From Paenibacillus sp. (GTDB taxonomy: Bacteria; Bacillota; Bacilli; Paenibacillales; YIM-B00363): a stretch of DNA of 64,000 nucleotides. Below are positions 1 to 64,000 of this stretch, in pieces. The number at the start of each line of letters is the position of its first letter. Within the stretch, counting starts at the first letter, position 1. A program made the position numbers and the translations under genes. Under the pieces are notes generated by a model that worked only from the letters and a program-made list of their open reading frames with translations, was not told where the DNA came from and did not search any database. The stretch spans positions 39,011 through 103,010 of the forward strand of contig NZ_DASQNA010000017.1 of NCBI RefSeq assembly GCF_035645195.1, read 5' to 3'.

Positions 1-2
1 TT

Positions 3-248
3 TACATCGCGCTCGGCTGGATCGCCGTCATTCCGCTCGCCAAGCTGTGGAGCGCCCTGCCGGCGGAGGCGATGGCGCTCATGCTGCTCGGCGGCGCCGC
101 CTATACGATCGGTGGCGTCGTCTACGCAACGAAAGTGTTCGATTTTTTCCCGAACCGATTCGGGTTTCACGAGGTGTTCCATATTTTCGTGTCGATCGGC
201 ACCGTGCTGCATTTCGTCATGATCGCGGGATACATATTGCCGATGTGA
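3..248 (+). CDS. Hemolysin III (PAQR) family membrane protein, 3' part only
   Basis: My translation of frame 3: YIALGWIAVIPL...GGAAYTIGGVVY...FGFHEVFHIFV...LHF. The HExFH motif and hydrophobic helices are typical of HlyIII. TGA at 246-248. Confidence 0.85.
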   Translation, partial: YIALGWIAVIPLAKLWSALPAEAMALMLLGGAAYTIGGVVYATKVFDFFPNRFGFHEVFHIFVSIGTVLHFVMIAGYILPM

Positions 249-279
249 CCTAACTTCTCGCGTTACACGGAGGTGCGGA

Positions 280-1212
280 TTGATGGCATGGCTCGTCGCC
301 GCGGCGCTGCTTGCGGCCGCGGCGTTCGCAATCGCTTATTATTTCTCGGAGCGCGTGCTGAACATTCGGACGTATCCGAGCGACGCGATTCTCGCTCGGG
401 AGACGGAGCTTGGACGGATCGAGAAGGAGCGCGTCGACGCGCTGCCGGTCGAAGAAGTCGAGATTCGTTCGCCGTACGGGTATTCTTTGTACGGTTGGTT
501 TTTGCCCGCAGAGGGCGGAACGTCGCGGAGCACGGTCGTGTTCTCGCACGGCGTCACGTCCTCGCTCGTCGGTATGCTGAAATACGCCGACATGTTCCGG
601 CGGCGCGGGTTCAACGCGCTGCTGTACGATCACCGCCGGCACGGTCGGAGCGGCGGCAAGCATACGACGTACGGCTATTACGAGAAGCGCGATTTGGGGG
701 CGGCCGTCGATTGGGTGTACGATCGGTTCGGCGCTGACGCCGTCGTCGGGCTGTTCGGCGAGTCGATGGGGGCGGCCACGGTGCTGCAGTTCGCCGCGAT
801 CGACGATCGGCTCGATTTCGTCGTCGCGGACTGCCCGTACTCGGACCTCGGGGAGCAGCTCGCGCATCGGTTGAAGGCGGATTACCGGCTGCCGCCGTTC
901 CCGCTGCTCCCGCTCACGAGCCTCTGGTGCAAACTGCGGGCGGGCTTCTTCATCCGCGACGTCTCGCCGATCCGCGATCTCGCGGGCATCCGCGCGCCGG
1001 TGCTGCTCATCCACGGGGACGCCGACGATTTCGTGCCGATGCGAATGAGCGCGGCGATGTACGAGCGGTGCCCCGGCAGCAAATCGCTGTATCTCGCCCC
1101 CGGCGCCGCTCACGCGGAATCGTGGCAGCGGCACCGCGAGGAATATGAACGGATGGTGGAACAGTTTCTTCGCGCGCACCGCCTGCTGCCGGAAGCGGCC
1201 GTCGTCGGCTGA
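280..1212 (+). CDS. Alpha/beta hydrolase with N-terminal membrane anchor
   Basis: HG oxyanion motif (FSHG), GESMG nucleophile elbow, HGDADD and AAHAES catalytic Asp/His segments. Confidence 0.9.
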   Translation: MMAWLVAAALLAAAAFAIAYYFSERVLNIRTYPSDAILARETELGRIEKERVDALPVEEVEIRSPYGYSLYGWFLPAEGGTSRSTVVFSHGVTSSLVGMLKYADMFRRRGFNALLYDHRRHGRSGGKHTTYGYYEKRDLGAAVDWVYDRFGADAVVGLFGESMGAATVLQFAAIDDRLDFVVADCPYSDLGEQLAHRLKADYRLPPFPLLPLTSLWCKLRAGFFIRDVSPIRDLAGIRAPVLLIHGDADDFVPMRMSAAMYERCPGSKSLYLAPGAAHAESWQRHREEYERMVEQFLRAHRLLPEAAVVG

Positions 1213-1247
1213 TCGCCGGGCGGGCGGCGGTGCCGCGACGGATATAG

Positions 1248-1287
1248 GCGCCTGTCGGCTTCAGAGGAAGCCGGCGGGCGCTTTTTT
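1248..1287 (+). terminator. Intrinsic terminator
   Basis: GCGCCTGTCGGCTTC / GAAGCCGGCGGGCGC stem followed by T6. Confidence 0.7.
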
Positions 1288-1516
1288 GTCGTTGGGGGCT
1301 GGAGCGTTCTGTTCGCCGCTTGCCTGACGCTCGTCTGGTGCTCGCCCGCCATCCGCTACTTGTCGCTCGCCCGCCCGCTTGATGCTGCCCGCCACCTGCC
1401 GCTCGCCGCCACCTAACCCGTGCGGCACCCACCACCGCCGCGACGCTGCCCGCCTGACGCGAACACCTGTTTTGTGGTACAATCGTTGGTAAATTCGTGC
1501 AAAGGCGGGAGAAGGC

Positions 1517-2803
1517 ATGGCAGATACGGTGCAATGGATCGTGGCGGCAGTCTCCGTACTCAACGCGGGACTGCTGCTGCTCCTGCTGCAGCGGGCGAAC
1601 GGGCGCGGCCGGAACGCGGAGGCGGAGCGGCGATTGGACGCGCTGGCGCGCGCGGTGGAACAGACGGAGCGCGGGCTGCGCGACGAAATCGCTCGCAGCC
1701 GCGGGGATATGCTGGCCGCGGGCGGGCAGCAGCGCCAGGAGCTGGCGGACGCCTTCGAGCGTCAGCAGCATGCGCTGATGGCGCGGCTGACCGAGCTGAC
1801 GCGGCTGAACGAGAGCAAGCTGGAAGCGATGCGCGAGACGGTGGAGCGGAAGCTGACGGCGCTGCAGGCGGACAATCACACGCAGCTAGAGCAGATGCGC
1901 GCCACGGTCGACGAGAAGCTGCACGCGACGCTGGAGCGCCGGCTCGGCGAATCGTTCCAGCTCGTCGGCGAGCGGCTCGAGCTCGTGCACAAAGGGCTCG
2001 GCGAGATGCAGTCGCTGGCGTCGGGCGTCGGCGACTTGAAACGGGTGCTGACGAACGTGAAGACGCGCGGGACGATGGGCGAAATTCAGCTCGACGCGCT
2101 GCTGGAGCAGACGCTCGCGCCCGATCAATACGAGCGGAACGCGGCGATCAAGAAAGGGACCGCGGAGCGCGTCGATTTCGTCGTCAAGCTGCCGGACAAG
2201 TCCGACGGGCGCCGCGCGGTGCTGCTGCCGATCGACGCGAAATTTCCGCTGGAGGATTATCAGCGGCTCCTCGACGCGCAGGAGAGCGGCGACGCGGCCG
2301 CCGCGGCGGATGCGTGGAAGCTGCTGGAGGCGAGGGTGAAGGCCGAGGCGAAATCGATCCGAGACAAATATATCGACCCTCCGGCGACGACGGAATTCGC
2401 GGTGCTGTTCCTGCCGCTCGAAGGCTTGTACGCTGAGGTGCTGCGCCGTCCCGGGCTGTGGGACACGCTGCAGCGGGAATACCGCGTCGTCGTGACGGGG
2501 CCGACGACGCTGTCGGCGCTGCTTAACAGCCTGCAGATGGGCTTTCGCACGCTGGCGATCCAAAAACGGACGAGCGAAGTATGGCAGGTGCTCGGCCAGG
2601 TCAAGGGCGAATTCGGCAAATTCGGCGATTTGCTGGAGAAGACCCAGAAGAAGCTCCAGGAAGCGTCGAACACGCTGGACGGGGCGGCGGTGCGCACGCG
2701 GGCGATCGAACGGCGGCTGCGCGGCGTCGAGGAGCTGTCCGCGCCCGAGCCGGAAGAGGCGCTGCCGCCGGGCTACGGATTCGCGGCTTCGGGAGATTCG
2801 TAA
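1517..2803 (+). CDS. rmuC: DNA recombination protein RmuC
   Basis: N-terminal TM and coiled coil; LTNVKTRGTMGEIQL, PIDAKFPLEDY, TTEFAVLFLPLEGLY and GPTTLSALLNSLQMGFRTLAIQKR motifs. Confidence 0.95.
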   Translation: MADTVQWIVAAVSVLNAGLLLLLLQRANGRGRNAEAERRLDALARAVEQTERGLRDEIARSRGDMLAAGGQQRQELADAFERQQHALMARLTELTRLNESKLEAMRETVERKLTALQADNHTQLEQMRATVDEKLHATLERRLGESFQLVGERLELVHKGLGEMQSLASGVGDLKRVLTNVKTRGTMGEIQLDALLEQTLAPDQYERNAAIKKGTAERVDFVVKLPDKSDGRRAVLLPIDAKFPLEDYQRLLDAQESGDAAAAADAWKLLEARVKAEAKSIRDKYIDPPATTEFAVLFLPLEGLYAEVLRRPGLWDTLQREYRVVVTGPTTLSALLNSLQMGFRTLAIQKRTSEVWQVLGQVKGEFGKFGDLLEKTQKKLQEASNTLDGAAVRTRAIERRLRGVEELSAPEPEEALPPGYGFAASGDS

Positions 2804-2892
2804 GGTTCGCGCGGAGCTCCGTCCCGCCGCATATTCCCGCGCGTTCCGGCGAACGATATAGCGGAATGACGGGAGGAAAGGAGCTTCGAAGC

Positions 2893-3030
2893 ATGCCGAA
2901 AACCGAGGAATACGACGAAACGCTGACGGAGCTGCAACGGGAAGTCCAAGAAGCGCTGAGGGGATTGCCCGGCATCGGCTCCCCCGGCGAGGACGCCGAA
3001 GCGAGCGATCATCTGGACACGTTGGTATAG
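2893..3030 (+). CDS. Small acidic hypothetical protein (45 aa)
   Basis: AAGGAG 9 nt before ATG 2893; MPKTEEYDETLTELQREVQEALRGLPG...; followed by a terminator. Confidence 0.45.
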   Translation: MPKTEEYDETLTELQREVQEALRGLPGIGSPGEDAEASDHLDTLV

Positions 3031-3039
3031 AGGGTTAAC

Positions 3040-3078
3040 AAAGTCGAACCGGGCCCCGAGGGCTCGGTTCGACTTTTT
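3040..3078 (+). terminator. Intrinsic terminator
   Basis: AAAGTCGAACCGGGCC / GGCTCGGTTCGACTTT stem followed by a T tract. Confidence 0.75.
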
Positions 3079-3094
3079 GCTAATGCGCCGCGAG

Positions 3095-3462
3095 CCGTAT
3101 GGATCGTCGGCGTGCAGCCCCGTTATGGGAAGCATGTATGCAAAAGAAGGGAGGCCCCTGCCCATAATTAGCATACGTCCTTCCCATAATGCGCCGCGCG
3201 CCGTCTGGAGCGTCATGTGTGCAGCCGCGTTATGGGAAGCATGTATGCAAAAGAAGGGAGCCCCCTGCCCATAATTAGCATACGTCCTTCCCATAATGCG
3301 TCTCGCGCCGCCTGGATCGTCGGTGTGCAGCTCCGTTATGGGAAGCATGTATGCAAAAGAAGGGAGCCCCCTGCCCATCTTTAGCATACGACCTTCCCAT
3401 AATCGCCTCGCGCTGCCTGGCTCATTGGCGTGCAGCTTCGTTAAGGGAAGTGTGTGTATGCA
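3095..3462. repeat. Tandem array of 105-107 bp units with internal inverted repeats (3 full + 1 degenerate)
   Basis: TTATGGGAAG starts at 3123, 3230 and 3336, with a degenerate copy at 3441. Each full unit closes with its complement CTTCCCATAA and has an inner GTATGC/GCATAC pair. Confidence 0.9.
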
Positions 3463-3510
3463 TAAGAAGCAACCTGCCGAGTCCTCGGGGCACATTTTGA
3501 ACAATGGTCA

Positions 3511-3527
3511 TGTAAATATATATAACA
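3511..3527. promoter_or_regulatory. GlnR/TnrA box
   Basis: TGTAA-ATATATA-TAACA matches TGTNA-N7-TNACA exactly and lies upstream of a nitrate-type ABC operon. Confidence 0.75.
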
Positions 3528-3566
3528 TAAAGTTATCGAGGTTAAAAATAATTTGCATAAAAGGTA

Positions 3567-3594
3567 TTGACGGATGCAAATCCATCAGTAAAAT
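3567..3594 (+). promoter_or_regulatory. Candidate sigmaA promoter
   Basis: TTGACG-N16-TAAAAT in the AT-rich region upstream of the leader. Confidence 0.4.
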
Positions 3595-3715
3595 AAGCTT
3601 ATAACCACACCTCACGACAAAAACCACACACCAACACGGTATAAAACTTCACGCATACAGCAGGATCCAGACACTATTTTCTAAAAAGGTTAGAACACGA
3701 AATATCGAACGAGTT

Positions 3716-3833
3716 TGATGACAATGACGTCGATCGAACCGTTAGGGCAAAGGAGCCCTGTAGAAGCAGATCGCGAAGGCGCCTATAGGTTATTAGGTGC
3801 GTCGATCCGTGCTTTTGCAGGGCTTTTCGTTTT
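3716..3833 (+). promoter_or_regulatory. ANTAR-type dual-hairpin motif with overlapping terminator, module 1
   Basis: GAC[AATGAC]GTC at 3720-3731 and AGGGC[AAAGGA]GCCCT at 3744-3759 both have hexaloops with A1 and G4. The 3' arm of hairpin 2 is the 5' arm of terminator AGCCCTGTAGAAGCA / TGCTTTTGCAGGGCT-TTTCGTTTT. Confidence 0.8.
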
Positions 3834-3839
3834 GCCGCA

Positions 3840-3962
3840 GACACGAAGACGTGTCCCCTCGGGCAATGCCGCCTACCTGATGCCGCGTTACGATTTTGTC
3901 GTGAACAAAACTGTTTACGATTAGAAATGGTTTGCGTACGTGTCGGGTAGGCGTTTTCATTT
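3840..3962 (+). promoter_or_regulatory. ANTAR-type dual-hairpin motif with overlapping terminator, module 2
   Basis: GACAC[GAAGAC]GTGTC at 3840-3855 (G4 kept, A1 is G) and GGGC[AATGCC]GCCT at 3861-3874. Hairpin 2 overlaps terminator CGCCTACCTGAT / GTCGGGTAGGCG-TTTTCATTT. Confidence 0.7.
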
Positions 3963-4057
3963 AGACCTTATAGGGCGTGGAGGGAGAATATGAGAGAGAC
4001 GGTACGGTCGGCAGAGGCAAGGCGAGATGAGAGAAAACGGGCGGGGGGTGCTTCGCG

Positions 4058-5371
4058 ATGAACGACAGACGCCTTGAGGCGATCATCCAAGAAGCGCTGA
4101 AGAAGGATGCGTTGACCCGCCGGGAGTTTTTGAAAAAGGCAGGAGCGGTCGGGGCAGCGGCGTTCCTGCTGCCGAGCGCGCTGCTCGCCGCTTGCGGCGG
4201 CGGCACGACTCCGGCGCCGTCGTCGTCGAGCGGGTCCGGGGCAAAGACGTCGGGCAACAAAATCACGATCGGCTTCATTCCGCTGACGGACTGCGCGTCC
4301 GTCGTCATGGCCAAAGAGCTAGGGCTGTACGAGAAGTACGGCGTCGACGTCGACGTCACGAAGGAAGCGTCGTGGGCGGCGGTGCGGGATAAGCTGATCT
4401 CCGGCGACTTGAACGCGGCGCATTGCCTGTTCGGCATGCCGTTCTCGGTGTACACCGGCATCGGCGGGCAGGCCGGCACCGAAATGCCGATCGCGATGAT
4501 CATCAATGCGAACGGCCAGGCGATTACGCTGTCGAAACAGTTCGCTTCCGTCGGCTTCCGCAATTTGCCGGCGGCGAAGGACGCAATTGAGAAGGCGATG
4601 GCGGAGCGGGAAGTGACGTTCGCGATGACGTTCCCGGGCGGCACGCACGATTTGTGGCTGCGGTACTGGCTTGGCGCGGTCGGCGTCGATCAGTCGAAGC
4701 TGAAAATCATCACCGTCCCGCCGCCGCAAATGGTCGCGAACATGAAAGTAGGCAACATGGACGGCTTCTGCGTCGGCGAGCCTTGGAACCAAGTCGCCGT
4801 GCGCGACGATCTCGGGTTCACGCACATCTCGACGCAGGACATTTGGAAAGACCATACGGAGAAGGCGCTCGTCCTGAACAAAGCGTGGAGCGCCAACAAG
4901 GACGAAGTGAAAGCGGTCATGAAGGCCGTCTTGGAAGCTTCGATGTGGTTGGATAACCTGGACAACCGCAAGGAAGCCGCGAAGGTCATCGGGCATCAAG
5001 CGTACGTCAACGCGCCGGCGGCGGAAATCGAAAAACGGCTGCTCGGCGATTACGATCTCGGCGGCGGCCACGGCACGCACAAGTATACGGACGATTACAT
5101 GTTGTTCCACAAAGGCGGGACGATCAACTTCCCGCGCAAGTCGCATGCGATGTTCTTCATGAGCCAATACGTCCGCTTCGGCTATTTGAACAGCCACCCG
5201 GACTACCAGCAAGTCGCCGATAAGCTGATCATGCAGGATTTGTACAAAGAGGTCGCCGGCGAGATGGGCATTGCCGTTCCGGACGACGACATGAAGCCGT
5301 TCGATATCAAGCTCGACAACAAAACGTTCGACCCGAACGATCCGGCGGGATCGCTCGCGCAATACGGATAA
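4058..5371 (+). CDS. nrtA: NrtA/CmpA/NasF-type ABC substrate-binding lipoprotein with Tat signal
   Basis: TRREFLK twin-arginine motif, LAAC lipobox, IGFIPLTD, VPPPQMVANM, GFCVGEPWN, WKDHTEK. From recall, Lys at this position is NrtA-like and CmpA has Glu. Confidence 0.85.
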   Translation: MNDRRLEAIIQEALKKDALTRREFLKKAGAVGAAAFLLPSALLAACGGGTTPAPSSSSGSGAKTSGNKITIGFIPLTDCASVVMAKELGLYEKYGVDVDVTKEASWAAVRDKLISGDLNAAHCLFGMPFSVYTGIGGQAGTEMPIAMIINANGQAITLSKQFASVGFRNLPAAKDAIEKAMAEREVTFAMTFPGGTHDLWLRYWLGAVGVDQSKLKIITVPPPQMVANMKVGNMDGFCVGEPWNQVAVRDDLGFTHISTQDIWKDHTEKALVLNKAWSANKDEVKAVMKAVLEASMWLDNLDNRKEAAKVIGHQAYVNAPAAEIEKRLLGDYDLGGGHGTHKYTDDYMLFHKGGTINFPRKSHAMFFMSQYVRFGYLNSHPDYQQVADKLIMQDLYKEVAGEMGIAVPDDDMKPFDIKLDNKTFDPNDPAGSLAQYG

Positions 5372-5394
5372 ATTACTCACGGAGGTGCATCGCA

Positions 5395-6240
5395 GTGACG
5401 CAATTCACGGGACAAAGCGCGGCGGGCAGAGCGTTCCGGTCCGCGCGGCAGTTGACGCTGCCGTCGTACTGGCTGGGCGCCCTGCGCAAAGCCGCATATA
5501 TGCTGGGAAGCATGCTGCTGCTCATTCTGATGTGGGAGGCGGCGCACCGCCTCTCCGGTCAATCGCTGCCGGGCCCGATCAGCACGCTGGGCGTGCTTTG
5601 GAGCCTTGTGTCCGATCCGTTCTACGATTACGGCCCCAACGACAAGGGCGTCGCCCTGCAGTTCATCGCTTCGCTGCAGCGCGTATTCGCGGGCTTCTTG
5701 CTCGGCGCGCTCGTCGCGATTCCGCTCGGCATCGCCATGGGCGCGGTGCCGTTCTGCCGGGCGCTGTTCGATCCGATCGTGCAGGTGCTCCGGCCGGTGT
5801 CGCCGCTCGCTTGGTTCCCGATCGGCCTCGCGGCGTTTCAATCGGTCGGGCCGGCGACGATTTTCATTATTTTCATCACGTCGCTGTGGCCGACGGTCGT
5901 CAATACGGCGTTCGGCGTGGCGTCCATCCCGAAGGATCACCGCAACGTCGCTGCCGTGTTTAAGTTTTCAAAGTGGAAGTATTTGACGAAGGTGCTGTTC
6001 CCGTACACGCTGCCGCACATTCTGACGGGGCTGCGCCTCAGCCTCGGCATCGCGTGGATGGTCATCGTCGCCGCGGAAATGCTGTCGGGCGGCACGGGCA
6101 TCGGCTTCTTCGTCTGGGACAGCTGGAACGCGTTGAACGTCGAGCGAGTCATCGCGGCGATCGCGCTGATCGGCGTCGTCGGTTTGCTGCTCGACAGAGG
6201 CTTCTATTATCTCGAACAGCGGTTCAAATACGGGGGGTGA
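5395..6240 (+). CDS. nrtB: Nitrate-type ABC permease
   Basis: DYGPNDKG, LRPVSPLAWFPIGL and GLRLSLGIAWMVIVAAEML motifs. Confidence 0.88.
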   Translation: MTQFTGQSAAGRAFRSARQLTLPSYWLGALRKAAYMLGSMLLLILMWEAAHRLSGQSLPGPISTLGVLWSLVSDPFYDYGPNDKGVALQFIASLQRVFAGFLLGALVAIPLGIAMGAVPFCRALFDPIVQVLRPVSPLAWFPIGLAAFQSVGPATIFIIFITSLWPTVVNTAFGVASIPKDHRNVAAVFKFSKWKYLTKVLFPYTLPHILTGLRLSLGIAWMVIVAAEMLSGGTGIGFFVWDSWNALNVERVIAAIALIGVVGLLLDRGFYYLEQRFKYGG

Positions 6241-6244
6241 CGGG

Positions 6245-7069
6245 ATGGCTTACCTCAGCATCGAGAACGTCAATAAGATTTACAACACGAAGCAAGGCCG
6301 CTTCAACGTGCTGCAGAACGTCAGCATGGGAATCGAACGCGGCGAGTTCGTTTCCTTGATCGGGCATTCCGGCTGCGGCAAATCGACGATTCTGAACATC
6401 GTCGCGGGGCTGGAGAAAGCGACCGACGGCCGCGTCGTCCTGGACGGGAAGCCGATTGCGGGTCCGGGTCCGGATCGCGGCGTCGTGTTCCAAAACTACT
6501 CGCTGCTGCCGTGGTTGTCCGTCTATGGCAACGTGTACGAGGTGGTCGACGCCGTTTTCTCGAACAAATCGAAGGCGGAGAAGCAGGAGATCGTCGAGCG
6601 ATTCCTGACGATCGTCGGGCTGTGGAAGCATCGCGACAAGCGGCCGGACGAAATTTCCGGCGGGATGAAGCAGCGCGCGGCGATCGCCCGCGCCTTCGCC
6701 GTCGGGCCGCAGGTGCTGCTGCTCGACGAGCCGTTCGGCGCGCTCGACGCGCTCACGCGGTCGACGCTGCAGGACGAATTGGTCGGCTTGATGAAATCGG
6801 CGAGCTCGAGCGGCGGCGGCAGCGCCGGAGGCGCCAACGGGGGCACCGACACCGTCATTATGGTCACGCACGATATCGACGAGGCGATTTTCTTGTCGGA
6901 CCGGATCGTCGTCATGACGAACGGGCCGGCCGCGACGATTCGGAAAATCATTACTGTGCCGCTGGCGCGCCCGCGCGAGCGCAAGGAAGTAATCAACCAT
7001 CCGGTGTACAACGAATTGAAGCGGGAGCTGCTTGAATATTTGCACGGCAGTCCGGCCGCGGCGCACTGA
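6245..7069 (+). CDS. Nitrate-type ABC ATP-binding protein (NrtC/D-like)
   Basis: GHSGCGKS Walker A, ISGGMKQR signature, LLLDEPFGALD, MVTHDIDEA. Confidence 0.9.
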   Translation: MAYLSIENVNKIYNTKQGRFNVLQNVSMGIERGEFVSLIGHSGCGKSTILNIVAGLEKATDGRVVLDGKPIAGPGPDRGVVFQNYSLLPWLSVYGNVYEVVDAVFSNKSKAEKQEIVERFLTIVGLWKHRDKRPDEISGGMKQRAAIARAFAVGPQVLLLDEPFGALDALTRSTLQDELVGLMKSASSSGGGSAGGANGGTDTVIMVTHDIDEAIFLSDRIVVMTNGPAATIRKIITVPLARPRERKEVINHPVYNELKRELLEYLHGSPAAAH

Positions 7070-7127
7070 TGTCGGACCTCAGCCGCGAAAGTCGCGAAAG
7101 CCGCGAAACAACCGAGGAGGTGGCAGG

Positions 7128-7331
7128 ATGATCGGAAGCATCGGAGTGCCGGGGTTGATCCTGATCCTTATTATCGCGCTGGTCGTCTTCGGACCGCGCA
7201 AGCTTCCCGAGATCGGGAGCGCGTTCGGGCGAACGTTATCGGAGTTCAAGCGGGGCGCCCGCGATTTCACGAACGGTCTAGACGACAAAGAGGCGGAGCG
7301 GCCGGCGTTGGAGCAGAAGCCGCTTTCGTAA
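7128..7331 (+). CDS. tatA: Twin-arginine translocase subunit TatA
   Basis: GGAGG RBS; MIGSIGVPGLILILIIALVVFGPRKLPEIG has the TatA FGPxKLP hinge. Confidence 0.92.
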   Translation: MIGSIGVPGLILILIIALVVFGPRKLPEIGSAFGRTLSEFKRGARDFTNGLDDKEAERPALEQKPLS

Positions 7332-7352
7332 GGCGACATAGATAGGTACGAC

Positions 7353-7391
7353 GCAAGGCCGTCCGGCAGCATCGCCGGGCGGCCTTGCTTT
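7353..7391 (+). terminator. Intrinsic terminator
   Basis: GCAAGGCCGTCCGGC / GCCGGGCGGCCTTGC stem followed by TTT. Confidence 0.65.
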
Positions 7392-7426
7392 GCGCCGCGA
7401 ACGCCCCCGCCGCGCCGGAACCGCGC

Positions 7427-8146
7427 CTAGTGACGCAGGGGCGGCGCATCGCTGGCCGGCTCGTTCCGCCGCGACGCATGGAGCGCCCCGTCCGAGCCGA
7501 GGGCGGCGTAGAACACATCGCCGACCGAATCGATGCCCTGCTCCTTCAGCCGCTCCTCCAGCCACTCCCGGCTCAACCCCTGCCGCGCGAGCGTATCCTC
7601 GTTGACGACCCCTTCCACGACGACCGTGTATGAGTACGGCTGTCCCTGCTCCAGCACCGTCAGCTTGCCGTTGCCTTCCACGATCGCCATCTCGACGCGG
7701 CTGACGTCGAACACTTGCTTGTCCCGCAGCATTTGGAGAACGATATCGACGGTATAGCGGATGGAGGCGATATTGCGGTCCAGCAGCTTGCCCCGGTACA
7801 CGACGACCGTCGGCTCGAACGACGTCACCTGCCGGAACCGGCGAAACCGGACGGCCGCTTTCGAGAACAACCGCTCCATCACCACGACCATGACGATGGC
7901 CGCGGCGGTGTGCGCATGGCCGATCTGAGGGTCGGCGATGTCGGAGGCGACGACCGAGCCGAGCGTCAAGACGACGAGCAGGTCGAAGACCGGCAGCTCC
8001 CCGACCGACCGTTTGCCCATGAATAACGCAGCCAACAGCATGAGGGGGAAGATGGTGGCGGTCCGGGATACGACCAGCCATAAATCCGCGAACGGCGACA
8101 TCGCGTGCGACCTCCCACCGGCGAAAGGATATGAGCTTTGAGTCAT
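7427..8146 (-). CDS. DUF421 (YetF-like) membrane protein
   Basis: MGKRSVGELPVFDL, FEPTVVVYRGKL and IVEGNGKLTV motifs. The start may be at the second Met. Confidence 0.85.
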   Translation of the reverse strand: MTQSSYPFAGGRSHAMSPFADLWLVVSRTATIFPLMLLAALFMGKRSVGELPVFDLLVVLTLGSVVASDIADPQIGHAHTAAAIVMVVVMERLFSKAAVRFRRFRQVTSFEPTVVVYRGKLLDRNIASIRYTVDIVLQMLRDKQVFDVSRVEMAIVEGNGKLTVLEQGQPYSYTVVVEGVVNEDTLARQGLSREWLEERLKEQGIDSVGDVFYAALGSDGALHASRRNEPASDAPPLRH

Positions 8147-8206
8147 GGAGGTATTATGAAGCGGCGGCGGCGGAAATATGAGCGGCGAGGAACGACATTT
8201 TGCCGC

Positions 8207-8268
8207 TTGACGGGAAGGCTTGACCCGAGATATAGTTCTACTATCAAACCATTTGATAATAAAACTAT
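8207..8268 (+). promoter_or_regulatory. sigmaA-like promoter with overlapping palindromic operator (probable MarR site)
   Basis: TTGACG-N18-TATAGT. Inverted repeat ATAGTTCTACTATCAAA (8232-8248) / TTTGATAATAAAACTAT (8252-8268), 15 of 17 complementary. Confidence 0.65.
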
Positions 8269-8315
8269 TTCAAAATCGAACTACAAGACGACAACGCATC
8301 GGGGAGGGAAACATC

Positions 8316-8789
8316 GTGGACAAATCGCAGTTGGCATCGCTTATCGAGCGGTACGAAGAAGCGCAGTTCATCGTCACGCGGCGGGTGAACGCCGCCATTC
8401 GGGAGCGCATGCCCGAGGATTTGACGCTGGACCAATACGCGGTCATCCGCTACATGCGCAAGCGCGACCGCAGCACGTCGACCGAGATCGCGGATGTGTT
8501 CTGCGTCGGCAAAAGCTCCGTGACGGCGATCATCAACCGGCTGCATGACAAAGGGCTGATCGAACGATTCCCGGACGAGAAAGACCGCCGCGTGACGTCG
8601 CTGCGGCTGACGGACGAAGGCCGGCGGCTCGGGGACGCGATGGAGGATCGCATTCAGGAGCTCCTCAGCGGGTATTTGCAGCATTTCGACGTCAAAGAAG
8701 CTTTCGCATTCATCGAATTGTTCGAGAAGCTGGCCCATCTGCTCATGGAGCGAATGGGACCGGAGCGCGAAGAGGGAGGGAACGAATGA
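8316..8789 (+). CDS. MarR family transcriptional regulator
   Basis: GGGAGG RBS and GTG start; LTLDQY, KSSVTAIINRL and DEKDRRV winged-helix motifs. Confidence 0.9.
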   Translation: MDKSQLASLIERYEEAQFIVTRRVNAAIRERMPEDLTLDQYAVIRYMRKRDRSTSTEIADVFCVGKSSVTAIINRLHDKGLIERFPDEKDRRVTSLRLTDEGRRLGDAMEDRIQELLSGYLQHFDVKEAFAFIELFEKLAHLLMERMGPEREEGGNE

Positions 8790-11700
8790 TGCGCGCGATA
8801 TTGAAATGGCGCTGGCTCGTCTTCGCGGCGTGGATCGCGGCGACGGCCGCGCTCGTCGTTGCCGCTCCGAACATGGAGGAGCTCGTCCGCACGAAAGGGC
8901 AAATCGAGGTGCCGGACGGCTATTCGTCTTCGGTCGCGGCGGAGCTGATCGACGAGCTGAACGCCGGGAAAGCGGAAGGCGGCGAAGGCGCTTCTGCGGT
9001 GCTCGTCCTGCACGACGGGGAGGGGCTCGGCGAGGAGGGGCTCGCAGCCGCGCGCGAGGCGATCGAGCGGCTCAAGGCCGGCGAGGCCGAGTACGGCATC
9101 ACCGGCGTGACGACCCACTTCGATACGCCGGAGCTGGAAAGCCAGCTCGTGTCCGAAGACGGGACGACGGCGCTCGCGCTCGTGACGATCGATATGGGCG
9201 GACGGACGCCGGCCGAGGCGAAAGACGCGCTGTACGAAGCGATCGGAGACACCTCGCTCGAGCATTATTACACGGGCGGCTGGCTCATTTCGGAGGACGT
9301 CATTCAGAGTTCTCAGGCGGGGCTGAAAAAGACGGAATGGATTACGCTCGTGTTCATTCTGGCCATTTTGTTCGTCGTATTCCGCTCGGCGGTCGCGCCG
9401 TTCATTCCGCTCGTCGCGGTCGGCTTCAGCTACGTCGCGGCGCAGTCGATCGTCGCGTTCCTCGTGGACGGCTTCGATTTTCCGCTGTCGAATTTTACGC
9501 AGATTTTTCTCGTCGCCGTCCTGTTCGGCATCGGCACGGACTACTGCATTTTGCTGATCAGCCGGTTTAAGGAAGAGCTGGCGCATGCGGACAACGTGCA
9601 GGATGCGGTGCTGGCGACGTATCGGGCATCGGGCAAAACGGTGTTGTTTTCCGGCCTCGCGGTGCTCGTCGGCTTTACGTCGATCGGCTTCTCCAAGTTC
9701 GTGCTGTACCAATCGGCCGCCGCGGTCGCCGTCGGGGTCGCGGTGATGCTGCTCGCGCTCGTTACGCTCGTGCCGTTCTTTATGGCGACGCTCGGCCCGA
9801 AGCTGTTCTGGCCGGCGCGCGGCTCGCTCGAGCATAAGCCGAGCCGGCTGTGGGGCGCGGTCGGCTCCTTCGCCTTGAAGCGGCCGGTCTGGGCGCTGCT
9901 CGTGCTGGCGGCGGTGACGGTGCCGGCGCTGTCCGTATATCAAGGTTCGACGTCGTTCAACTCGCTCGATGAGATCGGCGACAAATACGAGTCGGTCAAG
10001 GCGTTCAACCTGATCGCGGAGGGCTTCGGCCCCGGGGACTCGCTGCCGACGACCGTCGTCTTGAAGGCGGACCGGCCGTTCGATACGCCGGAGGGGCTCG
10101 CGGCCGTCGAGCAGGTGTCGCGGGAGCTGGCGCAGGTGGACGGCGTGAAGCTCGTCCGCAGCGCGACGCGCCCGACGGGCGACGCGATCGAGGATTTACG
10201 AATCGCGAAGCAGGCGGAGACGCTGGGGAGCGGCATCGGAGAGGCCGGCGACGGCCTCGGACAAATCGGCTCGGGGCTGCAGGAGGCCGGCGAAGCGCTG
10301 AAGGCGAACGCGCCGAAGCTGCAGGACGCTGCCGCGGGAGCGGGGCAGCTCGTCGACGGGACGATCGAGTTGAAGACCGGCGTCATCCAGCTAGGCGACG
10401 GGCTGCAGCGCATCGAGCAGGGGCTGCGCGAGGGCTCGGTCGGCGCGGCGGAGCTGGCGCAGGGGCTGCGCGAGGCGCATGCGAGCGCCGAGCAGCTAAG
10501 CGCGGCGGCCGCGCAGCTGTCGCAGAGCTACCGGACGATCGGCGTCGGGCTCGATGCATTGGCAGGCGCGTATGAGCAGACGACGGCGAAGCAGGCGGAG
10601 CTGACGGCCGGCCTCGCGTCGGTCGGGCAAGGGCTCGACGCGCTCGCGGCGAACTATCCGGAGCTGCAGGACGATGCGGGCTTCCAGCAGGTGCGGGGCG
10701 CCGTCGCGCAGCTCGCGGACGGCTCGGCGCAGCTGAACGAAGGGCTCGCGCAGCTGAACGAGCAGCTCGAAGCCGTCGCCGGCGGCGTGAAGCAGGCGAA
10801 CGCCGGCTTGGAGCAGGCGGCCGCGGGTCAGCAGGCGCTGACGCAGGGGCTCGCGCAGCTGGCGGAGGGCATCGAGCAGCTGCAAGCGGGCATCGAGCAG
10901 GCCGCGGCGGGCCAAGGCCAAATCGTCGCCAAGCTGCCGGAATTGAACGGCGGCTTCGACCGGCTGACCGAAGGACAGCGCGAGCTGCAGAGCGGATTCG
11001 CGCAGCTGTCCGCGCAGCTCGGGGAGCTGACGAACGGCTTGGATCAGAGCGTGGACGGCTTGACGCAGGTGACGGAAGGGCTCGCGTCCGCGCAGGAGTA
11101 TCTCGCAGGGCTGTCGTCGGCGCCGAACGAGCAGCTGACCGGCTGGTATTTGCCGCCGGAGGCGGCGGATCGCGGCGACTTCCGCACGGCGCTCGATGCG
11201 TACATGTCGGCGGACCGGACGCTCGTCAAGTTCGACGTCGTGTTCGAGGGCAATCCGTACGCCGAGGAGACGTTGTCCAAGACGGCGCTGCTGGAGGACG
11301 CCGTCGACCGCGGGCTGCAGGGCACGGGGTTCGAAGATGCCCGATCCGCGCTGGGCGGCGTGACGAGCATGAACAGCGATTTGCGCGAGATTTCCGCCGG
11401 CGACTACAAGCGGACCGTCGCGCTCATGCTGATCGGCATCACGCTCATCTTGATCGTGCTGTTCCGCTCGCTCGTCATGCCGATGTATCTCGTCTTGTCG
11501 CTGCTGCTGACGTATTACACGTCCATGGCGTTCGCCGAGCTGCTGTTCGTGCGCATTATCGGCCTCGACGGCATCAGCTGGGCGGTGCCGTTCTTCGCCT
11601 TCGTCATGCTGATGGCGCTCGGCATCGACTACAGCATTTTCCTGATGGATCGCTTCCAAGAGTACCGGCACCTAGACCCGAAGGAAGGCATCCTGCTCGC

Positions 11701-11971
11701 GATGAAGCGGATGGGCGCCGTCATCATGTCGGCGGCCGTCATTCTCGGCGGCACGTTCGCCGCGATGCTGCCGTCCGGCGTCATGTCGCTCATGCAGATC
11801 GCCGTCATCGTGCTGTGCGGCCTGTTCCTGTACGCGATGGTCATGCTGCCGCTGTTCATTCCGGTCATGATACGCGTGTTCGGGCAGGCGAATTGGTGGC
11901 CGTTCATGGAGCCGCCGGGCGCCGAGGCGATCCGCGCGGCGGACGCGCACGGGAAAACCTTGCACCATTAA
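8786..11971 (+). CDS. MMPL family RND transporter with long heptad-repeat insertion
   Basis: Two MMPL halves (GIGTDY, ALGIDY) separated by a Leu/Gly/Ala heptad coiled-coil region. Confidence 0.92.
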   Translation: MMRAILKWRWLVFAAWIAATAALVVAAPNMEELVRTKGQIEVPDGYSSSVAAELIDELNAGKAEGGEGASAVLVLHDGEGLGEEGLAAAREAIERLKAGEAEYGITGVTTHFDTPELESQLVSEDGTTALALVTIDMGGRTPAEAKDALYEAIGDTSLEHYYTGGWLISEDVIQSSQAGLKKTEWITLVFILAILFVVFRSAVAPFIPLVAVGFSYVAAQSIVAFLVDGFDFPLSNFTQIFLVAVLFGIGTDYCILLISRFKEELAHADNVQDAVLATYRASGKTVLFSGLAVLVGFTSIGFSKFVLYQSAAAVAVGVAVMLLALVTLVPFFMATLGPKLFWPARGSLEHKPSRLWGAVGSFALKRPVWALLVLAAVTVPALSVYQGSTSFNSLDEIGDKYESVKAFNLIAEGFGPGDSLPTTVVLKADRPFDTPEGLAAVEQVSRELAQVDGVKLVRSATRPTGDAIEDLRIAKQAETLGSGIGEAGDGLGQIGSGLQEAGEALKANAPKLQDAAAGAGQLVDGTIELKTGVIQLGDGLQRIEQGLREGSVGAAELAQGLREAHASAEQLSAAAAQLSQSYRTIGVGLDALAGAYEQTTAKQAELTAGLASVGQGLDALAANYPELQDDAGFQQVRGAVAQLADGSAQLNEGLAQLNEQLEAVAGGVKQANAGLEQAAAGQQALTQGLAQLAEGIEQLQAGIEQAAAGQGQIVAKLPELNGGFDRLTEGQRELQSGFAQLSAQLGELTNGLDQSVDGLTQVTEGLASAQEYLAGLSSAPNEQLTGWYLPPEAADRGDFRTALDAYMSADRTLVKFDVVFEGNPYAEETLSKTALLEDAVDRGLQGTGFEDARSALGGVTSMNSDLREISAGDYKRTVALMLIGITLILIVLFRSLVMPMYLVLSLLLTYYTSMAFAELLFVRIIGLDGISWAVPFFAFVMLMALGIDYSIFLMDRFQEYRHLDPKEGILLAMKRMGAVIMSAAVILGGTFAAMLPSGVMSLMQIAVIVLCGLFLYAMVMLPLFIPVMIRVFGQANWWPFMEPPGAEAIRAADAHGKTLHH

Positions 11972-11990
11972 CGACGACGTATAGAAGTAC

Positions 11991-12043
11991 AAAAAAAGCT
12001 CTCGCCCCTACAGCCGTCAAGGCCGCTGCGGGCGAGAGCTTTT
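11991..12043. terminator. Bidirectional intrinsic terminator
   Basis: A tract, then AAGCTCTCGCCC / GGGCGAGAGCTT stem, then T tract, between convergent genes. Confidence 0.75.
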
Positions 12044-12069
12044 CGCTCAGGATCCGGTCGAGCGCGCCG

Positions 12070-12396
12070 TTATTGCAAAAACGAAGACGACGAGGTTCCC
12101 GGTTTGAAAGTGGTTTGAAGCTGGGCGATAACGTTGTCGATGTTTTGCTGCATTTGCTGCACCTGGCGCTGCTGCGCCTGGATTTGCGCTTCCAGCTGCT
12201 TTTGGGCGCCGACGAGGTCGCGGCTGATGCTGCGCAGCGCGTTGATCGTATCCATGACCTTCTGCGAGAACGAATCCGCGCCCGCGCTCAGGATCGCCTG
12301 CTGCGCTTGCTGCGCTTGCTGCTCCTGCCGCATGAAGCGCTGCTGTTGATATTGCTGATACGAAGAAGGGGTCACTTGGCCCATACCGTCTTGCAT
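12070..12396 (-). CDS. Gln-rich small hypothetical protein (108 aa)
   Basis: AAAGGAGG RBS; coiled-coil-like, Gln-rich sequence. Confidence 0.7.
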   Translation of the reverse strand: MQDGMGQVTPSSYQQYQQQRFMRQEQQAQQAQQAILSAGADSFSQKVMDTINALRSISRDLVGAQKQLEAQIQAQQRQVQQMQQNIDNVIAQLQTTFKPGTSSSSFLQ

Positions 12397-12450
12397 ACGA
12401 CGAGGCCTCCTTTCGACAAGTAGAATGCTTGGCAGAATCTGCTTCGCTTC

Positions 12451-12480
12451 TAGTTTGCGGCAGGAGGCCTTCGTTTATGC
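12451..12480 (-). promoter_or_regulatory. sigmaG-like promoter
   Basis: GCATA-N18-CAAACTA on the minus strand (consensus GCATA-N17/18-CATACTA). Confidence 0.5.
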
Positions 12481-12485
12481 GGAAA

Positions 12486-13355
12486 TTATTCCTCTTCTTT
12501 CCGCGGCGGAACGTCCACCGCCCCGGTCGGCGGCAGCGGAGGCGTGTCGTACACGTTCGGCGGCGCCGGCGGCAGCGTCGAACGATCGCCGAACGCCGGC
12601 GGCTCCGCGACGTAGCGGAACGTGCCGCGGCCGTCGAGGCTCGGCCCTTGCGCCCAGCGGCCGGTGGAGCTTTCCTCGCCCGCGGAGAAGTTGAAGAGCG
12701 TGTAGGACACTTGCTGCTTCTCGAGCTCCCGCGGGAACGTCGTCGGCGCCACGATGTCGCCGAGCTGCGCTTCGAGCTCGGCGATCGCCGCCGCCCACAT
12801 GTTTTGGTGGTAAGCGTCCCGCGCGATCAGCCACGACAGCATATCCTTCACGCCGCGGTCGTCCGTCATTTCGTAGAGGCGGCACACTTGGAGCCGTCCT
12901 TGCGATTCGGCGGCCAGATTATGGCGGAAGTCCGCCAGCAAATTGCCGCTGGCGATAATATACTTCGCGTTCCACGGGTAGCCTTCGCTGTCGGACGGCT
13001 TCGAGCCGAGGCCCGACACGATCACGTGCTGCGGATTCATGCCGCCCATGACGGCGCCGAGCACCGGGTTCGCTTTCGCCGCTTGCTCTTGGACGTCCGC
13101 CGGCGTGCCGTCGAGCAGCCGGGCGATCATCGTGGCGAGCATTTCGACGTGGGCGATCTCCTCCGTGCCGACATCGAGCAGCAAATCCTTGTACTTGCCC
13201 TCGACCCGGCAGTTCCAGCCTTGGAATAAATATTGCATCATGACGGTGATTTCGCCGAATTGACCGCCGAGCACCTCTTGCAGTTTTTTGGCGTATACGG
13301 GATCCGGCCGCTCGGGCTTGGCGTGATACTGCATTTCTTTAATATGGTAAAACAT
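12486..13355 (-). CDS. Manganese catalase family protein
   Basis: EVLGGQFGE, GTEEIAHVEM, NLAAESQGRL and ARDAYHQ di-Mn ligand motifs. Confidence 0.93.
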   Translation of the reverse strand: MFYHIKEMQYHAKPERPDPVYAKKLQEVLGGQFGEITVMMQYLFQGWNCRVEGKYKDLLLDVGTEEIAHVEMLATMIARLLDGTPADVQEQAAKANPVLGAVMGGMNPQHVIVSGLGSKPSDSEGYPWNAKYIIASGNLLADFRHNLAAESQGRLQVCRLYEMTDDRGVKDMLSWLIARDAYHQNMWAAAIAELEAQLGDIVAPTTFPRELEKQQVSYTLFNFSAGEESSTGRWAQGPSLDGRGTFRYVAEPPAFGDRSTLPPAPPNVYDTPPLPPTGAVDVPPRKEEE

Positions 13356-13398
13356 CCTCGCGCACCACTCCGTTCTCTATTTTTCCCTCATTTCAGTT

Positions 13399-13428
13399 TA
13401 ATGTACTCAGGCTGGTCGTCCGTTATGC
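13399..13428 (-). promoter_or_regulatory. sigmaF/sigmaG-like promoter
   Basis: GCATA-N15-GAGTACATTA against consensus GYATA-N15-GGnnAnAHTR (one mismatch). Confidence 0.4.
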
Positions 13429-13495
13429 GGCGGGACATAGCGCGGTTCGGCGATGGAAAAGCTACGGAAAACGGAAAGAGGAGGGAACCGAAGGC

Positions 13496-14107
13496 ATGGA
13501 CACGGAGTGGAGGCCGGCCGTCTGGCCGGAAATCGCGCCGCCGGCGGACGCCGCCGCGTGCGAGCGATGCGAGCTGTCGCGGCAGCGCGCCCGCGTCATC
13601 TGGGCGGAAGGCGGCGAGGAGGCGCCGATCGCCGCCGTGCTGGACAATCCCGGCGCGAGGGAGGACCGCGAAGGCACGCCGTTCGTGTGCGCGACGAGGT
13701 CGGCGCTGCAGCGGGCCGTCGCGGAGGCCGGCTTGACCGCGGAGGAGCTGTTCGTGACGTATTTGCTGAAATGCCGGCCGATCCGCGCCTACGACAAAGA
13801 AGCGGCGCGGAAGGCGTGCTTCGCCTATCTTGAAGGGCAGCTCGAAGGGCGGCGCGCGATCATGCTGCTCGGCCTCGTCGCGGCCCGGTTCGCGCTCGAT
13901 AGGCCCGATGCGGAGATGGCGGAGCTGCGCGGCCGATGGCACGAGTTCCGGGGCATTCCGGCTCGGGTGACGTACCATCCGCTCGCGGTCCATCGGCGGC
14001 CGAATCTCGCGAAGGGATTTTTCGCGGATTGGCGCGAGCTAGCCGTAATGGCGCTTCCAGCCGTAGGCGGCGGTCGCCGCGAGCAGCGCGACCGCGGCGG
14101 GGAATAG
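13496..14107 (+). CDS. Uracil-DNA glycosylase, family 4-like
   Basis: CERCEL Fe-S cysteines, VLDNPGARED, LLKCRP and TYHP motifs. Confidence 0.85.
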   Translation: MDTEWRPAVWPEIAPPADAAACERCELSRQRARVIWAEGGEEAPIAAVLDNPGAREDREGTPFVCATRSALQRAVAEAGLTAEELFVTYLLKCRPIRAYDKEAARKACFAYLEGQLEGRRAIMLLGLVAARFALDRPDAEMAELRGRWHEFRGIPARVTYHPLAVHRRPNLAKGFFADWRELAVMALPAVGGGRREQRDRGGE

Positions 14108-14674
14108 CGCCTCGGGGGCGCGGGCCGCGCCGAGCAGCGGTTCGACGCGGAGCTGGAGCACCGCGGAGAACGACATGACCGCGGCGATGGCGATCTGCGT
14201 CCAAGGCGCGGACGTGATCCAACCGTACAGGCGCGGGCCGAGCAGGACGAGCGCGGTCGTCGCGGCGAGATTCCCGGCGAACGTGACGAACAGGCTCGGG
14301 GAGGCGGCGGAGACGAGCACCGACGTATCGACCGACGTGAGCGCGTCGAGCCACAGCGTCGTGCCGACGATCGCGCCGATCGTTCGCTTGGGCAGCACGC
14401 TCTCGGCGCGGAACGACATCTGCGACTCGCCGGCGAGCCGGAGCGCGAAGAAAACGATGCCGACGGCGGAGACGAGCCTGAGGCCGGGCAGGCGAAACAT
14501 CGTGTCGGCGGCGAGGCAGTAGATCGGATGCGCCGACGCGAGCGTCGCGAAGACGAGAAGGCGCGCCGCACGGGGGTGCGGGTGCCGTTTGATTTGGATG
14601 GCGCTGAAGATGAGCAAGATGCTGTCGATGGACGTAATGAAAAACAAGAAAGCGACAATGAGCGTTTCCCGCAT
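14039..14674 (-). CDS. TerC/YjbE-like integral membrane protein
   Basis: Several hydrophobic helices, with SID..LLI and LDALTSVD..V segments resembling TerC acidic motifs. Confidence 0.6.
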   Translation of the reverse strand: MRETLIVAFLFFITSIDSILLIFSAIQIKRHPHPRAARLLVFATLASAHPIYCLAADTMFRLPGLRLVSAVGIVFFALRLAGESQMSFRAESVLPKRTIGAIVGTTLWLDALTSVDTSVLVSAASPSLFVTFAGNLAATTALVLLGPRLYGWITSAPWTQIAIAAVMSFSAVLQLRVEPLLGAARAPEALFPAAVALLAATAAYGWKRHYG

Positions 14675-14761
14675 GGCGTCCTCCTCATGGTCCGGTGCCG
14701 GGTGTCTCTACTTTATGTATTCGGACAAGGAGGACGATATGATGGTTGTTTCCGCGCAAGC

Positions 14762-14789
14762 AAAAACCTCCCGCATGCCGCGGGAGGTT
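14762..14789 (-). terminator. Intrinsic terminator of the Gln-rich gene
   Basis: AACCTCCCGC / GCGGGAGGTT stem with a T tract on the minus strand. Confidence 0.75.
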
Positions 14790-14814
14790 CGTCGCGTGAA
14801 TATATCGCAATCGA

Positions 14815-15243
14815 TTATTGGTAGTAGCCTTGGTTGAAATGAGAAGGCTGTTGGATCGCTTGGTTCGCGATCGAGCCCATCGTTTGGCGAACCGTCGATT
14901 CCAGCTGGCGGCACGCCTGCACCGCTTGCTGCAGCGCGTTGATCGCATGATAGTGCTCTTGCAGCATGTGCTGGATTTGCTGCGCGTTTTGCTGCTCGAG
15001 CTGCGCCATTTGCGTTTGCTCCTGCAGCATCTGTTGGATGCGCTGCGCGTTTTGCTGCTCCATTTGCGCCATGTGCGCCTGCTCATGCATCAGCTGCTGA
15101 ATGCGCTGCGCGTTTTGCTGCTCGAGCTGCGCCATTTGCGTATACAGCTGGTTGTGCTGCTGCGTCTGCTGGATGACTTGCTGGCAGAGCGCCTCGATTT
15201 GCTGGAACTGCTGCGAGATTTGGTTCGTTTGCGCTTGGTGCAT
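14815..15243 (-). CDS. Gln-rich protein (142 aa) with three 21-aa repeats
   Basis: AGGAGG RBS before ATG 15243. Repeats: QMAQLEQQNAQRIQQLMHEQA / HMAQMEQQNAQRIQQMLQEQT / QMAQLEQQNAQQIQHMLQEHY. Confidence 0.8.
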   Translation of the reverse strand: MHQAQTNQISQQFQQIEALCQQVIQQTQQHNQLYTQMAQLEQQNAQRIQQLMHEQAHMAQMEQQNAQRIQQMLQEQTQMAQLEQQNAQQIQHMLQEHYHAINALQQAVQACRQLESTVRQTMGSIANQAIQQPSHFNQGYYQ

Positions 15244-15302
15244 GGTTACCCTCCTAGAATTGTGCATGTCGGTGCTTCGCCGTCTGATGGCGGCCCGACT
15301 GG

Positions 15303-15331
15303 TAGTATGCTCCAGGCTGGAAAAACTATGC
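15303..15331 (-). promoter_or_regulatory. sigmaG promoter
   Basis: GCATA-N17-CATACTA, an exact match to the forespore sigmaG consensus. Confidence 0.75.
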
Positions 15332-15357
15332 ACGCGTTCCGGCACGAAATGTTCCCG

Positions 15358-15831
15358 TCAGCTGGTGAAACGGTCCGCGACCGCGCTCGCGCCGAACGAT
15401 TCCGGCTTGATGCGGGCGACGTACCCGACGGAGGTGACCCATCCTTTGATTTCGGTGATGAGCGCCTTCGTCTCGCCCTGCTGCCCGATGTCGATATGAA
15501 TTTCGAGCGGCCACGCCGACAGAAGGGAGTTCATGCCTTGGGCGTTGAGCAGCTCGACGAGCGACAGGCTCAGCTCGGTTTCTCGGTAGATGCGGTGACG
15601 CAAATCGTACATCGGTTTCATCCGCTGCTTGCGGAAAAAGAAACGGGCGCCTTTGCCGACCCGATGAATGACGACCGCGGTGACGAACGTAGTGGCTTGG
15701 TGCGTCGTCTGGGAGTCTGTGCCGATGACGATTTTGTGCGCCGCCTTCGGGTCCTCCTCCAAGTAAGCTGCGATGTGACGAATCATCTGGTCGACGGAAA
15801 GCAAGCCGGAGGTCGGGCTGCGGAATTGCAT
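15358..15831 (-). CDS. RNase H-like YkuK family protein
   Basis: IGTDSQ, RIYRETELS, EIHIDIG and IKPESFGASAVADR motifs. Confidence 0.88.
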   Translation of the reverse strand: MQFRSPTSGLLSVDQMIRHIAAYLEEDPKAAHKIVIGTDSQTTHQATTFVTAVVIHRVGKGARFFFRKQRMKPMYDLRHRIYRETELSLSLVELLNAQGMNSLLSAWPLEIHIDIGQQGETKALITEIKGWVTSVGYVARIKPESFGASAVADRFTS

Positions 15832-16026
15832 GCGGCATGTCTCCTTTCCGATACTTGATTCTGTTTTTTTACTCAGTATACCCGATTGTCAGAAAATTCG
15901 CTCCATTTTTGCGGCAAAAGCGTCTCCATACGTTTCAATGCGTCTCTTTGGAAGGCTTATGCGCGCAGGCGCCTGGCGATGAACGAAATTCGCGGCGGAC
16001 GAAAAGCGGCAAACCCGCGTCGAAGC

Positions 16027-16055
16027 TTGTCAAACCGGGGCTGCTGCACTATACT
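16027..16055 (+). promoter_or_regulatory. sigmaA promoter
   Basis: TTGTCA-N17-TATACT directly upstream of the TPP aptamer. Confidence 0.7.
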
Positions 16056-16074
16056 CAAGTTGTCCGACAAAACG

Positions 16075-16172
16075 AATACCGGAAACCGGGAGCTGAATGA
16101 AGTTCGGCTGAGAGTGGAGCCTTGTGTTCCTGACCGTGCATCTGATCTGGGTAATGCCAGCGTAGAGAACCG
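16075..16172 (+). ncRNA. TPP riboswitch aptamer
   Basis: GGGAGC...GCTGAGA...CTGATCTGGGTAATGCCAGCGTAG core, upstream of a thiamine-precursor ABC operon. Confidence 0.9.
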
Positions 16173-16190
16173 CGACATGCGACGCGTCGA

Positions 16191-16237
16191 CCGTCCTTGG
16201 CTTGCTTATCCACAGCAGGCGGAAGGACGGTTTTTTT
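16191..16237 (+). terminator. Riboswitch expression-platform terminator
   Basis: CCGTCCTT / AAGGACGG stem followed by T7. Confidence 0.8.
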
Positions 16238-16309
16238 GTATGGCTTCGGGACCGGATAGGGCGGAGTTAGGTTCGGATGAAAACACATAGAAAACGGGGG
16301 AGAAACGAA

Positions 16310-17323
16310 ATGAACAAGCGTTGGACGAAATGGATCGGCATCGTGCCCGCGGCGGCGCTCGCCGTTGCGGCGCTCGCCGGCTGCGCGGCCGGAAACGAAA
16401 CGAATCAAGCGGAGGGCGGGGAACAGCTCCGCAAAGTGACGGTCGTGCTCGATTGGACGCCGAATACGAACCATACGGGGCTGTACGTCGCCGATGCGAA
16501 GGGGTATTACGAAGAAGAAGGGCTCGACGTCGACATCGTGCAGCCGGGCGATGCCGGCGCGGACGCGGTCGTCGCTTCGGGCGAAGCGGAATTCGGCGTC
16601 AGCTATCAAGAAGGCGTGACGCTCGCGCGGACGCAGAACTTCCCGCTCGTATCGATCGCGGCCGTCATTCAGCACAATACGTCGGGCTTCGCGGCGCCGG
16701 CTTCGCTCGGCATCAAGTCACCGAAGGATTTCGAGGGGAAAACGTACGGCGGCTGGGGCTCGCCGGTCGAAGCGGCGATGATCGAGTCGCTGATGAACGA
16801 AGCCGGCGCCGATTTCTCCAAAGTCGAGATCGTCAGCATCGGCAACAACGATTTCTTCACCGCGCAGCACAACGGCATCGATTTCCAATGGATTTATTAC
16901 GGCTGGACCGGGGTCGAATCGGAGCTTCGCGGCGAACCGATCGACGTCGTCTGGTTGACGGACTATTCCGATAAGCTGGATTACTACACGCCTGTGCTCG
17001 TAACGAACGAAACGCTGCTGAAAGACGACCCGGAGCTCGCGAAGAAGTTCCTGCGGGCGACGTCGAAAGGATATACGTTCGCCGCCGAGCAGCCGGAGGA
17101 AGCCGCGAACGTCTTGGTCGAAGCGGTGCCGGAGCTGAACAAGGACCTTGTCGTCGCGAGTCAGAAATGGCTGAGCCCGAAATATATCGACGACGCGTCC
17201 CGCTGGGGCGAGCAGAAGCAAGAGGTTTGGGAAAATTACGCGGCGTGGATGTCGGAGCACGGCTTGCTCGAAGGCGAGTTCGATGCGGCGAAGGCGTTCG
17301 CGAACGAGTATTTGCCGGAATAA
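16310..17323 (+). CDS. NMT1/THI5-like (ThiY-type) ABC substrate-binding lipoprotein
   Basis: LAGC lipobox, LDWTPNTNH, YYTPVLV; under a TPP riboswitch. Confidence 0.9.
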   Translation: MNKRWTKWIGIVPAAALAVAALAGCAAGNETNQAEGGEQLRKVTVVLDWTPNTNHTGLYVADAKGYYEEEGLDVDIVQPGDAGADAVVASGEAEFGVSYQEGVTLARTQNFPLVSIAAVIQHNTSGFAAPASLGIKSPKDFEGKTYGGWGSPVEAAMIESLMNEAGADFSKVEIVSIGNNDFFTAQHNGIDFQWIYYGWTGVESELRGEPIDVVWLTDYSDKLDYYTPVLVTNETLLKDDPELAKKFLRATSKGYTFAAEQPEEAANVLVEAVPELNKDLVVASQKWLSPKYIDDASRWGEQKQEVWENYAAWMSEHGLLEGEFDAAKAFANEYLPE

Positions 17324-17339
17324 AAAGGGGGCGAAGCGA

Positions 17340-17636
17340 ATGGCCGACGCGCTCGTCAGCATTCAAATTTTGCCGCGGACGCCGAACGGGGAAAGCGTCA
17401 TCCCGTACGTCGATCGCGCGATCGAGATCATTCAGGCGTCCGGCGTCCGTTACGTCGTCGGTCCGCTCGAGACGACGATGGAGGGCGATTTCTCGGAGCT
17501 GCTCGAGATCGTGAAAGCGATGAACGACGAAATGATCCGCCTCGGGGCGCCGAGCGTCCTGTCGCAGGTGAAAATCTCGTACAACCCGACGGACGGGGCG
17601 TCGATCGACCGTCTGATCGCGAAGTACCGAACATGA
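17340..17636 (+). CDS. MTH1187/DUF77 thiamine-binding protein
   Basis: VSIQILP and VGPLETTMEG motifs. Confidence 0.85.
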   Translation: MADALVSIQILPRTPNGESVIPYVDRAIEIIQASGVRYVVGPLETTMEGDFSELLEIVKAMNDEMIRLGAPSVLSQVKISYNPTDGASIDRLIAKYRT

Positions 17637-18388
17637 ACGCGCTTCGCGCCGTTTGGCCGCCCGCCGCGGCGGTCGCCGCGTTCCTGCTCGCCTGGGAGGG
17701 CGCGGCTCGCGCGGAATGGTTCCCGCCTTTCTTGTTTCCGGGGCCCGGCGCGGTCGCTCGGGCGTTCGCCGAGGACGCCGCGCTCGTCGCTTCCCATGCC
17801 GCTTCGTCGTTCGGCATCGCCGTCGCGGGCCTCGCCTGCGGCTTCGCGTTCGGCTTAGGCGTCGCCTGCGCGCTGCACTTGGCGCGGCCGCTGCGCTCCG
17901 CGTTCGCGCCGCTGCTCATCCTGTCGCAGAACGTGCCGACGATCGTGCTCGCGCCGCTGCTCGTCGTCTGGTTCGGCTTCGGGTGGATGCCGAAGCTCGT
18001 GCTGCTGACGCTGGTCTGCTTCTTCCCGATTGCGGTGTCTACGTTGGACGGGCTTGCCCGGGCCGATCGGAACATGGTAGGGTATATGCGGATGGCCGGG
18101 GCGACGCGCTGGCAGACGTTCGCGAAGCTGGAGCTTCCGGGGGCGCTGCCTCCGTTGTTTTCGGGCCTTAAGGTGTCGGCCGCTTACAGCGTGCTCGGCG
18201 CGGTCATCGCCGAATGGGCGGGCGCGAGCCGCGGGCTCGGCGTCTATTTGAACTTGATGAAATCGGGATACCGAGTGGACCGCATGTTCGTGGCGATCGC
18301 CGTCATCGCGGCGTTGAGCTTGTTGTTGTACTCGCTTGTCGCCGGATGCGAGCGGCGCTGGATTCGTTGGCATCGCGACCGCGAGTAA
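17633..18388 (+). CDS. ABC permease (ThiX-type)
   Basis: SQNVPTIVLAP, FFPIAV and GAVIAEW motifs. Confidence 0.88.
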   Translation: MNALRAVWPPAAAVAAFLLAWEGAARAEWFPPFLFPGPGAVARAFAEDAALVASHAASSFGIAVAGLACGFAFGLGVACALHLARPLRSAFAPLLILSQNVPTIVLAPLLVVWFGFGWMPKLVLLTLVCFFPIAVSTLDGLARADRNMVGYMRMAGATRWQTFAKLELPGALPPLFSGLKVSAAYSVLGAVIAEWAGASRGLGVYLNLMKSGYRVDRMFVAIAVIAALSLLLYSLVAGCERRWIRWHRDRE

Positions 18389-18400
18389 GAGGAGGATATC

Positions 18401-19198
18401 ATGAATTACCATACCGAGGCCGATTCGGCGCCCGTCAAGCTAGAGCTGCGCTCGATCGGGAAAACGTACGACATCGGCGGGCAAACGGCCGAGGTGCTTT
18501 CCGGGATCGACCTGACGGTGCGCGATAAACAGTTCGTCTCCGTCGTCGGTCCTTCGGGAAGCGGGAAAAGCACGCTGTTTTACATCATCGGCGGGTTGAC
18601 GCCCCCGACGACGGGCACGGTCTGGCTCGACGGCCGGGACGTAACCGGCCGGCGGGGCCTTATCAGCTACATGCCGCAGCACGACAGCATGTTTCCGTGG
18701 CGGACGGTGCTCGATAACGTCATCCTGTCGCAGGAAATCGCCGGCGTGCCGAAAGCCGAAGCGCGAAGGACGGCCGCGGAATGGCTGCATCGCGTCGGCT
18801 TGGGCGGCTACGAAGGGGCGCTGCCTCATCAGCTGTCGGGCGGCATGCGGCAGCGGGCGTCGTTCCTGCGCGCGCTGTTAAGCCCGAGGGAGCTCATGTG
18901 CTTGGACGAGCCGTTCGGCGCGCTGGACGCGCTGACCCGGCTCGACATGCAGCAGTGGCTGCTTCGCATGTGGGAGGAGACGCGCCGCTCCGTGCTGTTC
19001 GTGACGCACAGCATCGAGGAGGCGCTGCTGCTGTCGGATCGCGTCTACGTGCTCGCCGGCCGGCCCGCCGTCGTGGCGGACGTCGTCGACGTGCCGTTCG
19101 GGCGGCCGCGGGACGAGACGGTGACGTCCGAGCGGGCGTTCCTCGACTTGAAGAAACGGATTTACGAAACGCTTCGGGGAGGGCGGCTGCACGTATGA
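18401..19198 (+). CDS. ABC ATP-binding protein (ThiZ-type)
   Basis: GPSGSGKS, LSGGMRQR, LDEPFGALD. Confidence 0.9.
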   Translation: MNYHTEADSAPVKLELRSIGKTYDIGGQTAEVLSGIDLTVRDKQFVSVVGPSGSGKSTLFYIIGGLTPPTTGTVWLDGRDVTGRRGLISYMPQHDSMFPWRTVLDNVILSQEIAGVPKAEARRTAAEWLHRVGLGGYEGALPHQLSGGMRQRASFLRALLSPRELMCLDEPFGALDALTRLDMQQWLLRMWEETRRSVLFVTHSIEEALLLSDRVYVLAGRPAVVADVVDVPFGRPRDETVTSERAFLDLKKRIYETLRGGRLHV

Positions 19199-19995
19199 GC
19201 GCGCCCTATTGCTGGGATACGCATATTCACCTGGAACAGTACGGGGAGCGGGCGGACGCGCTCGTGCGCGAAAGTGCCGCGGCCGGCGTCGAGGCGATAG
19301 TCGCCGTCTCGATGGACCTCGCCTCGTGCGAGCGCACCGCCGCCTTGGCCGCCGCGCACCCGGGCGTCGTCCGGCCGGCGTACGGCTTCCATCCGGAGCA
19401 GCCGCTGCCGGATGATGCCGCCCTGGACCGTCTGTTCGACTGGATGGAGCGGCTCGCGGCCCGCGGCGAACGGTTCGCCGTCGGCGAGGTCGGGCTGCCG
19501 TATTACACCCGCACGGAGGCGGAGCACTCAGGCTCGGCGTTCGACGAAGGGCCGTATGTCAGGTTGCTCGAACGGTTCGTCGCGTTCGCCGCGCGGCGGA
19601 ACCTCGCGATCGCGCTGCACGCGGTGTACGAGGATGCGCATAAGGCGCTGGACGTGCTGGAGAAGCACGGCGCGCGGCGGGCGCATTTCCATTGGTTCAA
19701 GGGCGACGCGGAGGCGGTGCGCCGCATCGTGCGGCTCGGGGCGATGGTATCGTTCACGCCCGACTGCTTGTACGACGACGAGACGCGGTCGCTGCTTCGG
19801 GCGTTCCCGCTGTCCGCGATGCTGACGGAGACGGACGGGCCTTGGCCGTTCGAGGGGCCTTACGAGGGCCGCGCCACGCATCCGGCGATGACGCGCGACG
19901 TCGTCGCCGCCATCGCCGAGGCGCACGGGATCGCGCCCGAGGAGGCCGCCGCGGCGCTTCGCCGCAACGCCGAGCGTCTGTACGGCGATTCATGA
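19195..19995 (+). CDS. TatD family metal-dependent hydrolase
   Basis: DTHIH, GFHPE, VGEVGL, LHAV, HFHWF and ETDGPW motifs. ATG overlaps the upstream stop codon. Confidence 0.9.
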   Translation: MSAPYCWDTHIHLEQYGERADALVRESAAAGVEAIVAVSMDLASCERTAALAAAHPGVVRPAYGFHPEQPLPDDAALDRLFDWMERLAARGERFAVGEVGLPYYTRTEAEHSGSAFDEGPYVRLLERFVAFAARRNLAIALHAVYEDAHKALDVLEKHGARRAHFHWFKGDAEAVRRIVRLGAMVSFTPDCLYDDETRSLLRAFPLSAMLTETDGPWPFEGPYEGRATHPAMTRDVVAAIAEAHGIAPEEAAAALRRNAERLYGDS

Positions 19996-19998
19996 AGC

Positions 19999-20045
19999 AG
20001 GGCTTCCCGCGCCGCTTGGCGGCGCAGGAAGCCCTTTGGTTTTTG
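19999..20045 (+). terminator. Intrinsic terminator
   Basis: AGGGCTTCC / GGAAGCCCT stem with a T-rich tail. Confidence 0.65.
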
Positions 20046-20091
20046 CGCGAGCCGGCCGGGCTGGCGGCGGTTTCTCCGGCGCCCGCGGCCG

Positions 20092-20652
20092 GGAATAGTC
20101 GGATTATCTCCGACTAAATCGTCCCAACCAGCGCCCGCGGCGGGAATAGTCGGAGTATCTCCGACTAAATCGCCTCAACCGGCGCCCGCGTCCGGAATAG
20201 TCGGAGTTTTTCCGACTAAATCGCCTCAACCGGCGCCCGCGTCCGGAATAGTCGGAGTTTCTCCGACTAAATCGCCTCAACCGGCACCCGCGTCCGGAAT
20301 AGTCGGAGTTTCTCCGACTAAATCGCCCCAACCGCCGCCCGCGTCCGGAATAGTCGGAGTATCTCCGACTAAATCGCTCCAACCGGCGCCCGCGGCCGGA
20401 ATAGTCGGAGTCTCTCCGACTAAATCGCCTCAACCGGCGCCCGCGTCCGGAATAGTCGGAGTTTCTCCGACTAAATCGCCCGAACCGCCGCCCGCGTCCG
20501 GAATAGTCGGAGTTTCTCCGACTAAATCGCCCGAACCGCCGCCCGCGACCGCAATAGTCGGAGTTTCTCCGACGAAATCGCCCCAACCGGCGCCTGCGGC
20601 CGGAATAGTCGGAGTTTCTCCGACTAAATCGCCCGAACCACCGCCCGCGGCC
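20092..20652. repeat. 11 x 51 bp tandem palindromic array
   Basis: Unit starts at 20092, 20143, ... 20602, exactly 51 bp apart. Most units contain TAGTCGGAG-N3-CTCCGACTA (units 1 and 10 have one mismatch) plus a GC-rich, slightly variable 21 bp linker. Confidence 0.95.
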
Positions 20653-20669
20653 GCCCGTCGAAGTTTCGC

Positions 20670-20858
20670 TTATTCGTATCGATTATGGGATCGCCCGTAA
20701 GAGAACAACGAATGAAACCGGCTGCGCACGCCGTCGATGAACCGGGTCAGCCGGGCCTGCGCCTGCAGCCAATCCTCGGACCATTCCCGAACGGCCTCCT
20801 CTCGCGAGGATTGCCACTGCTCCATGGCGCGCCGGCGATATTCGGAATCGAAATCCAT
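20670..20858 (-). CDS. Small hypothetical protein (62 aa)
   Basis: GGGAGG RBS 8 nt before ATG 20858 and a strong sigmaA promoter upstream; MDFDSEYRRRAMEQWQSSREEAVREWSEDWL... Confidence 0.6.
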   Translation of the reverse strand: MDFDSEYRRRAMEQWQSSREEAVREWSEDWLQAQARLTRFIDGVRSRFHSLFSYGRSHNRYE

Positions 20859-20907
20859 AGGCAAGCCCTCCCGTTATAAGAAGTCAGAAAATTCTGTCTT
20901 AACTAAA

Positions 20908-20936
20908 ATGATAGCGCTTTCTCCACTATATGTCAA
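20908..20936 (-). promoter_or_regulatory. sigmaA promoter
   Basis: TTGACA-N17-TATCAT on the minus strand. Confidence 0.75.
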
Positions 20937-21060
20937 TGCGCCGCCGTTGGTGCTTGTCCGTTCCCGACAGAAGCGAGCGAGACGGGCGTCGCAAAGCAAA
21001 TGTAACCATCTCTCGACCGCGGGCAGGGATATCCCTTCCTCTCGGCGAATAGGATGTGGC

Positions 21061-21087
21061 GGGAACTTGCAGCCGCCGTGCTTCGTA
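21061..21087 (+). promoter_or_regulatory. ECF-sigma-like promoter
   Basis: GGGAAC-N17-CGTA resembles the AAC...CGT pattern of sigmaW/M/V promoters. Confidence 0.4.
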
Positions 21088-21121
21088 TTATTGGCAATGG
21101 AACCGAGAGGAGGACGCCTGC

Positions 21122-21583
21122 TTGGCTCGATTGGAATATCGGTTGTCGCATGCGACGGACGAATCCCCGCTGTTATACGTTTACAACTATATCGACAAAG
21201 ACGAAATTTCGATGAGATTTGCCTGCGATTATTACGTCAAAGAAGGCGTCGTTTACGAAAAGCTGAGCGCCGCTTTCGTAAGAGGGCTGTATGTCATATA
21301 CGTCCGAGTCGCGGCAGAGGAGAATGCGGCCGCGCCGGACGCCGCGGGAGGCTCTGCGCTCGGCCCGGGCATCCGCGTCGAGCTGCGGCACTTCCGGGAG
21401 GAGGCTGATGTTTATCCGCTGTTGCACACGTTCCGGTTTGCGGACGACGACGATGCGCTGCTGCTGCTCCAGACGGACGTCGTGGAGTGGAACGGGCGCG
21501 AATGGACGAAGTCGTCGACGGAGGTCGACGAGGATCGCGGCGTGTACGTGTATTACGCGATGGCGCCCGAAGCGGCGAGATAG
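21122..21583 (+). CDS. Hypothetical protein with apparent internal duplication
   Basis: GGAGG RBS and TTG start. Halves PLLYVYNYIDKDE...EKLS...RGLYVIYV and PLLHTFRFADDDD...TKSS...RGVYVYYA. Confidence 0.7.
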   Translation: MARLEYRLSHATDESPLLYVYNYIDKDEISMRFACDYYVKEGVVYEKLSAAFVRGLYVIYVRVAAEENAAAPDAAGGSALGPGIRVELRHFREEADVYPLLHTFRFADDDDALLLLQTDVVEWNGREWTKSSTEVDEDRGVYVYYAMAPEAAR

Positions 21584-21598
21584 AGAGGGGGAAGCGGC

Positions 21599-21901
21599 AT
21601 GGAGAAGCTGGTGACGAAACGGATGGCGGGCTTATTTTTGGCGACGGCGCTGACGGTGTCGGGCTGTTCGTCTTCGGGCGCGCTGGACGACGACGAATGT
21701 TTCGACGACGACGCGAACGGATATTGCGACGACAACGGCGACGGCGCGTACGGGATGCACTACGTGAACGGGCGCAAGGCGTATTACCGCGCCGGCGTCG
21801 CCGACATCGACATCGACGGCAAGAAGAAAACGTCCGGCATTTCGAAGGGCGTATCCGGCTCGAAGGGCGGCATCGGCAGCTCGACGAGCAGCGGCGGGTG
21901 A
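21599..21901 (+). CDS. Small lipoprotein with acidic/Cys core and Gly/Ser-rich tail
   Basis: VSGC lipobox, ECFDDDANGYC, and tail SGISKGVSGSKGGIGSSTSSGG. Confidence 0.8.
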   Translation: MEKLVTKRMAGLFLATALTVSGCSSSGALDDDECFDDDANGYCDDNGDGAYGMHYVNGRKAYYRAGVADIDIDGKKKTSGISKGVSGSKGGIGSSTSSGG

Positions 21902-21906
21902 TCGAC

Positions 21907-23163
21907 ATGAACGCGACCGTATATGAGAAGCAGCGCGAGCGATTATACGCGCCTCTGCGCGAGACCGGTGAGTTCGTCTGGGAGACGATCGACGGGGACG
22001 AATACGCCTTGGCCGATCCGCAGCCGATTTCGCGCAGTCTTCGCCGAACGCTGCAGGAGGCGGCGGAACGATTAGGGCGCGTCTATGCTCGAGTCGTCGC
22101 CGTCGTGCGCGAATCCGACGACAAGCTGCTGCGGCAGCTGGGGCTGCCGGAAGCGACGCGCGGCGCGGTCCGCCTGCCGATGCTCGGCGGCGCCGCGACC
22201 GTGATCGGGCGGTTCGACTTCGCGGCGACGGACGACGGCGTCAAGATGCTCGAATGGAACAGCGATACGCCGACCAGCGTCGTCGAAGCGTTCCGCGTCA
22301 ACGGCGCCGTCTGCCGCGCGCTCGGCTTGGCGGATCCGAACGAGGGCATGGCTTCGGGCATCGGCGCCGCCTTCCGCGCGGCCGTAGACGCCTATCGCGA
22401 CGCGGGCTGGCGCATCGACGCGGACCGCATCGCGTTCGCGGCGCTCGATTGGCACGAGGAAGACGCGGGAACGACGCGCTACCTGCTCGAGGCGGCCGGC
22501 ATCGGCGGGCGGTTCGTGCCGCTGTCTTCGCTGCGCGTCCACCGCGATCGGCTGTGCGTGCTCGAGGAGGATGGCGTCACGCATACGCCGATCGACCTGC
22601 TGTACCGCCTGCACGCGCTGGAGAAGCTGGCGGAGGAGCGCGACCATGACGGGTACCCCACCGGCGCGCACGTGCTCGATTTGGTCGCGCGCCGGAAGCT
22701 GGCGCTGATCAATCCGCCGTCCGCCTTCATCGCGCAGACGAAGGCGCTGCAGGCGCTCATCTGGAGCCTGCACGAGCAGCGCACGTTCTTCACCCGCGAA
22801 GAACACGACGCGATCGAGGCGTTCATGCTGCCGACGTACATGGACAACGTCTTCCACGGGTCGACTCCGTACGTTTGCAAGCCGATTTTCGGCAGGGAAG
22901 GCGGCGCTGTTGTCCTGTACGACGCGAACGGCGAAGCGGCGGAGCGCGACGGCGAATCACTGTATTGGGATCAGCCGTCGGTCTACCAGCGCCGCGTGGA
23001 GCTGCCCCCCGTCCGCGTCAGGACGCTGCGGGGCGAAGTCGAAGGGCGGCTGCTGTGGGGCGCCTTCCTCGTCGGCGGACGGCCGTCGGCGATCGTCGCC
23101 CGCGTCGGCGGGCGCATTACCGGCAACGCGGCGTTCTATGCGCCTGTTGCGCTGCAGGATTGA
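21907..23163 (+). CDS. Glutathionylspermidine synthase-like ATP-grasp ligase (YgiC-like)
   Basis: GRFDF, LEWNSDTPT, LYRLHALE and KPIFGREG motifs. No amidase domain is visible. Confidence 0.9.
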   Translation: MNATVYEKQRERLYAPLRETGEFVWETIDGDEYALADPQPISRSLRRTLQEAAERLGRVYARVVAVVRESDDKLLRQLGLPEATRGAVRLPMLGGAATVIGRFDFAATDDGVKMLEWNSDTPTSVVEAFRVNGAVCRALGLADPNEGMASGIGAAFRAAVDAYRDAGWRIDADRIAFAALDWHEEDAGTTRYLLEAAGIGGRFVPLSSLRVHRDRLCVLEEDGVTHTPIDLLYRLHALEKLAEERDHDGYPTGAHVLDLVARRKLALINPPSAFIAQTKALQALIWSLHEQRTFFTREEHDAIEAFMLPTYMDNVFHGSTPYVCKPIFGREGGAVVLYDANGEAAERDGESLYWDQPSVYQRRVELPPVRVRTLRGEVEGRLLWGAFLVGGRPSAIVARVGGRITGNAAFYAPVALQD

Positions 23164-23199
23164 AGCGAACCGATACACGGATAAGGAGCGTGAACGAAC

Positions 23200-23634
23200 A
23201 TGAGTCAGTGGGAATTTATTACGAATTTCTTCCTGTATTTGATCGTGGCGGTGCCGATGATGGGCGTCGGCATCTTGGTGTTCCAATTGACGACGCCCTA
23301 CAACGAGTTCGCGTTGATTCGCGAGGGTGCGGATCCGAACGACCCGACGAAGCAAGCGGCGGCGAAAGCCGCGGCGCACGACCTGGGCGGCAAAATCATC
23401 GGCCTTGCCATCGTGCTCGCGTCGGCGGTGTACCATTCGATCGGGTTGTGGGACCTCGCGCTGTGGGGATTGATCGGCGTAGCGGCCCAGGTCGGCGTGT
23501 TTTATTTGTTCGAATGGCTGACGCCGTTCCGGGTCGTCAGCGAAATTCCGAAGGGCAACGTGTCCGTCGGCTTGTTCGCTTCCCGTCTCAGCATCGCTAC
23601 GGGCGTGCTCCTGGCGGCGCTCATCAGCTATTGA
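23200..23634 (+). CDS. DUF350 (YjfL-like) membrane protein
   Basis: LTTPYNEFALIREG and GNVSVG motifs; four TM helices. Confidence 0.85.
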   Translation: MSQWEFITNFFLYLIVAVPMMGVGILVFQLTTPYNEFALIREGADPNDPTKQAAAKAAAHDLGGKIIGLAIVLASAVYHSIGLWDLALWGLIGVAAQVGVFYLFEWLTPFRVVSEIPKGNVSVGLFASRLSIATGVLLAALISY

Positions 23635-23665
23635 CGAACAACGAAAAAAATCTTCAAAATAGGGG

Positions 23666-23694
23666 TTGAAAAAAATCGAGTTACCGAATATAAT
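23666..23694 (+). promoter_or_regulatory. sigmaA promoter of the tRNA
   Basis: TTGAAA-N17-TATAAT. Confidence 0.85.
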
Positions 23695-23718
23695 AAATTT
23701 CGTTGACTCGAAAGATTC

Positions 23719-23794
<76 letters not shown>

Positions 23795-23810
23795 TCCCAT
23801 TAAATATGAC

Positions 23811-23839
23811 GCGCGGTTCCCATGGGGGCCGCGTTTTTT
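23811..23839 (+). terminator. tRNA terminator
   Basis: CGCGGTTCCC / GGGGCCGCG stem followed by T6. Confidence 0.75.
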
Positions 23840-23965
23840 GCGCCTATCGAGCGCCGGTCGGAAGGTTCCCGCCCGGCGTTTTTTGATGCAGGGAAAATTT
23901 TTTCTTAATTTTCGGCGACTCCGGGGATACTACGGGAAACTTGCGACGTTCGGAGGGAGTCGTCT

Positions 23966-24967
23966 ATGAAGGAGCACCACATTCCGTTAACCGCCGGGGA
24001 AATCGCCGCCTTGTGGACGGGGTATATGAGCGACGAGATGAGCCATTGCGTGCTTCGCCACTTCGCGGCCACCGTGGAGGACGCGCAAATTCGATCGGTC
24101 GTGGAGTATGCGCTCACGTTAACGGAAGAGCATCTTGCGTTCAAAAGGGAGCGGTTCGATCGCGAGCGGTTTCCGACGCCGAGGGGGTTCGGGGACGGGG
24201 ACGTCAATCTGGAAGCGCCGCGTCTGTTCTCCGACAAGTTCATGCTGTTTTATTTGCGGCAAATGGGCATCACAGGGCTCTCGGCGTACGGGGTGGCGTG
24301 CGGATGCTCGCCGCGGGCGGATGTGCGCGCGTTTTACTCGCATAACGTCCATACGACGTTGGAGCTGTTAAACCGGTCGACGGATTTGCTGCTCGAGAAA
24401 GGCATATTCGTGCGCGCTCCGCAGTTCCCGTTTCCCGAAACGCCGGAATTCGTCGAGAACGCGGGATGGCTCTCGGGGTGGTTCGGCGACCGGCGCCCGC
24501 TCAACGCCGTCGAGGTGACGCATTTGTGGCTGAACACCCTGACCAACGCCTTGGGCCGATCGTTGATGCTCGGATTCGCGCAGGTGGCGTCCTCGGCCGA
24601 CATTCGGAAATATTTCATCCGCGGCATGGAAATCTCCCGCAAGCATATCGATGTGTTCAGCTCGCGGCTGGAACAGGATCAGCTGCCGCCGCCGATGACG
24701 TACGACGTGGAGGTGACAACCTCGAAAGAGCCGCCGTTTTCCGAAAAGCTGATGCTGTTCCATACCATCTCGCTGTGCGGGGTTGGACTCGCGAACTACG
24801 GCGCGGCGATCGGGTCGAGTCCGAGAAGGGATTTGGCGATGGATTACGCAAGGCTGGCGAGCGAAGTCGGAACGTATGCCGACGACGGCGCGGAGCTGAT
24901 GATCGCGCGAGGGTGGATGGAGAAAATCCCCAGCGTTCCGGAGCGCGAGGCGCTCGTCAACTCCTGA
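23966..24967 (+). CDS. DUF3231 family protein
   Basis: Two repeated domains (LTAGEIAALW; LNAVEVTHLW) with LFSDKFML, PFSEKLML and GWMEKIP motifs. Confidence 0.9.
   Translation: MKEHHIPLTAGEIAALWTGYMSDEMSHCVLRHFAATVEDAQIRSVVEYALTLTEEHLAFKRERFDRERFPTPRGFGDGDVNLEAPRLFSDKFMLFYLRQMGITGLSAYGVACGCSPRADVRAFYSHNVHTTLELLNRSTDLLLEKGIFVRAPQFPFPETPEFVENAGWLSGWFGDRRPLNAVEVTHLWLNTLTNALGRSLMLGFAQVASSADIRKYFIRGMEISRKHIDVFSSRLEQDQLPPPMTYDVEVTTSKEPPFSEKLMLFHTISLCGVGLANYGAAIGSSPRRDLAMDYARLASEVGTYADDGAELMIARGWMEKIPSVPEREALVNS
24910..24963 (+). repeat. Left 54 bp direct repeat bounding the island (DUF3231 3' end)
   Basis: Matches 51259-51312 with 2 mismatches. Confidence 0.92.
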
Positions 24968-25609
24968 CGCCGGTGGGTCACGTTTCGATTCTGCAGTCTC
25001 GGTGCGTATGGCGATTGGACCTCATTAAGAAAACTGTGAAATCGCGAAGGTCTCGCGAACTTCGCCCTGCAGTTTCTCGTGATAACGCCGTCTACGGCAC
25101 CGAGACCCTTAGCGGAATGTTGCTGAGTACACAGAATGGCATGCACGTAAGCGCCTCCAGAACATTTCGGCAACCGCTCCTCAGTGGAATACTGGGAAAC
25201 GATCGCCGCCAAACATACTCAGTACCTTACCTCTAATTGACGGTGCTATGCCCAGAGTTTTCGCGAGGTACCCAAGTTCCTTATTTTAACAATCCAATTT
25301 TTGTCGAATTTTGTATTCAGATTGTGTATTATTACACTAATATACAATTTGTTCTATTAGTACGACTGGTCTTTCCGGACTACTCCAAAGTTCATGTTTA
25401 TCTACGCGACGATTCTAAATCGTCCCGAAATGAGAGAGTTGGCTGAAAAATTAGGCGTGGATTATGTGCCATTTCTCATCTACGCTCGTCCTGACGTTCG
25501 ATGTGGATATGATTCCAATGCAAAGCTTCTTAGGAGTCTGGGGCCCCTGCTTTTTACCGCAGCAGAATAGGTTCGCATTCGTCCAGAGTAAGTTTACGGG
25601 GTTGACGAA

Positions 25610-26095
25610 CAAGAAAGTCATCGCGGACAGATGAGATAGTCCTCCGGTATTCGCCTCAGGTTGTTTTCTATTTGGTGGCCACAAGTATATTCCGTTCATG
25701 GAGCTACTCCAGCAGAAGCGTTGAAAAACAATGTCTTCGGGACAAATACGGGTAGATGTTTCGTGAGAAAGCGTTCAATCCGACGAGCGCGATGAGCGCG
25801 TCGAAACATATGTACATACGATCAGCAACCAAATACGTTGCCGTCCGCAGCAACATACTCGGCAGACGGTGCAGCGTGATTCTCAGGTTCGAGGAGCAAT
25901 CACGGCCGGCGGTTCGGTGAGGGTGACGTGCAATTCGAGATGGTTCGGTACATAATGACGATGCCTGTGGAGTCGTGCAGCTTGTAATTCAAAGCGGTTC
26001 ATTCACTAAAGGAGGCGAAATTTTCGTGCCCGATATGGGAAAGTCGGTGAAAATAGTAACGCTTGCTGAAAATTGATTCGCCTGTCCGGCTTTAC
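25610..26095 (+). pseudogene. capD: CapD/PglF-type UDP-GlcNAc 4,6-dehydratase remnant
   Basis: Frameshifted fragments in the correct order: [73 protein letters not shown]. Confidence 0.85.
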
Positions 26096-26298
26096 GCCGT
26101 AACGGAGATCGGTCAACTCCGCGCATCATATTATGTAAAATAGGAAATTCGAACTCGGAATGGTAATTAAGCACTAGGAAAAAAGGAATAACGGAGGGGC
26201 AGGAATCGATCCGGGATGTAATTGACAGCAGTAGTATTGTAGTATTAAACCTTCTGCAAGCATGTGCCTTGAGTTATACTTATAAAGGCGGAATCAAC

Positions 26299-26570
26299 AT
26301 GAAAGTACGAAAAGCCATCATTCCTGCCCCGGTCTCTGTACAAGATTTTGCCTAGGACAAAAACAATGCCGTTTCGACAACTCTATTAGATTTGAGCACA
26401 ACTTGTACTACAAAGGGATGATGGACTTGTTGCAGGAAGTGCAAAGGTCCTCAAAAATGATAAACATTCGTTACATTTGCCAGAAGGAAGACCACGCTGT
26501 CTGGTGCGCTCGGAGTTTACCGGGGAAGAACCGTTCGTCGTGTTGATGGGTAATGATGTCGTACAAGCGT
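26299..26570 (+). pseudogene. galU: UTP-glucose-1-phosphate uridylyltransferase remnant
   Basis: MKVRKAIIPA, then broken fragments INIRYICQKE, HAVWCAR and EEPFVVLMGNDVV. Confidence 0.85.
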
Positions 26571-26678
26571 TAACTATCAGTAGTACATAACGATTTTAGT
26601 TAGTGGTTTAGTAGTTGGTTAGGGGTAGCTTCTAATCTACTCTAAAATATTAACTTAACAAGGAAGGAAGCCTAGAGG

Positions 26679-27809
26679 ATGGAGTCGACAAAAGTAAAAA
26701 AAAGAATATTTCTCTCTTCCCCACATATGAGTGATGAAGGGTATGAAATGCAATATATAAAGGAAGCTTTCGATACAAACTGGATTGCACCCCTTGGCGA
26801 AAACGTAAATGAATTTGAAAGGGAGCTTGCTGAGAAGGTTGGTTCTAAAGCTGCTGCAGCACTGTCTTCAGGAACAGCTGCTATTCATCTAGCTCTTAAG
26901 GCGGCAGGAGTCGGAGAAGGGGATATTGTATTCTGTCCAACACTTACTTTCGCTGCCACTGCAAATCCGATCATCTATCAAAATGCTATTCCAGTATTTA
27001 TCGATAGTGATTATGAAACTTGGAATATGAGCCCAAAAGCATTAGAAGAAGCCTTTGAAAAGTATCCAGAAGTGAAGGCGGTACTGGTCGTTCATTTATA
27101 CGGTTTGTCAGCAGATATGGACAAAATTATGAAGATTTGTAAGGGACATAACGTTACGGTTATTGAAGATGCTGCTGAGTCTCTGGGTACTTACTATAAA
27201 GGTAAGCATACTGGAACTTTCGGTGATTATGGCATCTTTTCTTTTAATGGAAACAAGATTATCACAACTTCCGGGGGTGGAATGCTTGTTTCGGATAATG
27301 AGGAAAAAATTGCTAAGGTAAGATATTGGGCCACTCAATCCCGGGATCAAGCAAGACATTTCCAGCATAGTGAATTAGGATTTAATTATCGGATGAGTAA
27401 CATTGTTGCTGGGATTGGTAGAGGTCAGCTTAAAGTATTAAATCAAAGAATTTCCAAGAAGTACTACATTTTTGAGTTTTATAAAAGAGAACTTGATGGG
27501 CTTGAAGGCATTCAATTCATGCCGAGCAATGAATGGGATGAACCAAATTATTGGTTAAGCTCAATAACATTGTCTGGAAAAGTAAGGCCTATTAATATTT
27601 TTAAAGCGTTGGATGCTGAAAACATTGAGTCAAGACCAGTATGGAAACCAATGCATATGCAACCTTTCTTTGAGAAATATGACTTTATTGGTGAAGGTGT
27701 ATCAGAGAAACTGTTCCAGAATGGTGTATGTTTGCCATCTGATACGAAAATGACGGATGAGGACTTAGAAAGAGTCGTTAAGACTATTAAAGGGTTGTGG
27801 TTAGATTAA
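26679..27809 (+). CDS. DegT/DnrJ/EryC1 aminotransferase (PglE/EpsN-like)
   Basis: IFLSSPHM, IEDAAESLG, SFNGNKIITTSGGG. Confidence 0.93.
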   Translation: MESTKVKKRIFLSSPHMSDEGYEMQYIKEAFDTNWIAPLGENVNEFERELAEKVGSKAAAALSSGTAAIHLALKAAGVGEGDIVFCPTLTFAATANPIIYQNAIPVFIDSDYETWNMSPKALEEAFEKYPEVKAVLVVHLYGLSADMDKIMKICKGHNVTVIEDAAESLGTYYKGKHTGTFGDYGIFSFNGNKIITTSGGGMLVSDNEEKIAKVRYWATQSRDQARHFQHSELGFNYRMSNIVAGIGRGQLKVLNQRISKKYYIFEFYKRELDGLEGIQFMPSNEWDEPNYWLSSITLSGKVRPINIFKALDAENIESRPVWKPMHMQPFFEKYDFIGEGVSEKLFQNGVCLPSDTKMTDEDLERVVKTIKGLWLD

Positions 27810-28457
27810 ATGAAGAATTCCAAAGGTGGCATTTATAGAAGGTTTGTAAAAAGACCAATGGATCTTATACTCTCTTTAATAGCTATTACTGTTTTGAGTC
27901 CGGTATTACTAATAGTTGCATTACTTGTTAGGACGAAGTTAGGTAGCCCTGTGCTATTTAAGCAGAAAAGACCAGGGTTAAATGAAGAGATTTTTATGAT
28001 GTATAAGTTTAGGACGATGACGGATGAGAGAGACGAGAATGGTGAGTTACTTCCGGATAAAGTTAGGTTGACGAAGTTTGGTAGAATACTACGTTCTACA
28101 TCCCTTGATGAACTACCGGAACTCTTTAATATTTTAAAGGGTGATATGTCTATTATTGGGCCTAGACCATTATTGGTGCAGTATTTACCGTTGTATAACA
28201 ATCATCAAAAACGACGTCACGAAGTCAGGCCGGGGCTATCTGGGTTGGCTCAGGTGAGTGGGAGGAATGCGATTAGTTGGGAAGATAAATTTAATCTAGA
28301 TGTTGAATATGTGGACAATGTAAGTTTTATCGAGGATTGGAAAATAATTTTAACGACGATTAAGAAAGTCTTTGTCAGAGAAGGTATTAGTTCAGAAAAT
28401 GCATCCACAATGGAGCCTTTTAAGGGGACAAACAAAGAAAGAAGATTGGAACTATGA
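27810..28457 (+). CDS. Undecaprenyl-phosphate sugar phosphotransferase (PglC/EpsL-like)
   Basis: [17 protein letters not shown] and [10 protein letters not shown] motifs. Confidence 0.93.
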
Positions 28458-29071
28458 AAAACAAACTTCTTATTGTAGGTGCTAGTGGACACGGGAAAGT
28501 AGTTGCCGATATTGCATTAAAAATGGATAAATGGCAGAACGTTCATTTTTTAGATGATGACACAAGAATTAAATCAGCTATGGGCTTAGAAGTCATTGGA
28601 ACGTCAGACGATGTTTTTACGCATATAGGTGAGTACGAAATATTTGTCGGTATCGGAAATAATGCTAACAGACAGAAGATTCACGAAATACTTGAAACTT
28701 TTGGGGCTAGTATTCCGGTATTAATTCACCCGAATGCAGTTATAGGGTCATTAGTAGATATAGGAATTGGGACTGCTGTTATGGCTGGAGCAATTGTTAA
28801 CAGCTGTACCAAAATAGGTAAAGGTTGCATCGTTAATACAGGTTGTACAATTGACCATGATAATGATATTGAAGATTTTGTTCATATATCACCAGGAGCC
28901 CATTTAGCAGGTACGGTCAAAGTTGGAAAAGGCTCTTGGTTAGGTATTGGCAGTGTAGTTAGTAATAATATAAACATCACCAGCGGATGTAAAGTTGGTG
29001 CTGGTTCTGTTGTGGTCAAGGACATAACCGAACCTGGTGTATATGTTGGTGTTCCAGTAAGGAGAATTTAG
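28454..29071 (+). CDS. Hexapeptide-repeat sugar N-acetyltransferase (PglD/EpsM-like)
   Basis: GASGHGKV motif and left-handed beta-helix repeats. Confidence 0.92.
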
Positions 29072-29074
29072 GAT

Positions 29075-30286
29075 ATGAATATCTTATTTTTAACACTATT
29101 AGATTTTTCAACGCTTGATGAAAATGGTATATATACAGACCTAATGAGAGAGTTTATAAAAGACAACCATAAAGTGTATATTATTTCGCCAACAGAAAAG
29201 AGAAAACAACAACCTACGAGATTAATCGAGAATGGCAGCTATAAGATATTAAAATTACAGATAGGTAACACACAAAAAACTAATGTAATAGTAAAAGGGA
29301 TTTCGACACTTACTCTTGAGTCTAAATTTCTGAGGGGAATTAAAAATTATTTTTCAGATGTTAAATTTGATTTAGTTATTTATACAACACCTCCAATAAC
29401 ATTGCAAAAGGCAATATATTATGTGAAAAAGAGAGATAAAGCAATAACCTATCTATTATTAAAGGATATATTCCCGCAAAATGCTGTAGATCTTGGAATG
29501 CTACGGAAAACTGGGATCGGAGGTTTATTATATAGATATTTTAAATCCAAGGAAAAAAGGCTTTATGAACTATCTGATTATATTGGATGCATGTCTCAAG
29601 CGAATGTGGATTTTTTATTAAAACAAAATCCTGAAATCTCTCCTAACATAGTTGAAGTGTGCCCTAATAGTATAGAACCTAAAGTAATAGAGAAAAATCA
29701 ACAAAAGGTAAATATAGTTAAGGGAAAATATAAGATTCCATATGACCGTACTGTGTTCATCTATGGTGGAAATCTTGGTAAACCACAAGGTATTGATTTC
29801 TTAATAGAGTGTTTAAAGGCAAATAAAGATAATGAACAGGTTTATTTTGTAATAGCTGGTTCAGGAACTGAGTTTAATAAGCTAAAGGAGTTTTTTGATA
29901 GTGAAAAGCTTAAGAATGCAAAGTTATTTGCTCAACTTCCCAAAGAGGATTATGAAATTCTAGCAAGTTCATGTGATGTTGGACTTATTTTCTTAGATAA
30001 ACGTTTTACAATACCGAATTTCCCATCAAGAATACTTTCATATATGCAAGCGTCAATGCCTGTATTAGCAGCAACAGATGTGAACACAGATATCGGTCAA
30101 GTTATTGAAAAAGGGAAATTTGGCCTTTGGTGTGAGAGTGATAGTGTTGAACAATTTAATTATAAATTACAGCAATTATGCAATATGGAATTAAGAAAAG
30201 AAATGGGCGTTAATGCCAGGAGTTATTTGGAAACCAACTATACAAGCAGGGACTCGTATGAAATTATAATGAGTCATTTTAAATAA
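29075..30286 (+). CDS. GT4 glycosyltransferase (WbuB-like, probable L-FucNAc transferase)
   Basis: DIFPQNAVDLG, YGGNLGKPQG and PSRILSYM motifs; adjacent to fnl-type genes. Confidence 0.88.
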   Translation: MNILFLTLLDFSTLDENGIYTDLMREFIKDNHKVYIISPTEKRKQQPTRLIENGSYKILKLQIGNTQKTNVIVKGISTLTLESKFLRGIKNYFSDVKFDLVIYTTPPITLQKAIYYVKKRDKAITYLLLKDIFPQNAVDLGMLRKTGIGGLLYRYFKSKEKRLYELSDYIGCMSQANVDFLLKQNPEISPNIVEVCPNSIEPKVIEKNQQKVNIVKGKYKIPYDRTVFIYGGNLGKPQGIDFLIECLKANKDNEQVYFVIAGSGTEFNKLKEFFDSEKLKNAKLFAQLPKEDYEILASSCDVGLIFLDKRFTIPNFPSRILSYMQASMPVLAATDVNTDIGQVIEKGKFGLWCESDSVEQFNYKLQQLCNMELRKEMGVNARSYLETNYTSRDSYEIIMSHFK

Positions 30287-30307
30287 AACGGCAAGAGAGG
30301 TACACAC

Positions 30308-31333
30308 ATGTTCAAGGGGAAGACTTTATTAATAACTGGTGGTACTGGATCATTTGGTAATGCGGTAATGAAAAGATTTTTAGATACAGATTTGAAGGAA
30401 ATTCGCATCTTTTCTCGTGATGAGAAGAAACAGGATGATATGCGAAAACTCTATAAAAACGACAAGTTGAAATTTTACCTTGGTGATGTAAGGGACTTGG
30501 CTAGCGTAAAAAATGCTATGCATGGTGTGGACTATATTTTCCATGCTGCTGCGCTCAAGCAAGTCCCTTCTTGTGAGTTTTTTCCGTTGGAAGCAGTTAA
30601 AACAAACATTATAGGTACGGATAATGTTTTAACCGCAGGTATTGAATATGGAGTTAAAAAGGTTATCTGTCTCTCAACTGATAAAGCGGCCTATCCAATC
30701 AATGCTATGGGTATTTCTAAAGCAATGATGGAAAAGGTATTTGTTGCAAAATCAAAAACTGTATCTTCAGATAGAACTCTAATTTGTGGAACGAGATATG
30801 GAAATGTAATGGCATCACGTGGGTCGGTCATTCCTTTATTTATTGAACAAATAAAAAATGGACAACCATTAACCGTTACAGACCCTTCGATGACAAGGTT
30901 TTTAATGAGCCTTGAAGAAGCGGTAGAACTAGTTGTGTTTGCTTTTCAAAATGCACAAGCTGGAGATATTATGGTACAGAAATCACCAGCAAGTACAATC
31001 GGTGATTTAGCACAAGCAATTAAGGAATTATTTGATGTAGATAATGAAATAAAAATAATTGGTACCCGTCATGGAGAAAAACATTATGAAACGCTACTTA
31101 CAAAGGAAGAATATGTAGTGGCTGAAGATATGGGTGGTTTCTATCGTGTTCCTGCTGACCAAAGAGACTTGAATTATGATAAATACTTTGAAGATGGTGA
31201 CAGCAGATTGTCAACATTTGAAGAGTACCATTCTTCTAATACGAAAATATTAACTGTGGAAGAAATTAAAGGGAAATTATTAGAACTAGATTATGTGCAA
31301 AGTGCATTAAAGGAATGGAATGTTATGAAATGA
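30308..31333 (+). CDS. fnlA: UDP-GlcNAc 4,6-dehydratase/5-epimerase (CapE/FnlA)
   Basis: ITGGTGSFG, FSRDEKKQDDMR, HAAALKQVPSCEF. Confidence 0.92.
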   Translation: MFKGKTLLITGGTGSFGNAVMKRFLDTDLKEIRIFSRDEKKQDDMRKLYKNDKLKFYLGDVRDLASVKNAMHGVDYIFHAAALKQVPSCEFFPLEAVKTNIIGTDNVLTAGIEYGVKKVICLSTDKAAYPINAMGISKAMMEKVFVAKSKTVSSDRTLICGTRYGNVMASRGSVIPLFIEQIKNGQPLTVTDPSMTRFLMSLEEAVELVVFAFQNAQAGDIMVQKSPASTIGDLAQAIKELFDVDNEIKIIGTRHGEKHYETLLTKEEYVVAEDMGGFYRVPADQRDLNYDKYFEDGDSRLSTFEEYHSSNTKILTVEEIKGKLLELDYVQSALKEWNVMK

Positions 31334-31352
31334 ACAAAAGGCGGTATTATTT

Positions 31353-32462
31353 ATGAGAATTCTGGTAACAGGTGCAAAGGGCTTTGTTGGGAAGAACCTT
31401 GTCGCAGAGCTTAAAAATAGGGGATTTAACGATATATTTGAGTTTACTAGAGAAAGTGATCTTTCAATTCTTGAAAAATATACAAAAGAATGTGATTTTG
31501 TCTTTCATTTAGCTGGAGTAAACAGACCGCAAGACGAAGAGGAATTTATGGAAGGTAACTTTGGTTTAACTTCTCAATTACTAGCTCTACTAAAGAAACA
31601 TGACAATAAAGCTCCTGTTCTTCTTACTTCTTCTATTCAAGCAGAAAAGGATAATCCTTATGGAAGGAGTAAGAAGGCTGGAGAGGATTTATTATTTAAA
31701 TATTATTATGAAACTGGTACGAAAGTTTATGTATATCGACTACCAAATTTATTTGGTAAGTGGAGTAAGCCAAACTATAATACTGTAGTGGCTACATTCT
31801 GTCACAATATCGCTAGAGGGATTGATATTCATATAAACAATCCAGGGGCAGAACTTACTCTTTGCTATATTGATGATGTATTAGAAGAGTTTTTGAGCGC
31901 TCTTGCGGGGAAGCCGACTATGCAAGAAGACTTATGTGTAGTACCTATAACACATAATATTAAACTAGGAGAATTGGCCGAACTTATAAAAAGTTTCAAA
32001 GAAACTAGAACAAATCTAAGTGTTCCTAATATGGAGGACGCTCTAACTAAAAAGCTCTATAGTACTTATTTGAGTTTTTTACCTGAAGAACAGTTTTCAT
32101 ATGATCTTAAAATGAATAGTGATCACAGAGGCTCTTTTACAGAATTTATGAGAACACCTGAAAGAGGACAAGTTTCTGTAAATGTATCTAAACCTGGCAT
32201 TACAAAAGGAAACCATTGGCATCATACTAAAAATGAGAAGTTCTTAGTTGTTAGTGGTGAAGGTTTAATTCGCTTTAGGAAGATAGATTCTGATGAAATT
32301 ATTGAGTATAGAGTAAGTGGAGAAAAGTTAAAGGTTGTAGATGTTCCTACTGGATATACTCATTCCATTGTAAATGTAGGAGATAATGACCTAGTAACAG
32401 TAATGTGGGCAAATGAATGCTTTGATCCAGAAAGGCCGGACACATATTTTGTGGAGGTATAA
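31353..32462 (+). CDS. fnlB: CapF/FnlB reductase with cupin domain
   Basis: TGAKGFVG, HLAGVNRP and GNHWHHTK motifs. Confidence 0.92.
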   Translation: MRILVTGAKGFVGKNLVAELKNRGFNDIFEFTRESDLSILEKYTKECDFVFHLAGVNRPQDEEEFMEGNFGLTSQLLALLKKHDNKAPVLLTSSIQAEKDNPYGRSKKAGEDLLFKYYYETGTKVYVYRLPNLFGKWSKPNYNTVVATFCHNIARGIDIHINNPGAELTLCYIDDVLEEFLSALAGKPTMQEDLCVVPITHNIKLGELAELIKSFKETRTNLSVPNMEDALTKKLYSTYLSFLPEEQFSYDLKMNSDHRGSFTEFMRTPERGQVSVNVSKPGITKGNHWHHTKNEKFLVVSGEGLIRFRKIDSDEIIEYRVSGEKLKVVDVPTGYTHSIVNVGDNDLVTVMWANECFDPERPDTYFVEV

Positions 32463-32465
32463 TTA

Positions 32466-33593
32466 ATGAAGAAATTAAAAGTCATGACAGTCGTCGGAAC
32501 TAGACCTGAGATTATAAGGTTGTCAGCTGTTATTAATAAATTTGAAGAATCATCAGCAATTGAGCATACGCTTGTTCATACGGGACAAAATTATGATTAC
32601 GAATTAAATGAAGTATTTTTTAACGATTTTAATTTGAAAAAACCTGACTATTTTCTCGATGCAGCTACTGGAACAGCGGTAGAAACTATAGGAAATATAT
32701 TGGTCAAAATAGATCCTATAATGGAAGAAGTAAAACCAGATGCATTTTTAGTGCTAGGAGATACAAATAGCTGTCTATGTGCTATTGCTGCAAAAAGGCG
32801 CCAAATTCCGATATTTCATATGGAAGCAGGAAATAGATGCTTTGACCAAAGAGTGCCGGAAGAAATTAATAGAAAGATTGTAGATCATACAGCAGATATT
32901 AATTTGACCTACAGTGATATTGCAAGAGAATATCTTCTTAGGGAAGGCTTTCCTGCAGACAGGATTGTTAAAACAGGAAGCCCTATGTTCGAAGTTCTTA
33001 ATTCTAGAAAAATCGAAATAGAGAATTCTGATGTATTAGAAAGATTAGATTTAGAAGAAGGAAACTATTTTGTAGTATCATCTCATAGAGAAGAAAATAT
33101 TAATTTAGAAATTAATTTCTTAGATTTGGTTGAAAGTATAAATTCGATTGCAGAAAAATTTAAAATTCCTGTAATTGTGAGCACACATCCTAGAACTAGA
33201 AAGATGATTGAGTCTAAAGGAGTAAAATTTAATCCTTTAGTAAGAATTTTGAAGCCATTAGGTTTTAATGACTATGTGAAATTGCAAATTAAGGCGAAGG
33301 CGGTTCTAAGTGATAGTGGAACAATTAGCGAAGAATCTTCAATTCTTGGGTTTAGAGCGCTTAATATAAGACAAGCTCATGAAAGACCAGAAGCAATGGA
33401 AGAAGCAACTGTAATGATGGTAGGACTAAAGAAAGAAAGGATATTACAGGGATTAGAAATCCTCGATTCACAAAAAACAGGAGAGTTAAGGCTTGTCGCG
33501 GATTACAGTATGCCTAATGTATCAGATAAAGTCTTGAGAATTATTTTATCGTATACTGATTATGTGAATAGAGTCGTATGGGGGAAGATTTAG
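32466..33593 (+). CDS. fnlC: CapG/FnlC UDP-N-acetylhexosamine 2-epimerase
   Basis: GTRPEIIR, HTGQNYD, EAGNRCFD, SDSGTISEE. Confidence 0.92.
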   Translation: MKKLKVMTVVGTRPEIIRLSAVINKFEESSAIEHTLVHTGQNYDYELNEVFFNDFNLKKPDYFLDAATGTAVETIGNILVKIDPIMEEVKPDAFLVLGDTNSCLCAIAAKRRQIPIFHMEAGNRCFDQRVPEEINRKIVDHTADINLTYSDIAREYLLREGFPADRIVKTGSPMFEVLNSRKIEIENSDVLERLDLEEGNYFVVSSHREENINLEINFLDLVESINSIAEKFKIPVIVSTHPRTRKMIESKGVKFNPLVRILKPLGFNDYVKLQIKAKAVLSDSGTISEESSILGFRALNIRQAHERPEAMEEATVMMVGLKKERILQGLEILDSQKTGELRLVADYSMPNVSDKVLRIILSYTDYVNRVVWGKI

Positions 33594-34798
33594 TGAAAGT
33601 ATTACAAATAAATTCAGTATGCGGAACAGGAAGTACTGGGAGGATAGCGACCGATATCCATAGCTTATTGGAGAAAAATGGATACGAGAGTATCATCGCA
33701 TTTGGAAGGGGTGTGCCACAAAAATGTGACAATACTATCAAAATTGGTAGTAATCTTGATAATTATAAACATGTAGCAATCACTAGACTATTTGATAAGC
33801 ATGGTTTTGGATCAAGGAAATCAACACAGGTATTAATTAAAAAAATTAAAGTCCTAAATCCAGATGTTATCCATTTACATAACATCCATGGATATTATAT
33901 CAATATACAAGTTTTGTTTGATTTCTTAAAAGAGATCAATAAACCTGTTGTTTGGACCTTGCATGATTGTTGGCCGTTTACTGGACATTGTGCGCACTTT
34001 GATTATATTAACTGCTCCAAATGGAAAACAGAATGTAACAGATGCCCTCAGAAGAAAGTTTATCCCCGGAGTTTATTAGTAGACAGTTCCAGGGGGAATT
34101 TTAAGAGCAAAAGGAACATTTTTACTAAATTGGACAAGTTAACAATAGTAACTCCCTCAATATGGTTAGCTGAACTAGTCGCAGAATCTTTTCTAAAAGA
34201 ATATTCAGTGAGGGTAATAAATAACGGTATTGACTTGAACATATTTCAGCCGGTTAATAGCGATTTTAGGAAAAAATATAACCTAGAAAATAAATTTGTT
34301 ATTTTAGGAGTGGCTAATATATGGAGTGCAAAAAAGGGTTTTAATTATTTAGTTGATTTGTCTAAATTATTGACAAAAGATGAAATTATTGTTGTTGTGG
34401 GCTTATCTGAGACTCAAGTAAACGAACTTCAAACTAATAATATTATTGGAATTCCTAGAACTAATAATGCGAAAGAGTTGGCTGAAATTTATTCTGCATC
34501 GGATGTTTTTGTTAATCCCTCTTTAGAGGAGAATTTTCCAACAGTAAACTTAGAATCAATATCAACAGGTACCCCAATTGTTACCTTTGATGTTGGAGGA
34601 TCTTCTGAAATTTTTAATAATAATATTGGTTTTTACGTGGAGAAAGGAAATGTAAGGTCCATGTATAACAAAATAAATATAATAAAAAAAGAAGGGAAAT
34701 CGAAATACATTGATAATTGTATAGAGACATCCAAGAAATATGACTCCTTACTAAAATATTCAGAATATATCCAGCTTTATGAAGAGTTATCATTATAG
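33593..34798 (+). CDS. GT4 glycosyltransferase (WcaC-like)
   Basis: LHNIHGYY, TLHDCWPFTGHC and EENFPTVNLE motifs. GTG start overlaps the upstream stop. Confidence 0.88.
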   Translation: MKVLQINSVCGTGSTGRIATDIHSLLEKNGYESIIAFGRGVPQKCDNTIKIGSNLDNYKHVAITRLFDKHGFGSRKSTQVLIKKIKVLNPDVIHLHNIHGYYINIQVLFDFLKEINKPVVWTLHDCWPFTGHCAHFDYINCSKWKTECNRCPQKKVYPRSLLVDSSRGNFKSKRNIFTKLDKLTIVTPSIWLAELVAESFLKEYSVRVINNGIDLNIFQPVNSDFRKKYNLENKFVILGVANIWSAKKGFNYLVDLSKLLTKDEIIVVVGLSETQVNELQTNNIIGIPRTNNAKELAEIYSASDVFVNPSLEENFPTVNLESISTGTPIVTFDVGGSSEIFNNNIGFYVEKGNVRSMYNKINIIKKEGKSKYIDNCIETSKKYDSLLKYSEYIQLYEELSL

Positions 34799-34849
34799 CG
34801 TCTGTTATTTGGTTATAATGTTCTTGATCGTATTTTAAAAAAGCAGGGA

Positions 34850-36157
34850 ATGGTTATCTTGTATATAAAAAAAATATCTTTTTCTAAATTATTAAAAGTT
34901 TATTTTTTTCTAATAATAATTGTATATATTACCTATTGTAATATCTCAAATTATAACCTTTCTATGGTTATTTCACCATATTTAGTAGTTATTTTTTCGT
35001 TCGTATTCTTTTTAAGAACCCGCCATAAGCCGCACCATTTAATATTAAGTTTTTTTATATTCATTTCAAACCTAAGTATAGTAGTTTCAGAGTATTTTTA
35101 TAGTGGATTAGTTACAACTCATACATTTGCAAAAAACGAAGAAACATATAGCGTGTTGATTAACATATTGCTTTTGTTTATCGCTGTTATAGCTATTTTT
35201 TATAAAAGTAATAAATCTAGTTATGAAAATATAATCCAATTAAAGATTAAAGATAATAATATTATTTTTACTATAATGGTGTGCTTATTATTATTTATAG
35301 TAATTACTGGTATAAATAATAGAGGTAGTTTTGATGGTTATAGAGTAGCAATTACATCATATTATAGCTATGGATTAATTGCTATTTTAATTGGTTATGC
35401 TAATACAGGGAATTCTATTATTAAAAAAAACATTTTATACTTTTTAGCTTCTCTCTATGTCATTCAGGATTTAATTTATGGCGGAAGAAAAACATTATTT
35501 GAACTTGCAGTTTTGATGATAATATTAAAATTTGGTAATAAAATTAAACCCTTAAAAGTATTATTATTTGGGTTAGTTGGCTATGTTTTATATACAGCTG
35601 TAGGGGTTTATAGAAGCCATTATGATATTAATATGGTGAGTTTTGATTCAGTACTACAAGTATTAATCGGTAGAAAGTTTGTCTTTGATACACCAGTAGG
35701 AGCATACTATGCTTCTGCAACACATGTTTATGCATCTTCAATAATGGACTTTAGTTTCAAAATAAGATCATTTATTGATTTTGTTTTACAGATTATATTT
35801 GGTGGTTCTTCTACTGGAATAGGTACATTATCTGCATATATCTCTCGGAATCTTACAGGTAATATGGGTGGAGGGATACTACCTACTCACTTCTTTTTTT
35901 GGTTCGGTTGGTTGGGTGTAGTTTTAATAGCATCAATTATTACATTATTGCTTAATCTTTCTCTAAATAATGAGTATAAAAAATACTTGTCATTAGTCTT
36001 TACATGTAGTATTACTAACTGGTATTTATACACACCTTTAGTTTTGTTTAGAATGGATATTTTTGCTGTAACAGTAATATACTTTATGACAGTATTTGTT
36101 AGTCAGGTTTTTTCTAAAAATCAAATAAGTTCAGTCAAACCATCTGTTAAGTATTAA
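34850..36157 (+). CDS. wzy: Wzy polysaccharide polymerase
   Basis: About 10-11 TM helices, GGRK motif and a large outer loop; located inside the cluster. Confidence 0.75.
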   Translation: MVILYIKKISFSKLLKVYFFLIIIVYITYCNISNYNLSMVISPYLVVIFSFVFFLRTRHKPHHLILSFFIFISNLSIVVSEYFYSGLVTTHTFAKNEETYSVLINILLLFIAVIAIFYKSNKSSYENIIQLKIKDNNIIFTIMVCLLLFIVITGINNRGSFDGYRVAITSYYSYGLIAILIGYANTGNSIIKKNILYFLASLYVIQDLIYGGRKTLFELAVLMIILKFGNKIKPLKVLLFGLVGYVLYTAVGVYRSHYDINMVSFDSVLQVLIGRKFVFDTPVGAYYASATHVYASSIMDFSFKIRSFIDFVLQIIFGGSSTGIGTLSAYISRNLTGNMGGGILPTHFFFWFGWLGVVLIASIITLLLNLSLNNEYKKYLSLVFTCSITNWYLYTPLVLFRMDIFAVTVIYFMTVFVSQVFSKNQISSVKPSVKY

Positions 36158-36182
36158 ATAATACTATTTAAATTGATCAAAA

Positions 36183-37387
36183 GATGACGTACATTAGTTT
36201 GTGTAACCAGAAGATGGAGTGTTAACAGACACGAAAAAGGTAGGGTACTCTCGGAAATGTAAATATCTACGAGAGGAAATACCCTACCAAGAATCAAAGT
36301 ATACACAACTCCGACTTTCTTTAGCAAATGCTGTACTGGTTTTCGTTAAAGACAAGCTTGAGTGTTGCAAATGCGGGCAGAACCTCGCAACTTTCTCACC
36401 GTGGAAACCCGGAAACAAACAACACCCGTAACGGCTATTATACCCGGACGTTTGAAACGCAGTTTGGAAAGACCGGCGACCTTCGTGCCCCCGGGATCGC
36501 CAAGGCGAGTTCCAAAACGAACTGTTCGAGCCATACCAACTTCGCGACCACAAGTAACATTACAATACGGTACTGCAAGACGTTAATACTGGCAAAGCCA
36601 ACCGCTTAAGAAGCGCTATTCCGTTCTTTACATTGACGACGGCATTCATTTCAGCTTGCGTCGCGATACCGTGGCGAGCGTTTATATTTATGTTGTTATG
36701 GCCACGACGAAGACGGCTACCGACAAATCCACGGCTTCCGCGTTGGAGGTAACGAGAGCGCTCACGGTTGGAAAGAGTTCCTCCAAGAGCTATACCAGCG
36801 CGGTGCAAGAGAAATCCTTCTTGGAGTATTCGAAGGCCTAGTCGGACTCGAGGAAGCCTTCCATAGCGTGTACTTGAAAGCCGATGTACAGCGTTGCCTC
36901 GTGCACAGATGCGTATTACGTTTCCCAAGATTCGAGTCTGAGGTAAAGGTCGAGTTCATGGGCGATTTTAAAAACGTGTACAATGAACTGTGCTACGAGG
37001 AAGCTGTTCGTCAGTTCCAAGCCGTAGAACTGAAATTGTCGAAGCAGTACCCCCGTCTTCCAGCGAGCAGATTTACCGGTACTGCTCACCTTCTAAAAGT
37101 ATCCGGCAGACATCTGGAAATCGATTTACACCACCAATGCTATCGAACGAACGGTGAAGGAAATCCGTAAGCGACTTTAGTTGTGACGGACTACAACGAT
37201 CGATGGAGCAAATGGATCATCCGTGGCTTCGGCATGGAAGAGACCAAGACAGTATTCGTATCAATGTACAGCAAGAGGTGCGGGGGCTAAGGAACTGCCC
37301 CCGCGCCTTCGCTTGGGCTATACCCGCCAATAAACTAATTTCCACAGAGTCCCTGAATTTTGGATACACAAACTTATTGACGCTACC
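36183..37387 (+). mobile_element. Degenerate IS256-family element
   Basis: Broken transposase fragments (RNGYYTRTFETQFG; LKADVQRCLVH; FMGDFKNVY). Imperfect 23 bp terminal IRs (17 of 23). Flanking 8 bp repeats GATCAAAA / GATCAACA. Confidence 0.85.
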
Positions 37388-37418
37388 GATCAACATTAAT
37401 AGAGGGGGAAGGGATAGG

Positions 37419-38441
37419 TTGTCCGGAAAAATAGTTATAAATAATAATCAAATATCTAGTGATATTTTAATTAGTGTAATAATGAGTGTATATAATGAAA
37501 AAGAATCTGAGCTAAAACTAGCTATAGAGTCTATTCTTAATCAAACATTTAAAATGTTTGAGTTTATCATTATTTTGGATAATCCTACAAATAAGAGTGT
37601 TTTAAGATTGTTAAAACACTATAGTATGTATGATAAAAGAATTAATGTATTAGTTAATAAAAAAAATTTAGGACTTGCAAATAGTTTAAACAAAGGGATT
37701 AAAATTGCTAAAGGTAAGTATATAGCAAGGATGGACGCAGACGATATATCGGTTTTAAACCGACTTGAAAAACAATTTAACTTCTTAGAAGATAATAAAA
37801 ATTATGATGTCGTTGCGACAGATAGACTGGATATTAATGAAAGTGGGGAACTGATAGATACAAGTTATTTAGTTGTAAATAGTTTTGATGACATCAAATC
37901 AATTCTTCCATTCGGATCAGTAATTACCCACCCTAGCGTACTAATGAGAAAAAGCTTTATCTTATCAATGAATGGCTATAGGAATTTTAAAGCTGCACAA
38001 GATTATGATTTATGGCTTAGACTTATAACCTCAGGATATAAAGTTAAAGTTTTACCCGATAAACTTATTTATTACCGTATAAGGAATAGTGGTATTTCTC
38101 TAAGTAACCCATATAAGAGGTATTTATATAGTAAGTATGCAAGAAAATTATATTTACAACGAAGAAAAAGTGGGCAGGATGACTATTCTGAAGATAATTT
38201 AAGTGAATTTCTATTGCGAAAAAAGTTCTTTAATCAAGATTATACTGATCGTTATAATAAGGCCTACAATTATTTATTTCTAGGTGTAAATAAAATAAAA
38301 AAACGAGAGGTAATTAAAGGTATAACTATGATTATATTTGCATTATTTATGCATCGAGAAATGTTTGAAACCTTATATTTAGCATCAAAATTTAGTGCAA
38401 AATTAAAAGATATTAGCGCCCATTCTATAAAGAAAAATTGA
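37419..38441 (+). CDS. GT2 glycosyltransferase
   Basis: ISVIMSVYN, ARMDADDIS, HPSVLMRK. TTG start after a G/A-rich RBS. Confidence 0.9.
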   Translation: MSGKIVINNNQISSDILISVIMSVYNEKESELKLAIESILNQTFKMFEFIIILDNPTNKSVLRLLKHYSMYDKRINVLVNKKNLGLANSLNKGIKIAKGKYIARMDADDISVLNRLEKQFNFLEDNKNYDVVATDRLDINESGELIDTSYLVVNSFDDIKSILPFGSVITHPSVLMRKSFILSMNGYRNFKAAQDYDLWLRLITSGYKVKVLPDKLIYYRIRNSGISLSNPYKRYLYSKYARKLYLQRRKSGQDDYSEDNLSEFLLRKKFFNQDYTDRYNKAYNYLFLGVNKIKKREVIKGITMIIFALFMHREMFETLYLASKFSAKLKDISAHSIKKN

Positions 38442-38490
38442 TCCGTTATTTCGTCCATAATAATGGAGTGAATAAAAGGGAGCCCAATTA

Positions 38491-39714
38491 ATGAAAAGAA
38501 CAGTATTAAGAATTTTAACTTTAATATTTGGTAAGAAGCACTTGCACTATCTTATTAGTACTTTATTAAGAGTGTTACATCACCAAAAAGAAAAAATAAA
38601 GTTAAATGATAAAGTTTTATCGTTGGAAAATTTTTCTGTTGACGGATACGATTGCTTTTTTGGATATTATGATTTAAGTTCTATAAATGAAAAAAAGGAT
38701 AAACTATTAAGTATTGCTGTTGATAAGTCTAAAGAAGGTAAAGTTGGATTCTTTAATATCTTAACTAAGGAGTTTAATCAGATAGCTACAACTAATGCAT
38801 GGAACTGGCAAATGGGGAGTCGACTTAGATGGTTTGAGGATGATAGAAGTGTTTTATTTAATGATTATATTGATGGGCAATTTGTATCAAGAGTTTGTGA
38901 ACTAGATGGTACAGAAGTTAAGCGTTTTGATTATCCTTTATTTGATATTGATCACTCTAAATCTTATGGATATTATACAGATTTTTCAATACTTGATTAT
39001 TTAAGAAACGGTTATGGTTATTCGAATAAGAACATTAATTTCAAACAGTATTATAATACAAATAATAATGGTCTTTTTCAAGTTAACCTAAGTACTGGGA
39101 AGTCTACATTACTTATTTCCGTAGATGACATAGTTAATCATAAATCTAATGAAACAATGGAAAGTTGTTACCATTACTTTAATCATATCTCTGTTAATCC
39201 TTATAGTGGTGTAATAATGTTCTTTCATATTTGGACAGACTATAAGCTATCTGACTGGAAGTGTAGGATGGTGCTAGTTAAAAATGATGGCGAATTAATC
39301 AATATTATAGGTGATTTTGATAAAGTTTCGCATTATACGTGGAAGAATGAAACTGAAATATTGGCTACAGTAGTATCGAAAGGGAAGGTTGAATACAGGT
39401 TGTATAACATAAATAAAATCAATCCAATTCATATAAATGAGAGGCTTAATACCGATGGTCACCCAACCTATATTGACAATGATACTTTTATCACGGATAC
39501 ATATCCAAATAAGTTTTCTATGCAAAAATTACTGTGGTGTAATGAAAAAGATCTGACAGACCAGTTACTAGAAATATACCATCAACCTAAAAAAATTAAT
39601 GCGCTCAGATGTGATTTACATCCAAGATACAAAGATGGACTAGTTAATTTCGATAGTAATGTGCATGGAAGACGTAGTCAATTTTTAATAACAATAGATA
39701 AAAATAATAATTAA
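38491..39714 (+). CDS. Hypothetical beta-propeller-like protein in the polysaccharide cluster
   Basis: Soluble, aromatic-rich; FFGYYD, WNWQMGSRL, FNHISVNP, DGHPTY, TDTYP and RCDLHPR segments. Confidence 0.6.
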   Translation: MKRTVLRILTLIFGKKHLHYLISTLLRVLHHQKEKIKLNDKVLSLENFSVDGYDCFFGYYDLSSINEKKDKLLSIAVDKSKEGKVGFFNILTKEFNQIATTNAWNWQMGSRLRWFEDDRSVLFNDYIDGQFVSRVCELDGTEVKRFDYPLFDIDHSKSYGYYTDFSILDYLRNGYGYSNKNINFKQYYNTNNNGLFQVNLSTGKSTLLISVDDIVNHKSNETMESCYHYFNHISVNPYSGVIMFFHIWTDYKLSDWKCRMVLVKNDGELINIIGDFDKVSHYTWKNETEILATVVSKGKVEYRLYNINKINPIHINERLNTDGHPTYIDNDTFITDTYPNKFSMQKLLWCNEKDLTDQLLEIYHQPKKINALRCDLHPRYKDGLVNFDSNVHGRRSQFLITIDKNNN

Positions 39715-39777
39715 GATGTTATCATTTTACTAAACTCAAATGTTAATTATTTTGAAATTGATAGGAGAGAGGATTAA

Positions 39778-40953
39778 ATGAATCATATAATATTCGGGGG
39801 AAGTTTGGATATCAGGAAGGGTGGAAGTGCAGGGTATTTAGCTAATTTAAAAGTTGGACTAGATAATATAAATGCTACTGAAACTACAATTATATCAAAT
39901 CAGAATACAAATACTACTAAAATCCCAAGCGGAGCAAAAAGTAGATTTTCACCTCAGAATCTTGACAGTAGAGTAAGGGATTTTTACGAAGCATTCTTTG
40001 TGTTCAATTATTTCAGAAGACAAAAACATTTAGATAGATTAACTTCTAATATTACCATTAAAAATGAGGATAAATTACACTTTCATAATATATTTGATTA
40101 CTACTACTCTGAAAAAAGATTTATGAGTAATAAGAAATATTTAACTACCCACACACCTGAGAGTATAGCTATAGAATATACAAATCGACTTAAAGGACAA
40201 CATGATACTGAATATGATTTTCATATAATAAAAAATAAAATTAGGAAGATTGAAAAGAAAGTATTACAAAATTGCAAAAATTTTATATACCCTTCTAAAG
40301 AGTCACTTGAACCATACTATGAAACGATACCTGATTTTGATAAGTTTATAGATGGGAAAAACATACATTTTAACATGACTGGTTGCAAGGAATTAAAATA
40401 TAAGACAGATAAAAAAACATTTTTAAAACTGAATAATATCGAGGAAGATGCTTTTATTGTGTCCTTTGTAGGAAGACATAATAAAGTAAAAGGTTATGAC
40501 GTATTTTGTGAGGCTTTTAATAGAATAAATAAAATAGATAAAAAAATTATATTTATATCCGCAGGTAAAGGGGACATAGATTCACCATCTAATAAACAAT
40601 TCATTGATTTGGGTTGGACGGATGACCCGGGATCGCTAATTAATGCTTCTGATGTATTTGTATTACCTAATAATCGAACCTTTTTTGACTTAATATTGCT
40701 AGAGGTTCTTTCTTTGGGGAAAGCTGTTATTGCTTCCAAAACAGGAGGTAATAAAACAATAGCCCAACTCGAAAATACTGGGCTTGATTTATTTGAAAAG
40801 GGAGATATAGATGAGTTAGTTAAAAAGTTAATCCACTATAAAGAAAATAAAAATAAATTAGATGAAATGGGTAAATTTAATAGAGAGCTTTATTTGAAAT
40901 ATTTCACTCTAGAGAAATTTGCCGAAAGATATCAAAAAATTTTAGGAACCTAA
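39778..40953 (+). CDS. GT4 glycosyltransferase
   Basis: FVGRHNKVKG and FDLILLEVLSLGK (EX7E-like) motifs. Confidence 0.88.
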   Translation: MNHIIFGGSLDIRKGGSAGYLANLKVGLDNINATETTIISNQNTNTTKIPSGAKSRFSPQNLDSRVRDFYEAFFVFNYFRRQKHLDRLTSNITIKNEDKLHFHNIFDYYYSEKRFMSNKKYLTTHTPESIAIEYTNRLKGQHDTEYDFHIIKNKIRKIEKKVLQNCKNFIYPSKESLEPYYETIPDFDKFIDGKNIHFNMTGCKELKYKTDKKTFLKLNNIEEDAFIVSFVGRHNKVKGYDVFCEAFNRINKIDKKIIFISAGKGDIDSPSNKQFIDLGWTDDPGSLINASDVFVLPNNRTFFDLILLEVLSLGKAVIASKTGGNKTIAQLENTGLDLFEKGDIDELVKKLIHYKENKNKLDEMGKFNRELYLKYFTLEKFAERYQKILGT

Positions 40954-41014
40954 TACCTAAACAAATATTCCACAAGTAGAGCATTTTATTATTCTAATCT
41001 GCTTTACAAAAAAA

Positions 41015-41590
41015 GGTAGTGTTAAGAAGTATGTGTAAGGAGTTGTAGGAAATCCATCAGTACGTTGGATTCGCCAATTAGATTTAACTTTCTGAACTTT
41101 GATCTTGTGGAGAACGTAGCCGAAGCGAAACGCGGGGTTGGTTTTTTATTTCAACACCTCTGGGCGTTTGAAGGATGCGTTCCCCAAACACAATCAGTTT
41201 GTTCTTCGCGACAGGATCACTGTAACCCGAATTGAACGGTTTGCAGAACGTTCGTTGTAGTGGATAGAGTCGAAATATACAATTATCTTCAGCAGCATCT
41301 ATGTTCGTTAAGCTGTTCATTAGCTTGAGGCAATTACAATTTCTTTGTCACCCGCTCTATCGGGTTCGAGGTGTGTATTCCATCATTGACTGTCGCTGGG
41401 GACTTGTTAAACGTAAGATAAGCAGTGTACTGCTCTTCCCACGACTTGATTTCCTTGGGGTACAGCTTATTCGTCTTGGCTTTTACTGTGATGTACGCAG
41501 CAAATGCTAAGTCGTGCTCATGCGAGTTGTTATCTATTTCAGATTATCCATGAAGTCGGCCTTGTGCTAGGATTTCGGGCAGAAGAGCTA
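41015..41590 (-). mobile_element. IS256-family remnant, C-terminal part
   Basis: IR-like GGTAGTGTTAAGAAGTATGTGTA at 41015 matches 19 of 23 to the other IS256 end. Minus-strand fragments HKADFMDNLK, LYPKEIKSWEEQ and TSNPIER. Confidence 0.7.
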
Positions 41591-41639
41591 CAAAAGTTAA
41601 TACCGCGAAAGCCTTTACGTGAAGCTTAAGCGCAGCAGC

Positions 41640-43525
41640 ACGCTCGAGCTGGACTGGCGACCGGCGAAGCCCGAGTAGACTTTGGCGAAACAGATTTCTA
41701 CGACGCTAGCGGGGAAAAACGGATGTACAAGTTCCTCTGAGTCAGCTCTTCCTACAGCAATACCGGTTAAGTGCAGCTCTTCGGCGGAGAAACGGCAGAA
41801 TGCGTCGCCCATGGCCTGCAAGATTTGTTCCACCGCATCGGTGGCGTTCCGACGCGTCTCATCTTCGATAACGCCGGCGACGTAGGCCAACGCGTCAACG
41901 AGAACGTGCGGATGGCGGAGGTGTTTCTGCGTTTGAACGCATTACGCTTACAAATTAGGTACTGCAATCCTTACGCCGGTCACGAGAAAGGCAACGTGGT
42001 GAACAAGGTCGGCTACATGCGGCGGAACCTGTTCGTCCCTTTGCCGACCGTAACCGACGCGAGCACTACAAGAAAGGCATCTCCTGACCAAACACTATGA
42101 AGACGACAAGAAGACGTTCCTTTACCAGCCCAAGTATCCCTTCGCTGCCTGCCGCTACATGCGTGTAAAGACCGACGGCTACGACAAGTTCTTAATTTAA
42201 AGCAAACACTTCTACTCCTCCTCGCAGGAACGGGCCGGACGGGAACTGATCGTGCGGATCGGTGCTCACACGGTCGAGCCGTTGGCGCTTAATGGCGATC
42301 CAATTAATACACACATTCGCGTATTCTGCAAGCAACACCGACAACGTCGATATGTGGACGACTGGGGGTACGACTTCGACACGGCCATTCAGGCAATGGA
42401 GCAAGCGGTGGAGCTCGGACGGCTGACGAGTGCGAACAGCAACGTGCTTGCTGTTAGGCTGTCTAGTTTCGATCCGGAGGAAGGCAGCAGCGTTAATCTG
42501 GGCATCTACGGCAGTTTGCTTGAGCATGTGGAAGGTGCATTGCAATGATCCTGATCCGCGAACGCGAGACGCTCTGAAGATTTCCGCTTCCTGCAAGAAG
42601 CTCGTGCTTAGCCAACGTGCGGTAACGCTATGCGAGACGGAAGCTACGCCCAAGCAAGAGGAGTTTCCACACCGTGTGCTCGCCGGAAAATTAAAAGCCG
42701 GGAACGAAGCCGCCGCAGCCGACTCATGAGTCGGGCCGGATTTACAAGACGCTCGACGGCTATGATCGGCATAACGTGAAACTGCCATCGTCGCTGCAAT
42801 GGAGTGATTTGGCGGAAGGTACCTTCATTCAGGGCTGTCGTAACCTCGTGCTTTATGGCCCACCGGAAAGACGCACCTTGCGATTGCGATAGGGATCCGC
42901 GCGTGCGAACTCGGCATGACCGTAAAATTTAACACCGTGGCCGAACTTGTGATGCGACTGGCCGAAGCAAAAAGGGCAGGCACGCTCGAGGGGCTCATGA
43001 TCGAGATTCAATAGACCCAGCTGCTCATTCTGGGCGAATGGGGATATATCCGTGTCTACAAGGAGGAAGTCTCGCAGTTACTCTTCCGCGTCATTGCCGA
43101 CAGTTACGAGAGCCGTAGCCTTGTCATCACCACCAATCTCGATTTCTCCAAGTGGGGCTCCGTCTTTACCGACGACAGATGGCCGCGGCTATGATCGACC
43201 GGTTGGTGCTCGCCATCTGCTCGTATTTGAAGAAGAAAGTTACCGGATAAAGCATGCACTGATGAAAGAACGCTAGGAGGCGACTTTGTTGATCCGACAA
43301 GAGGATAGCGATAGTCTCGCTGAAATGGAAGCAGCCATTGAGCGCTTGCGAGAAGAGAACCGGTAACCGAAAGAGCAAAGCGACGCTCTCGGACAAGGAA
43401 ATTTAGTACTGTACCGAACGCTCATAGGATCAAATTATTGAAGCCAAAACCGAAGAAAAATACCCACGAGAATGGTGGGGAAAAATGCACGATTTTTTCG
43501 GGGGAATTTTGTTTGACGAAATACA
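41640..43525 (+). mobile_element. Degenerate IS21-family element (istA/istB pseudogenes)
   Basis: istA fragments GETAECVAHGL, GGVPTRLIFDN and YCNPYAGHEKGNV. istB fragments VAELVMRLAE, LLFRVIADSYE and ITTNLDFSKW. End-like sequence finishing in ACA at 43525. Confidence 0.8.
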
Positions 43526-43539
43526 GCGGTCAGGAAAGT

Positions 43540-43712
43540 TCCAACGGTACCTTTACCGTCGTGGTGCGCAAGAGGTACTGCTGGTGTGTTCGCTAGGCTG
43601 CCAGGGTTGAACGACGCCTATCGATTGAAGTATCCGAAGGCTGATGTACAGTAACCGCCTCTTCCAACCATCCGTCTGGTAGTCATCGAGCAGGGTTCTT
43701 TTTTTGGTGACG
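43540..43712. mobile_element. Further IS256 fragments in opposite orientations
   Basis: Plus strand RGAQEVLL...LKYPKADVQ; minus strand DGWLEEA immediately after. Confidence 0.55.
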
Positions 43713-43816
43713 TCACAGCAATCCCTAGAAGAATATTATACTCTTTTGTGATTGAATAGGCCAAACTTTGATACGAAAGCAATTTTACGTCATCAAAAAA
43801 GAAGGACAATGTAGTC

Positions 43817-45328
43817 ATGAGAGCAAAAAAAGCGTTATATTGTACTATTACATCTTTCGCGTTTCAATTTTTGGCAATTATAGTTGGTTTTATACAACCT
43901 AGAATCCTAATTGAAGTGTATGGCTCTTCGACAAATGGACTAGTAATGGCAATTGCACAGTTTATTAGATATTTTAGTGTATTAGAGTTAGGATTGGCTG
44001 GTGCAGTTATATATAAACTTTATAAGCCATTAGAAGTTGAGGATAACAATGATATTAATAAAATATTGTCATCAACTAAACATTATTATTGGAGAATTGG
44101 AATTGTTTATTCAACTTTAGTGATTGGCTTTTCTTCTATATATCCTTTTATTATAAATGCAGAAGAGATTCCAAAAATTACTGTATTTTTGTTAGTATTA
44201 ATTGTGGGTTGTTCAGGTTCAATTGAATTCTTTTTGTTATCAAAATATCGCGTTTTATTAGTAGCAGATCAAAGAAGTTATGTTATCAATTTAGTTTCAA
44301 TATTAGTTTTAATCATAAATTCAATAATTATAATTGGTATGGCATTATTAGATTTTAATATTGCATTAGTGCAGTCAACAGCTCTTTCAACTTACTTCAT
44401 AAGGTTTGCAATAATTTATTTTTATATTAAGAGAAAATATCCAAATGTTAATTATAATTTTAAGGGGCATTATATATCATTTGATAATAGGAACGATGTC
44501 TTGATAATGCAAGTGGCCGGACTTTTAATTTGGAACAGTCCATTTTTTATTATTTCAATACTTATAGGAGTAACTGAAGTAAGTATATACGCAATTTATA
44601 ACTTGGTTTTTAGTGGACTTGATGGAGTATTAAGTTCATTAAATAATGGATTACAGGCTGGTTTTGGCAGGTTGTTAGCTACCCAAAAAAGAAATATTTT
44701 TATAAAAGCATATAAAGAATATGAATTAATAAGTTTCACCATTTCTAGCTGGATGTTTTCATGTTCGGCAATTTTAATTCTGCCATTTATAAATGTATAT
44801 ACTAAGGGAATAACAGATGCCAATTATATTAATCCCATTCTAGCATTTTTATTTGTTATTACGTATTTTGTCGGAAAAGGTCTTACAATGCCTTACATGA
44901 CAATAGTTAATTCTGCTGGCTTATTTAAAGAGGTAAGTAAACCACTCCTAATTACAAGTATAACTAGTATTTTACTCTCGATATTATTTGCGATGTTATA
45001 TAGAATTGAAGGGATATTAGTTATAACATTTTTTACTGTAACTATTGTTCTCGTGATATTCATAAAAGTTGCTACCACTAAAGTAACAGAAATAGCTATA
45101 AGGGCAACTATTTTTAATATTTTAAAAACATTGTCGATCAGTATTATAGGTATAGTAACATTTGATTATATATGTCCATTAGATATATCTAACTATAAAG
45201 ATTGGGTAATCACGGCGATAATAGCAACATTTTGGATAGGGTTTGTGTTAATTGTTGGAAACCTTCTATTAAATAGAACGGCTTTTTTAGAAGTATTAAA
45301 GAGAGTGAAAGCCGTTATGAAAAAATAA
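43817..45328 (+). CDS. wzx: Wzx flippase (MOP family)
   Basis: 503 aa, multiple TM helices, VYGSSTNGL and LELGLAGA motifs. Confidence 0.88.
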   Translation: MRAKKALYCTITSFAFQFLAIIVGFIQPRILIEVYGSSTNGLVMAIAQFIRYFSVLELGLAGAVIYKLYKPLEVEDNNDINKILSSTKHYYWRIGIVYSTLVIGFSSIYPFIINAEEIPKITVFLLVLIVGCSGSIEFFLLSKYRVLLVADQRSYVINLVSILVLIINSIIIIGMALLDFNIALVQSTALSTYFIRFAIIYFYIKRKYPNVNYNFKGHYISFDNRNDVLIMQVAGLLIWNSPFFIISILIGVTEVSIYAIYNLVFSGLDGVLSSLNNGLQAGFGRLLATQKRNIFIKAYKEYELISFTISSWMFSCSAILILPFINVYTKGITDANYINPILAFLFVITYFVGKGLTMPYMTIVNSAGLFKEVSKPLLITSITSILLSILFAMLYRIEGILVITFFTVTIVLVIFIKVATTKVTEIAIRATIFNILKTLSISIIGIVTFDYICPLDISNYKDWVITAIIATFWIGFVLIVGNLLLNRTAFLEVLKRVKAVMKK

Positions 45329-45337
45329 GGAGATACG

Positions 45338-46309
45338 GTGCTGATGCATATCGCAATGGCGAGTGATGATAATTATGTGCAGCATATGGCGGTTGCTATA
45401 TGTTCTGTATTGGAAAATAATAAAGATACAAATTTGGTCACTTTTCATATTTTGGATAATGGCATTCGTATAGAAAATAAAAAAAGATTATTAAATTTGG
45501 TGAATTCATACAAAAGAGAAATTGTCTTTTATGACTTCAGTAATATGGAGGAGAAATTTGGGTTTATAGCTGAATTATCCGAACCTCCATTGCCAATTGT
45601 TACTTATGCTAGAATTTTTTTGCCTGAGATTTTACCAAAAAATATATGTAAAGTACTTTATATGGATGTTGATATGGTTTGTGCAGGGTCATTAAAAGAA
45701 TTATGGAATACTGAATTTAAAGGGAATTTAATAGCAGGAGTTCTAGACACAGCACCACCGGACACAAAACTAAAAGTAGGTTTAGATAAGGATAGTGTTT
45801 ACGTTAATGCTGGGATGCTAATGATTAATATAGAGCAATGGCGTAGGGAGGAAATAACAAAACAATTAGTAGAATTTATTGAATTACATAAAGGTAAGGT
45901 TTTCCATAATGATCAAGGGACAATTAACGGAATTATGTCAAATAGAACATTAGTATTACATCCAAGATATAATGTTTTAACAACCTATTTTATGATATCT
46001 TATAAAAAAATGGTAAAAAGATTTAAGTTAGAAAAGTTTTATAGCCCTGGTGAAATAAGGGGTGCTATCGAAAGACCGATTATTATACATTTTGTTGTAT
46101 TTACTACGACTCGCCCATGGGAAGAGAATTGCAGACATCCTAAACAATCATTATACAAGTATTATCTTAATATGACTGAATGGAAAAATGAAAAGTTAAA
46201 AAAGGACAAACGGTCTATTAAAAATAGAATGGTCCATCTTCTTTATGAGAAAACTCCAATTTTTTTATATGATAACATTTTAAAATTGTATCAAAAAATC
46301 AAGAATTAG
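45338..46309 (+). CDS. GT8 glycosyltransferase
   Basis: ASDDNY, YMDVD (DxD), VNAGML, NDQGTIN and TRPW motifs. Confidence 0.92.
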   Translation: MLMHIAMASDDNYVQHMAVAICSVLENNKDTNLVTFHILDNGIRIENKKRLLNLVNSYKREIVFYDFSNMEEKFGFIAELSEPPLPIVTYARIFLPEILPKNICKVLYMDVDMVCAGSLKELWNTEFKGNLIAGVLDTAPPDTKLKVGLDKDSVYVNAGMLMINIEQWRREEITKQLVEFIELHKGKVFHNDQGTINGIMSNRTLVLHPRYNVLTTYFMISYKKMVKRFKLEKFYSPGEIRGAIERPIIIHFVVFTTTRPWEENCRHPKQSLYKYYLNMTEWKNEKLKKDKRSIKNRMVHLLYEKTPIFLYDNILKLYQKIKN

Positions 46310-46329
46310 ATAAATAGAAAGGAAAGGAA

Positions 46330-47460
46330 ATGAATATGAAAAGCAAATATGATTTCCTCATTGTTGGAGCAGGTTTATTTGGTGCAACTTTTGCTTTTGA
46401 GGCAAATAAACGTGGGAAAAAATGTTTGGTCATTGATCGAAGAAATCATATCGGTGGGAATGTTTACTGTGAAAATATTGAAGGAATAAATGTTCACAAG
46501 TATGGTGCACATATATTTCATACAAATAGTAAGGAAATTTGGGAATACGTAAATCAATTTGCAGAATTTAATAGATATACGAATTCCCCGATAGCTAATT
46601 ATAAGGGAGAGATTTTCAATCTTCCATTTAATATGAATACCTTTAATAAACTTTGGGGGGTAGTTACCCCCAAGGAAGCAATGGATAAAATTAACGAACA
46701 GAGAGCCGAAGCTGGTATAATAGAACCTAAAAATTTAGAGGAACAAGCTATATCATTAGTTGGCACAGATATTTATGAAAAGTTGATTAAGGGCTATACT
46801 GAAAAACAATGGGGAAGAAGTGCTAGTGAGTTGCCTGCATTTATAATTAAGAGATTACCGGTAAGGTTTAATTATGATAATAATTATTTTAATGATAAAT
46901 ATCAAGGTATACCGGAAGGTGGATATAATAAAATTATTGAGAAAATGTTGGAAGGTATTGATGTAAAACTTAATATTGATTTCTTTAGAGAAAGAAATGA
47001 TCTAGAAACTCAGGCCGAGAAGATTGTATTTACAGGAATGATAGATGAATTCTTTAATTATCAGTTTGGAAAATTGGAATATAGAAGCTTGCAATTTGAA
47101 AATGAAATTCATCAAACGGACAATTATCAGGGGAATGCAGTTGTTAATTATACTGATAGCAAAACACCTTACACACGAATAATAGAGCATAAACATTTTG
47201 AATTTGGTACACAAGATAAAACAGTTATTACTAAAGAATATCCAGTTGAATGGGCTCCTGGTGATGAACCATACTACCCAATTAACAATGATAAAAATAA
47301 CCTGATTTACAAAAAGTATAGAGAGTTATCAGAGAAACAAAATAATATTATCTTTGGTGGTAGACTAGCTACGTACAAATATTATGATATGCACCAAGTA
47401 ATTGGAGCTGCCCTTAAAGCAGTTGAAAAAGAATTTGATACTTCTTTACTTAATGAATAG
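46330..47460 (+). CDS. glf: UDP-galactopyranose mutase
   Basis: VGAGLFG, HIGGN, HKYGAHIFHT, GRLATYKYYDM. Confidence 0.96.
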   Translation: MNMKSKYDFLIVGAGLFGATFAFEANKRGKKCLVIDRRNHIGGNVYCENIEGINVHKYGAHIFHTNSKEIWEYVNQFAEFNRYTNSPIANYKGEIFNLPFNMNTFNKLWGVVTPKEAMDKINEQRAEAGIIEPKNLEEQAISLVGTDIYEKLIKGYTEKQWGRSASELPAFIIKRLPVRFNYDNNYFNDKYQGIPEGGYNKIIEKMLEGIDVKLNIDFFRERNDLETQAEKIVFTGMIDEFFNYQFGKLEYRSLQFENEIHQTDNYQGNAVVNYTDSKTPYTRIIEHKHFEFGTQDKTVITKEYPVEWAPGDEPYYPINNDKNNLIYKKYRELSEKQNNIIFGGRLATYKYYDMHQVIGAALKAVEKEFDTSLLNE

Positions 47461-47552
47461 TTTAGATTTAAGAGAAAACTATTTTCCATAACACCCCTAC
47501 GAGTTTTTTTAGCTTGTTTTAAGTGATAGAGAAAAAGGCAGGTGCAATTTCC

Positions 47553-48923
47553 TTGTATAAAATAACAGTTGCAGGTACTGGTTATGTTGGCATAGTGGCA
47601 GGTGTATGTTTTGCTGAAGTGGGTCATAAGGTAACTTGTGTTGATATAGATGAAAAAAAAGTAGAATTAATGAGGTCGGGAGTTCCCCCCATTTATGAAA
47701 CAGGTTTAGAAGATTTAATGAAAAAAAATTATTCTGCTGGAAGGATTGAGTATACAACAGACTTCAAGTCAGCCTACAAAGATGCCGATGCAATTTTTAT
47801 AGGTGTAGGCACCCCGGAACAACCTGATGGCTCTGCAAATTTATCATACATTGCTACAGTCGCTAGGCAAATTGCTGAATCAGTAGAAAAAGATTGTCTA
47901 GTAGTAGTTAAATCGACAGTTCCAGTTGGAACGAATGACAAAGTGGAGCAGTTTATTCAGGACTTCTTAATTAAAGATGTGAAAGTTGAAGTAGCATCAA
48001 ACCCTGAATTCCTAGCGCAAGGATCTGCAGTACATGATACCCTTCATGCTGAGAGAATCATTGTTGGGACAGAAAGTAAGTGGGCTGAGGAATTATTAAC
48101 GAAGATCTATGAACCGTTTCATTTACCGATTGTTTCAGTAAATAGAAGATCGGCAGAAATGATAAAATATGCATCCAATGATTTCCTTGCATTAAAAATT
48201 TCGTATATGAACGACATAGCTAATCTTTGTGAATTGGTTGGAGCGGATATTCAGGATGTAGCTAAGGGAATGAGCTATGATGAGCGTATTGGAAGTAAGT
48301 TCTTAAATGCAGGGGTTGGCTTTGGTGGATCGTGCTTCCCTAAGGATACAAAAGCGCTTGAATATATTGCTAAACAGAACGGTTATGAGCTCAAAACGGT
48401 AAAAGCGGCTATTGATGTAAACAAAGAACAAAAAACAATACTTTATAAGAAGGCTAGTAAGAGACTCATCACATTTAATGGTCTTAAGGTTGCGGTGTTA
48501 GGATTAACTTTTAAGCCTGGAACGGATGATTTAAGAGAGGCAGCATCTCTTAAGAATGTGCCCTTATTATTAGAACAAGGTGCAGAAATTTATGCTTATG
48601 ATCCCGTTGGTGCGGAAAAATTCGCCGAAGTTTATCCAGGGGGTAAGAATGGAAAAGGGAGCATCACTTATGTTTCCAACATCGAGAATGCTTTGGAAGG
48701 TGCAAATGTCTGTTTTATATTTACCGAGTGGGGGGAAATAAAAAAAGTAATACCTGAAACCTATAAGAAATTAATGCGGACACCATTAGTATATGATGGT
48801 AGAAACATATATGCTGTTGAGGATATGCAAGAAGCAGGAGTAGAGTATCACTCAATCGGAAGAAAACCTGCAATTAGAGCAGCTGTTAAGGAGTCGAAGA
48901 ATCTTGAATTACAAAACTCTTGA
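47553..48923 (+). CDS. ugd: UDP-glucose 6-dehydrogenase
   Basis: GTGYVG, SNPEFL and GFGGSCFPKD motifs; probable TTG start. Confidence 0.94.
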   Translation: MYKITVAGTGYVGIVAGVCFAEVGHKVTCVDIDEKKVELMRSGVPPIYETGLEDLMKKNYSAGRIEYTTDFKSAYKDADAIFIGVGTPEQPDGSANLSYIATVARQIAESVEKDCLVVVKSTVPVGTNDKVEQFIQDFLIKDVKVEVASNPEFLAQGSAVHDTLHAERIIVGTESKWAEELLTKIYEPFHLPIVSVNRRSAEMIKYASNDFLALKISYMNDIANLCELVGADIQDVAKGMSYDERIGSKFLNAGVGFGGSCFPKDTKALEYIAKQNGYELKTVKAAIDVNKEQKTILYKKASKRLITFNGLKVAVLGLTFKPGTDDLREAASLKNVPLLLEQGAEIYAYDPVGAEKFAEVYPGGKNGKGSITYVSNIENALEGANVCFIFTEWGEIKKVIPETYKKLMRTPLVYDGRNIYAVEDMQEAGVEYHSIGRKPAIRAAVKESKNLELQNS

Positions 48924-49929
48924 TCTTAGTAAAACATATATGATTACTGGAGCAGCAGGTTTTATTGGATATCACTTATCTAAAAAACTTTTAGAACAGG
49001 GTTGCCAAGTGGTTGGTATTGATAACATCAATGACTACTATGATGTGTACCTTAAACATACTCGTTTAGGGATTTTGGAACCTTACGAGAAGTTTACTTT
49101 TATTAAAGGTGACATATCAGACAAAGATTTGGTAATGAAGGCCTTTGAAGAGTATAAGCCTAATATTGTAGTAAACCTCGCTGCTCAAGCAGGAGTAAGG
49201 TATTCAATAGAGAATCCGGATGTCTATATTCAAAGTAATATCATTGGCTTTTACAATATCCTTGAGGCATGTAGATACAATCCAGTGGACCATCTTGTAT
49301 ATGCATCGTCTAGTTCAGTTTATGGAGCCAATAAGAAGGTTCCGTTTGAAGAAACAGATTTTGTTGACAATCCAGTTTCATTATATGCAGCTACTAAGAA
49401 ATCAAACGAATTAATGGCACATACATATAGCCATCTTTATAAGATTCCAGCTACAGGGCTTCGATTCTTCACTGTTTATGGACCAATGGGTCGACCAGAT
49501 ATGGCCTATTTTGGATTTACAAATAAGTATTTTGCAGGTGAACCAATAAGAATATTTAATAATGGTGATTTTGAAAATGACCTCTATCGTGACTTTACTT
49601 ATATAGATGACATCGTTGAGGGAATCGAACGACTATTAAGTAATCCACCAGAAGGTGAAGTTCGACATAAAGTTTACAATATCGGAAACAACAGCCCAGA
49701 GAAGTTGATGCGGTTTATTGAAACACTTGAGAAAGCATTAAGTAATGCATTAGGCAAAGAAGTGCAATTTCAAAAGATATTTGAGCTTATTAAGTCAGGT
49801 GATGTACCGGCTACTTATGCTTCGACCGATCAATTGCAGGAAGCTGTGGGCTTTAGACCAGCGACTACTATTGAAGAGGGTCTACAAAAGTTTGCGGAAT
49901 GGTATGTGGATTATTATAAGGTGAAGTGA
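48904..49929 (+). CDS. UDP-glucuronate 4-epimerase-like SDR
   Basis: TGAAGFIG, LAAQAGVRYS, YAATKK and GRPDMAY motifs. Confidence 0.9.
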   Translation: MNYKTLDLSKTYMITGAAGFIGYHLSKKLLEQGCQVVGIDNINDYYDVYLKHTRLGILEPYEKFTFIKGDISDKDLVMKAFEEYKPNIVVNLAAQAGVRYSIENPDVYIQSNIIGFYNILEACRYNPVDHLVYASSSSVYGANKKVPFEETDFVDNPVSLYAATKKSNELMAHTYSHLYKIPATGLRFFTVYGPMGRPDMAYFGFTNKYFAGEPIRIFNNGDFENDLYRDFTYIDDIVEGIERLLSNPPEGEVRHKVYNIGNNSPEKLMRFIETLEKALSNALGKEVQFQKIFELIKSGDVPATYASTDQLQEAVGFRPATTIEEGLQKFAEWYVDYYKVK

Positions 49930-50274
49930 CTTCTTAAAAGCAAGCTTCCCCGCTGGTCCTCAAAGTTTAGCGGGCTAATTTAATCTTTAAATCCTCCAGA
50001 AAAAGGACCATTCATTACTGGTGTCGCGTATTTAATACGGTAACAACAAGCAATTCCTGCAAAGGATAATGGCATCAAGTTTTTCGGGAGAGGTTGATTC
50101 AAGCTATCGGACATAATCGAGAAGGGGATACAACGTTTACTGTATAGCGAGAACGATAATCTGCCCAAACCCATCGCGCCGCACCGGTGGGGCGAAAAAT
50201 TGCATATTACGACTATGTAATGACGAACTTCGGTTCAGAGGTTATCCAAATACGTCTTCCGTTGCTTTCGCGGT

Positions 50275-50650
50275 ATAGTTTTAGATTGTTCCTTCCTTTT
50301 CGCTTGGCATGGAACAAGGCAAAATCCGTATGCTGTATCAATGCTTCTGAATGTACGTCGTCCTAGGGGATGACGATTCTGGAAGAGGAAAGTGGATCCT
50401 CCACGGTTTACTTAATGCTTGCTTTCTAAATTTTTTCACAACTCTAGTGACTCTCTACTCATTTCGGATCTCCGTAAGCACATTGTTGAATTCGTCTCCT
50501 CCAAACCTGGTTGCCGTATCCAAATCCATGTATAGAACGATCGGCCAGCATGCGTTGAAAGCTTGGCTTCGGCAATTAATTCCTCCAAAACTCGCTGGCT
50601 GGTATAATCTGCAATGGGCAGCCCGTCAAAAGATCGTGGAAAGTCCATGC
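50275..50650 (-). pseudogene. GGDEF diguanylate cyclase remnant
   Basis: Broken minus-strand fragments FHDLLTG, IVLYMDLD, TRFGGDEF (GGDEF codons at 50488-50502) and ALFHAKRKGRNN. Confidence 0.78.
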
Positions 50651-51001
50651 TTCAATTGCTTCTCGTAATAATTACTTTCGGAAATTTACGCGCCGTAATC
50701 AGAATTTTGTGGCGTTCCCTTAGCCGTTCTGGACAGGAGGAGCAAGCGACTCGAACCGAATCATTCCCGACCCAATGTGCCGTCGTGTTTCCCGTTCCGA
50801 ACCAGAAACCAGTGGCCAGAAACTGTCTCTTACCCGGTCCATTTTAAAGTACAGCCAAAAGGTATAAAAGGAAAATCCGACGGCAATCGACGACGAGAAA
50901 ATAGTCCTATTAATTTCGTTTAAACAATATAATTTTATGCTACATTGGACGCTTTTATATATATCCCTTATCTATTTTATGGCCATTATCTCTTCAACCT
51001 T

Positions 51002-51250
51002 CATGCTGCGCCACCAGGCTTCGATCCCGTACAAAGAACGTCACGTTCTCCAACGCGTCGAAATCTCCTGGTAACAGCGCTGTACAAAAATTCTTCAGTA
51101 GTACATTTCCGCACGTATACGCTGGCGCCGGCCTTGAGCGTCGACGTGCCGCCGAACAGAATGCCCACGATCATGGCCGAAATCGTATTGCCGGCTTCCA
51201 GCTGCACACCGCTTCGTTTCGGTAAAACACGATATTGTTTTTCGAATACA
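51002..51250 (-). pseudogene. Decayed duplicate of the fapA/DUF342 3' end
   Basis: Aligns by eye to 52363-52623 with identical blocks of 40, 43 and 30 bp, many substitutions in the left part and a 10 bp deletion. Confidence 0.9.
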
Positions 51251-51258
51251 ATTGCTCA

Positions 51259-51312
51259 AGGGTGGATGGAAAAAATCCCCGGCGTTCCGGAGCGCGAGGC
51301 GCTCGTCAACTC
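51259..51312 (+). repeat. Right 54 bp direct repeat (DUF3231 3' end)
   Basis: Matches 24910-24963 and overlaps the HD-GYP stop codon at 51306. Confidence 0.92.
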
Positions 51313-52343
51313 GTAACGACCCGCGCGGAGGGGGACGCCTCGACGATGTTCAAATCCGGAGAACGGGCTAAATCGATGAACCGTTCGCCCCGCATGACGA
51401 GCGGATTGGCCGGGTCGTTCGCGTTCACCCGCACGATGCGGGCCCGCCGGCCGTCGGACAACAGCACCTCGTTGCCGATCAGCGCTTCCATCGCTTTGCG
51501 CGTGAACAAATCGACGATCAACGGATCGAATTGGCCGAAGGCGCCGTTCGACATTTCCTTCACGACTATGTAGAAAGGCTGAGCGCGTTTGTAAGGCCGA
51601 TGCGAAAGCATGGCGTGGAACACGTCCGCGACGGCTACGATCCGGCTGAACCGGTGCGTCTCGCCCGTAAGGCCGTGCGGATACCCGCTGCCGTCCATCC
51701 GTTCGTGATGCTGCAGGGCGGCGATCGCATGCGTTTCGGAGAAGCCCGGCACGTTCCGGATGAATTCGTACCCGAGCACGGTATGTTTTTTGATGAGCTC
51801 GAACTCTTCCGGACTCAATTTGCCCGTTTTCGTCAGCAGCTCGGCCGGCAGCTGGGCTTTGCCGACGTCGTGGAGAAGGGCGGCGCCCGACAGCAGCTCC
51901 AGTTCGTCCTTCCCGAAGCGCAGCCATTTTCCGATCAGAGAGGACAGCACGGCGACGGCGATGCTGTGCTTATGCGTGTAATCGTCCTTCTCCTGCAAGG
52001 CGGAGAGGACGTGGTACAGCGTGCAGGTTTCCGTCAGCTTGCGGATCGTCGGGAGGACGCGCCTGCGGATTTGATCGAAGTAGACCGTCTCCGCGTTGGC
52101 CGCGCTGCGAAACAGTTCGCTTACCTCCGCCATCGCTTCGTCGACCATGCGCCGCGCGGGAGCGGGATCGTCCACGTCGCCGTCCCGCACATCGACATTC
52201 AGGCGGCTGAAGACGATCGCATGCCGTTCCGTCAGCACTTCTTCCGCCTTGAGCAGCAAAGAGCCGCCGGGCGCAATCATGTTTTTGTTCAACTTTTTCC
52301 CTACATACTTCATGATGGATTCCGGGATGCCGCGATTCGACAT
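51306..52343 (-). CDS. HD-GYP domain c-di-GMP phosphodiesterase
   Basis: YTHKHS, LHDVGK, HHERMDGSGYP and ADVFHAM motifs. Start taken at ATG 52343, just after the fapA stop. Confidence 0.92.
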   Translation of the reverse strand: MSNRGIPESIMKYVGKKLNKNMIAPGGSLLLKAEEVLTERHAIVFSRLNVDVRDGDVDDPAPARRMVDEAMAEVSELFRSAANAETVYFDQIRRRVLPTIRKLTETCTLYHVLSALQEKDDYTHKHSIAVAVLSSLIGKWLRFGKDELELLSGAALLHDVGKAQLPAELLTKTGKLSPEEFELIKKHTVLGYEFIRNVPGFSETHAIAALQHHERMDGSGYPHGLTGETHRFSRIVAVADVFHAMLSHRPYKRAQPFYIVVKEMSNGAFGQFDPLIVDLFTRKAMEALIGNEVLLSDGRRARIVRVNANDPANPLVMRGERFIDLARSPDLNIVEASPSARVVTS

Positions 52344-52354
52344 GGCGTTCACCC

Positions 52355-54196
52355 TCAAACCTCGTGCTGCGCCACCAGGCGTTGATCCCGAACGAAGAAC
52401 TTCATGTTCTCCACCGTGTCGAGAATCTCCTGGGAATAGCGCTGCACGAAAATTCTTCCGTCGTACATTTTCCGCACGTATACGCTGGCGCCGGCCTTGA
52501 GCGTCGACGCGCCGCCGGACAGCCCGCCCACGATCATGGCCGAAATCGTATTGCCGGCTTCCAGCTGCGAGCCTTTGCACACCGCTTCGTTTTGGTAAAA
52601 CACGATATTGTTTTTCGAATACAGCTGGCTCTGGAGCACGCCCTCTTTCCGGATCAGAATATCCCCGTTGGACATGACCGTGGACAGCTGGCATTTCGGA
52701 ATATCCATCTGCACGACGGTTTCCTCGCTCCGTTTGATCGTTTCGGACGTTTCGCCGAGCATCTGCTGAAGCTCGTTCAAGAACGCGATCGGATCGACCT
52801 GAAGGAAGCAGGAGGGACGAAGGAGCGCGAGCAGCCGCTGCTTCAGCGTCTCCAAATGTCCGCTTTGAATGTTCTGGATCGTCGCGATGCAGCCCAGTAT
52901 CTCCTTCGCGCATACCGGGATGTCCTTGAATTTCGTGTCCGCCAGCAGCTGGAGCGATTGCCCGGAGGGAACCGACGCCCCGCGGGAAGCGAGCGTGTCG
53001 GTGAGCATTTTCCACGCGTTGCGCAGCGAGAGCAGCTGCTCGTTCAATTTTTTCGTGAAGTTGTACAGCCGGTTGTACAGCACGCCGAAGTGGCCGGAGT
53101 ACAGCTTGCCGCCGATGACGTTGCCTTTGATGAAAATGCTGCCGGTCGCCGTGACCGTGGCGTTATACACGCTGCCGAACACATGGACGTTGCCCAGCGC
53201 TTCGACGACCATGCCGTCCGTGACGTCGCCGTAGACGTACACGTCGCCGGAGAAAAAGATGTTGCCCGTCTTCAAGTCGACGTTCCCCGGAACGACGTAA
53301 AACGGGTTGATGCTGACCAGCTTGATGCGTCCTCCGCCCGTAATGCGCGGACGGCCTTCTTTCAACGCGATGACGTTCGTGCCGTCCACGATCTGCGTGT
53401 GGTCCTTGGCGACGAGGATCAAATCCTTCGCTGGTCTCGGCTCGATGACCGAGCCGAAAATATCATAACCGGCCTCCCCTGCGATCATAGGTATTTTGCG
53501 GGCGACGGTTTCGCCCTTCTGCGCGGATGGGATCTTCAAATGATTGCGGAAGTCGATCGAGCCGTTCACTTCCTCGAAACTGCTTTCTACCTTCTCGTTG
53601 AAGAGCAGTTCGATTTGGGCGTCTCGGCTTTGTACCGGGGGACGGCCCTCCGCGATGACGACCGGCTTGTGCGTCGGCTGCAGCAGCTCCGCTTCGATCG
53701 CCCTGCGGTTGTACGAGAACAATTTTTTTTCGTGGAGTACGGTTTGGACGTCGCTCAGCTCGAGCTCCTGCACGACGCGTTCGGGGTCTTCGACGGCTTC
53801 GACGACGAGCTCGCCGCTCGCTTCTTGGTCCAGCAGTTTCCAGGCGAAGCGCCGCTTCGCGAAGAGATGAAACCATGCAGTCATGCGGTCGTCGGCGATT
53901 TCGATTCGAAACAGGGGCTCCGGCGCGACGGACCATTCGATCTCGTCATCCGGATGAACGACGACGCGCCCCTTCCTCGGCACGCCATTGACGCGAAGCT
54001 CGACCGGATCGACGGCTTCGAGGATGACGGGGCTGTTCTGTTCGTCGGGGACGAGGCGAATGTCCCCGTTCTCGATTTTGGCGGCGCTCATGCCGAAGCG
54101 GAGGGAGGGATCGTCGGGCGCGCTTTCCTCCGCTTCGAGGCCGCCGAGATCCAGCTTGTTGATCAGCCGGATCATGTCCTGTTCCGATAAGGCCAT
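52355..54196 (-). CDS. FapA/DUF342 family protein
   Basis: GSIDFR, GNVDLKTGNIFFSGDV and beta-helix-like repeats. Confidence 0.88.
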   Translation of the reverse strand: MALSEQDMIRLINKLDLGGLEAEESAPDDPSLRFGMSAAKIENGDIRLVPDEQNSPVILEAVDPVELRVNGVPRKGRVVVHPDDEIEWSVAPEPLFRIEIADDRMTAWFHLFAKRRFAWKLLDQEASGELVVEAVEDPERVVQELELSDVQTVLHEKKLFSYNRRAIEAELLQPTHKPVVIAEGRPPVQSRDAQIELLFNEKVESSFEEVNGSIDFRNHLKIPSAQKGETVARKIPMIAGEAGYDIFGSVIEPRPAKDLILVAKDHTQIVDGTNVIALKEGRPRITGGGRIKLVSINPFYVVPGNVDLKTGNIFFSGDVYVYGDVTDGMVVEALGNVHVFGSVYNATVTATGSIFIKGNVIGGKLYSGHFGVLYNRLYNFTKKLNEQLLSLRNAWKMLTDTLASRGASVPSGQSLQLLADTKFKDIPVCAKEILGCIATIQNIQSGHLETLKQRLLALLRPSCFLQVDPIAFLNELQQMLGETSETIKRSEETVVQMDIPKCQLSTVMSNGDILIRKEGVLQSQLYSKNNIVFYQNEAVCKGSQLEAGNTISAMIVGGLSGGASTLKAGASVYVRKMYDGRIFVQRYSQEILDTVENMKFFVRDQRLVAQHEV

Positions 54197-54220
54197 AGGG
54201 CATATACCTTCCTTTCCGAA

Positions 54221-54253
54221 AATAAAAGAAACTACCCCAGCGGGATAGTTTCT
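54221..54253 (-). terminator. Riboswitch expression-platform terminator
   Basis: AGAAACTATCCC / GGGGTAGTTTCT stem followed by TTTATT on the minus strand. Confidence 0.8.
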
Positions 54254-54269
54254 GCCCTAATCCCTACTT

Positions 54270-54348
54270 TTCGGTAACCCGGCCACCATAGATTCGTCAT
54301 CCTTAGGTCCGAGGCTTTGCGTCTCCGCCTTTCGACGGATTTGCCATT
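54270..54348 (-). ncRNA. c-di-GMP-I (GEMM) riboswitch
   Basis: Minus strand GGCAAATCCGTC-GAAA-GGCGGAGACGCAAAGCC...CTAAG...TATGG...GTTACC. Confidence 0.93.
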
Positions 54349-54417
54349 ATCGAAGCAGTGATATATTTGGTTGATAGAGCGATTTCGAATGTTGTCGATT
54401 TTTTGTAGGTAATGTTG

Positions 54418-54445
54418 ATTATAAGCGCATTTTATTCGACAGTCA
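54418..54445 (-). promoter_or_regulatory. sigmaA promoter upstream of the riboswitch
   Basis: TTGACT-N16-TATAAT. Confidence 0.65.
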
Positions 54446-54628
54446 ACAATTGGTATTTTAGAGCGGAAGTATGAAGATAGACGTGGAAAAATCGGGCGTT
54501 GGCATTATTTTTGCGGGATGAAAGCGCTGGTTTTCAGGGTCTTATTTCCTATTTACATGGGGGTTGTCCGTCATGCTCCGGCGGGGGACGGCGGTGTCGA
54601 ATTTTGCAATCGAACGCTCGCCGGGGGG

Positions 54629-55279
54629 TTACCCCAGCGAGTCGAGCAATTGCGCGAGCGGCTTCTCCTCGAACGACCGGAGCCGGGCGTCGTAGCGCTC
54701 GAACTGCAGCGCCTCCGTCATCGGGTTCGGCACGATGACGCAGCGGACGCCGGCCGCGACCGCGGACCGCGCGCCGTTGGCGGAATCCTCGAAGGCGACC
54801 GCTTCTTCCGGCGCGACGCCGAGCCGCTCCGCGGCGAGCCGGTATAAGGCCGGGTCGGGCTTCACCCGTTCGACGTCGTCTTGGGTGCACAGCGTTTCGA
54901 AAAAGTCGGCCAACTCATGCGTTTCCAGGAAAGGTTCGACCCAAGAACGCGGGCTGCTCGTGGCGAGCCCGATCCGCAGCCCGAGCTCGCGCGCCTCCCG
55001 CAAATAGCTAACGACGCCTTCCCTCGGCCGCAGCGCGGCCGCTTTCTCGTGGTGGCGCAGAATCGCGGCCTTCTTGATGCCGTCCAACACTTCCTCCGAA
55101 CCGACCTTCTCCATGATATAGCGGAACATGCCGTCGTCGTAGGTGCCGATGCCTTGGGCGAAGACGGACAGCGGCAGCTCGACGCCGTGTTCGGCGAGCG
55201 TTTCCCTGAAGCTCTCGTACCATACGGATTCCGTATCCAAAATCGTACCGTCGAAATCGAAAATTACGGCTCGAATCAT
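54629..55279 (-). CDS. HAD-superfamily hydrolase
   Basis: IFDFDGT, ATSS, KPDP and FEDS motifs. Confidence 0.92.
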   Translation of the reverse strand: MIRAVIFDFDGTILDTESVWYESFRETLAEHGVELPLSVFAQGIGTYDDGMFRYIMEKVGSEEVLDGIKKAAILRHHEKAAALRPREGVVSYLREARELGLRIGLATSSPRSWVEPFLETHELADFFETLCTQDDVERVKPDPALYRLAAERLGVAPEEAVAFEDSANGARSAVAAGVRCVIVPNPMTEALQFERYDARLRSFEEKPLAQLLDSLG

Positions 55280-55443
55280 CAGCTTTTCTCTCCTCCGATT
55301 ATGCGCAAAACTGAGCAAAACAAGTCTTTCTCTCTCGCTTCTCGTTTGTTAGGATGGTAAAGTATAAGGCGCGTTACACGCCCGGCGAGTTACTGGCATT
55401 TTACCATACATGCGCGGCAAAATCTTGAAGGCAGGTGATTTCC

Positions 55444-55599
55444 GTGTCGTTATCGCGAACCGTCGTCAAACGGCAAATTCGGGACCGGCGGAGAAGGTGG
55501 CTGAAGCGGGCGTTTTGGCTCCTTGCGACGGCAACGCTCGCGGGGACGCTGGGTTCGTGGCTTTGGGATTGGACCGGCACGCCGGTCTATTTAGAATAG
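55444..55599 (+). CDS. Small membrane protein (51 aa), too short for the ORF track
   Basis: AGGTGA RBS and GTG start; [51 protein letters not shown]. The TAG stop overlaps the ung RBS. Confidence 0.55.
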
Positions 55600-55612
55600 G
55601 AGGCTGCGACGG

Positions 55613-56287
55613 ATGGGCATTTTGCGGAACGATTGGGAGCAGCAGGTAGGCGACCAATTCGAGCAGCCGTACTATTTGCGGCTTCGAGCATTTCTCAAAG
55701 AGGAATATCGAACGAAGACGATTTATCCGGAACCGCACGACATTTTCAATGCGCTGCACGCGACGCCGTACGGATCGACCAAGGTCGTCATCCTCGGGCA
55801 GGACCCGTATCACGGGCCGGGGCAGGCGCACGGGCTTAGCTTTTCCGTGAAGCCCGGCGTGCCGTCGCCGCCGTCGCTGCAAAATATTTTCAAAGAGTTG
55901 AGAGACGACGTCGGCGCGCCGATCCCGAATCACGGCCACTTGGCTTCGTGGGCGGAGCAGGGCGTGCTGCTGCTCAACGCGGTGCTGACCGTGCGCGAAG
56001 GGGAGCCGAACTCGCATAAGGGACAAGGCTGGGAGACGTTCACGGACCGCGTCGTCGAGGCGCTCAACGCGCGCGAGGAGCCGCTCGCGTTCGTCCTCTG
56101 GGGAAGCCACGCCCAGGCGAAAGGCGCCCGCATCGACGGCGGGAAGCATCTCGTCATCCGTTCGCCGCACCCGAGCCCGCTGTCGGCGCATCGCGGGTTT
56201 TTCGGCAGCAAGCCGTTTTCCCGCATCAACGCGTGGCTTTCCGCCCAGGGGCGCGAGCCGATCGATTGGACGATCCGGAATCTTTAA
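55613..56287 (+). CDS. ung: Uracil-DNA glycosylase, family 1
   Basis: [17 protein letters not shown] and HPSPLS motifs. Confidence 0.97.
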
Positions 56288-56302
56288 GCGGCGCCTTCGC
56301 CG

Positions 56303-56728
56303 TCACATCGCTTGGTCCGCCGGCGTCGTGACGGGATAGGGCCGCTTTTTCACTTTAATCGTAACGACGCCGCCTTTGCCGAACACCTTCGTTTCCGCAT
56401 GGAACGCCGCCTCGAACATTTTTTTCTTCTCTTCGAATTGGGCGACCGACATGCCCGGCCTCAGGCGGTAACGGAACACATAGTACAGGTCGTCCTCCGT
56501 GGCGGACAGCGACAGCAGCAGCGGGAACAGCTTGTCTTTGCGGGGCCTCACGTACAGGTTCGTCAGTTCGAACGTTTGCCGCATGCGGCGAACGTACCGG
56601 CTGCGCCAATGCGAGCGCCACGCCCCGTACGCGATCAAGCCGGCCGCGGCGAGCCACCACCACCGCTCCGCGAAGCCGCTCGCCCCGGCCAGCCACGAGC
56701 CCCCGCCGGGAAACAACGCCTCGAACAT
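56303..56728 (-). CDS. Hypothetical membrane-anchored protein
   Basis: GGAGG RBS, N-terminal TM helix, RLRPGMSVAQFEEKK segment. Confidence 0.7.
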   Translation of the reverse strand: MFEALFPGGGSWLAGASGFAERWWWLAAAGLIAYGAWRSHWRSRYVRRMRQTFELTNLYVRPRKDKLFPLLLSLSATEDDLYYVFRYRLRPGMSVAQFEEKKKMFEAAFHAETKVFGKGGVVTIKVKKRPYPVTTPADQAM

Positions 56729-56910
56729 GCGCCTCTCCTCCTTTGCGACCGCAACCGGTCTCTTTGTCCCATTGTATTCGCCCTCACCCCGGGGTTATGC
56801 TTGCGCTCCCAGCGGGCCTTCTGGCCCCGCCGCAGAAGGTGTTTCCCGCACCAAAGTTTGGTACAATGATCAAGTAAAGTCAGGATACGTATCGGAGGTG
56901 CCGAAGAGAA

Positions 56911-57768
56911 GTGAAAATGAGAGTTTCCAGTGTGCAGTACCATCTGCATACGATCCAGAGCTTCGACGAGTTCCGCGCGCAGGTGGAGCATTATGTGAAA
57001 ACGGCGCAAGAGTTCGGCACGGAGTTTTTACTGTTTCCCGAGTTTTTCACGACCCAGCTGCTGTCGATCCCGAACGCGGCCGGAACCGCGAGCGGCATCG
57101 AAGAGCTGCCGAAATATACGGAAGCGTACCGCGAGCTGTTCGTCCGCTTAGCGAAAGAAACCGGCATGTATATTATCGCCGGCACGCACGTGTTGGAGCG
57201 CGGCGGTTATTTGTATAACACGGCGCATTTGTTCAAACCCGACGGGACGGTCGGGGAGCAGCCGAAGCTGCACATCACGCCGACCGAGGTGACGGAGTGG
57301 AACGTGCGCGGCGGCGATTCGTTCCAAGTGTTCGAGACGGAGAAAGGGACGATTGCGATCCTTACGTGCTACGACATCGAATTTCCGGAAATTGTCCGGA
57401 TGGCGAAGGCGCGGGGGGCGGACGTCATTTTTTGCCCGTCGTGCACGGACGACCGCCATGGGTTTTACCGCGTCCGGTACACGAGTCACGCGCGCGCCGT
57501 CGAGAATCAAGTGTACGTCGTGACGGCCGGCACGGTCGGCAGCCTGCCGACGGTCGACTTCATGCGGCTCAATTACGGCCAATCGGCGATTCTTGCGCCG
57601 AACGACATCCCGTTCCCGCCGGCCGGCATCATTGCCGAGGGCGTCGTGAACGACGACATGATCGTGACCGGCGATTTGAATCTGCAGCTGCTTTACGAGG
57701 TGCGCGAGCGGGGCAGCGTCACGACGTGGCGCGACCGCCGCACAGATTTGTACACCGACTGGAAGTGA
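56911..57768 (+). CDS. Carbon-nitrogen hydrolase (nitrilase superfamily)
   Basis: Glu-Lys-Cys triad in FPEF, QPKLH and TCYDIEFPE. Confidence 0.93.
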   Translation: MKMRVSSVQYHLHTIQSFDEFRAQVEHYVKTAQEFGTEFLLFPEFFTTQLLSIPNAAGTASGIEELPKYTEAYRELFVRLAKETGMYIIAGTHVLERGGYLYNTAHLFKPDGTVGEQPKLHITPTEVTEWNVRGGDSFQVFETEKGTIAILTCYDIEFPEIVRMAKARGADVIFCPSCTDDRHGFYRVRYTSHARAVENQVYVVTAGTVGSLPTVDFMRLNYGQSAILAPNDIPFPPAGIIAEGVVNDDMIVTGDLNLQLLYEVRERGSVTTWRDRRTDLYTDWK

Positions 57769-57778
57769 GGCGAGCGTA

Positions 57779-58456
57779 ATGGCGGCATATCGCTCCGAAT
57801 ATTTCGCGTTCGATCGGGAGGGCCGGCCGATGAAGGCGGTCATCCGCAATTACGGGCCGGACGATTTCGACGCGCTGATCGACATTCAGCGGGAATGTTT
57901 CCCGCCGCCGTTCCCTTCGGAGCTGTGGTGGACGAAGGAGCAGCTCGCGTCCCACGTGCGCTTGTTCCCCGAAGGCGCGGTGTGCGTCGAGGCGGACGGC
58001 AAGCTCGTCGGCTCGATGACCGGCCTCATCGTCCAATACGACCCTGCGGAGGCGGCGCACACGTGGGCGGAGACGACGGGCGAGGGCACGATTTCGACGC
58101 ACGACCCGAACGGGGACACGCTGTACATCGTCGACGTCAGCGTCCGCCCCGGGTACCGCCAGTACGGGTTCGGCAAAGCGATGGCGTACGCGCTGTACCA
58201 CCTGGTCGTCGAGAAGAAGCTTAAGCGGCTGCTCGGCGGCGGGCGCATGTCGGGGTATCATCGGTACGCGGACGAGCTGTCGGCGGAGGAATACGCGGAG
58301 GCCGTCGTCGCGGGGCGCCTCAAGGATCCCGTCATCACGTTCCTCCTGCGCTGCGGCCGGACGCCCGTGCGCGTCGTGCCGAACTACTTGGAAGACGAAG
58401 AATCGCGTAATTACGCACTGTTGATGGAGTGGAAAAATCCGTTCATTCGAGAGTAG
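57779..58456 (+). CDS. GNAT acetyltransferase (YkwB-like)
   Basis: ECFPPPFP, HDPNGDTLY, GGGRMSGY and PNYLEDEES motifs. Confidence 0.88.
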   Translation: MAAYRSEYFAFDREGRPMKAVIRNYGPDDFDALIDIQRECFPPPFPSELWWTKEQLASHVRLFPEGAVCVEADGKLVGSMTGLIVQYDPAEAAHTWAETTGEGTISTHDPNGDTLYIVDVSVRPGYRQYGFGKAMAYALYHLVVEKKLKRLLGGGRMSGYHRYADELSAEEYAEAVVAGRLKDPVITFLLRCGRTPVRVVPNYLEDEESRNYALLMEWKNPFIRE

Positions 58457-58469
58457 AGGAGATAGAGAT

Positions 58470-59141
58470 ATGGAATATATCCGCATTCAAAGCATCGAAG
58501 ACCCGCTGTTCGCCAAAATGCACGCGCTGATGGGCACCATTTTCCCGCCGGAGGAAGTGCTCGAGTTTTCGCTGTGGGAAGAGCCGCTCAAGGATCAAGG
58601 CTTGCGCGTGTACGTCGCCGTGCACGAGGGCGAAGTCGTCGGCGCGACGGAGTACCGGTACTACCCGGAGATGCGCGTCGCGATGACCGACTTTACGATT
58701 ATCGGGCGCGAAGGGCTCGGCATCGGGCCGTTCCTTGTCAAGCATCGATCCGCTGATTTGGCGGAATGGGTGAAGCGGACGGAAGGGCCGATGCTCGGTA
58801 TGTTCGCGGAAATTTACAACCCTTACGCGGTCGAGGATCTCGGGTTCGGCGGCGTCAAGCCGATGAACCCGTACGTTCGCCGCGAGGTGCTCGCGCATCT
58901 CGGCTACAAGCGATTGGACATGGACTACGTGCATCCGTCCTGGCAGGGCGACGGCGAGGCGGTCGGCGGGTTGAACTTGGGCTTCCAGCCTGCCGACGAC
59001 AGCATGGACAGCCTGCCGGGTTCGTTGATCGCGCGCTTCCTGCGCACGTATTATGAGATTTTGAACCCGAAGCCCGCCGCGTGGCTTTCGATGGTCGACG
59101 CGGTGGAGAAGCGGGACAAGGTCGCGCTGCTGCCGCTGTAA
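58470..59141 (+). CDS. GNAT-fold protein
   Basis: VVGATEY, REGLGIG and MFAEIY segments. Confidence 0.75.
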   Translation: MEYIRIQSIEDPLFAKMHALMGTIFPPEEVLEFSLWEEPLKDQGLRVYVAVHEGEVVGATEYRYYPEMRVAMTDFTIIGREGLGIGPFLVKHRSADLAEWVKRTEGPMLGMFAEIYNPYAVEDLGFGGVKPMNPYVRREVLAHLGYKRLDMDYVHPSWQGDGEAVGGLNLGFQPADDSMDSLPGSLIARFLRTYYEILNPKPAAWLSMVDAVEKRDKVALLPL

Positions 59142-59299
59142 CCGGCGGGCGGCCATCGTTCGGCGCCGTCGCGGATCGTTCCGCGGCGGCGCTTGTTTGC
59201 GTTTGGGCCGGAGCTGGGCGCCGCTTGTCAGCTGGGCTTCTTCGTGCCCGACGTGGATAGCCTCTACGGTTTGCTGCATTCGCCAGCGATCGAAATTTC

Positions 59300-59326
59300 G
59301 GAAACCTTTTTCGGCTCCGACTCGTA
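59300..59326 (+). promoter_or_regulatory. sigmaW-like ECF promoter
   Basis: GGAAAC-N17-CGTA upstream of spo0M, which is a sigmaW target in B. subtilis. Confidence 0.55.
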
Positions 59327-59367
59327 TGATTGTGTAAGAACGCGATACATATAGGAGGATGGTTGGG

Positions 59368-60141
59368 ATGTCGTTTTTCAATCGGGTCATGGCGAGCATC
59401 GGCATCGGCGCGGCGCAGGTCGATACGGTGCTGGAGAAAAACCGGTACGCCCCGGGCGAGCTCGTCCGCGGCGTCGTTAAAATCAAAGGCGGCAACGTCG
59501 AACAGCAGGTCGATTCGATCTACATTTCGGTCATGACGCAGTACGTGAAAGAAGTCGACGACCGGAAAGTGTACCAGAGCGCGGAAGTCGCCAAAACGCG
59601 CGTCTCCGAGCCGTTCCTCGTGAAGCCCCAGGCCGCTTCGGAAATTCCGTTCTCGTTCGAGCTGCCGCTCACGACGCCGCTGTCCGTCGGACGGACGCCG
59701 GTTTGGCTGAAAACCGGGCTCGACATCAAGAGCGCAGTCGACCCGACCGACGACGACAAAATCGAAGTCGTGCCGAACGCGGCAATGCAGGCGGTGCTCG
59801 ACGGCGTCTCCGAGCTCGGCTTCCGCCTCCGCAACGCGGACTGCGAATATGCTCCGCGCTTCGGCTACGGCGCGTTCGTCCAAGAGCTCGAATTCGTCCC
59901 GATGTCCGGTCCGTACCGCGGCCGGTTGGACGAACTCGAAGTCATCATGCACCCGAGAGGCGACTCCATCGATTTGTTCCTCCAAGTCGACCGCCGGGCT
60001 CGCGGGCTGGCCGGCCTGTTCTCCGAAGCGCTCGAGATGGACGAAACGAACGTGCGCTTCACGCTCGACGCCGCGACGCTGTCGCGGGGCGCCGGCGCCG
60101 TCGCCGCGCAGCTCGACGCCGTGATCCGGCGTTACTCGTAA
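59368..60141 (+). CDS. spo0M: Sporulation-control protein Spo0M
   Basis: ASIGIGAAQVDT, DPTDDD, FVQELEF, LDELE and QVDRRARG motifs. Confidence 0.92.
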   Translation: MSFFNRVMASIGIGAAQVDTVLEKNRYAPGELVRGVVKIKGGNVEQQVDSIYISVMTQYVKEVDDRKVYQSAEVAKTRVSEPFLVKPQAASEIPFSFELPLTTPLSVGRTPVWLKTGLDIKSAVDPTDDDKIEVVPNAAMQAVLDGVSELGFRLRNADCEYAPRFGYGAFVQELEFVPMSGPYRGRLDELEVIMHPRGDSIDLFLQVDRRARGLAGLFSEALEMDETNVRFTLDAATLSRGAGAVAAQLDAVIRRYS

Positions 60142-60165
60142 GCCGGTTCGGATGAGGCCGTTCTT

Positions 60166-60804
60166 ATGATACGAGCGATCATTTTCGATTTGGACGGGAC
60201 GATCGGGGATACGCTGCCGCTGTGCATCGCCGCGTTCCGGAAGTCGATCGAGCCGCTCGCGGGCAGGGCCGTGTCCGACGAGGAGATCGTCGCGACGTTC
60301 GGCCCTTCGGAGGAAGGGACGATCCGGGCGCTCGTTCCCGATCATTACGAAGAAGGCGTCGAACGGTATTTGGCCCATTACCGCGAATTGCATCCGATGT
60401 GCGGCCGCCCGTTCGACGGCATCGCCGACATTCTCGATTTCGCGAGAGCGCGCGGCGTCCGGCTGGCGATGGTGACGGGCAAAGGCGCGAGAAGCACGGA
60501 CATTACGCTGGAGGCGTTCGGCCTGCGGCACGCGTTCGAAATCGTCGAAACCGGCTCGCCGCACGGTCCGCGGAAGGCGGAAGGCATCCGCAGCGTGCTG
60601 GACCGGTTCGAGATCGAGGCTGGGGAAGCCGTGTACGTCGGCGACGCGCCCAGCGATATCGAGGCGTCGCGGAAGGTCGGCGTCGCGATCGTCTCCGCCG
60701 CGTGGGCCGGCACCGCCGACCCCGAGGCGCTGCGGGCGCTTGCGCCCGACGAGCTGTTTACGGACGTGGCCGGCTTCCGGCAGTATCTCGAACGGGTATG
60801 CTGA
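60166..60804 (+). CDS. HAD-superfamily hydrolase
   Basis: FDLDGT, VTGK and YVGDAPSD motifs. Confidence 0.92.
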   Translation: MIRAIIFDLDGTIGDTLPLCIAAFRKSIEPLAGRAVSDEEIVATFGPSEEGTIRALVPDHYEEGVERYLAHYRELHPMCGRPFDGIADILDFARARGVRLAMVTGKGARSTDITLEAFGLRHAFEIVETGSPHGPRKAEGIRSVLDRFEIEAGEAVYVGDAPSDIEASRKVGVAIVSAAWAGTADPEALRALAPDELFTDVAGFRQYLERVC

Positions 60805-60824
60805 TGTCGTCAGTTGAATGGAAC

Positions 60825-60860
60825 TCCCCCGCTTCGGCGCTCGCGCCGGGGCGGGGGTTT
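60825..60860 (+). terminator. Intrinsic terminator
   Basis: CCCCCGC...GCGGGGG GC-rich stem followed by TTT. Confidence 0.55.
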
Positions 60861-61020
60861 GCTTGCGTCGGGGGAGGAGGGCAGTTGCGTTGCTGGGGGG
60901 CCGGGCCGCCCGTGGCTCCGCCGCTGCCCGCAATCCTCGCCCGCAGCCGCTCTCTGGAAACCGCTCCCTTGGAACTAGGTTTCCGCGTCCGCTTCCCGCA
61001 CCGCGCTTCCGCGTCTGGCC

Positions 61021-61245
61021 ATCTGCACCCGCATCCCCACCCGGCAACCGCGCCCCGCAATCCAGCCCGGCCATCCGCGCCCGCATCCGCGCCCCGTATC
61101 CGCACCCCGTATCCGTGCCCCGCAATCCATTCCCGACCATACGCGCTCGCATCAGCGCCCCGCAATCCAGCCCGGCCATCCGGGCCCGCATCCGCGCCCC
61201 GTATCCGCTCCCAGCATTAGTGCCCCGCCATCCGCGCCCCGCATG
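61021..61245. repeat. C-rich degenerate repeat region with a 54 bp block repeated at 105 bp spacing
   Basis: GCGCCCCGCAATCCAGCCCGGCCATCCGsGCCCGCATCCGCGCCCCGTATCCGC at 61050 and 61155; built from ATCCG-containing subunits. Confidence 0.8.
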
Positions 61246-61263
61246 GATAGTACCCCCTGCACA

Positions 61264-61947
61264 TTAATGCCCTGTCCCTTCGTGACACCGGGTTCCGCTA
61301 GGTACCGAATACCCGGTAATGCGCCGATTCGTCGGGCGATGCGGAAGGAGCGATCCGTCGTGCGCCAGCTTTTGCAGCCATAAATAAGCCGTTTTTCGAG
61401 TAACGCCGAACCGTTGAGAGACATGCTGCACTTTAATGATCCCGCGTTGGACGGCGAGCGAAACGATCTCGGATTTCCGTTTCGCCCAGAGGTGATCGAC
61501 CGTGGAGATTTGGCAGTGGTGGGCGACGATCAAACATTTGCCCACCGCTTGCACGAGCTGCCTTCTGCAAAGCATCGGCTTCTTCATCACCATGTTCGCG
61601 GTAAACCGGACTAGGATCCATCGACCGCTTAAGACGAGGTCGTTTTGCCTCTCTTGATGGTCGTCGTACTGCTGCGCGGTTAAACCGTCGACGTGATACC
61701 TATAGCCATCGATTTCAATGATGATACGGATGTCGCCGGATTCGTAATAGAAATCGAGAAACCGGTTGCCTCCTTTGTAGTCTTTGACGCGAAACTGGGC
61801 GTGGAGCCCGTTGAAATTGAACGAAAACTCGGGTCCGAAGACTTGGTCTAGAAACATGCATTCGATTTCGTTCAACCGCGTGTCGATTCCGCCGCGCCGG
61901 AACTTCTCCTCCACGGACTCCACGTACTTTCTGACCTCGGGGTGCAT
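61264..61947 (-). CDS. Vsr/DUF559-like nuclease fused to a C-terminal winged HTH
   Basis: FLDF...IIEIDGYRYH...ERQNDL...WILVRFT nuclease pattern. C-terminal VQHVSQRFGVTRKTAYLWLQKL helix-turn-helix. GGAGG RBS. Visibly lower GC than its neighbours. Confidence 0.75.
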   Translation of the reverse strand: MHPEVRKYVESVEEKFRRGGIDTRLNEIECMFLDQVFGPEFSFNFNGLHAQFRVKDYKGGNRFLDFYYESGDIRIIIEIDGYRYHVDGLTAQQYDDHQERQNDLVLSGRWILVRFTANMVMKKPMLCRRQLVQAVGKCLIVAHHCQISTVDHLWAKRKSEIVSLAVQRGIIKVQHVSQRFGVTRKTAYLWLQKLAHDGSLLPHRPTNRRITGYSVPSGTRCHEGTGH

Positions 61948-61968
61948 TCGCCTACCTCCTCTAACAAA

Positions 61969-62011
61969 TAAAAAAAGCACGCATGGATCCGGTTAGGTTC
62001 CATGTGTGCTT
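61969..62011 (-). terminator. Leader terminator ahead of the nuclease RBS
   Basis: 13 bp stem AAGCACACATGGA / TCCATGCGTGCTT (one mismatch) followed by a T tract, about 10 nt before the RBS. Confidence 0.6.
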
Positions 62012-62024
62012 CACATTTAGTTTT

Positions 62025-62053
62025 ATTGTAGTAGGGCGGGCGGAGGTTGTCTA
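62025..62053 (-). promoter_or_regulatory. sigmaA-like promoter of the nuclease gene
   Basis: TAGACA-N17-TACAAT. Confidence 0.6.
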
Positions 62054-62109
62054 GAGCAAAATCCGTTCGTCGCGCCGTGGCAAGCGGAATGGCGGGCTGC
62101 GTCGAGGAA

Positions 62110-62718
62110 TATGGGTAGGAGGTACGCGAAATAGCGGAAGGGTAGTTACATAAGTTGGGTAGGAGGTACACATAATGGCGGCGGGGAGTGCGGTGGAAGC
62201 GCAGGAGCCGGCGGTTATGGGTACGAGGTACACAAAATAGCGGAAGGGTAGTTACATAAGTGGGGCAGGAGGTACACATAATGGCGGCGGGGAGTGCGGG
62301 GAGAGCGCGGGAGCGGGCGGTTATGGCTAGGAGGTACGCAAAATAGCGGCAGGGTGGTTACATAAGTGAGGCAGGAGATTCCCATAATGGCGGCGGGGAG
62401 CACGGGGGGAGAGCGTGTGCGGGCGGTTATGGGTAGGAGGTACGCAAAATAGCGGAAGGGTAGTTACATAAGTGGGGCAGGAGGCACACATAATGGCGGC
62501 GGGGGGTGCGGTGGAAGCGCCGGAGCGGGCGGTTATGGGCAGGAAGTATGCATAATAGCGGAAGGGTAGTTACATAAGTAGGGTAGGAGGTACACATAAT
62601 GGCGGCGGGGAGTGCGGGGAGAGCGCCGGAGCGGGCGGTTATGGGCAGGAGGTAGGCATAATAGCGGAAGGGTAGTTACATAAGTGGGGCAGGAGGTACA
62701 CATAATGGCGGCGGGGGG
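62110..62718. repeat. 6 x 106 bp tandem direct-repeat array
   Basis: GTTACATAAG at 62145, 62251, 62357, 62463, 62569 and 62675, exactly 106 bp apart. Each unit has two related AGGAGGTAC subrepeats spaced 44 and 62 bp. Confidence 0.95.
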
Positions 62719-62818
62719 CCAGAAAGAGAGCGCCAAAGCGGCGAATGGACGAGCCGAATTTTGCTTCCGATCGAGCTTTTCGGGTAAGATGTGAGTGAAC
62801 GCAGGGAGGGACCTCACC

Positions 62819-63856
62819 ATGAACGTTACGATCGGCGCCCGGGTCGTCAAGACGGGCATCGCCGTCGCATTGGCCTTATATATCGCGCGGCTCGCGTTCC
62901 CCGAAAGCGTCACGATCGCGGGGGTCGCGGCCATTTTCGCCATCCAGCCGTCCGTGTACCGCTCCTGGCAGCATCTGCTCGAGCAAATGCAAACGAACAC
63001 GCTCGGCGCCATGCTGGCGCTCGGCGTCAGCCTCGTCCTGCCGGTCAACGAGGTCGTCGTCGGGCTGACGTGCATCGCGGTCATCCTCATCACGCTGGCG
63101 CTGCGGATGGAAACGACCGTAGCGCTGACGCTCGTCACGACGATCGTCGTGCTCGAGGCCGGCGGCGAGTGGATGTATGCGCTGGAGCGGTTCGGCACGA
63201 TTCTCATCGGCATCGGCGCCGCGTTCCTCGTGAACGCGATCGTCATGCCGCCGAATCATAAGAAGCAGTTCCTCGACAGCTACCGCGACGCGCTCGGCAT
63301 CATGTCGCTGCTCATTCGCACGGCCGTCAGCGACGAGCTGAAGGAGCGGGAAGCGAAGGCGCAGCGCGACCGCCTGAACGATATCGTGCGCAAGCTCAAC
63401 GAGCGATACGGCATGCTGGAGGAGGAATGGCGCAAATGGCGGCGATTCCGCTCGCAGCCGAGCCGGCACCTCGTCGTTCACAAGCAGATGGTGCGCGCCA
63501 TGACGATCGGGCAGCTCGTGCTGGACGCGGTGGAGACGCACTATTTTCCGCAGCGGAAGGACGAATCGGCGGATCGGGAATTCGACGACCGGCTCGAAGA
63601 GCTCATTCGGTACCACGAGTATACGCTGCTGAAGTACGAGGGGAAAATGAAGCCGGGCGACCAGCTGTACGAGCGGATCGGCGAGCAGACGGAGAAGCTG
63701 CTGCGGGACGCGATCAAGCAAACGGAAGGCGAGGCGAACGGCAGCGTCTCGCTCGTCGTCGTCGCGTCGGCGGTATACGAGTACGGACGGCAGCTGCGCC
63801 GGCTCGACAAGATGATCGGCAACGTGCAGCACTCGGAAGACGGAATAGGCGAATAG
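62819..63856 (+). CDS. Aromatic acid exporter / FUSC family membrane protein
   Basis: IGARVVKTGIAV and AIFAIQPSVYRSW N-terminal motifs. Confidence 0.88.
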   Translation: MNVTIGARVVKTGIAVALALYIARLAFPESVTIAGVAAIFAIQPSVYRSWQHLLEQMQTNTLGAMLALGVSLVLPVNEVVVGLTCIAVILITLALRMETTVALTLVTTIVVLEAGGEWMYALERFGTILIGIGAAFLVNAIVMPPNHKKQFLDSYRDALGIMSLLIRTAVSDELKEREAKAQRDRLNDIVRKLNERYGMLEEEWRKWRRFRSQPSRHLVVHKQMVRAMTIGQLVLDAVETHYFPQRKDESADREFDDRLEELIRYHEYTLLKYEGKMKPGDQLYERIGEQTEKLLRDAIKQTEGEANGSVSLVVVASAVYEYGRQLRRLDKMIGNVQHSEDGIGE

Positions 63857-64000
63857 CACGAAAGAAGAGCCCCGGACAGCCCGCCGACAGGAACATCGGC
63901 AGCCTTCCGCGGGCTCTTGCTGTACGTTCGGGATTACCGGTTCCCGCGGTGCAGGCGATGCTGCAGCTGACGAACATGGCTGCGCTCCGCCTTCTCCTCG

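What the first reader, a model, noticed from the sequence alone, without database searches (positions are those of the whole stretch)
3716..3962. Two ANTAR attenuators in series, below a GlnR/TnrA box, ahead of a nitrate-type ABC operon
Seen: two complete modules, each with two hexaloop hairpins (loops AATGAC and AAAGGA; GAAGAC and AATGCC). In each, hairpin 2 overlaps a long terminator stem. An exact TGTNA-N7-TNACA box lies at 3511. Known: ANTAR proteins (NasR, NasT, AmiR, EutV) bind dual hairpins with A1/G4 hexaloops and block the overlapping terminator. Inference: initiation is gated by nitrogen status and elongation by two ANTAR checkpoints, which would sharpen the response. I do not recall this tandem layout described for a Bacillales nitrate transporter. 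No ANTAR gene is in this window.
Basis: partly seen in the sequence, partly recalled or inferred. Interest (0 to 1): 0.7.

Follow-up and report, generated by a model that had tools for sequence, protein, structure and literature searches.

The report
Serial ANTAR-type attenuators before nitrate transporter
The leader of a nitrate-type ABC transporter operon in a soil-crust Bacillota contig has one well-conserved ANTAR-type antitermination switch and then a weaker, fast-evolving second one; this kind of control was already catalogued for nitrate genes, so it is a good but ordinary example.

Summary
Four short hexaloop hairpins, two long terminators that each overlap hairpin 2, and an exact TGTNA-N7-TNACA box are at the stated coordinates and are far beyond chance.

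- Module 1 (3714-3833) is a canonical ANTAR target. It is almost invariant in four close leader variants, conserved in a 79% relative, and similar to single modules ahead of orthologous operons in four other Bacillota-like loci. Two of those loci carry an ANTAR gene beside the operon.
- Module 2 (3840-3962) is only semi-canonical. Its first loop is GAAGAC, with G rather than A at position 1, and it can close to a tetraloop.
- Hairpin P1b varies about as much as the unstructured 5' UTR, and one variant loses G4. Terminator 2 is weakened in two variants. The more distant relative keeps terminator 2 but has no ANTAR hairpins.
- The promoter hexamers and the GlnR/TnrA half-sites are invariant, but the box lies about 82 nt upstream of the predicted start, which is not a classical position.
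- No ANTAR gene lies in the window or within about 10 kb on either side. The rest of the genome could not be searched.

ANTAR elements ahead of Paenibacillus nitrate genes, and same-leader pairs in Desulfotomaculum and Pelotomaculum, are already listed in Ramesh et al. 2012, Table S2. This is a new member of a known kind, of modest interest.

The parts
3511..3527 (.). GlnR/TnrA-type operator, TGTAA-ATATATA-TAACA
   Evidence: Exact match; 2 in the window against 0.33 expected. All 8 specified positions are invariant in 4 leader variants, while 4 of 9 N positions vary. L086 has a 1-mismatch match at the homologous place.
3567..3594 (+). Sigma-A-type promoter, TTGACG-16-TAAAAT; inferred transcription start near 3601
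   Evidence: Consensus scan gives 10 of 12 matches. Both hexamers are invariant in 4 variants while the spacer is 31% variable. L086 has TTGACT-17-TAAAAT at the aligned position. The start site is inferred, not measured.
3601..3713 (+). A/C-rich 5' UTR with no conserved structure
   Evidence: 42% of columns vary among 4 close variants. No Rfam match.
3714..3738 (+). P1a, hairpin 1 of module 1, hexaloop AATGAC (3723-3728)
   Evidence: 4% variable columns. Conserved in L086.
3743..3760 (+). P2a, hairpin 2 of module 1, hexaloop AAAGGA (3749-3754). Its 3' half is the start of T1.
   Evidence: 0% variable columns. Covariance-model hit 3719-3758 at 25.7 bits.
3755..3833 (+). T1, intrinsic terminator 1: stem 3755-3823 and U-tract 3824-3833
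   Evidence: MFE about -45 kcal/mol for P2a through the U-tract in all close variants. Substitutions keep pairing, for example G.U to A-U and A-U to G.U. The outer stem is conserved in L086.
3840..3855 (+). P1b, hairpin 1 of module 2, loop GAAGAC (G1, G4). It can close to an AAGA tetraloop.
   Evidence: 38% variable columns. G4 and the closing pair are lost in L174, and the hairpin is deleted in L086.
3861..3874 (+). P2b, hairpin 2 of module 2, hexaloop AATGCC. Its 3' half and C6 begin T2.
   Evidence: 14% variable columns. Covariance-model hit 3841-3874 at 22.7 bits.
3870..3962 (+). T2, intrinsic terminator 2: stem 3870-3953 and U-tract 3954-3962
   Evidence: 14 consecutive pairs at the base. 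-45.7 kcal/mol in the window, -37.9 with a 2x2 internal loop in L172, and an eroded base stem in L171. L086 keeps a strong T2 with a compensatory C-G to U-A change.
3990..4061 (+). 23-codon upstream ORF with a GGAGGG ribosome-binding site. Its TGA overlaps the transporter ATG (ATGA).
   Evidence: Read from the sequence. 3963-3989 is invariant in 4 variants. Comparable uORFs ending in ATGA occur in L086, L004 and L006. The peptide is not conserved. A role in translational coupling is inferred.
4058..5371 (+). NrtA-like substrate-binding lipoprotein with a Tat signal
   Evidence: Pfam NMT1_2, E = 1.4e-86, and a weak TAT_signal hit. Best solved relative is cyanobacterial NrtA 2g29, E = 3.3e-75.
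5395..6240 (+). Nitrate-type ABC permease
   Evidence: NCBIfam TIGR01183 ntrB, 242 bits against a cutoff of 209.
6245..7069 (+). Nitrate-type ABC ATPase
   Evidence: NCBIfam TIGR01184 ntrCD, 324 bits against a cutoff of 292.
7128..7331 (+). tatA, last gene of the cluster
   Evidence: Called gene with PF02416.

Best explanation
This is the promoter and leader of an nrtABC-like nitrate-uptake operon, followed by tatA, in an uncultured Bacillota from soil crust.

**Initiation.** Transcription starts at a conserved sigma-A-type promoter. A conserved GlnR/TnrA-type operator lies upstream and probably links initiation to nitrogen status.

**Elongation.** The polymerase then meets two intrinsic terminators in series.
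- Terminator 1 is guarded by a canonical ANTAR target. The hexaloop hairpins P1a and P2a form first in the nascent RNA. An active ANTAR protein dimer holds P2a, whose 3' half is needed for the terminator stem, and the polymerase reads through. Without the protein, the much more stable terminator forms.
- Terminator 2 is guarded by a weaker, semi-canonical module. P2b is canonical. P1b has G4 but not A1.
- In this organism module 2 probably acts as a second ANTAR-dependent checkpoint that lowers basal read-through and steepens the response.
- Module 2 is evolutionarily labile and is not essential to the design.

**Shown:** the sequence anatomy, the statistics, the conservation pattern, and the ANTAR modules and genes in relatives.

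**Inferred:** the transcription start, protein binding, termination at about 3830 and 3958, the inducing signal, and which ANTAR protein acts.
For: **Anatomy and significance:**. Nascent-RNA folds give P1+P2 before the 3' terminator arm exists. The terminator conformers reach -54 to -60 kcal/mol, against -13 to -15 for the hairpin pairs.

**Independent model test:** covariance model R1 was built from L086, L004 (two modules) and L005 only.
- It scores window M1 at 25.7 bits and M2 at 22.7 bits, the top two hits in the window.
- Both are above every non-training hit in about 2.4 Mb of related loci.

**Comparative evidence**
- Orthologous operon leaders in L004, L005, L006, L086 and L087 each have a module overlapping a terminator.
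- The Bacteroidota, Acidobacteriota and other loci have none.
- ANTAR proteins sit next to the operon in L004 and L006.

**Stem covariation:** over 8 modules, P1 has compensatory changes at 3 of 4 pairs and the closing C-G pairs are invariant. G4 is in 16 of 16 loops and A1 in 15 of 16.

**Footprint in 4 close variants:** P1a 4%, P2a 0%, -35 and -10 0%, and box half-sites 0% variable, against 42% in the UTR.

**Operon identity:**

**Literature**
- Dual hexaloops with A1/G4, a 5-12 nt linker and an overlapped terminator define ANTAR targets, and nitrate transporters are a listed target class (PMC3369931).
- G4 is the only base-specific contact, and a single hexaloop is the minimal binding unit (PMC8934654).
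Against: - No ANTAR gene was found in the window or within about 10 kb on either side. The rest of the genome is not available, because the source is a metagenome contig.
- No RNA data exist for this locus, so termination and read-through are unobserved.
- P1b lacks A1 and prefers a tetraloop.
- P1b varies like neutral sequence, and L174 loses G4.
- Module 2 scores drop to 13-16 bits in close relatives and to nothing in L086.
- T2 is weakened in L171 and L172.
- The closest relative by transporter protein, L003 (85%), has no ANTAR leader at all.
- The hairpins used for the covariation count were chosen because they pair, so the 100% pairing is partly by construction.
- The box at about -82 fits neither the classical TnrA activation position nor promoter-overlapping repression. 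This positional rule is from my own knowledge of B. subtilis TnrA/GlnR sites.
Confidence: 0.62

Rival explanations
1. Only module 1 is an ANTAR switch. T2 is not ANTAR-controlled. It would be a constitutive partial terminator or structural 5' hairpin, or it answers to another, unidentified factor. The ANTAR-like look of P1b/P2b would then be a decaying or incidental remnant.
For: - L086 keeps a strong T2, with a compensatory change, but has no ANTAR hairpins in front of it.
- P1b is 38% variable against 42% for the unstructured UTR, and L174 loses G4 and the closing pair.
- P1b lacks A1 and folds best as a tetraloop.
- Module 2 scores fall to 13-16 bits in close relatives.
Against: - In the window, M2 scores 22.7 bits, above all background in about 2.5 Mb.
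- P2b, linker b and U-tract 2 are well conserved, at 14%, 0% and 0% variable.
- P2b is a canonical A1/G4 hexaloop placed exactly on the 5' arm of T2.
- A fully unguarded 14-bp terminator with a U-tract would largely silence the operon.
- A single hexaloop suffices for ANTAR binding (PMC8934654).
Confidence: 0.28
2. The leader is a relic. The organism has lost its ANTAR regulator, and the operon is silent or expressed only through leaky termination.
For: - No ANTAR gene within about 84 kb around the locus.
- In L004 and L006 the regulator is adjacent, so its absence here is notable.
Against: - Module 1, T1, the promoter and the operator are under clear constraint among four close variants.
- The transporter genes are intact.
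- L005, L086 and L087 also lack an adjacent ANTAR gene within the DNA held. In Ramesh 2012, Table S2, most listed ANTAR targets carry no note of a neighbouring ANTAR gene.
Confidence: 0.05
3. The hairpins are not protein targets. They are chance features of two ordinary terminators, or part of some other riboregulator.
For: - No curated Rfam family matches the region.
- There is no experimental data.
Against: - Shuffle frequency of 0.0005.
- The independent covariance model hits both modules.
- The same motif recurs ahead of orthologous operons with covarying stems and invariant G4.
- An ANTAR gene is adjacent in two relatives.
Confidence: 0.04

Closest known systems
NasR / nasF leader of Klebsiella oxytoca, and the NasS-NasT systems of Azotobacter, Pseudomonas and Paracoccus
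   Same: An ANTAR protein binds two hexaloop hairpins in the leader of a nitrate-assimilation operon that begins with an NrtA/NasF-type ABC transporter, and this prevents an overlapping intrinsic terminator from forming (PMC3369931, PMC7496416).
   Different: Those leaders have one module. Here there are two terminators in series. The host is a Bacillota. No NIT-ANTAR or NasS/NasT-type gene is seen nearby. In the relatives L004 and L006 the regulator looks like a pseudo-receiver ANTAR protein paired with a TrpD-like protein.
Predicted ANTAR elements ahead of Paenibacillus nitrate/nitrite transporter and nitrite reductase genes (Ramesh et al. 2012, Table S2)
   Same: The same RNA motif overlapping terminators, the same pathway and the same broad lineage.
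   Different: Those targets are MFS-type transporters and reductase operons with single elements, some in divergent pairs. Here the target is an ABC transporter with two elements in series.
Same-leader pairs of ANTAR elements in Desulfotomaculum acetoxidans, D. carboxydivorans and Pelotomaculum thermopropionicum (Ramesh et al. 2012, Table S2)
   Same: Two same-strand ANTAR-plus-terminator hits 80-250 nt apart ahead of one gene. Examples are 34402/34596, 813893/813992 and 651231/651312. That is the same serial layout.
   Different: The targets there are amtB-glnK, urea and nif genes in Clostridia. The pairs were listed but not analysed as tandem switches, and their relative conservation is unknown.
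EutV and the eut locus of Enterococcus faecalis
   Same: Several ANTAR-guarded terminators lie along one transcription unit. The A1/G4 hexaloops and the 5-12 nt linker rule apply.
   Different: The eut terminators are separated by genes, not stacked in one leader. The signal is ethanolamine, sensed through a kinase.
TnrA/GlnR control of nasA and nasBCDEF in Bacillus subtilis (own knowledge: Nakano 1995; Wray 1996; Yoshida 2003)
   Same: A TGTNA-N7-TNACA operator upstream of nitrate-assimilation genes ties initiation to nitrogen limitation.
   Different: B. subtilis uses no ANTAR attenuator. Activating TnrA sites there are centred near -50, whereas this box is near -82 relative to the predicted start.
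Tandem riboswitches and tandem T-boxes (own knowledge: Sudarsan 2006; Welz and Breaker 2007)
   Same: Two complete sensor-terminator units in series give a steeper, lower-background response.
   Different: Those are ligand- or tRNA-sensing RNAs, not protein-dependent antiterminators. Here the second unit is not fully canonical.

Membership tests
ANTAR-target RNA (dual-hexaloop antiterminator) | Two short stem-loops with six-nucleotide terminal loops | tested here: met
   P1a, P2a, P1b and P2b have 4-6 bp stems. P1b can alternatively close to a tetraloop, which is 1.8 kcal/mol more stable.
ANTAR-target RNA (dual-hexaloop antiterminator) | A at loop position 1 and G at position 4 in both loops | tested here: inconclusive
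   Module 1 meets it (AATGAC, AAAGGA). In module 2, P2b meets it (AATGCC), but P1b is GAAGAC, with G4 present and A1 absent. Across 8 modules, G4 is in 16 of 16 loops and A1 in 15 of 16.
ANTAR-target RNA (dual-hexaloop antiterminator) | Short linker between the hairpins (5-12 nt in the eut leaders) | tested here: met
   The linker is 10 nt between the scanned stems of module 1 (4 nt if both helices are fully extended, 12 nt between the 4-bp cores) and 5 nt in module 2. The range is from PMC3369931.
ANTAR-target RNA (dual-hexaloop antiterminator) | The 3' half of hairpin 2 is part of an intrinsic terminator stem followed by a U-tract | tested here: met
   T1 is 3755-3823 plus TTTTCGTTTT. T2 is 3870-3953 plus TTTTCATTT.
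ANTAR-target RNA (dual-hexaloop antiterminator) | Conservation or covariation of the module in relatives | tested here: inconclusive
   Module 1 meets it: 0-4% variable, 29.1 bits in relatives, conserved in L086. Module 2 does not clearly meet it: P1b is 38% variable, scores are 13-16 bits, and it is absent in L086.
ANTAR-target RNA (dual-hexaloop antiterminator) | A cognate ANTAR-domain protein encoded in the same genome | not testable with these tools
   None lies from window -9.7 kb to +73.8 kb. An ANTAR gene is adjacent in relatives L004 and L006.
ANTAR-target RNA (dual-hexaloop antiterminator) | Signal-dependent read-through of the terminator | not testable with these tools
   No RNA runs hold this locus.
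GlnR/TnrA operator | 17-bp inverted repeat TGTNA-N7-TNACA near a nitrogen-metabolism promoter | tested here: met
   Exact at 3511-3527. The half-sites are invariant in 4 variants.
GlnR/TnrA operator | Position typical of activation (centre near -50) or of repression (overlapping the promoter) | tested here: not met
   The centre, 3519, is about 82 nt upstream of the predicted start. In L086 it is about -73. No conserved second box overlaps the -35. The positional rule is from my own knowledge.
GlnR/TnrA operator | A GlnR or TnrA gene in the genome | not testable with these tools
   The genome is not available. No such gene was sought beyond the called-gene Pfam lists of the window.
NrtABC/NasFED-type nitrate ABC transporter | Permease and ATPase reach the curated nitrate-transporter models; the binding protein is NrtA-like | tested here: met
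   TIGR01183 scores 242 against a cutoff of 209, and TIGR01184 scores 324 against 292. NrtA 2g29 matches at E = 3.3e-75.
NrtABC/NasFED-type nitrate ABC transporter | Substrate is nitrate or nitrite rather than cyanate or bicarbonate | not tested
   CmpA also matches, at E = 2.7e-57. Ligand-binding residues were not compared.

The most novel reading that the evidence does not exclude
The two terminators might be read by different inputs, making the leader a two-signal AND gate. One input could be a nitrate/nitrite-responsive ANTAR protein at module 1, and the other a second ANTAR protein or another factor at T2.

Separately, the regulator in this clade might be the pair seen next to the operon in L004 and L006: a pseudo-receiver ANTAR protein with a TrpD-like partner. 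If that partner is related to cyanobacterial CnaT, which is required for nir operon expression, this would give CnaT-like proteins a mechanism as sensors that control ANTAR antitermination.
Probability: 0.1. Interest if true: 0.6.

Novelty: new member of a known kind. Interest (0 to 1): 0.3.

Why it matters
The locus is a clean natural example of layered nitrogen control: an operator at initiation, then one or two protein-dependent attenuators.

Its close relatives form a small natural series in which the second checkpoint runs from strong, to weakened, to unguarded. That series could be used to measure what a second serial attenuator adds to dynamic range and leakiness.

It does not change what is known about ANTAR systems. 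Its main practical value is for annotating nitrate-uptake regulation in uncultured soil-crust Bacillota. It also points to the ANTAR/TrpD-like gene pair in relatives as a candidate regulator worth testing.

Tried and rejected
- **Rfam:** no family covers the region at gathering or permissive thresholds. Rfam gave no ANTAR-target match, so membership was tested with my own model.
- **RNA-seq:** no RNA runs hold the locus. Only soil-crust DNA metagenomes do.
- **Search for the ANTAR gene:** Pfam lists of called genes, tblastn with consensus and real ANTAR proteins, and look-ups reaching about 10 kb beyond each window end all found none. Proteins outside the window cannot be looked up, so further walking was not possible.
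- **Third model hit, 57624-57664 (-):** it lies antisense inside the nitrilase-family gene and has no terminator, so I rejected it as chance.
- **Loose hairpin-pair scan of all loci:** it gave hundreds of false positives in AT-rich Flavobacterium DNA and was not used as evidence.
- **MAFFT alignment of modules with long or odd linkers (L006, L087):** these misaligned. The model was therefore built from four sequences.
- **69-codon ORF 3715-3924, called as a gene by JGI:** rejected as coding. It has no family hit, and indels of 7 and 11 nt against L086 break the frame.
- **Palindrome TGACGGATGCAAATCCATCA over the -35:** not conserved in close variants.
- **Alternative weak promoter that would put the box at -50:** its hexamers are not conserved.
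- **Second GlnR/TnrA box overlapping the -35:** only L171 comes within one mismatch (my reading).

Full report
**What is in the sequence**

- Module 1: P1a (tgac-AATGAC-gtcg, 3719-3732, extendable to 3714-3738 with a bulged G) and P2a (tagggc-AAAGGA-gccctg, 3743-3760).
- The 3' half of P2a begins a long hairpin, T1 (3755-3823), followed by TTTTCGTTTT.
- Module 2: P1b (gacac-GAAGAC-gtgtc, 3840-3855) and P2b (gggc-AATGCC-gcct, 3861-3874).
- T2 (3870-3953) starts inside P2b and is followed by TTTTCATTT.

The region folds at -120.3 kcal/mol, z = -8.55 against shuffles, and the MFE shows both terminators. In 2000 dinucleotide shuffles of the leader, two hairpin-pair-plus-terminator modules appeared with frequency 0.0005. 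On both strands of the window, these two have by far the longest overlapping terminator stems. Folding the nascent RNA up to the point where the 3' terminator arm is not yet made gives P1 and P2 in both modules. The complete modules prefer the terminators, at -54 to -60 kcal/mol against -13 to -15 for the hairpin pairs. That is the arrangement expected of a protein-dependent antiterminator.

**Context**

- A sigma-A-type promoter, TTGACG-16-TAAAAT, lies at 3567-3594.
- The exact box TGTAAATATATATAACA is at 3511-3527. There are two exact matches in the window against 0.33 expected.
- Downstream lie a Tat-signal NrtA-like lipoprotein (Pfam NMT1_2; best solved relative cyanobacterial NrtA, E = 3.3e-75), a permease and an ATPase, then tatA. 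The permease and ATPase exceed the curated NCBIfam cutoffs for nitrate ABC transporters.
- The window is part of a soil-crust (biocrust) metagenome contig.
- Spo0M, a CotJC-like Mn-catalase and YetF point to a spore-forming Bacillota.
- The best transporter matches are Ammoniphilus, Paenibacillus and Halalkalibacter.

**Is it an ANTAR target?**

Rfam gave no match of any kind for this region, so I tested membership in other ways.

First, relatives. In the five closest Bacillota-like loci that have a leader, the orthologous operon is preceded by the same kind of module overlapping a terminator. These are L004, L005, L006, L086 and L087. L004 has a second module ahead of the divergent MFS transporter. 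The roughly 150 Bacteroidota, Acidobacteriota, Chloroflexota and Deinococcota loci have none.

Second, a covariance model built only from four relatives' modules. It ranks window M1 (25.7 bits) and M2 (22.7 bits) first and second in the window. Both are above every non-training hit in about 2.4 Mb of loci.

Third, covariation over eight modules. The P1 stem has compensatory changes at three of four pairs and the closing C-G pairs never vary. G4 is present in 16 of 16 loops and A1 in 15 of 16. The hairpins were chosen for pairing, so the 100% pairing is partly circular.

Fourth, the regulator in relatives. L004 and L006 encode an ANTAR-domain protein directly beside the operon (Pfam E = 1e-15 to 3e-17; best solved relative EutV).

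These features match the published definition: hexaloops with A1/G4, a 5-12 nt linker and an overlapped terminator (PMC3369931). G4 is the only base-specific contact (PMC8934654).

**The two modules are not equal**

Members of the transporter's 90% protein cluster gave three further leader variants from sister populations: L170/171, L172/173/175 and L174. Variable columns across the four variants:

| Segment | Variable columns |
|---|---|
| Unstructured 5' UTR | 42% |
| P1a | 4% |
| P2a | 0% |
| T1 | 14% |
| P1b | 38% |
| P2b | 14% |
| T2 arms | 17-33% |

- T1 changes keep pairing, and its stability is -44 to -46 kcal/mol in all variants.
- P1b changes include loss of G4 and of the closing pair in L174.
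- T2 falls from -45.7 kcal/mol in the window to -37.9 with an internal loop in L172. It loses its base stem in L171.
- Model scores agree. M1 scores 29.1 bits in all relatives. M2 scores 16.4, 14.1 and 13.2 bits.
- In the more distant L086 (79% transporter identity) the whole leader is alignable. M1 and T1 are conserved. T2 is strong and carries a compensatory C-G to U-A change. P1b is deleted and the P2b loop is TTGTC, so no ANTAR motif precedes T2.
- In the window itself, P1b has G rather than A at loop position 1, and its tetraloop form is 1.8 kcal/mol more stable.

Module 1 with T1 is therefore the constrained switch. Module 2 with T2 is an accessory that varies between lineages, and it is best preserved in this window.

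**Initiation control**

Among the four variants, both promoter hexamers and all eight specified positions of the box are invariant. The spacer, the N positions and the flanks vary by 31-70%. L086 has a one-mismatch box at the homologous place. This supports a real operator.

Its centre is about 82 nt upstream of the predicted start, and about 73 nt in L086. That is neither the -50 position of TnrA-activated promoters nor a promoter-overlapping repressor site (own knowledge of B. subtilis). The sign and mechanism of its effect are open.

**The regulator**

No ANTAR gene lies in the window or within about 10 kb on either side. The 322-kb ENA contig extends much further, but proteins outside the window cannot be looked up.

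**Comparison with what is known**

ANTAR control of nitrate-assimilation operons is classical for NasR and NasT. Ramesh et al. 2012 predicted ANTAR elements ahead of nitrate and nitrite transporters in many bacteria. Their Table S2 lists Paenibacillus polymyxa and two other Paenibacillus strains.

The same table lists same-strand pairs 80-250 nt apart ahead of one gene:
- Desulfotomaculum acetoxidans: 34402/34596, 1043787/1043969 and 1656692/1656943.
- D. carboxydivorans: 813893/813992.
- Pelotomaculum thermopropionicum: 651231/651312.

The text notes 13 attenuation systems in six transcription units. A 2025 review of antiterminators does not discuss tandem ANTAR elements. The layout is catalogued but not studied. 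The present case is a new member of a known kind. What is new is the host lineage, the ABC-type target and the visible lability of the second unit.

**Verdict**

- Most likely (about 0.6): a GlnR/TnrA-linked promoter followed by a canonical ANTAR attenuator and a weaker second ANTAR-dependent checkpoint.
- Main rival (about 0.3): only the first is ANTAR-controlled.
- Interest is modest, at 0.3.

Noticed in passing
L004:14287-15944 (+) and L006:7859-9531 (-): An overlapping gene pair lies next to the nitrate-type ABC operon in two relatives. The first gene encodes a roughly 200-aa protein with a C-terminal ANTAR domain. By my reading of the two sequences, without an alignment to a reference receiver domain, its REC-like N-terminus lacks the phospho-acceptor Asp (VILQM / LIICS), so it may be a pseudo-receiver like AmiR. 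The second encodes a TrpD-like Glycos_transf_3 protein that scores below the trpD cutoff; its best NCBIfam match is PRK07394 'hypothetical protein'. From memory, cyanobacterial CnaT, which is needed for nir operon expression, is also TrpD-like. No paper linking ANTAR and this partner was found.
   Followed up: partly
window 3990-4061: A 23-codon upstream ORF with a strong ribosome-binding site (GGAGGG). Its stop TGA overlaps the transporter start (ATGA). The 27 nt before it are invariant in four variants. uORFs with the same ATGA overlap occur in L086, L004 and L006, although the peptides are unrelated. This may be a translational-coupling device. In L172-type variants the transporter start is GTG, and gene callers extended the protein by 27 residues.
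   Followed up: partly
window 3081-3455: A tandem repeat of about 106 nt, 3-4 copies at 75-90% identity, fills the intergenic space between rmuC and the operator. Each copy carries a small terminator-like hairpin on the minus strand.
   Followed up: partly
window 20076-20653: A tandem array of 11.3 copies of a 51-nt unit (92% matches). Each unit contains a hairpin, AGTCGGAG-TTT-CTCCGACT. JGI called a 160-aa gene with no family hit across it. Whether it is a 17-residue protein repeat or a non-coding hairpin array is open.
   Followed up: partly
window 54270-54355 (-): A c-di-GMP-I riboswitch (84.5 bits) lies directly upstream of a FapA-family gene (52355-54196, -), which is followed by an HD-GYP-type gene.
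   Followed up: no
L004:9245-9281 (-): A second ANTAR module with a terminator faces the divergent MFS (NarK/NasA-like) transporter. The intergenic region therefore holds two divergent ANTAR leaders plus several exact TGTNA-N7-TNACA boxes, as noted for Paenibacillus polymyxa in Ramesh 2012.
   Followed up: partly
window 7128-7331; L003:5372-5570; L004:13267-14091; L006:13284-13997: Tat components travel with this transporter, whose binding protein has a twin-arginine signal. tatA lies downstream in the window and upstream in L003. tatC lies downstream in L004 and L006.
   Followed up: no
L086:9745-9760 versus L086:9646-9665: In L086 the stretch just after T1 (tgacttcaatgtgac) is nearly the reverse complement of the P1a region. 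The MFE therefore encloses T1 in a long-range helix. The window has no equivalent.
   Followed up: no
window 35988-36004: The only other exact TGTNA-N7-TNACA match in the window (TGTCATTAGTCTTTACA) lies inside the polysaccharide-synthesis gene cluster. It is probably chance.
   Followed up: no
L003:5200-5372: The closest relative by transporter protein, an Ammoniphilus MAG at 85%, has no ANTAR leader. The operon starts with tatA behind a plain promoter, downstream of an MFS transporter gene. The attenuator is therefore not universal even among near relatives.
   Followed up: partly

What the first reader, a model, noticed from the sequence alone, without database searches (positions are those of the whole stretch)
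61021..62718. Vsr/DUF559-like nuclease-wHTH gene between two repeat blocks with a 105-106 bp period: candidate repeat-associated selfish or regulatory system
Seen: a lower-GC gene encoding a DF...EIDGxxxH nuclease domain plus a C-terminal winged HTH. Upstream is an array of six units with an exact 106 bp period; downstream is a different C-rich block repeated at 105 bp. Known: REP/REPIN repeats are spread by adjacent RAYT nucleases, Vsr-like folds include some homing endonucleases, and 106 bp is about ten helical turns. Inference: the protein may bind or cut the phased repeats and help create or spread them, making it a non-RAYT repeat-associated nuclease. Alternatively, the array is a phased autoregulatory operator.
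Basis: partly seen in the sequence, partly recalled or inferred. Interest (0 to 1): 0.72.

Follow-up and report, generated by a model that had tools for sequence, protein, structure and literature searches.

The report
Nuclease-wHTH gene embedded in phased repeat arrays
A small, conserved gene for a DNA-cutting domain fused to a DNA-binding domain sits inside arrays of ~52/106-bp tandem repeats in this and many other Bacillales genomes, which makes it a testable candidate for the unknown protein partner of a puzzling class of constant-size bacterial repeats.

Summary
A 227-aa gene (61264-61947, minus strand) encodes a DUF559/Vsr-type PD-(D/E)XK domain plus a C-terminal winged helix. Six 106-bp units (62110-62745) lie upstream, and a block with 13/52/105-bp periods (61017-61244) lies downstream.

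The link to repeats is not peculiar to this locus. In 35 independent homologous loci, 31% of flanking 500-bp windows carry phased repeats, against 1.1% of 1183 control windows. Periods are mostly 51-53 or 104-107 bp. Array sequences differ between genomes. In Paenibacillus cellulosilyticus, 19 boxes at 51-bp spacing flank the gene and none occur in 250 kb of controls.

The arrays fit the "constant-size (52 nt), variable-sequence" Firmicute tandem repeats of Subirana and Messeguer, who found no associated protein. The family is large, chromosomal, absent from the phage collection, and 73-83% identical across Bacillaceae genera. It includes species those authors list as 52-nt-rich.

A promoter and an invariant GTGAAGCACAC leader hairpin precede the gene.

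Best reading: a cognate nuclease-repeat module in which the winged helix binds phased boxes. Autoregulation and nuclease-driven array turnover are inferred, not shown.

The parts
61017..61244 (.). Downstream repeat block. It is C-rich on the + strand and so G-rich on the gene's sense strand. The 13-nt subrepeat (CCCGCATCCGCGC) is organised into 52- and 105-bp higher-order periods. It starts about 20 nt after the stop codon.
   Evidence: TRF periods 13 (16.5 copies) and 52 (4.3 copies). 61044-61128 vs 61149-61233 are 89% identical at 105-bp spacing. GC skew -0.34 to -0.42.
61264..61947 (-). CDS of 227 aa: N-terminal helices, a DUF559/Vsr-type PD-(D/E)XK nuclease core, a long helical linker and a C-terminal winged helix-turn-helix.
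   Evidence: ORF. Start codon. Pfam. Invariant residues. AF2 models. Foldseek.
61955..61961 (-). Ribosome-binding site GAGGAGG, 7 nt before the ATG.
   Evidence: Sequence. A GGAGG is conserved at this place in 13 loci.
61966..62014 (-). Conserved leader. An invariant 5'-GTGAAGCACAC (62014..62004) forms the base of a hairpin (62012..61974) that is followed by a T-run. It is terminator-like and lies between the promoter and the RBS.
   Evidence: Alignment of 13 loci. The exact 11-mer is found once, before the gene, in the window and in 11 of the 13 loci then held; the other two (L007/L008) carry a GTGAAGCACGC variant. RNA fold -22.1 kcal/mol, z -3.9. Covariation: 6 pairs with compensatory changes, 0/500 shuffles reach the observed score. 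The same 11-mer precedes a different hairpin in a second subfamily.
62025..62053 (-). Sigma-A-type promoter: TAGACA, 17-nt spacer, TACAAT.
   Evidence: Scan gives 10 of 12 matches. The -35 T[AG]GACA and -10 TAAAAT are conserved in alignment A2.
62110..62745 (.). Upstream array of six 106-bp units. It is G-rich on the + strand and so C-rich on the gene's sense strand. Each unit has two boxes (44/62-nt spacing), the half-site AATAGCGGAA and a ~37-nt G-rich tail. It fills the space between the divergent promoters of this gene and the ArAE_1 exporter gene.
   Evidence: TRF. The repeat finder. Boxes. Sixth unit. Half-site.
20076..20653 (.). Separate array of the same class: 51 bp x 11.3. Each unit carries the palindromic box AATAGTCGGAG-TTT-CTCCGACTAAAT. 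A link to the gene family is inferred only.
   Evidence: TRF. Sequence. The half-site AATAGNCGGAG is exact in 10 units here and 8 times in the array flanking the family gene of Litchfieldia alkalitelluris (L042).
3081..3450 (.). Separate 106-bp array (3.5 copies). Its unit is weakly but significantly similar to the 62110 unit. A link to the gene is inferred only.
   Evidence: TRF. Sequence. Cyclic local alignment z = 7.9, 0/200 shuffles.

Best explanation
The gene and its flanking arrays form one conserved module.

Shown:
- A DUF559/Vsr-type nuclease-wHTH protein family is widespread in Bacillales.
- Its gene is embedded in, or abuts, tandem arrays phased at about 51-53 bp or at two-box units of 104-107 bp far more often than chance allows.
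- Upstream arrays stop at the gene's promoter and downstream arrays start a few nucleotides after its stop codon.

Inferred mechanism:
- The protein dimerises and binds the short (often palindromic) boxes through its winged helix.
- A spacing of about 52 bp, roughly five helical turns, puts successive dimers on one face of the DNA. They could then polymerise cooperatively along an array.
- At its own locus this would act as a phased operator that, with the conserved promoter and terminator-like leader, keeps expression low.
- The PD-(D/E)XK domain nicks or cuts at or near bound boxes. Repair by slippage or unequal exchange would then duplicate, delete and homogenise whole units in register.
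- This would explain constant size with fast-changing sequence, copy-number polymorphism, and higher-order repeats that even include the gene's 3' end. It could occasionally seed arrays elsewhere.

In logic this resembles a domesticated REP/RAYT pair, but it is built from unrelated parts and produces tandem rather than dispersed repeats.

My probabilities: the association is real and non-accidental, 0.9. The protein recognises the arrays, 0.6. The nuclease acts on or generates the arrays, 0.35.
For: Association:
- Subfamily 1 (35-93% identity to the window protein): 9 of 13 loci have an array (period >=40, TRF score >=150) within 500 bp and 11 of 13 within 1.6 kb. Background is about 5 arrays in about 207 kb.
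- Periods: 106/105 (window), 106/105 (L002), 107 (L003), 107/105 (P. antri, L006), 106 (L011), 105/104 (L012).
- Family-wide: a phased 9-mer score >=20 occurs in 19/61 flank windows against 1.1% of 1183 control windows (binomial 1e-22, Mann-Whitney 3e-13).
- P. cellulosilyticus: 19 boxes at 51-bp spacing lie on both sides of the gene, and none occur in 250 kb of controls from the same replicon.
- Solibacillus, B. salacetis and L. alkalitelluris: the palindromic box AATAnnCGGAn(4-5)TCCnnTATT recurs at 51/61-nt spacing directly after the stop codon.

The module travels and turns over:
- P. antri and L011 share array units (z = 47) although their gene neighbourhoods differ.
- The window and P. 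antri share synteny (ArAE_1 ... Spo0M) but not array sequence.
- In L002, L006 and L012 the same unit family lies on both sides of the gene.

Orientation: 11 of 13 flanking arrays in subfamily 1 are C-rich on the gene's sense strand.

Dynamics:
- L007 and L008 differ by exactly one 171-bp unit.
- The L042 array repeats 297 bp, including the gene's last ~78 nt.

Protein:
- Catalytic-type residues are invariant.
- Folds are nuclease plus wHTH.
- Core-clade representatives are 73-83% identical across genera and carry a similar box.
- The box half-sites AATAGCGGAA and AATAGNCGGAG recur in the window's own arrays.

Phyletic overlap: the family occurs in Litchfieldia alkalitelluris and Mesobacillus selenatarsenatis, which PMC8161180 lists as rich or intermediate in 52-nt repeats. 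That paper says these repeats are particularly abundant in Paenibacillus and that no Cas-like partner protein is known.
Against: - There is no binding, cleavage or expression data, and no RNA runs exist for this organism.
- About 40% of loci show no phased repeats in the flanks available: L004/L005 (arrays 1.1-1.6 kb away), L010, L013, L014-L017, L019, L021, L022, L032, L038. Many of these contigs are short.
- Array sequences differ greatly between genomes, while the Bacillaceae core protein is about 80% conserved. Sequence-specific recognition of every species' arrays is therefore doubtful.
- In the window, the shared half-sites are 10-mers whose chance recurrence I estimate at a few percent.
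- The window's upstream and downstream blocks are unrelated in sequence (z = 0.4). The downstream block has the opposite strand skew to that of most loci.
- Arrays of the same class lie 41 and 58 kb from the gene with no family gene nearby. The gene is not needed in cis.
- Loci are phylogenetically related, so the p-values overstate independence.
- Absence of the family from array-poor species such as B. subtilis and B. cereus was not verified. I can only say they do not appear in the 240 rows shown.
Confidence: 0.5

Rival explanations
1. Pure DNA-binding role. The arrays are phased binding-site arrays (operator, roadblock or nucleoid-organising scaffold) for the winged helix. The nuclease domain works on something else, such as repair or foreign DNA, or is only structural. 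The arrays arise by ordinary slippage.
For: Upstream arrays abut the -35 box. Boxes are palindromic and spaced at about five helical turns. The very high conservation of the core clade suggests a host function. PMC8161180 itself proposes a protein that polymerises on constant-size repeats.
Against: The nuclease motif is invariant across the family. Arrays also lie downstream of the gene, where an operator is not needed. This reading does not explain rapid sequence turnover at constant size.
Confidence: 0.2
2. Mobile cassette using arrays as landing sites. The ~0.8-kb promoter-leader-gene cassette is a homing-type selfish gene. It inserts into pre-existing arrays, which are neutral multi-copy targets, rather than making or serving them.
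For: In L012 and L002 the cassette interrupts a single unit family, and the junction in L012 looks clean (CCCCT | TTA(T)CCGC). Neighbourhoods differ between species. The gene's GC content differs from its genome's. Vsr-like folds include a homing endonuclease family (from my own knowledge, not tested here).
Against: There is usually one copy per genome, none in the phage collection and only one chromid-like record among plasmids. Synteny is kept at 57-62% protein identity in two locus types. The core clade is about 80% conserved across genera. No conserved 3' end or terminal repeats were found. In P. cellulosilyticus no other arrays were found to home into.
Confidence: 0.12
3. RNA-based system. 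The arrays and/or the short leader transcript are the functional products (guides, sponges or small RNAs), and the protein processes or uses them in a loosely CRISPR-like way.
For: The core-clade arrays have a constant palindromic box and more variable spacers. 52-nt arrays of B. coagulans are transcribed according to PMC8625621 and PMC8161180. The leader is a structured RNA with an invariant 5' 11-mer and a U-tail.
Against: In the window and most Paenibacillus loci whole units are repeated (82-97% matches), so there are no unique spacers. The 'spacers' in L037 recur as a higher-order repeat. There are no cas genes, no Rfam match and no PADLOC match. The winged helix is of the DNA-binding MarR/IclR type.
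Confidence: 0.08
4. No functional link. Such arrays are frequent in these genomes and simply accumulate in slack intergenic DNA around a small, compositionally atypical gene.
For: PMC8161180 reports the arrays as abundant in Paenibacillus. The window has other arrays far from the gene. About 40% of loci lack arrays in the sequence available.
Against: Enrichment is about 28-fold over 1183 control windows. In P. cellulosilyticus the arrays are exclusive to the gene's flanks. Arrays co-move with the gene. Strand orientation is consistent. Similar boxes occur with conserved proteins in three genera.
Confidence: 0.08

Closest known systems
Constant-size (51-53 nt), variable-sequence tandem repeats of Firmicutes (Subirana & Messeguer; PMC8161180, and J Bacteriol 2020, which I could not read)
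   Same: They are non-coding. Periods seen here are 51 (window 20076), 52/105 (61017), 106 (62110 and 3081), and 51-53 in related loci. Sequences are species-specific, with several families of one length per genome. Units carry short characteristic signals, often together with their reverse complement. Copy number varies between strains. The authors report them as abundant in Paenibacillus.
   Different: The window's main arrays are two-box units of 104-107 bp (44+62) rather than 52-nt monomers. Some loci have periods of 113-116 or 150-171 bp. The papers report no associated protein, whereas here a specific gene family is physically tied to such arrays.
REP/REPIN sequences with their RAYT (TnpA_REP) gene
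   Same: A mostly single-copy, chromosomal, vertically kept nuclease gene is flanked by its own species-specific repeats, and related repeats occur elsewhere in the genome. (The RAYT features are from my own knowledge. For this family.)
   Different: The protein is a PD-(D/E)XK/DUF559 nuclease plus wHTH, not a HuH Y1 transposase. The repeats are head-to-tail arrays with a fixed period rather than dispersed inverted hairpin pairs. No activity is known.
DUF559 / Vsr-like endonuclease superfamily (PF04480, PF18741; solved example 3HRL)
   Same: It has the core fold and the D..E-x-D..H..R-Q-N..R motif.
   Different: It has an extra N-terminal helical pair and a C-terminal winged helix. No dcm-type methyltransferase neighbour was seen. 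The window protein scores below the Pfam gathering thresholds. Array association has not been described for DUF559.
Iteron or centromere-type arrays bound by HTH proteins (for example F-plasmid sopC/SopB; from my own knowledge)
   Same: Both are tandem units that each carry a palindromic site, placed next to the gene of a DNA-binding protein, with helical phasing.
   Different: This system is chromosomal and present at several sites in some genomes. The protein carries a nuclease domain. No ParA-like partner or replication gene is adjacent.
CRISPR arrays with cas nuclease genes
   Same: In the core clade there are regularly spaced palindromic boxes next to a nuclease gene.
   Different: There are no unique spacers, no cas genes, periods of 51-61 or 106 bp, and no Rfam or PADLOC match.

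Membership tests
DUF559 / MTES_1575 (Vsr-like PD-(D/E)XK nucleases) | Match to the Pfam model above its gathering score | tested here: not met
   Window protein: PF18741 19.7 bits (cut-off 38.2) and PF04480 15.8 bits (cut-off 20.6). At family level, 26/42 and 24/42 members hit at E<=0.01 (best 2.5e-7 and 3e-6).
DUF559 / MTES_1575 (Vsr-like PD-(D/E)XK nucleases) | Conserved acidic/His catalytic motif (D..F, E-x-D-G-x-x-x-H, R-Q-N, R-F) | tested here: met
   D57, R63, D66, E79, D81, H86, R101, Q102, N103 and R115 are invariant in alignment A8. All but R101, which is nearly invariant, are also invariant in A1.
DUF559 / MTES_1575 (Vsr-like PD-(D/E)XK nucleases) | Fold similarity to a solved member | tested here: met
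   N-terminal model (pLDDT 78.7): the best PDB match is 3HRL (NGO0050, endonuclease-like), prob 1.00, TM 0.65 on the target, E 0.012. Next come R2 RLE, Can2, Bax1, Cas4 and AbaSI. The E-values are weak.
DUF559 / MTES_1575 (Vsr-like PD-(D/E)XK nucleases) | Endonuclease activity | not testable with these tools
   Needs a biochemical assay.
Vsr proper (very-short-patch repair endonuclease) | Partnership with a Dcm-type cytosine methyltransferase, usually adjacent | tested here: not met
   The neighbours are Spo0M, HAD hydrolase and an ArAE_1 exporter. No methyltransferase lies next to the gene in L006, L009, L037, L038 or L041. Some sources name these proteins 'very-short-patch-repair endonuclease'; no experimental basis for that name was seen.
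Winged-helix (MarR/IclR-like) DNA-binding domain | wHTH fold and HMM matches at the C-terminus | tested here: met
   Foldseek matches ZitR, IclR, MarR-type regulators and Z-alpha with prob about 1.0. The profile hits AdcR/ZitR/IclR in the PDB at E 6e-6 to 5e-4. MarR_2, HTH_20, HTH_24 and HTH_IclR are hit in 7-13 of 42 members.
REP/RAYT | HuH Y1 transposase (TnpA_REP) protein | tested here: not met
   No such Pfam or NCBIfam hit. There were only weak HTH matches to IS630/IS481 N-termini.
REP/RAYT | Gene flanked by its cognate genome-specific repeats | tested here: met
Constant-size 52-nt Firmicute tandem repeats | Non-coding arrays of 51-53 nt period (constant size within a genome, different sequences) | tested here: inconclusive
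   Window: 51 bp (20076), a 52-bp period in the 61017 block, and 106 bp twice. 106 is a two-box unit with 44/62 spacing, not 53+53. Related loci show 51, 52, 53/106 and 104-107, but also 113-116 and 150-171.
Constant-size 52-nt Firmicute tandem repeats | Short characteristic signals shared by arrays of one genome | tested here: inconclusive
   The 62110 and 3081 units share a significant local match (z 7.9). The 62110 unit against the 61017 block or the 20076 unit, and the two L009 arrays against each other, do not. Only 64 kb of this genome was available.
CRISPR-Cas | Conserved repeats separated by unique spacers, plus cas genes | tested here: not met
   Whole 106-bp units are 88% alike. No Rfam CRISPR family matched. 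There was no PADLOC or cas hit.
Homing endonuclease gene | Sits in an intron, intein or conserved host gene, with sporadic and often degenerate copies | tested here: not met
   The gene is free-standing with its own conserved promoter, leader and RBS. It is intact in most loci and syntenic among relatives.

The most novel reading that the evidence does not exclude
This DUF559-wHTH family is the missing trans-acting partner of the enigmatic constant-size (~52-nt) tandem repeats of Bacillales. Its dimers polymerise on boxes spaced five helical turns apart, and its nuclease sets and maintains the unit length. That would make it a previously unrecognised class of protein-repeat system, neither CRISPR, REP/RAYT nor iteron. 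The gene marks its 'home' array, and paralogs in one genome serve different array families.
Probability: 0.35. Interest if true: 0.85.

Novelty: new variant of a known kind. Interest (0 to 1): 0.75.

Why it matters
Tandem arrays of constant unit length but unrelated sequence are among the most abundant non-coding features of many Bacillus and Paenibacillus genomes. Their describers state that there is no obvious function and no evidence for a partner protein (PMC8161180).

A conserved, mostly single-copy gene for a nuclease plus DNA-binding domain, physically embedded in such arrays across Paenibacillaceae, Alicyclobacillaceae, Bacillaceae and Solibacillus, gives that question a concrete and cheap experimental handle. 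The gene can be purified, knocked out or used for ChIP.

If the link is functional, it adds a second, mechanistically different example of a domesticated nuclease living with its own repeat family, besides REP/RAYT. It would also explain assembly breaks and a common mis-annotation: 'DNA-binding response regulator' or 'very-short-patch-repair endonuclease'. The invariant GTGAAGCACAC leader hairpin is an undescribed cis-regulatory element in its own right.

Tried and rejected
- Known RNA families: Rfam at E<=1 over 58000-64000 gave nothing.
- Defence systems: PADLOC gave only weak HTH-level hits. NCBIfam gave only weak HTH matches.
- Terminal inverted repeats around the gene: none found.
- Downstream block as an inverted or diverged copy of the upstream array: z = 0.4, rejected.
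- Promoter segment 62004-62109 as a degenerate array unit: 37/105 identity, 116 of 2000 shuffles do as well, not significant. Similar impressions for L002 are by eye only.
- Mini-ORF reading: each unit has AGGAGG-N8-ATG on the + strand. This is not conserved in any other locus's array and 106 is not a multiple of 3, so I rejected it.
- G-quadruplex or i-motif tails: C/G runs are present in some units (window, L012) but not in P. antri, so they are not a shared feature (by eye).
- Conserved 3' end of a mobile cassette: none.
- Phage or plasmid carriage: none in phages, and one 2.7-Mb Paenibacillus replicon among plasmids.
- Transcription data: only DNA metagenome runs hold the locus. Their contigs break inside the array.
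- PDB sequence search with the N-terminal profile: no nuclease hit.
- Two broad alignments were too diverse for the metagenome locus scan. P0203 was not on record for a context look-up. J Bacteriol 2020 (PMC7549362) is not held.
- Not done: an empty-site comparison for the ArAE_1/Spo0M locus, because the look-ups were exhausted.
Full report
1. WHAT IS IN THE WINDOW

The finding's coordinates (61021-62718) cover three things.

(a) The gene. A minus-strand ORF has its real start at the ATG at 61947..61945 and its stop at 61266..61264, giving 227 aa. My 228-aa tool queries carried one extra N-terminal residue.

(b) The upstream array. This is a 106-bp tandem array. TRF gives 62110-62716, 5.7 copies and 88% matches. 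Copy spacing is exactly 106. The sixth unit runs to 62745 at 84/105 identity.

(c) The downstream block. It starts about 20 nt after the stop codon, at 61017-61244. It is built on a 13-nt subrepeat, with a 52-bp period and a 105-bp higher-order period in which 61044-61128 and 61149-61233 are 89% identical.

Other features of the locus:
- The array is strongly G-rich on the + strand (skew about +0.5), and the block is C-rich (about -0.4).
- The gene has 50-55% GC in a 62% GC background.
- Each 106-bp unit holds two ~15-nt direct boxes (GGAGGTAC[AG]CA[AT]AAT) 44 and 62 nt apart, then a ~37-nt G-rich tail. The longer box pattern occurs 6 times against 0 expected.
- The neighbours are Spo0M and a HAD hydrolase, which converge on the gene's 3' end. 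The HAD gene has a strong terminator at 60826-60857. An ArAE_1 exporter gene is transcribed divergently beyond the array.

2. THE PROTEIN

On its own the protein gives only sub-threshold Pfam hits: MTES_1575 at 19.7 bits, DUF559 at 15.8 bits, and several HTH families over residues 158-205. Family-level evidence is firmer.
- A word-indexed search found 30 full-length relatives (35-93% identity). All the named ones are Paenibacillus.
- An exhaustive profile search found 846 cluster representatives at E<=1e-3. Many are ~220-230 aa and cover both domains.
- Of 42 diverse members, 26 hit MTES_1575 and 24 hit DUF559. The C-terminus hits MarR, IclR and other wHTH models.
- Residues D57, R63, D66-F67, E79, D81, H86, R101-Q102-N103, R115-F116 and C128 are invariant or nearly so.
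- AlphaFold2 gives a confident model (pLDDT 89): two N-terminal helices, a beta-sheet core, long helices, then a winged helix.
- The whole model matches MarR, ZitR, IclR and Z-alpha winged helices.
- The N-terminal 147 residues, modelled alone (pLDDT 78.7), match the solved DUF559 protein 3HRL best (TM 0.65 on the target, prob 1.0, E 0.012). Other PD-(D/E)XK nucleases follow: R2 RLE, Can2, Bax1, Cas4 and AbaSI.

There are no defence-system, phage or plasmid signals. The single 'plasmid' hit is a 2.7-Mb Paenibacillus replicon.

3. THE GENE-ARRAY ASSOCIATION ACROSS GENOMES

This is the key test. I collected the DNA around homologs from isolate genomes, MAGs and metagenomes and ran TRF on all of it.

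Window-like subfamily:
- L002: a 106-bp x 9.4 array ends 144 nt before the start codon. A 105-bp array of the same unit family begins 12 nt after the stop.
- P. antri (L006): 107 bp x 5.5 upstream and 105 bp x 8.6 downstream.
- L012: 105 bp upstream and 104 bp downstream.
- L011: 106 bp upstream.
- P. thermotolerans (L003): 107 bp upstream.
- L009: 116 bp downstream.
- L001 and L007: 150-171 bp upstream.
- L004 and L005: arrays 1.1-1.6 kb away.
- L013, with a frameshifted gene: none.

In total 9 of 13 loci have an array within 500 bp and 11 of 13 within 1.6 kb. The background is about 5 arrays in about 207 kb. Upstream arrays stop 108-160 nt before the start codon, which is at the promoter. 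Downstream arrays start 12-57 nt after the stop codon. Eleven of 13 arrays are C-rich on the gene's sense strand.

Second subfamily (about 28% identical to the window protein, Alicyclobacillus-like). Arrays of 53/106, 52, 42, 62, 113 and 25/50/75+84 bp abut the gene in L018, L020, L023, L027, L028 and L033.

Core clade:
- TRF finds nothing in Solibacillus (L037) or B. salacetis (L041). A palindromic box, AATAnnCGGAAn(4-5)TTCCnnTATT, nevertheless recurs at 51/61/52-nt spacing directly after the stop codon. There are at least 8 boxes in L037 and 4 in L041. L041 has a second cluster 4.3 kb away.
- L. alkalitelluris (L042) has a 297-bp x 4 higher-order repeat made of the gene's last ~78 nt plus four such boxes.
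- In P. cellulosilyticus the gene is flanked by 51-bp arrays, with 19 boxes at 51-nt spacing. Five control regions totalling 250 kb from the same replicon contain no box and no 51-bp array.

A uniform statistic counts 9-mers that recur at 40-125 nt within 500-bp windows. It reaches >=20 in 19 of 61 flank windows but in only 1.1% of 1183 control windows (binomial 1e-22, Mann-Whitney 3e-13). The loci are related, so these p-values overstate independence, but the effect is large. About 40% of loci show nothing in the flanks available, and many of those are short contigs.

4. THE MODULE MOVES AND TURNS OVER

- The window and P. antri share a neighbourhood (ArAE_1, gene, Spo0M, GNAT) at 61% protein identity, but their array sequences are unrelated.
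- Conversely, P. antri and L011 have clearly homologous units (z = 47) in different neighbourhoods.
- A second synteny type (rRNA methylase ... radical-SAM/DUF4080) is shared by L007, L010 and L013.
- L007 and L008 carry the same protein from two samples and differ by exactly one 171-bp unit.
- In four of the five genome-scan loci (L001, L002, L003, L005) the gene lies at or within about 0.8 kb of a contig end, and the metagenome contigs for this window break inside the array. This is what repeats do to short-read assemblies.

5. WHAT THE ARRAYS ARE

Subirana and Messeguer described 'enigmatic' tandem repeats of constant size (51-53 nt) but variable, species-specific sequence in Firmicutes.
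- Several families of one length occur per genome.
- Units carry short characteristic signals, often with their reverse complement.
- The arrays are only partly conserved between strains.
[quoted passage not shown] - They suggest that a protein needing a constant size to polymerise on DNA might exist.
(PMC8161180.)

The window fits this description. Besides the two blocks at the gene, it holds a 51-bp x 11.3 array at 20076-20653 and a second 106-bp array at 3081-3450. The unit of the latter is weakly but significantly similar to the 62110 unit (z = 7.9). I read 104-107 bp as a two-box version of the same class. That part is inference, because the box spacing is 44/62 rather than 53/53.

The family occurs in species those authors list as 52-nt-rich or intermediate: Litchfieldia (Bacillus) alkalitelluris and Mesobacillus selenatarsenatis. 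It also occurs in related genera such as Heyndrickxia, Evansella, Halalkalibacter and Neobacillus. No B. subtilis or B. cereus names appear in the 240 rows I could see, but I could not verify absence.

Full-text searches found no paper linking these repeats, or DUF559, to an array-associated protein.

6. A CONSERVED PROMOTER AND LEADER

In all 13 window-like loci the gene is preceded by the following, in order:
- a -35 box T[AG]GACA;
- a -10 box TAAAAT (window: TAGACA-17-TACAAT, 62053..62025);
- about 7 nt later, an invariant GTGAAGCACAC;
- a hairpin whose base (AGCACAC/GTGTGCT) never varies and whose upper part varies with compensation;
- a T-run;
- a GGAGG and the start codon.

The window RNA folds at -22.1 kcal/mol (z = -3.9). 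On the alignment, 90.7% of cells pair, six pairs show double-sided changes, and 0 of 500 shuffles reach the observed score. The exact 11-mer is found once, before the gene, in the window and in 11 of the 13 loci then held; L007/L008 carry GTGAAGCACGC. It is also invariant in the second subfamily, where a different GC-rich hairpin plus T-run follows it. It is absent from the core Bacillaceae clade.

I read this as a terminator-type attenuator and/or an operator at the transcription start. This is inference. It matches no Rfam family.

7. HINTS OF COGNATE RECOGNITION

- The core-clade proteins of Solibacillus, B. salacetis and L. alkalitelluris are 73-83% identical and have similar flanking boxes.
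- The more distant P. cellulosilyticus protein has a related but different palindrome, AGGAGCGA-AAAA-TCGCCTCT.
- Within the window, the 62110 unit carries AATAGCGGAA, exact in 5 units against 0.4 expected. The same 10-mer is the left half of boxes in L037 and L041.
- The 51-bp array at 20076 carries AATAGTCGGAG...CTCCGACT. Its half-site AATAGNCGGAG is found exactly elsewhere only in L042 (8 times) and L037 (once), among 48 loci.

I estimate the chance of each coincidence at a few percent. They are leads, not proof. Only one family gene lies in the window.

8. MECHANISM

Best explanation (confidence 0.5 for the package): the gene and arrays are a cognate module. The winged helix binds the phased boxes, and a spacing of about 52 bp places dimers on one helical face. 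At home this autoregulates the gene together with the leader. The nuclease introduces nicks or breaks whose repair duplicates, deletes or homogenises units in register. This would explain constant length with rapid sequence turnover, copy-number polymorphism, and higher-order repeats that swallow the gene's 3' end.

Rivals:
- Pure binding-array or nucleoid role, with the nuclease aimed elsewhere (0.2).
- A homing-type cassette that lands in pre-existing arrays (0.12). The clean-looking junction in L012 favours it. Synteny, single copy, strong conservation and the P. cellulosilyticus result argue against it.
- An RNA-based, loosely CRISPR-like system (0.08).
- No functional link (0.08).

None of the biochemical steps is shown.

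9. COMPARISON AND NOVELTY

- The arrays belong, with the caveats above, to a described class of unknown function.
- The protein belongs to the DUF559/Vsr-like superfamily by motif and fold, though not by Pfam threshold. It is not Vsr proper, because there is no Dcm partner.
- It is not a RAYT, a Cas protein or an intron/intein homing endonuclease. Defining features of each were tested and not met.
- In logic it is closest to REP/RAYT.
- The physical and phyletic link between this family and the constant-size arrays appears not to have been reported in the literature I could search.

I rate it a new variant of a known kind, a repeat-associated nuclease module. There is a 0.35 chance that it is the long-sought partner of the 52-nt repeats, which would be a new kind of protein-repeat system.

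Noticed in passing
window 25000-52000: A block of roughly 27 kb has 30-47% GC in an otherwise ~62% GC window. It is probably a horizontally acquired island. I did not examine its contents.
   Followed up: no
window 20076-20653: A 51-bp x 11.3 tandem array lies between two convergent genes. Each unit carries the hairpin box AATAGTCGGAG-TTT-CTCCGACTAAAT. The half-site is identical to the boxes flanking the family gene in Litchfieldia alkalitelluris.
   Followed up: partly
window 3081-3450: A second 106-bp array (3.5 copies) follows a small ORF and its terminator, and is followed by an AT-rich promoter-like stretch. The unit contains the inverted repeat GGGAAGCATGTATGC...GCATACGTCCTTCCC and is weakly similar to the 62110 unit.
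   Followed up: partly
window 62573 (metagenome run X1): A contig that matches the array up to 62573 continues as TTGTTACGCATACATGCTTCCCATAATGGC. That sequence resembles the 3081-type unit, so hybrid or further related arrays exist in that genome or community.
   Followed up: no
L042 10586-11755 (Litchfieldia alkalitelluris): A 297-bp x 4 higher-order repeat includes the last ~78 nt of the nuclease-wHTH gene plus four boxes. Tandem duplication has therefore copied part of the coding sequence.
   Followed up: partly
L003 643-645 (P. thermotolerans) and L013 10432-10659: The P. thermotolerans copy has an in-frame TAG at codon 13, and its database protein starts at a later Met. The L013 copy is split by a frameshift (161 + 75 aa) and is the one long locus with no flanking arrays.
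   Followed up: no
L038 9830-10000 and 10673-10780 (Alicyclobacillus acidoterrestris): Here the gene is flanked by short microrepeats instead of 52-nt arrays: (GGCGACCGAACC)x4 upstream and (GTGGGCGTT)x5 downstream. The copy number differs between assemblies L038 and L039.
   Followed up: no
family-wide annotation: Source names for this ~220-aa family include 'DNA-binding response regulator' (NCBI and UniRef) and 'very-short-patch-repair endonuclease' (JGI and some NCBI/UniRef records). Pfam scans of 42 members listed no receiver-domain family, and no Dcm partner was seen.
   Followed up: partly
window 14954-15183: A 63/126-bp tandem repeat (3 copies, 83% matches) has a period that is a multiple of 3. 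It is probably a coding repeat.
   Followed up: no

Follow-up and report, generated by a model that had tools for sequence, protein, structure and literature searches.

Two tandem arrays with a period of 106 bp, separated by 59 kb in a 64-kb stretch of DNA (hereafter the window) from an uncultured Paenibacillus, are, on the alignment of their units, diverged copies of one repeat family, and one of the two lies beside a gene for a nuclease fused to a winged helix-turn-helix (wHTH) domain. Arrays of this kind accompany the nuclease-wHTH gene in most of the related species examined, which suggests a partnership between a repeat and an enzyme. The source bacterium, uncultured and Paenibacillus-like, is known from biocrust metagenomes. 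The arrays near 3.1 kb and 62 kb of the window are referred to as array A and array B, respectively, and the positions of all the features are collected in Table 1.

Table 1. Positions of the repeats, genes and other features, in the window unless another record is named
Feature	Position	Strand	Details
Array A	3081-3450	.	TRF: period 106, 3.5 copies, 89% match
First inverted motif pair of array A	3123-3141; 3171-3189	+; -	TTATGGGAAGCATGTATGC; TTATGGGAAGGACGTATGC
Array B	62110-62716	.	TRF: period 106, 5.7 copies, 88% match
Flagged motif copy in array B	62533-62551	+	TTATGGGCAGGAAGTATGC
Sister motif copies in array B	starts 62109, 62215, 62321, 62427, 62639	+	
Second, degenerate direct copies in array B	core starts ~62157, 62263, 62369, 62475, 62581, 62687		
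Nuclease-wHTH gene	61264-61947	-	227 aa; N-terminal DUF559/Vsr-like PD-(D/E)XK nuclease domain, C-terminal winged helix-turn-helix
Promoter-like site and conserved leader	61948-62053	-	TAGACA, 17 nt, TACAAT; leader hairpin fold z -3.3
Second tandem array at the nuclease locus	61017-61244	.	TRF: period 13/52 bp; directly downstream of the nuclease gene
Array A ortholog	L024 5676-5977		period 106, 2.8 copies, at contig end; metagenome contig
P. cellulosilyticus arrays at the nuclease homolog	L028 3255-3688 and 4614-5307		upstream period 51/153 bp
Further P. cellulosilyticus 51-bp arrays	record positions 1106398, 1125963, 1247517, 1267438 and others		
Conserved ~45-codon ORF	2894-3030	+	also L024 5439-5576, L025 about 7540-7680
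P. thermotolerans nuclease reading frame	L011 610-1251		
Periodic repeat	14954-15183		63/126 bp
51-bp tandem array	20076-20653		11.3 copies
tRNA gene	23719-23791	+	
Low-GC island	~26000-50000		GC 0.28-0.40
c-di-GMP-I riboswitch	54270-54355	-	84.5 bits

Two arrays and their common motif

The units of both arrays follow one another at nearly constant intervals, with start-to-start spacings of 107 and 106 bp in array A, where a degenerate fourth unit extends to ~3480, and of 106 bp four times in array B. The 106-107 bp unit of array A is composed of a GC-rich spacer of ~42 bp and an imperfect palindrome of ~65 bp. Array B is G-rich on the plus strand and hence C-rich on the sense strand of the nuclease gene (GC skew -0.52). 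The motif copy flagged at 62533 is identical at 17 of 19 positions to TTATGGGAAGGACGTATGC, the reverse complement of 3171-3189. The motif copies of array A alternate in strand (3123+, 3171-, 3230+, 3278-, 3336+, 3384-), the first inverted pair being repeated at 3230-3296 and 3336-3402, with inverted arms of 29-36 nt. In array B, all six motif matches lie on the plus strand and no inverted repeats were found. In each unit of array B the motif is followed, 44 bp further on, by another direct copy, which is more degenerate and has the core GGG(Y)AGGAGGTAC, and thus both arrays contain one motif pair per unit, spaced by 44/62 bp in array B versus 48/58-59 bp in array A. An earlier note on this DNA had claimed the 17 of 19 match, a period of 105-107 bp in both arrays, and a geometry of inverted pairs at 3.1 kb and direct copies at 62 kb; a recount, the TRF periods together with the unit spacings, and the strand listing, respectively, agree with these claims.

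A search of the 64-kb window with a degenerate 19-mer allowing up to three mismatches, for which 100 shuffled sequences served as the null, retrieved 12 matches against 0.47 expected, a number that none of the 100 shuffles reached, and every one of the 12 falls within arrays A and B. Variation among the units resides mostly in the GC-rich spacer, the motif segments being spared.

The consensus units of the two arrays were compared by global alignment, free in rotation and strand, and the scores were judged against shuffled nulls (about -4 +/- 3). Array B(+) scored 13 against the reverse complement of array A and 11 against A(+), and 23 against the reverse complement of the array A ortholog (7 on the other strand). 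On the evidence of these alignments, the two arrays share homology over the full length of the 106-bp unit, in opposite orientation, as diverged copies of the single family that the earlier note had proposed. The ortholog lies on a metagenome contig (L024) downstream of an RmuC gene, as array A does, with an RmuC identity of 95%; it keeps the same 106-bp register, is identical to array A at 79 of 106 positions, and both palindrome arms have changed concordantly. No array was found at the corresponding place in the more distant relatives TRM 82003 and L026. A conserved ORF of ~45 codons (MP.TEEYDETLTELQREVQEALRG...) with its own terminator is situated just upstream of array A and recurs on contigs L024 and L025, being present with or without the array.

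Further copies of the family were sought in the metagenomes. Contigs of the biocrust runs contain a hybrid unit, in which a B-like left half is joined to an A-type inverted arm, and several repeat flanks with no counterpart in the window. In the source metagenome, the words of the motif segment add up to a depth of ~12-15 genome equivalents versus 3-6 copies in the arrays, that is, 2-4 times the copies of the two arrays. The word depth and the extra flanks indicate that more motif copies exist, in numbers that are not assignable to one genome; two arrays of the family were seen in about 72 kb of sequence. A paired-motif scan of a metagenome contig collection without the window's own contig gave two irrelevant matches, one a single site of low GC and the other a repeat within coding sequence, and is silent on dispersal, while the five single motif matches in viral contigs are each consistent with chance.

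The arrays were further examined for RNA structure and coding potential. On neither strand do the units of array B fold better than their shuffled versions (z -0.8 and -0.7), the unit of array A has a hairpin, as RNA or DNA, with a fold z of -2.5, and an Rfam search at the gathering threshold and at E <= 1 gave no family match to the repeats, only generic hairpin noise. With array B devoid of an RNA fold and the Rfam search negative, a hairpin as the shared property of the family is excluded, in accordance with the earlier note, which had placed that property elsewhere. Short ORFs of 21-28 aa with a Shine-Dalgarno sequence (SD) and ATG occur in every array B unit; they were rejected as coding sequences because the period is not a multiple of three, the frames differ and the GGAGG is part of the motif. 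The arrays were likewise rejected as CRISPR, since there are no unique spacers and the repetition, at 88-89% identity, takes in the entire 106-bp unit.

The nuclease-wHTH gene and its leader

The nuclease-wHTH gene, present in one copy in the window, is separated from array B by 162 bp. Searches of Pfam and NCBIfam with the 227-aa protein detected a weak REase_MTES_1575 domain together with an HTH domain (HTH_28/DeoR), the DUF559/MTES_1575 score of 19.7 bits being below the curated cut-off of 38.2 bits. An alignment of 23 homologs shows D65, E78, D80, H85, Q101-N102-D103 and R114-F115 to be invariant, so that the catalytic residues are intact. The AlphaFold (AF2) model is a confident one, with a pLDDT of 86.7; its top Foldseek match is 3hrl (DUF559-type endonuclease-like, probability 1.00), followed by wHTH folds of the MarR, CRP and Zalpha types. 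The homologs are named in the databases as 'DUF559 domain-containing protein' or as very-short-patch-repair endonuclease. The domain searches, the alignment, the model, the structural matches and the database names together identify a PD-(D/E)XK nuclease fused to a wHTH domain, and by its sequence and predicted structure the protein has the DUF559/Vsr-like PD-(D/E)XK fold with the D...E-x-D...H signature. It resembles the DUF559/Vsr-like family (NGO0050, PDB 3hrl) in its top structural match, in the D...ExD..H motif and in an RFT signature, but differs in the C-terminal wHTH fusion and in the association with tandem arrays; literature searches on DUF559 returned no paper that describes DUF559-wHTH genes in company with tandem arrays.

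The close family of the nuclease is small and confined to Paenibacillus. A word-based search yielded 30 homolog clusters and five loci in species-representative genomes, nearly every cluster being known from one or two contigs, and an exhaustive search yielded 25 representatives at E <= 1e-30 and 219 at E <= 1e-10, many of the latter being ~220 aa in length and spanning both domains. No relatives of the nuclease were found in viral contigs or GenBank phages. The recognition helix occurs in the variants RKTA, RNTA and RRTA, which track the motif types and also the phylogeny; covariation of helix and motif was therefore set aside as unusable. In the P. thermotolerans locus, the frame stops after 12 codons from the conserved start and the database protein begins further downstream, which may reflect a frameshift or a decaying copy.

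The gene is preceded by a promoter-like site and a conserved leader. In the window, the leader contains an invariant GTGAAGCACAC that opens a hairpin (62016-61972), followed by a U-run, the SD and the ATG. This layout is common to 13 loci (the window, L004, L005, L007, L009-L013, L016-L018 and L027), with the consensus of a -35 element T(A/G)GACA, 17 nt, a -10 element TAAAAT, 7-9 nt and the invariant GTGAAGCACAC. The conserved -35/-10 pair sits between the upstream array and the leader hairpin. Since its loop is variable in sequence and length, the hairpin resembles a terminator/attenuator or a stabiliser at the 5' end. The leader of the distant homolog of P. cellulosilyticus is without GTGAAGCAC, yet has a hairpin with a U-run ahead of the SD. 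The tandem array that adjoins the nuclease gene on its downstream side has a unit of about CCCGCATCCGCGC on the plus strand; it is G-rich on the nuclease-sense strand, a skew opposite to that of the 106-bp arrays, and belongs to an unrelated sequence family.

Arrays at the gene in related species

The association of the gene with arrays was assessed at 13 distinct loci of the close nuclease family, an array being counted when TRF reported a period of at least 90 bp within 700 bp of the gene. Long-period arrays are present at 9 of the 13 loci. In total, 13 such arrays occur in ~27 kb near the gene versus three in 167 kb elsewhere, an enrichment of ~27-fold, which has to be read in the light of a background of only ~170 kb, of the general frequency of arrays in this genus and of ~6-8 independent lineages; two of the three background arrays are array A and its ortholog. 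No long-period array was reported by TRF at the remaining four loci, and one of these contigs ends 337 bp upstream of the gene. Three further contigs end 610-820 bp upstream or 432 bp downstream of it, and such contig ends, 337-820 bp from the gene in all four cases, are expected of collapsed repeats in assemblies. Another of the four loci, L027, whose gene is a syntenic ortholog with 81% identity, has kept about two degenerate units that are visible only by eye, which points to a fast turnover of copy number.

The gene occupies at least six genomic neighbourhoods among the 13 loci (ArAE/HAD-Spo0M; CopD/Tex; MGDG synthase/methyltransferase; PMI/B12-radical-SAM; PGI-region/CheR; AraC-region). 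The periods recorded near it are 104, 105, 105, 105, 106, 106, 106, 107, 107, 116, 150 and 171 bp, and those of 104-107 bp account for 9 of the 13 arrays, in five lineages between which the units do not align clearly. At any one locus, the upstream and downstream arrays are of a single unit family, and the families differ between lineages. Alignments of units across lineages reached a z of 3-4.4 at most against mononucleotide shuffles, and homology at this level was treated as not demonstrated. In 8 of 9 lineages, the gene-sense strand of the arrays is rich in C (GC skew -0.16 to -0.52), and the downstream arrays begin 14-56 nt past the stop codon, at most loci with no obvious terminator in between.

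The core of the motif, GGGNAGGNNGTAC, was found again in the arrays of three other species. A position-weight matrix of the window motif matches the sequences of other species solely in or beside their arrays, and all the matches are antisense to the nuclease gene (4 of 4 in L005, 3 of 3 in L009 and three in L007). The motif of the window is absent from the arrays of P. antri, L010, L011 (P. thermotolerans) and L006, whose proteins are 50-61% identical; P. antri, L010 and P. thermotolerans have other motifs instead. The earlier note had named a protein-binding motif and helical phasing as the properties shared by the family. Motif and period do outlast the rest of the unit, as seen from the core in the arrays of three other species and from the periods of 104-107 bp in five lineages; protein binding and helical phasing remain predictions, and a strict rule of ten helical turns is weakened by the periods of 116, 150 and 171 bp and by that of 51/153 bp at the distant homolog.

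This distant homolog, with 27% identity, is encoded on a complete 2.7-Mb replicon of P. cellulosilyticus and has arrays on both sides, the downstream one consisting of 13.6 units of 51 bp directly past the stop codon. In the 200 kb of this replicon that were sampled, 51-bp arrays occur in at least seven more places, far from the nuclease gene and belonging to other sequence subfamilies, and thus arrays can occur without an adjoining nuclease.

A candidate partnership and its alternatives

It is conceivable, with slightly less than an even chance in our judgement, that this dispersed minisatellite family is the DNA partner of the nuclease-wHTH protein, by analogy with REPIN/RAYT systems. The family would comprise fast-evolving, dispersed intergenic tandem repeats, a bacterial minisatellite with a unit of ~106 bp, in which a variable GC-rich spacer is combined with a conserved segment holding two ~13-19-bp copies of the motif (core GGGNAGGNNGTAC), inverted as in array A or direct as in array B. 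The winged helix is predicted to read the motif in the array units, and the PD-(D/E)XK site to nick or cut in or near them. Repair of the breaks by recombination or slippage would let the arrays expand, contract and occasionally seed elsewhere, and the cycle of breaks and repair would keep the gene embedded in its own repeats. With a period of ~106 bp, or close to ten turns of the helix, successive motif pairs would come to lie on one face of the DNA, which may favour cooperative binding. In favour of this reading are the whole-unit homology of arrays A and B with the hybrid unit, the ortholog of array A in the same register, the enrichment of arrays at a gene that occupies varied neighbourhoods, the contig ends, the arrays on both sides of the distant homolog, the antisense motif matches in other species, the spared motif segments, the recurrent period, the invariant catalytic residues with the modelled fold, and the metagenome word depth with its extra flanks. 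Against it stand the four loci at which TRF reported no long-period array, the arrays that lack the window's motif, the unusable covariation of helix and motif, the deviating periods, the 51-bp arrays far from the nuclease in P. cellulosilyticus and the unrelated family of the array downstream of the gene, as well as the C-richness of the sense strand, which would fit a strand-specific role, as RNA or single-stranded DNA, as well as simple descent.

In the REPIN/RAYT system, a short nuclease gene in single copy has a lineage-specific repeat type of its own on its flanks, and the repeats form inverted doublets with a spacer, tandemly reiterated doublets and copies elsewhere, with a quick turnover of copy number (PMC3337134, PMC3733652, PMC8266576). 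The gene described here is similarly a single-copy nuclease gene flanked by lineage-specific repeats, at 9 of 13 loci. The enzyme, however, is a PD-(D/E)XK DUF559/Vsr-like protein with a wHTH domain and not an HUH Y1 transposase, the repeats are mainly long tandem arrays with a fixed period of ~106 bp, and the host is a Firmicute. The REPIN/RAYT repeat is a short palindrome (stem of 5-13 bp) tagged with GTAG or CGTC, typically in inverted doublets; array A has imperfect palindromes with long arms, array B has none, and GTAG lies within the core of array B and L024, where array A reads GAAG. REPIN/RAYT copies are dispersed in tens to hundreds; here, two arrays were seen in ~72 kb, and the metagenome depth indicates ~12-15 copies. 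The system is thus not a member of REPIN/RAYT, since the defining enzyme differs and array B is without a palindrome, but REPIN/RAYT is its closest analog.

Two other repeat systems share traits with the arrays. Alpha-satellite DNA contains the CENP-B box, a short box bound by a protein derived from a pogo transposase. The likeness lies in a conserved box, here predicted to bind protein, within a long drifting tandem unit whose period is kept while its sequence turns over; alpha-satellite is eukaryotic and centromeric, and no homology or chromosomal role is implied here. BIME-type clusters are tandem, alternating inverted palindromic units with fixed linkers that are bound by gyrase or IHF, a geometry that is present in array A and absent from array B.

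A more far-reaching formulation is possible but doubtful, namely that the arrays and the gene represent an unrecognised class of repeat-enzyme system, in which a PD-(D/E)XK-wHTH protein would recognise a box in ~106-bp units and would maintain, resize and disperse the arrays, as an independent Firmicute analog of REPIN/RAYT with a period held by selection on nucleoprotein geometry. To our knowledge, the persistent repeat families tied to a dedicated single-copy enzyme in bacteria are essentially only REP/REPIN with RAYT, and these not in Firmicutes. If the partnership is true, a second and mechanistically unrelated example would imply that such arrangements evolve repeatedly, and a branch of the large, uncharacterised DUF559 family would gain its first biological context. 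If specific cleavage is confirmed, the protein would offer a small nuclease with sequence specificity and a target that is naturally present in many copies. The retention of a 104-107 bp period amid sequence turnover is a bacterial counterpart of satellite-DNA behaviour, and the question of what sets a repeat period becomes experimentally approachable because P. antri, P. thermotolerans and P. cellulosilyticus, members of a culturable genus, carry the system. In practical terms, the arrays break short-read assemblies beside the nuclease gene.

The strongest of the alternatives, unlikely but to be taken seriously, is that the arrays are neutral, self-propagating minisatellites, common in these Paenibacillus, and that the nuclease-wHTH gene is independent of them, as a selfish or mobile cassette, similar to a homing endonuclease, that lands by preference in arrays or survives there, in which case the adjacency of gene and array would be uninformative on motif binding. 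The many contexts of the gene (at least six) are in keeping with a mobile cassette, as are the common family of both arrays of a locus, as if one array had been split, the 51-bp arrays of P. cellulosilyticus that have no nuclease alongside (at least seven in 200 kb) and the two further unrelated arrays in the window. As for the phase of the units, L018 and L010 show rough continuity from one side of the cassette to the other, in favour of this alternative, and P. antri shows a break, from 50 to 1, against it. Moreover, the locus is syntenic in the window, L027 and P. antri, which indicates vertical inheritance in these three species, and there the arrays persist at the same period. The conservation of the motif segments above the spacers and the occurrence of the core motif in several species also argue against this alternative, and no pair of an empty and an occupied site was found.

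Rather improbable is a role of the arrays as RNA, whereby C-rich repeats transcribed upstream of the nuclease or in its 3'-UTR would regulate or neutralise it in the manner of a type III toxin-antitoxin system such as ToxIN. ToxI-type repeats are ~34-45 nt in length, with the promoter upstream of the array and a pseudoknot fold, and the toxin is an RNase of the ToxN fold. As in the type III systems (ToxIN, CptIN, TenpIN), a direct-repeat array lies by a small nuclease gene, and the succession of array, terminator-like hairpin with U-run and nuclease gene is the ToxIN layout; the closeness of the downstream arrays to the stop codon, mostly with no obvious terminator between, and the C-richness of the sense strand in most lineages also fit transcribed repeats. 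However, the conserved promoter, of sigma-A type, separates the upstream array from the hairpin, so that the nuclease gene would have its own start, and arrays are found downstream of the gene and at orphan loci too, array A being without a nuclease gene. Units of 104-107 bp without a shared fold or an Rfam match, those of array B unstructured on either strand, do not conform to the ToxIN repeat RNA. The enzyme, with 3hrl and wHTH folds as its structural matches, is modelled as a DNA-nuclease fold with a wHTH domain and is not an endoribonuclease of the ToxN/AbiQ fold. PADLOC and PHROGs gave weak matches confined to the C-terminal HTH region (PADLOC best E 0.0011), and PADLOC gave no match of the protein to a toxin-antitoxin or nuclease model.

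It is improbable that the arrays serve as clustered sites for a different protein, nucleoid-associated or regulatory, or as transcription insulators, with the nuclease only a frequent neighbour. The phased architecture of the motifs would suit such sites, and array A is placed between a terminator and the promoter of the next gene and has weak terminator-like sites on its minus strand, once per unit. This alternative offers no reason for the arrays that bracket a rare, clade-restricted gene in many neighbourhoods. No promoter-like sites were found inside array A or B, which also led to the rejection of a promoter array.

Very improbable is the remaining alternative, that the units are true REP/REPIN elements with a GTAG tag and owe their mobility to an HUH tyrosine transposase (RAYT) whose gene lies elsewhere in the genome: GTAG does lie within the conserved core (GGGTAGGAGGTAC; TGTGTAGCATGTAC in L024), and REPs occur in tandem clusters and as dimers of the head-head, tail-tail and, rarely, head-tail types (PMC3733652, PMC3337134), whose geometries mirror the inverted array A and the direct array B, but the motif of array A reads GAAG, array B is without a stem-loop, the repeat-flanked gene is not a RAYT, no RAYT gene was seen in the partly annotated window, and GTAG REPs are unreported in Firmicutes (PMC3733652).

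Several other features of the window were recorded. Its GC content is about 62%, and a low-GC island with consecutive plus-strand ORFs, one of them for a DegT/DnrJ/EryC1 aminotransferase, is probably a horizontally acquired polysaccharide-biosynthesis cluster. A TGCTG/CAGCA-rich periodic repeat probably lies within a coding region. A tRNA gene was located, and a c-di-GMP-I riboswitch upstream of a FapA-like gene. A 51-bp tandem array follows a TatD-like gene; its unit is made up of a hairpin, TAGTCGGAG-TNTC-TCCGACTA, and a GC-rich spacer, and its period and architecture are those of many 51-bp arrays of P. cellulosilyticus, including the ones that flank the nuclease homolog.
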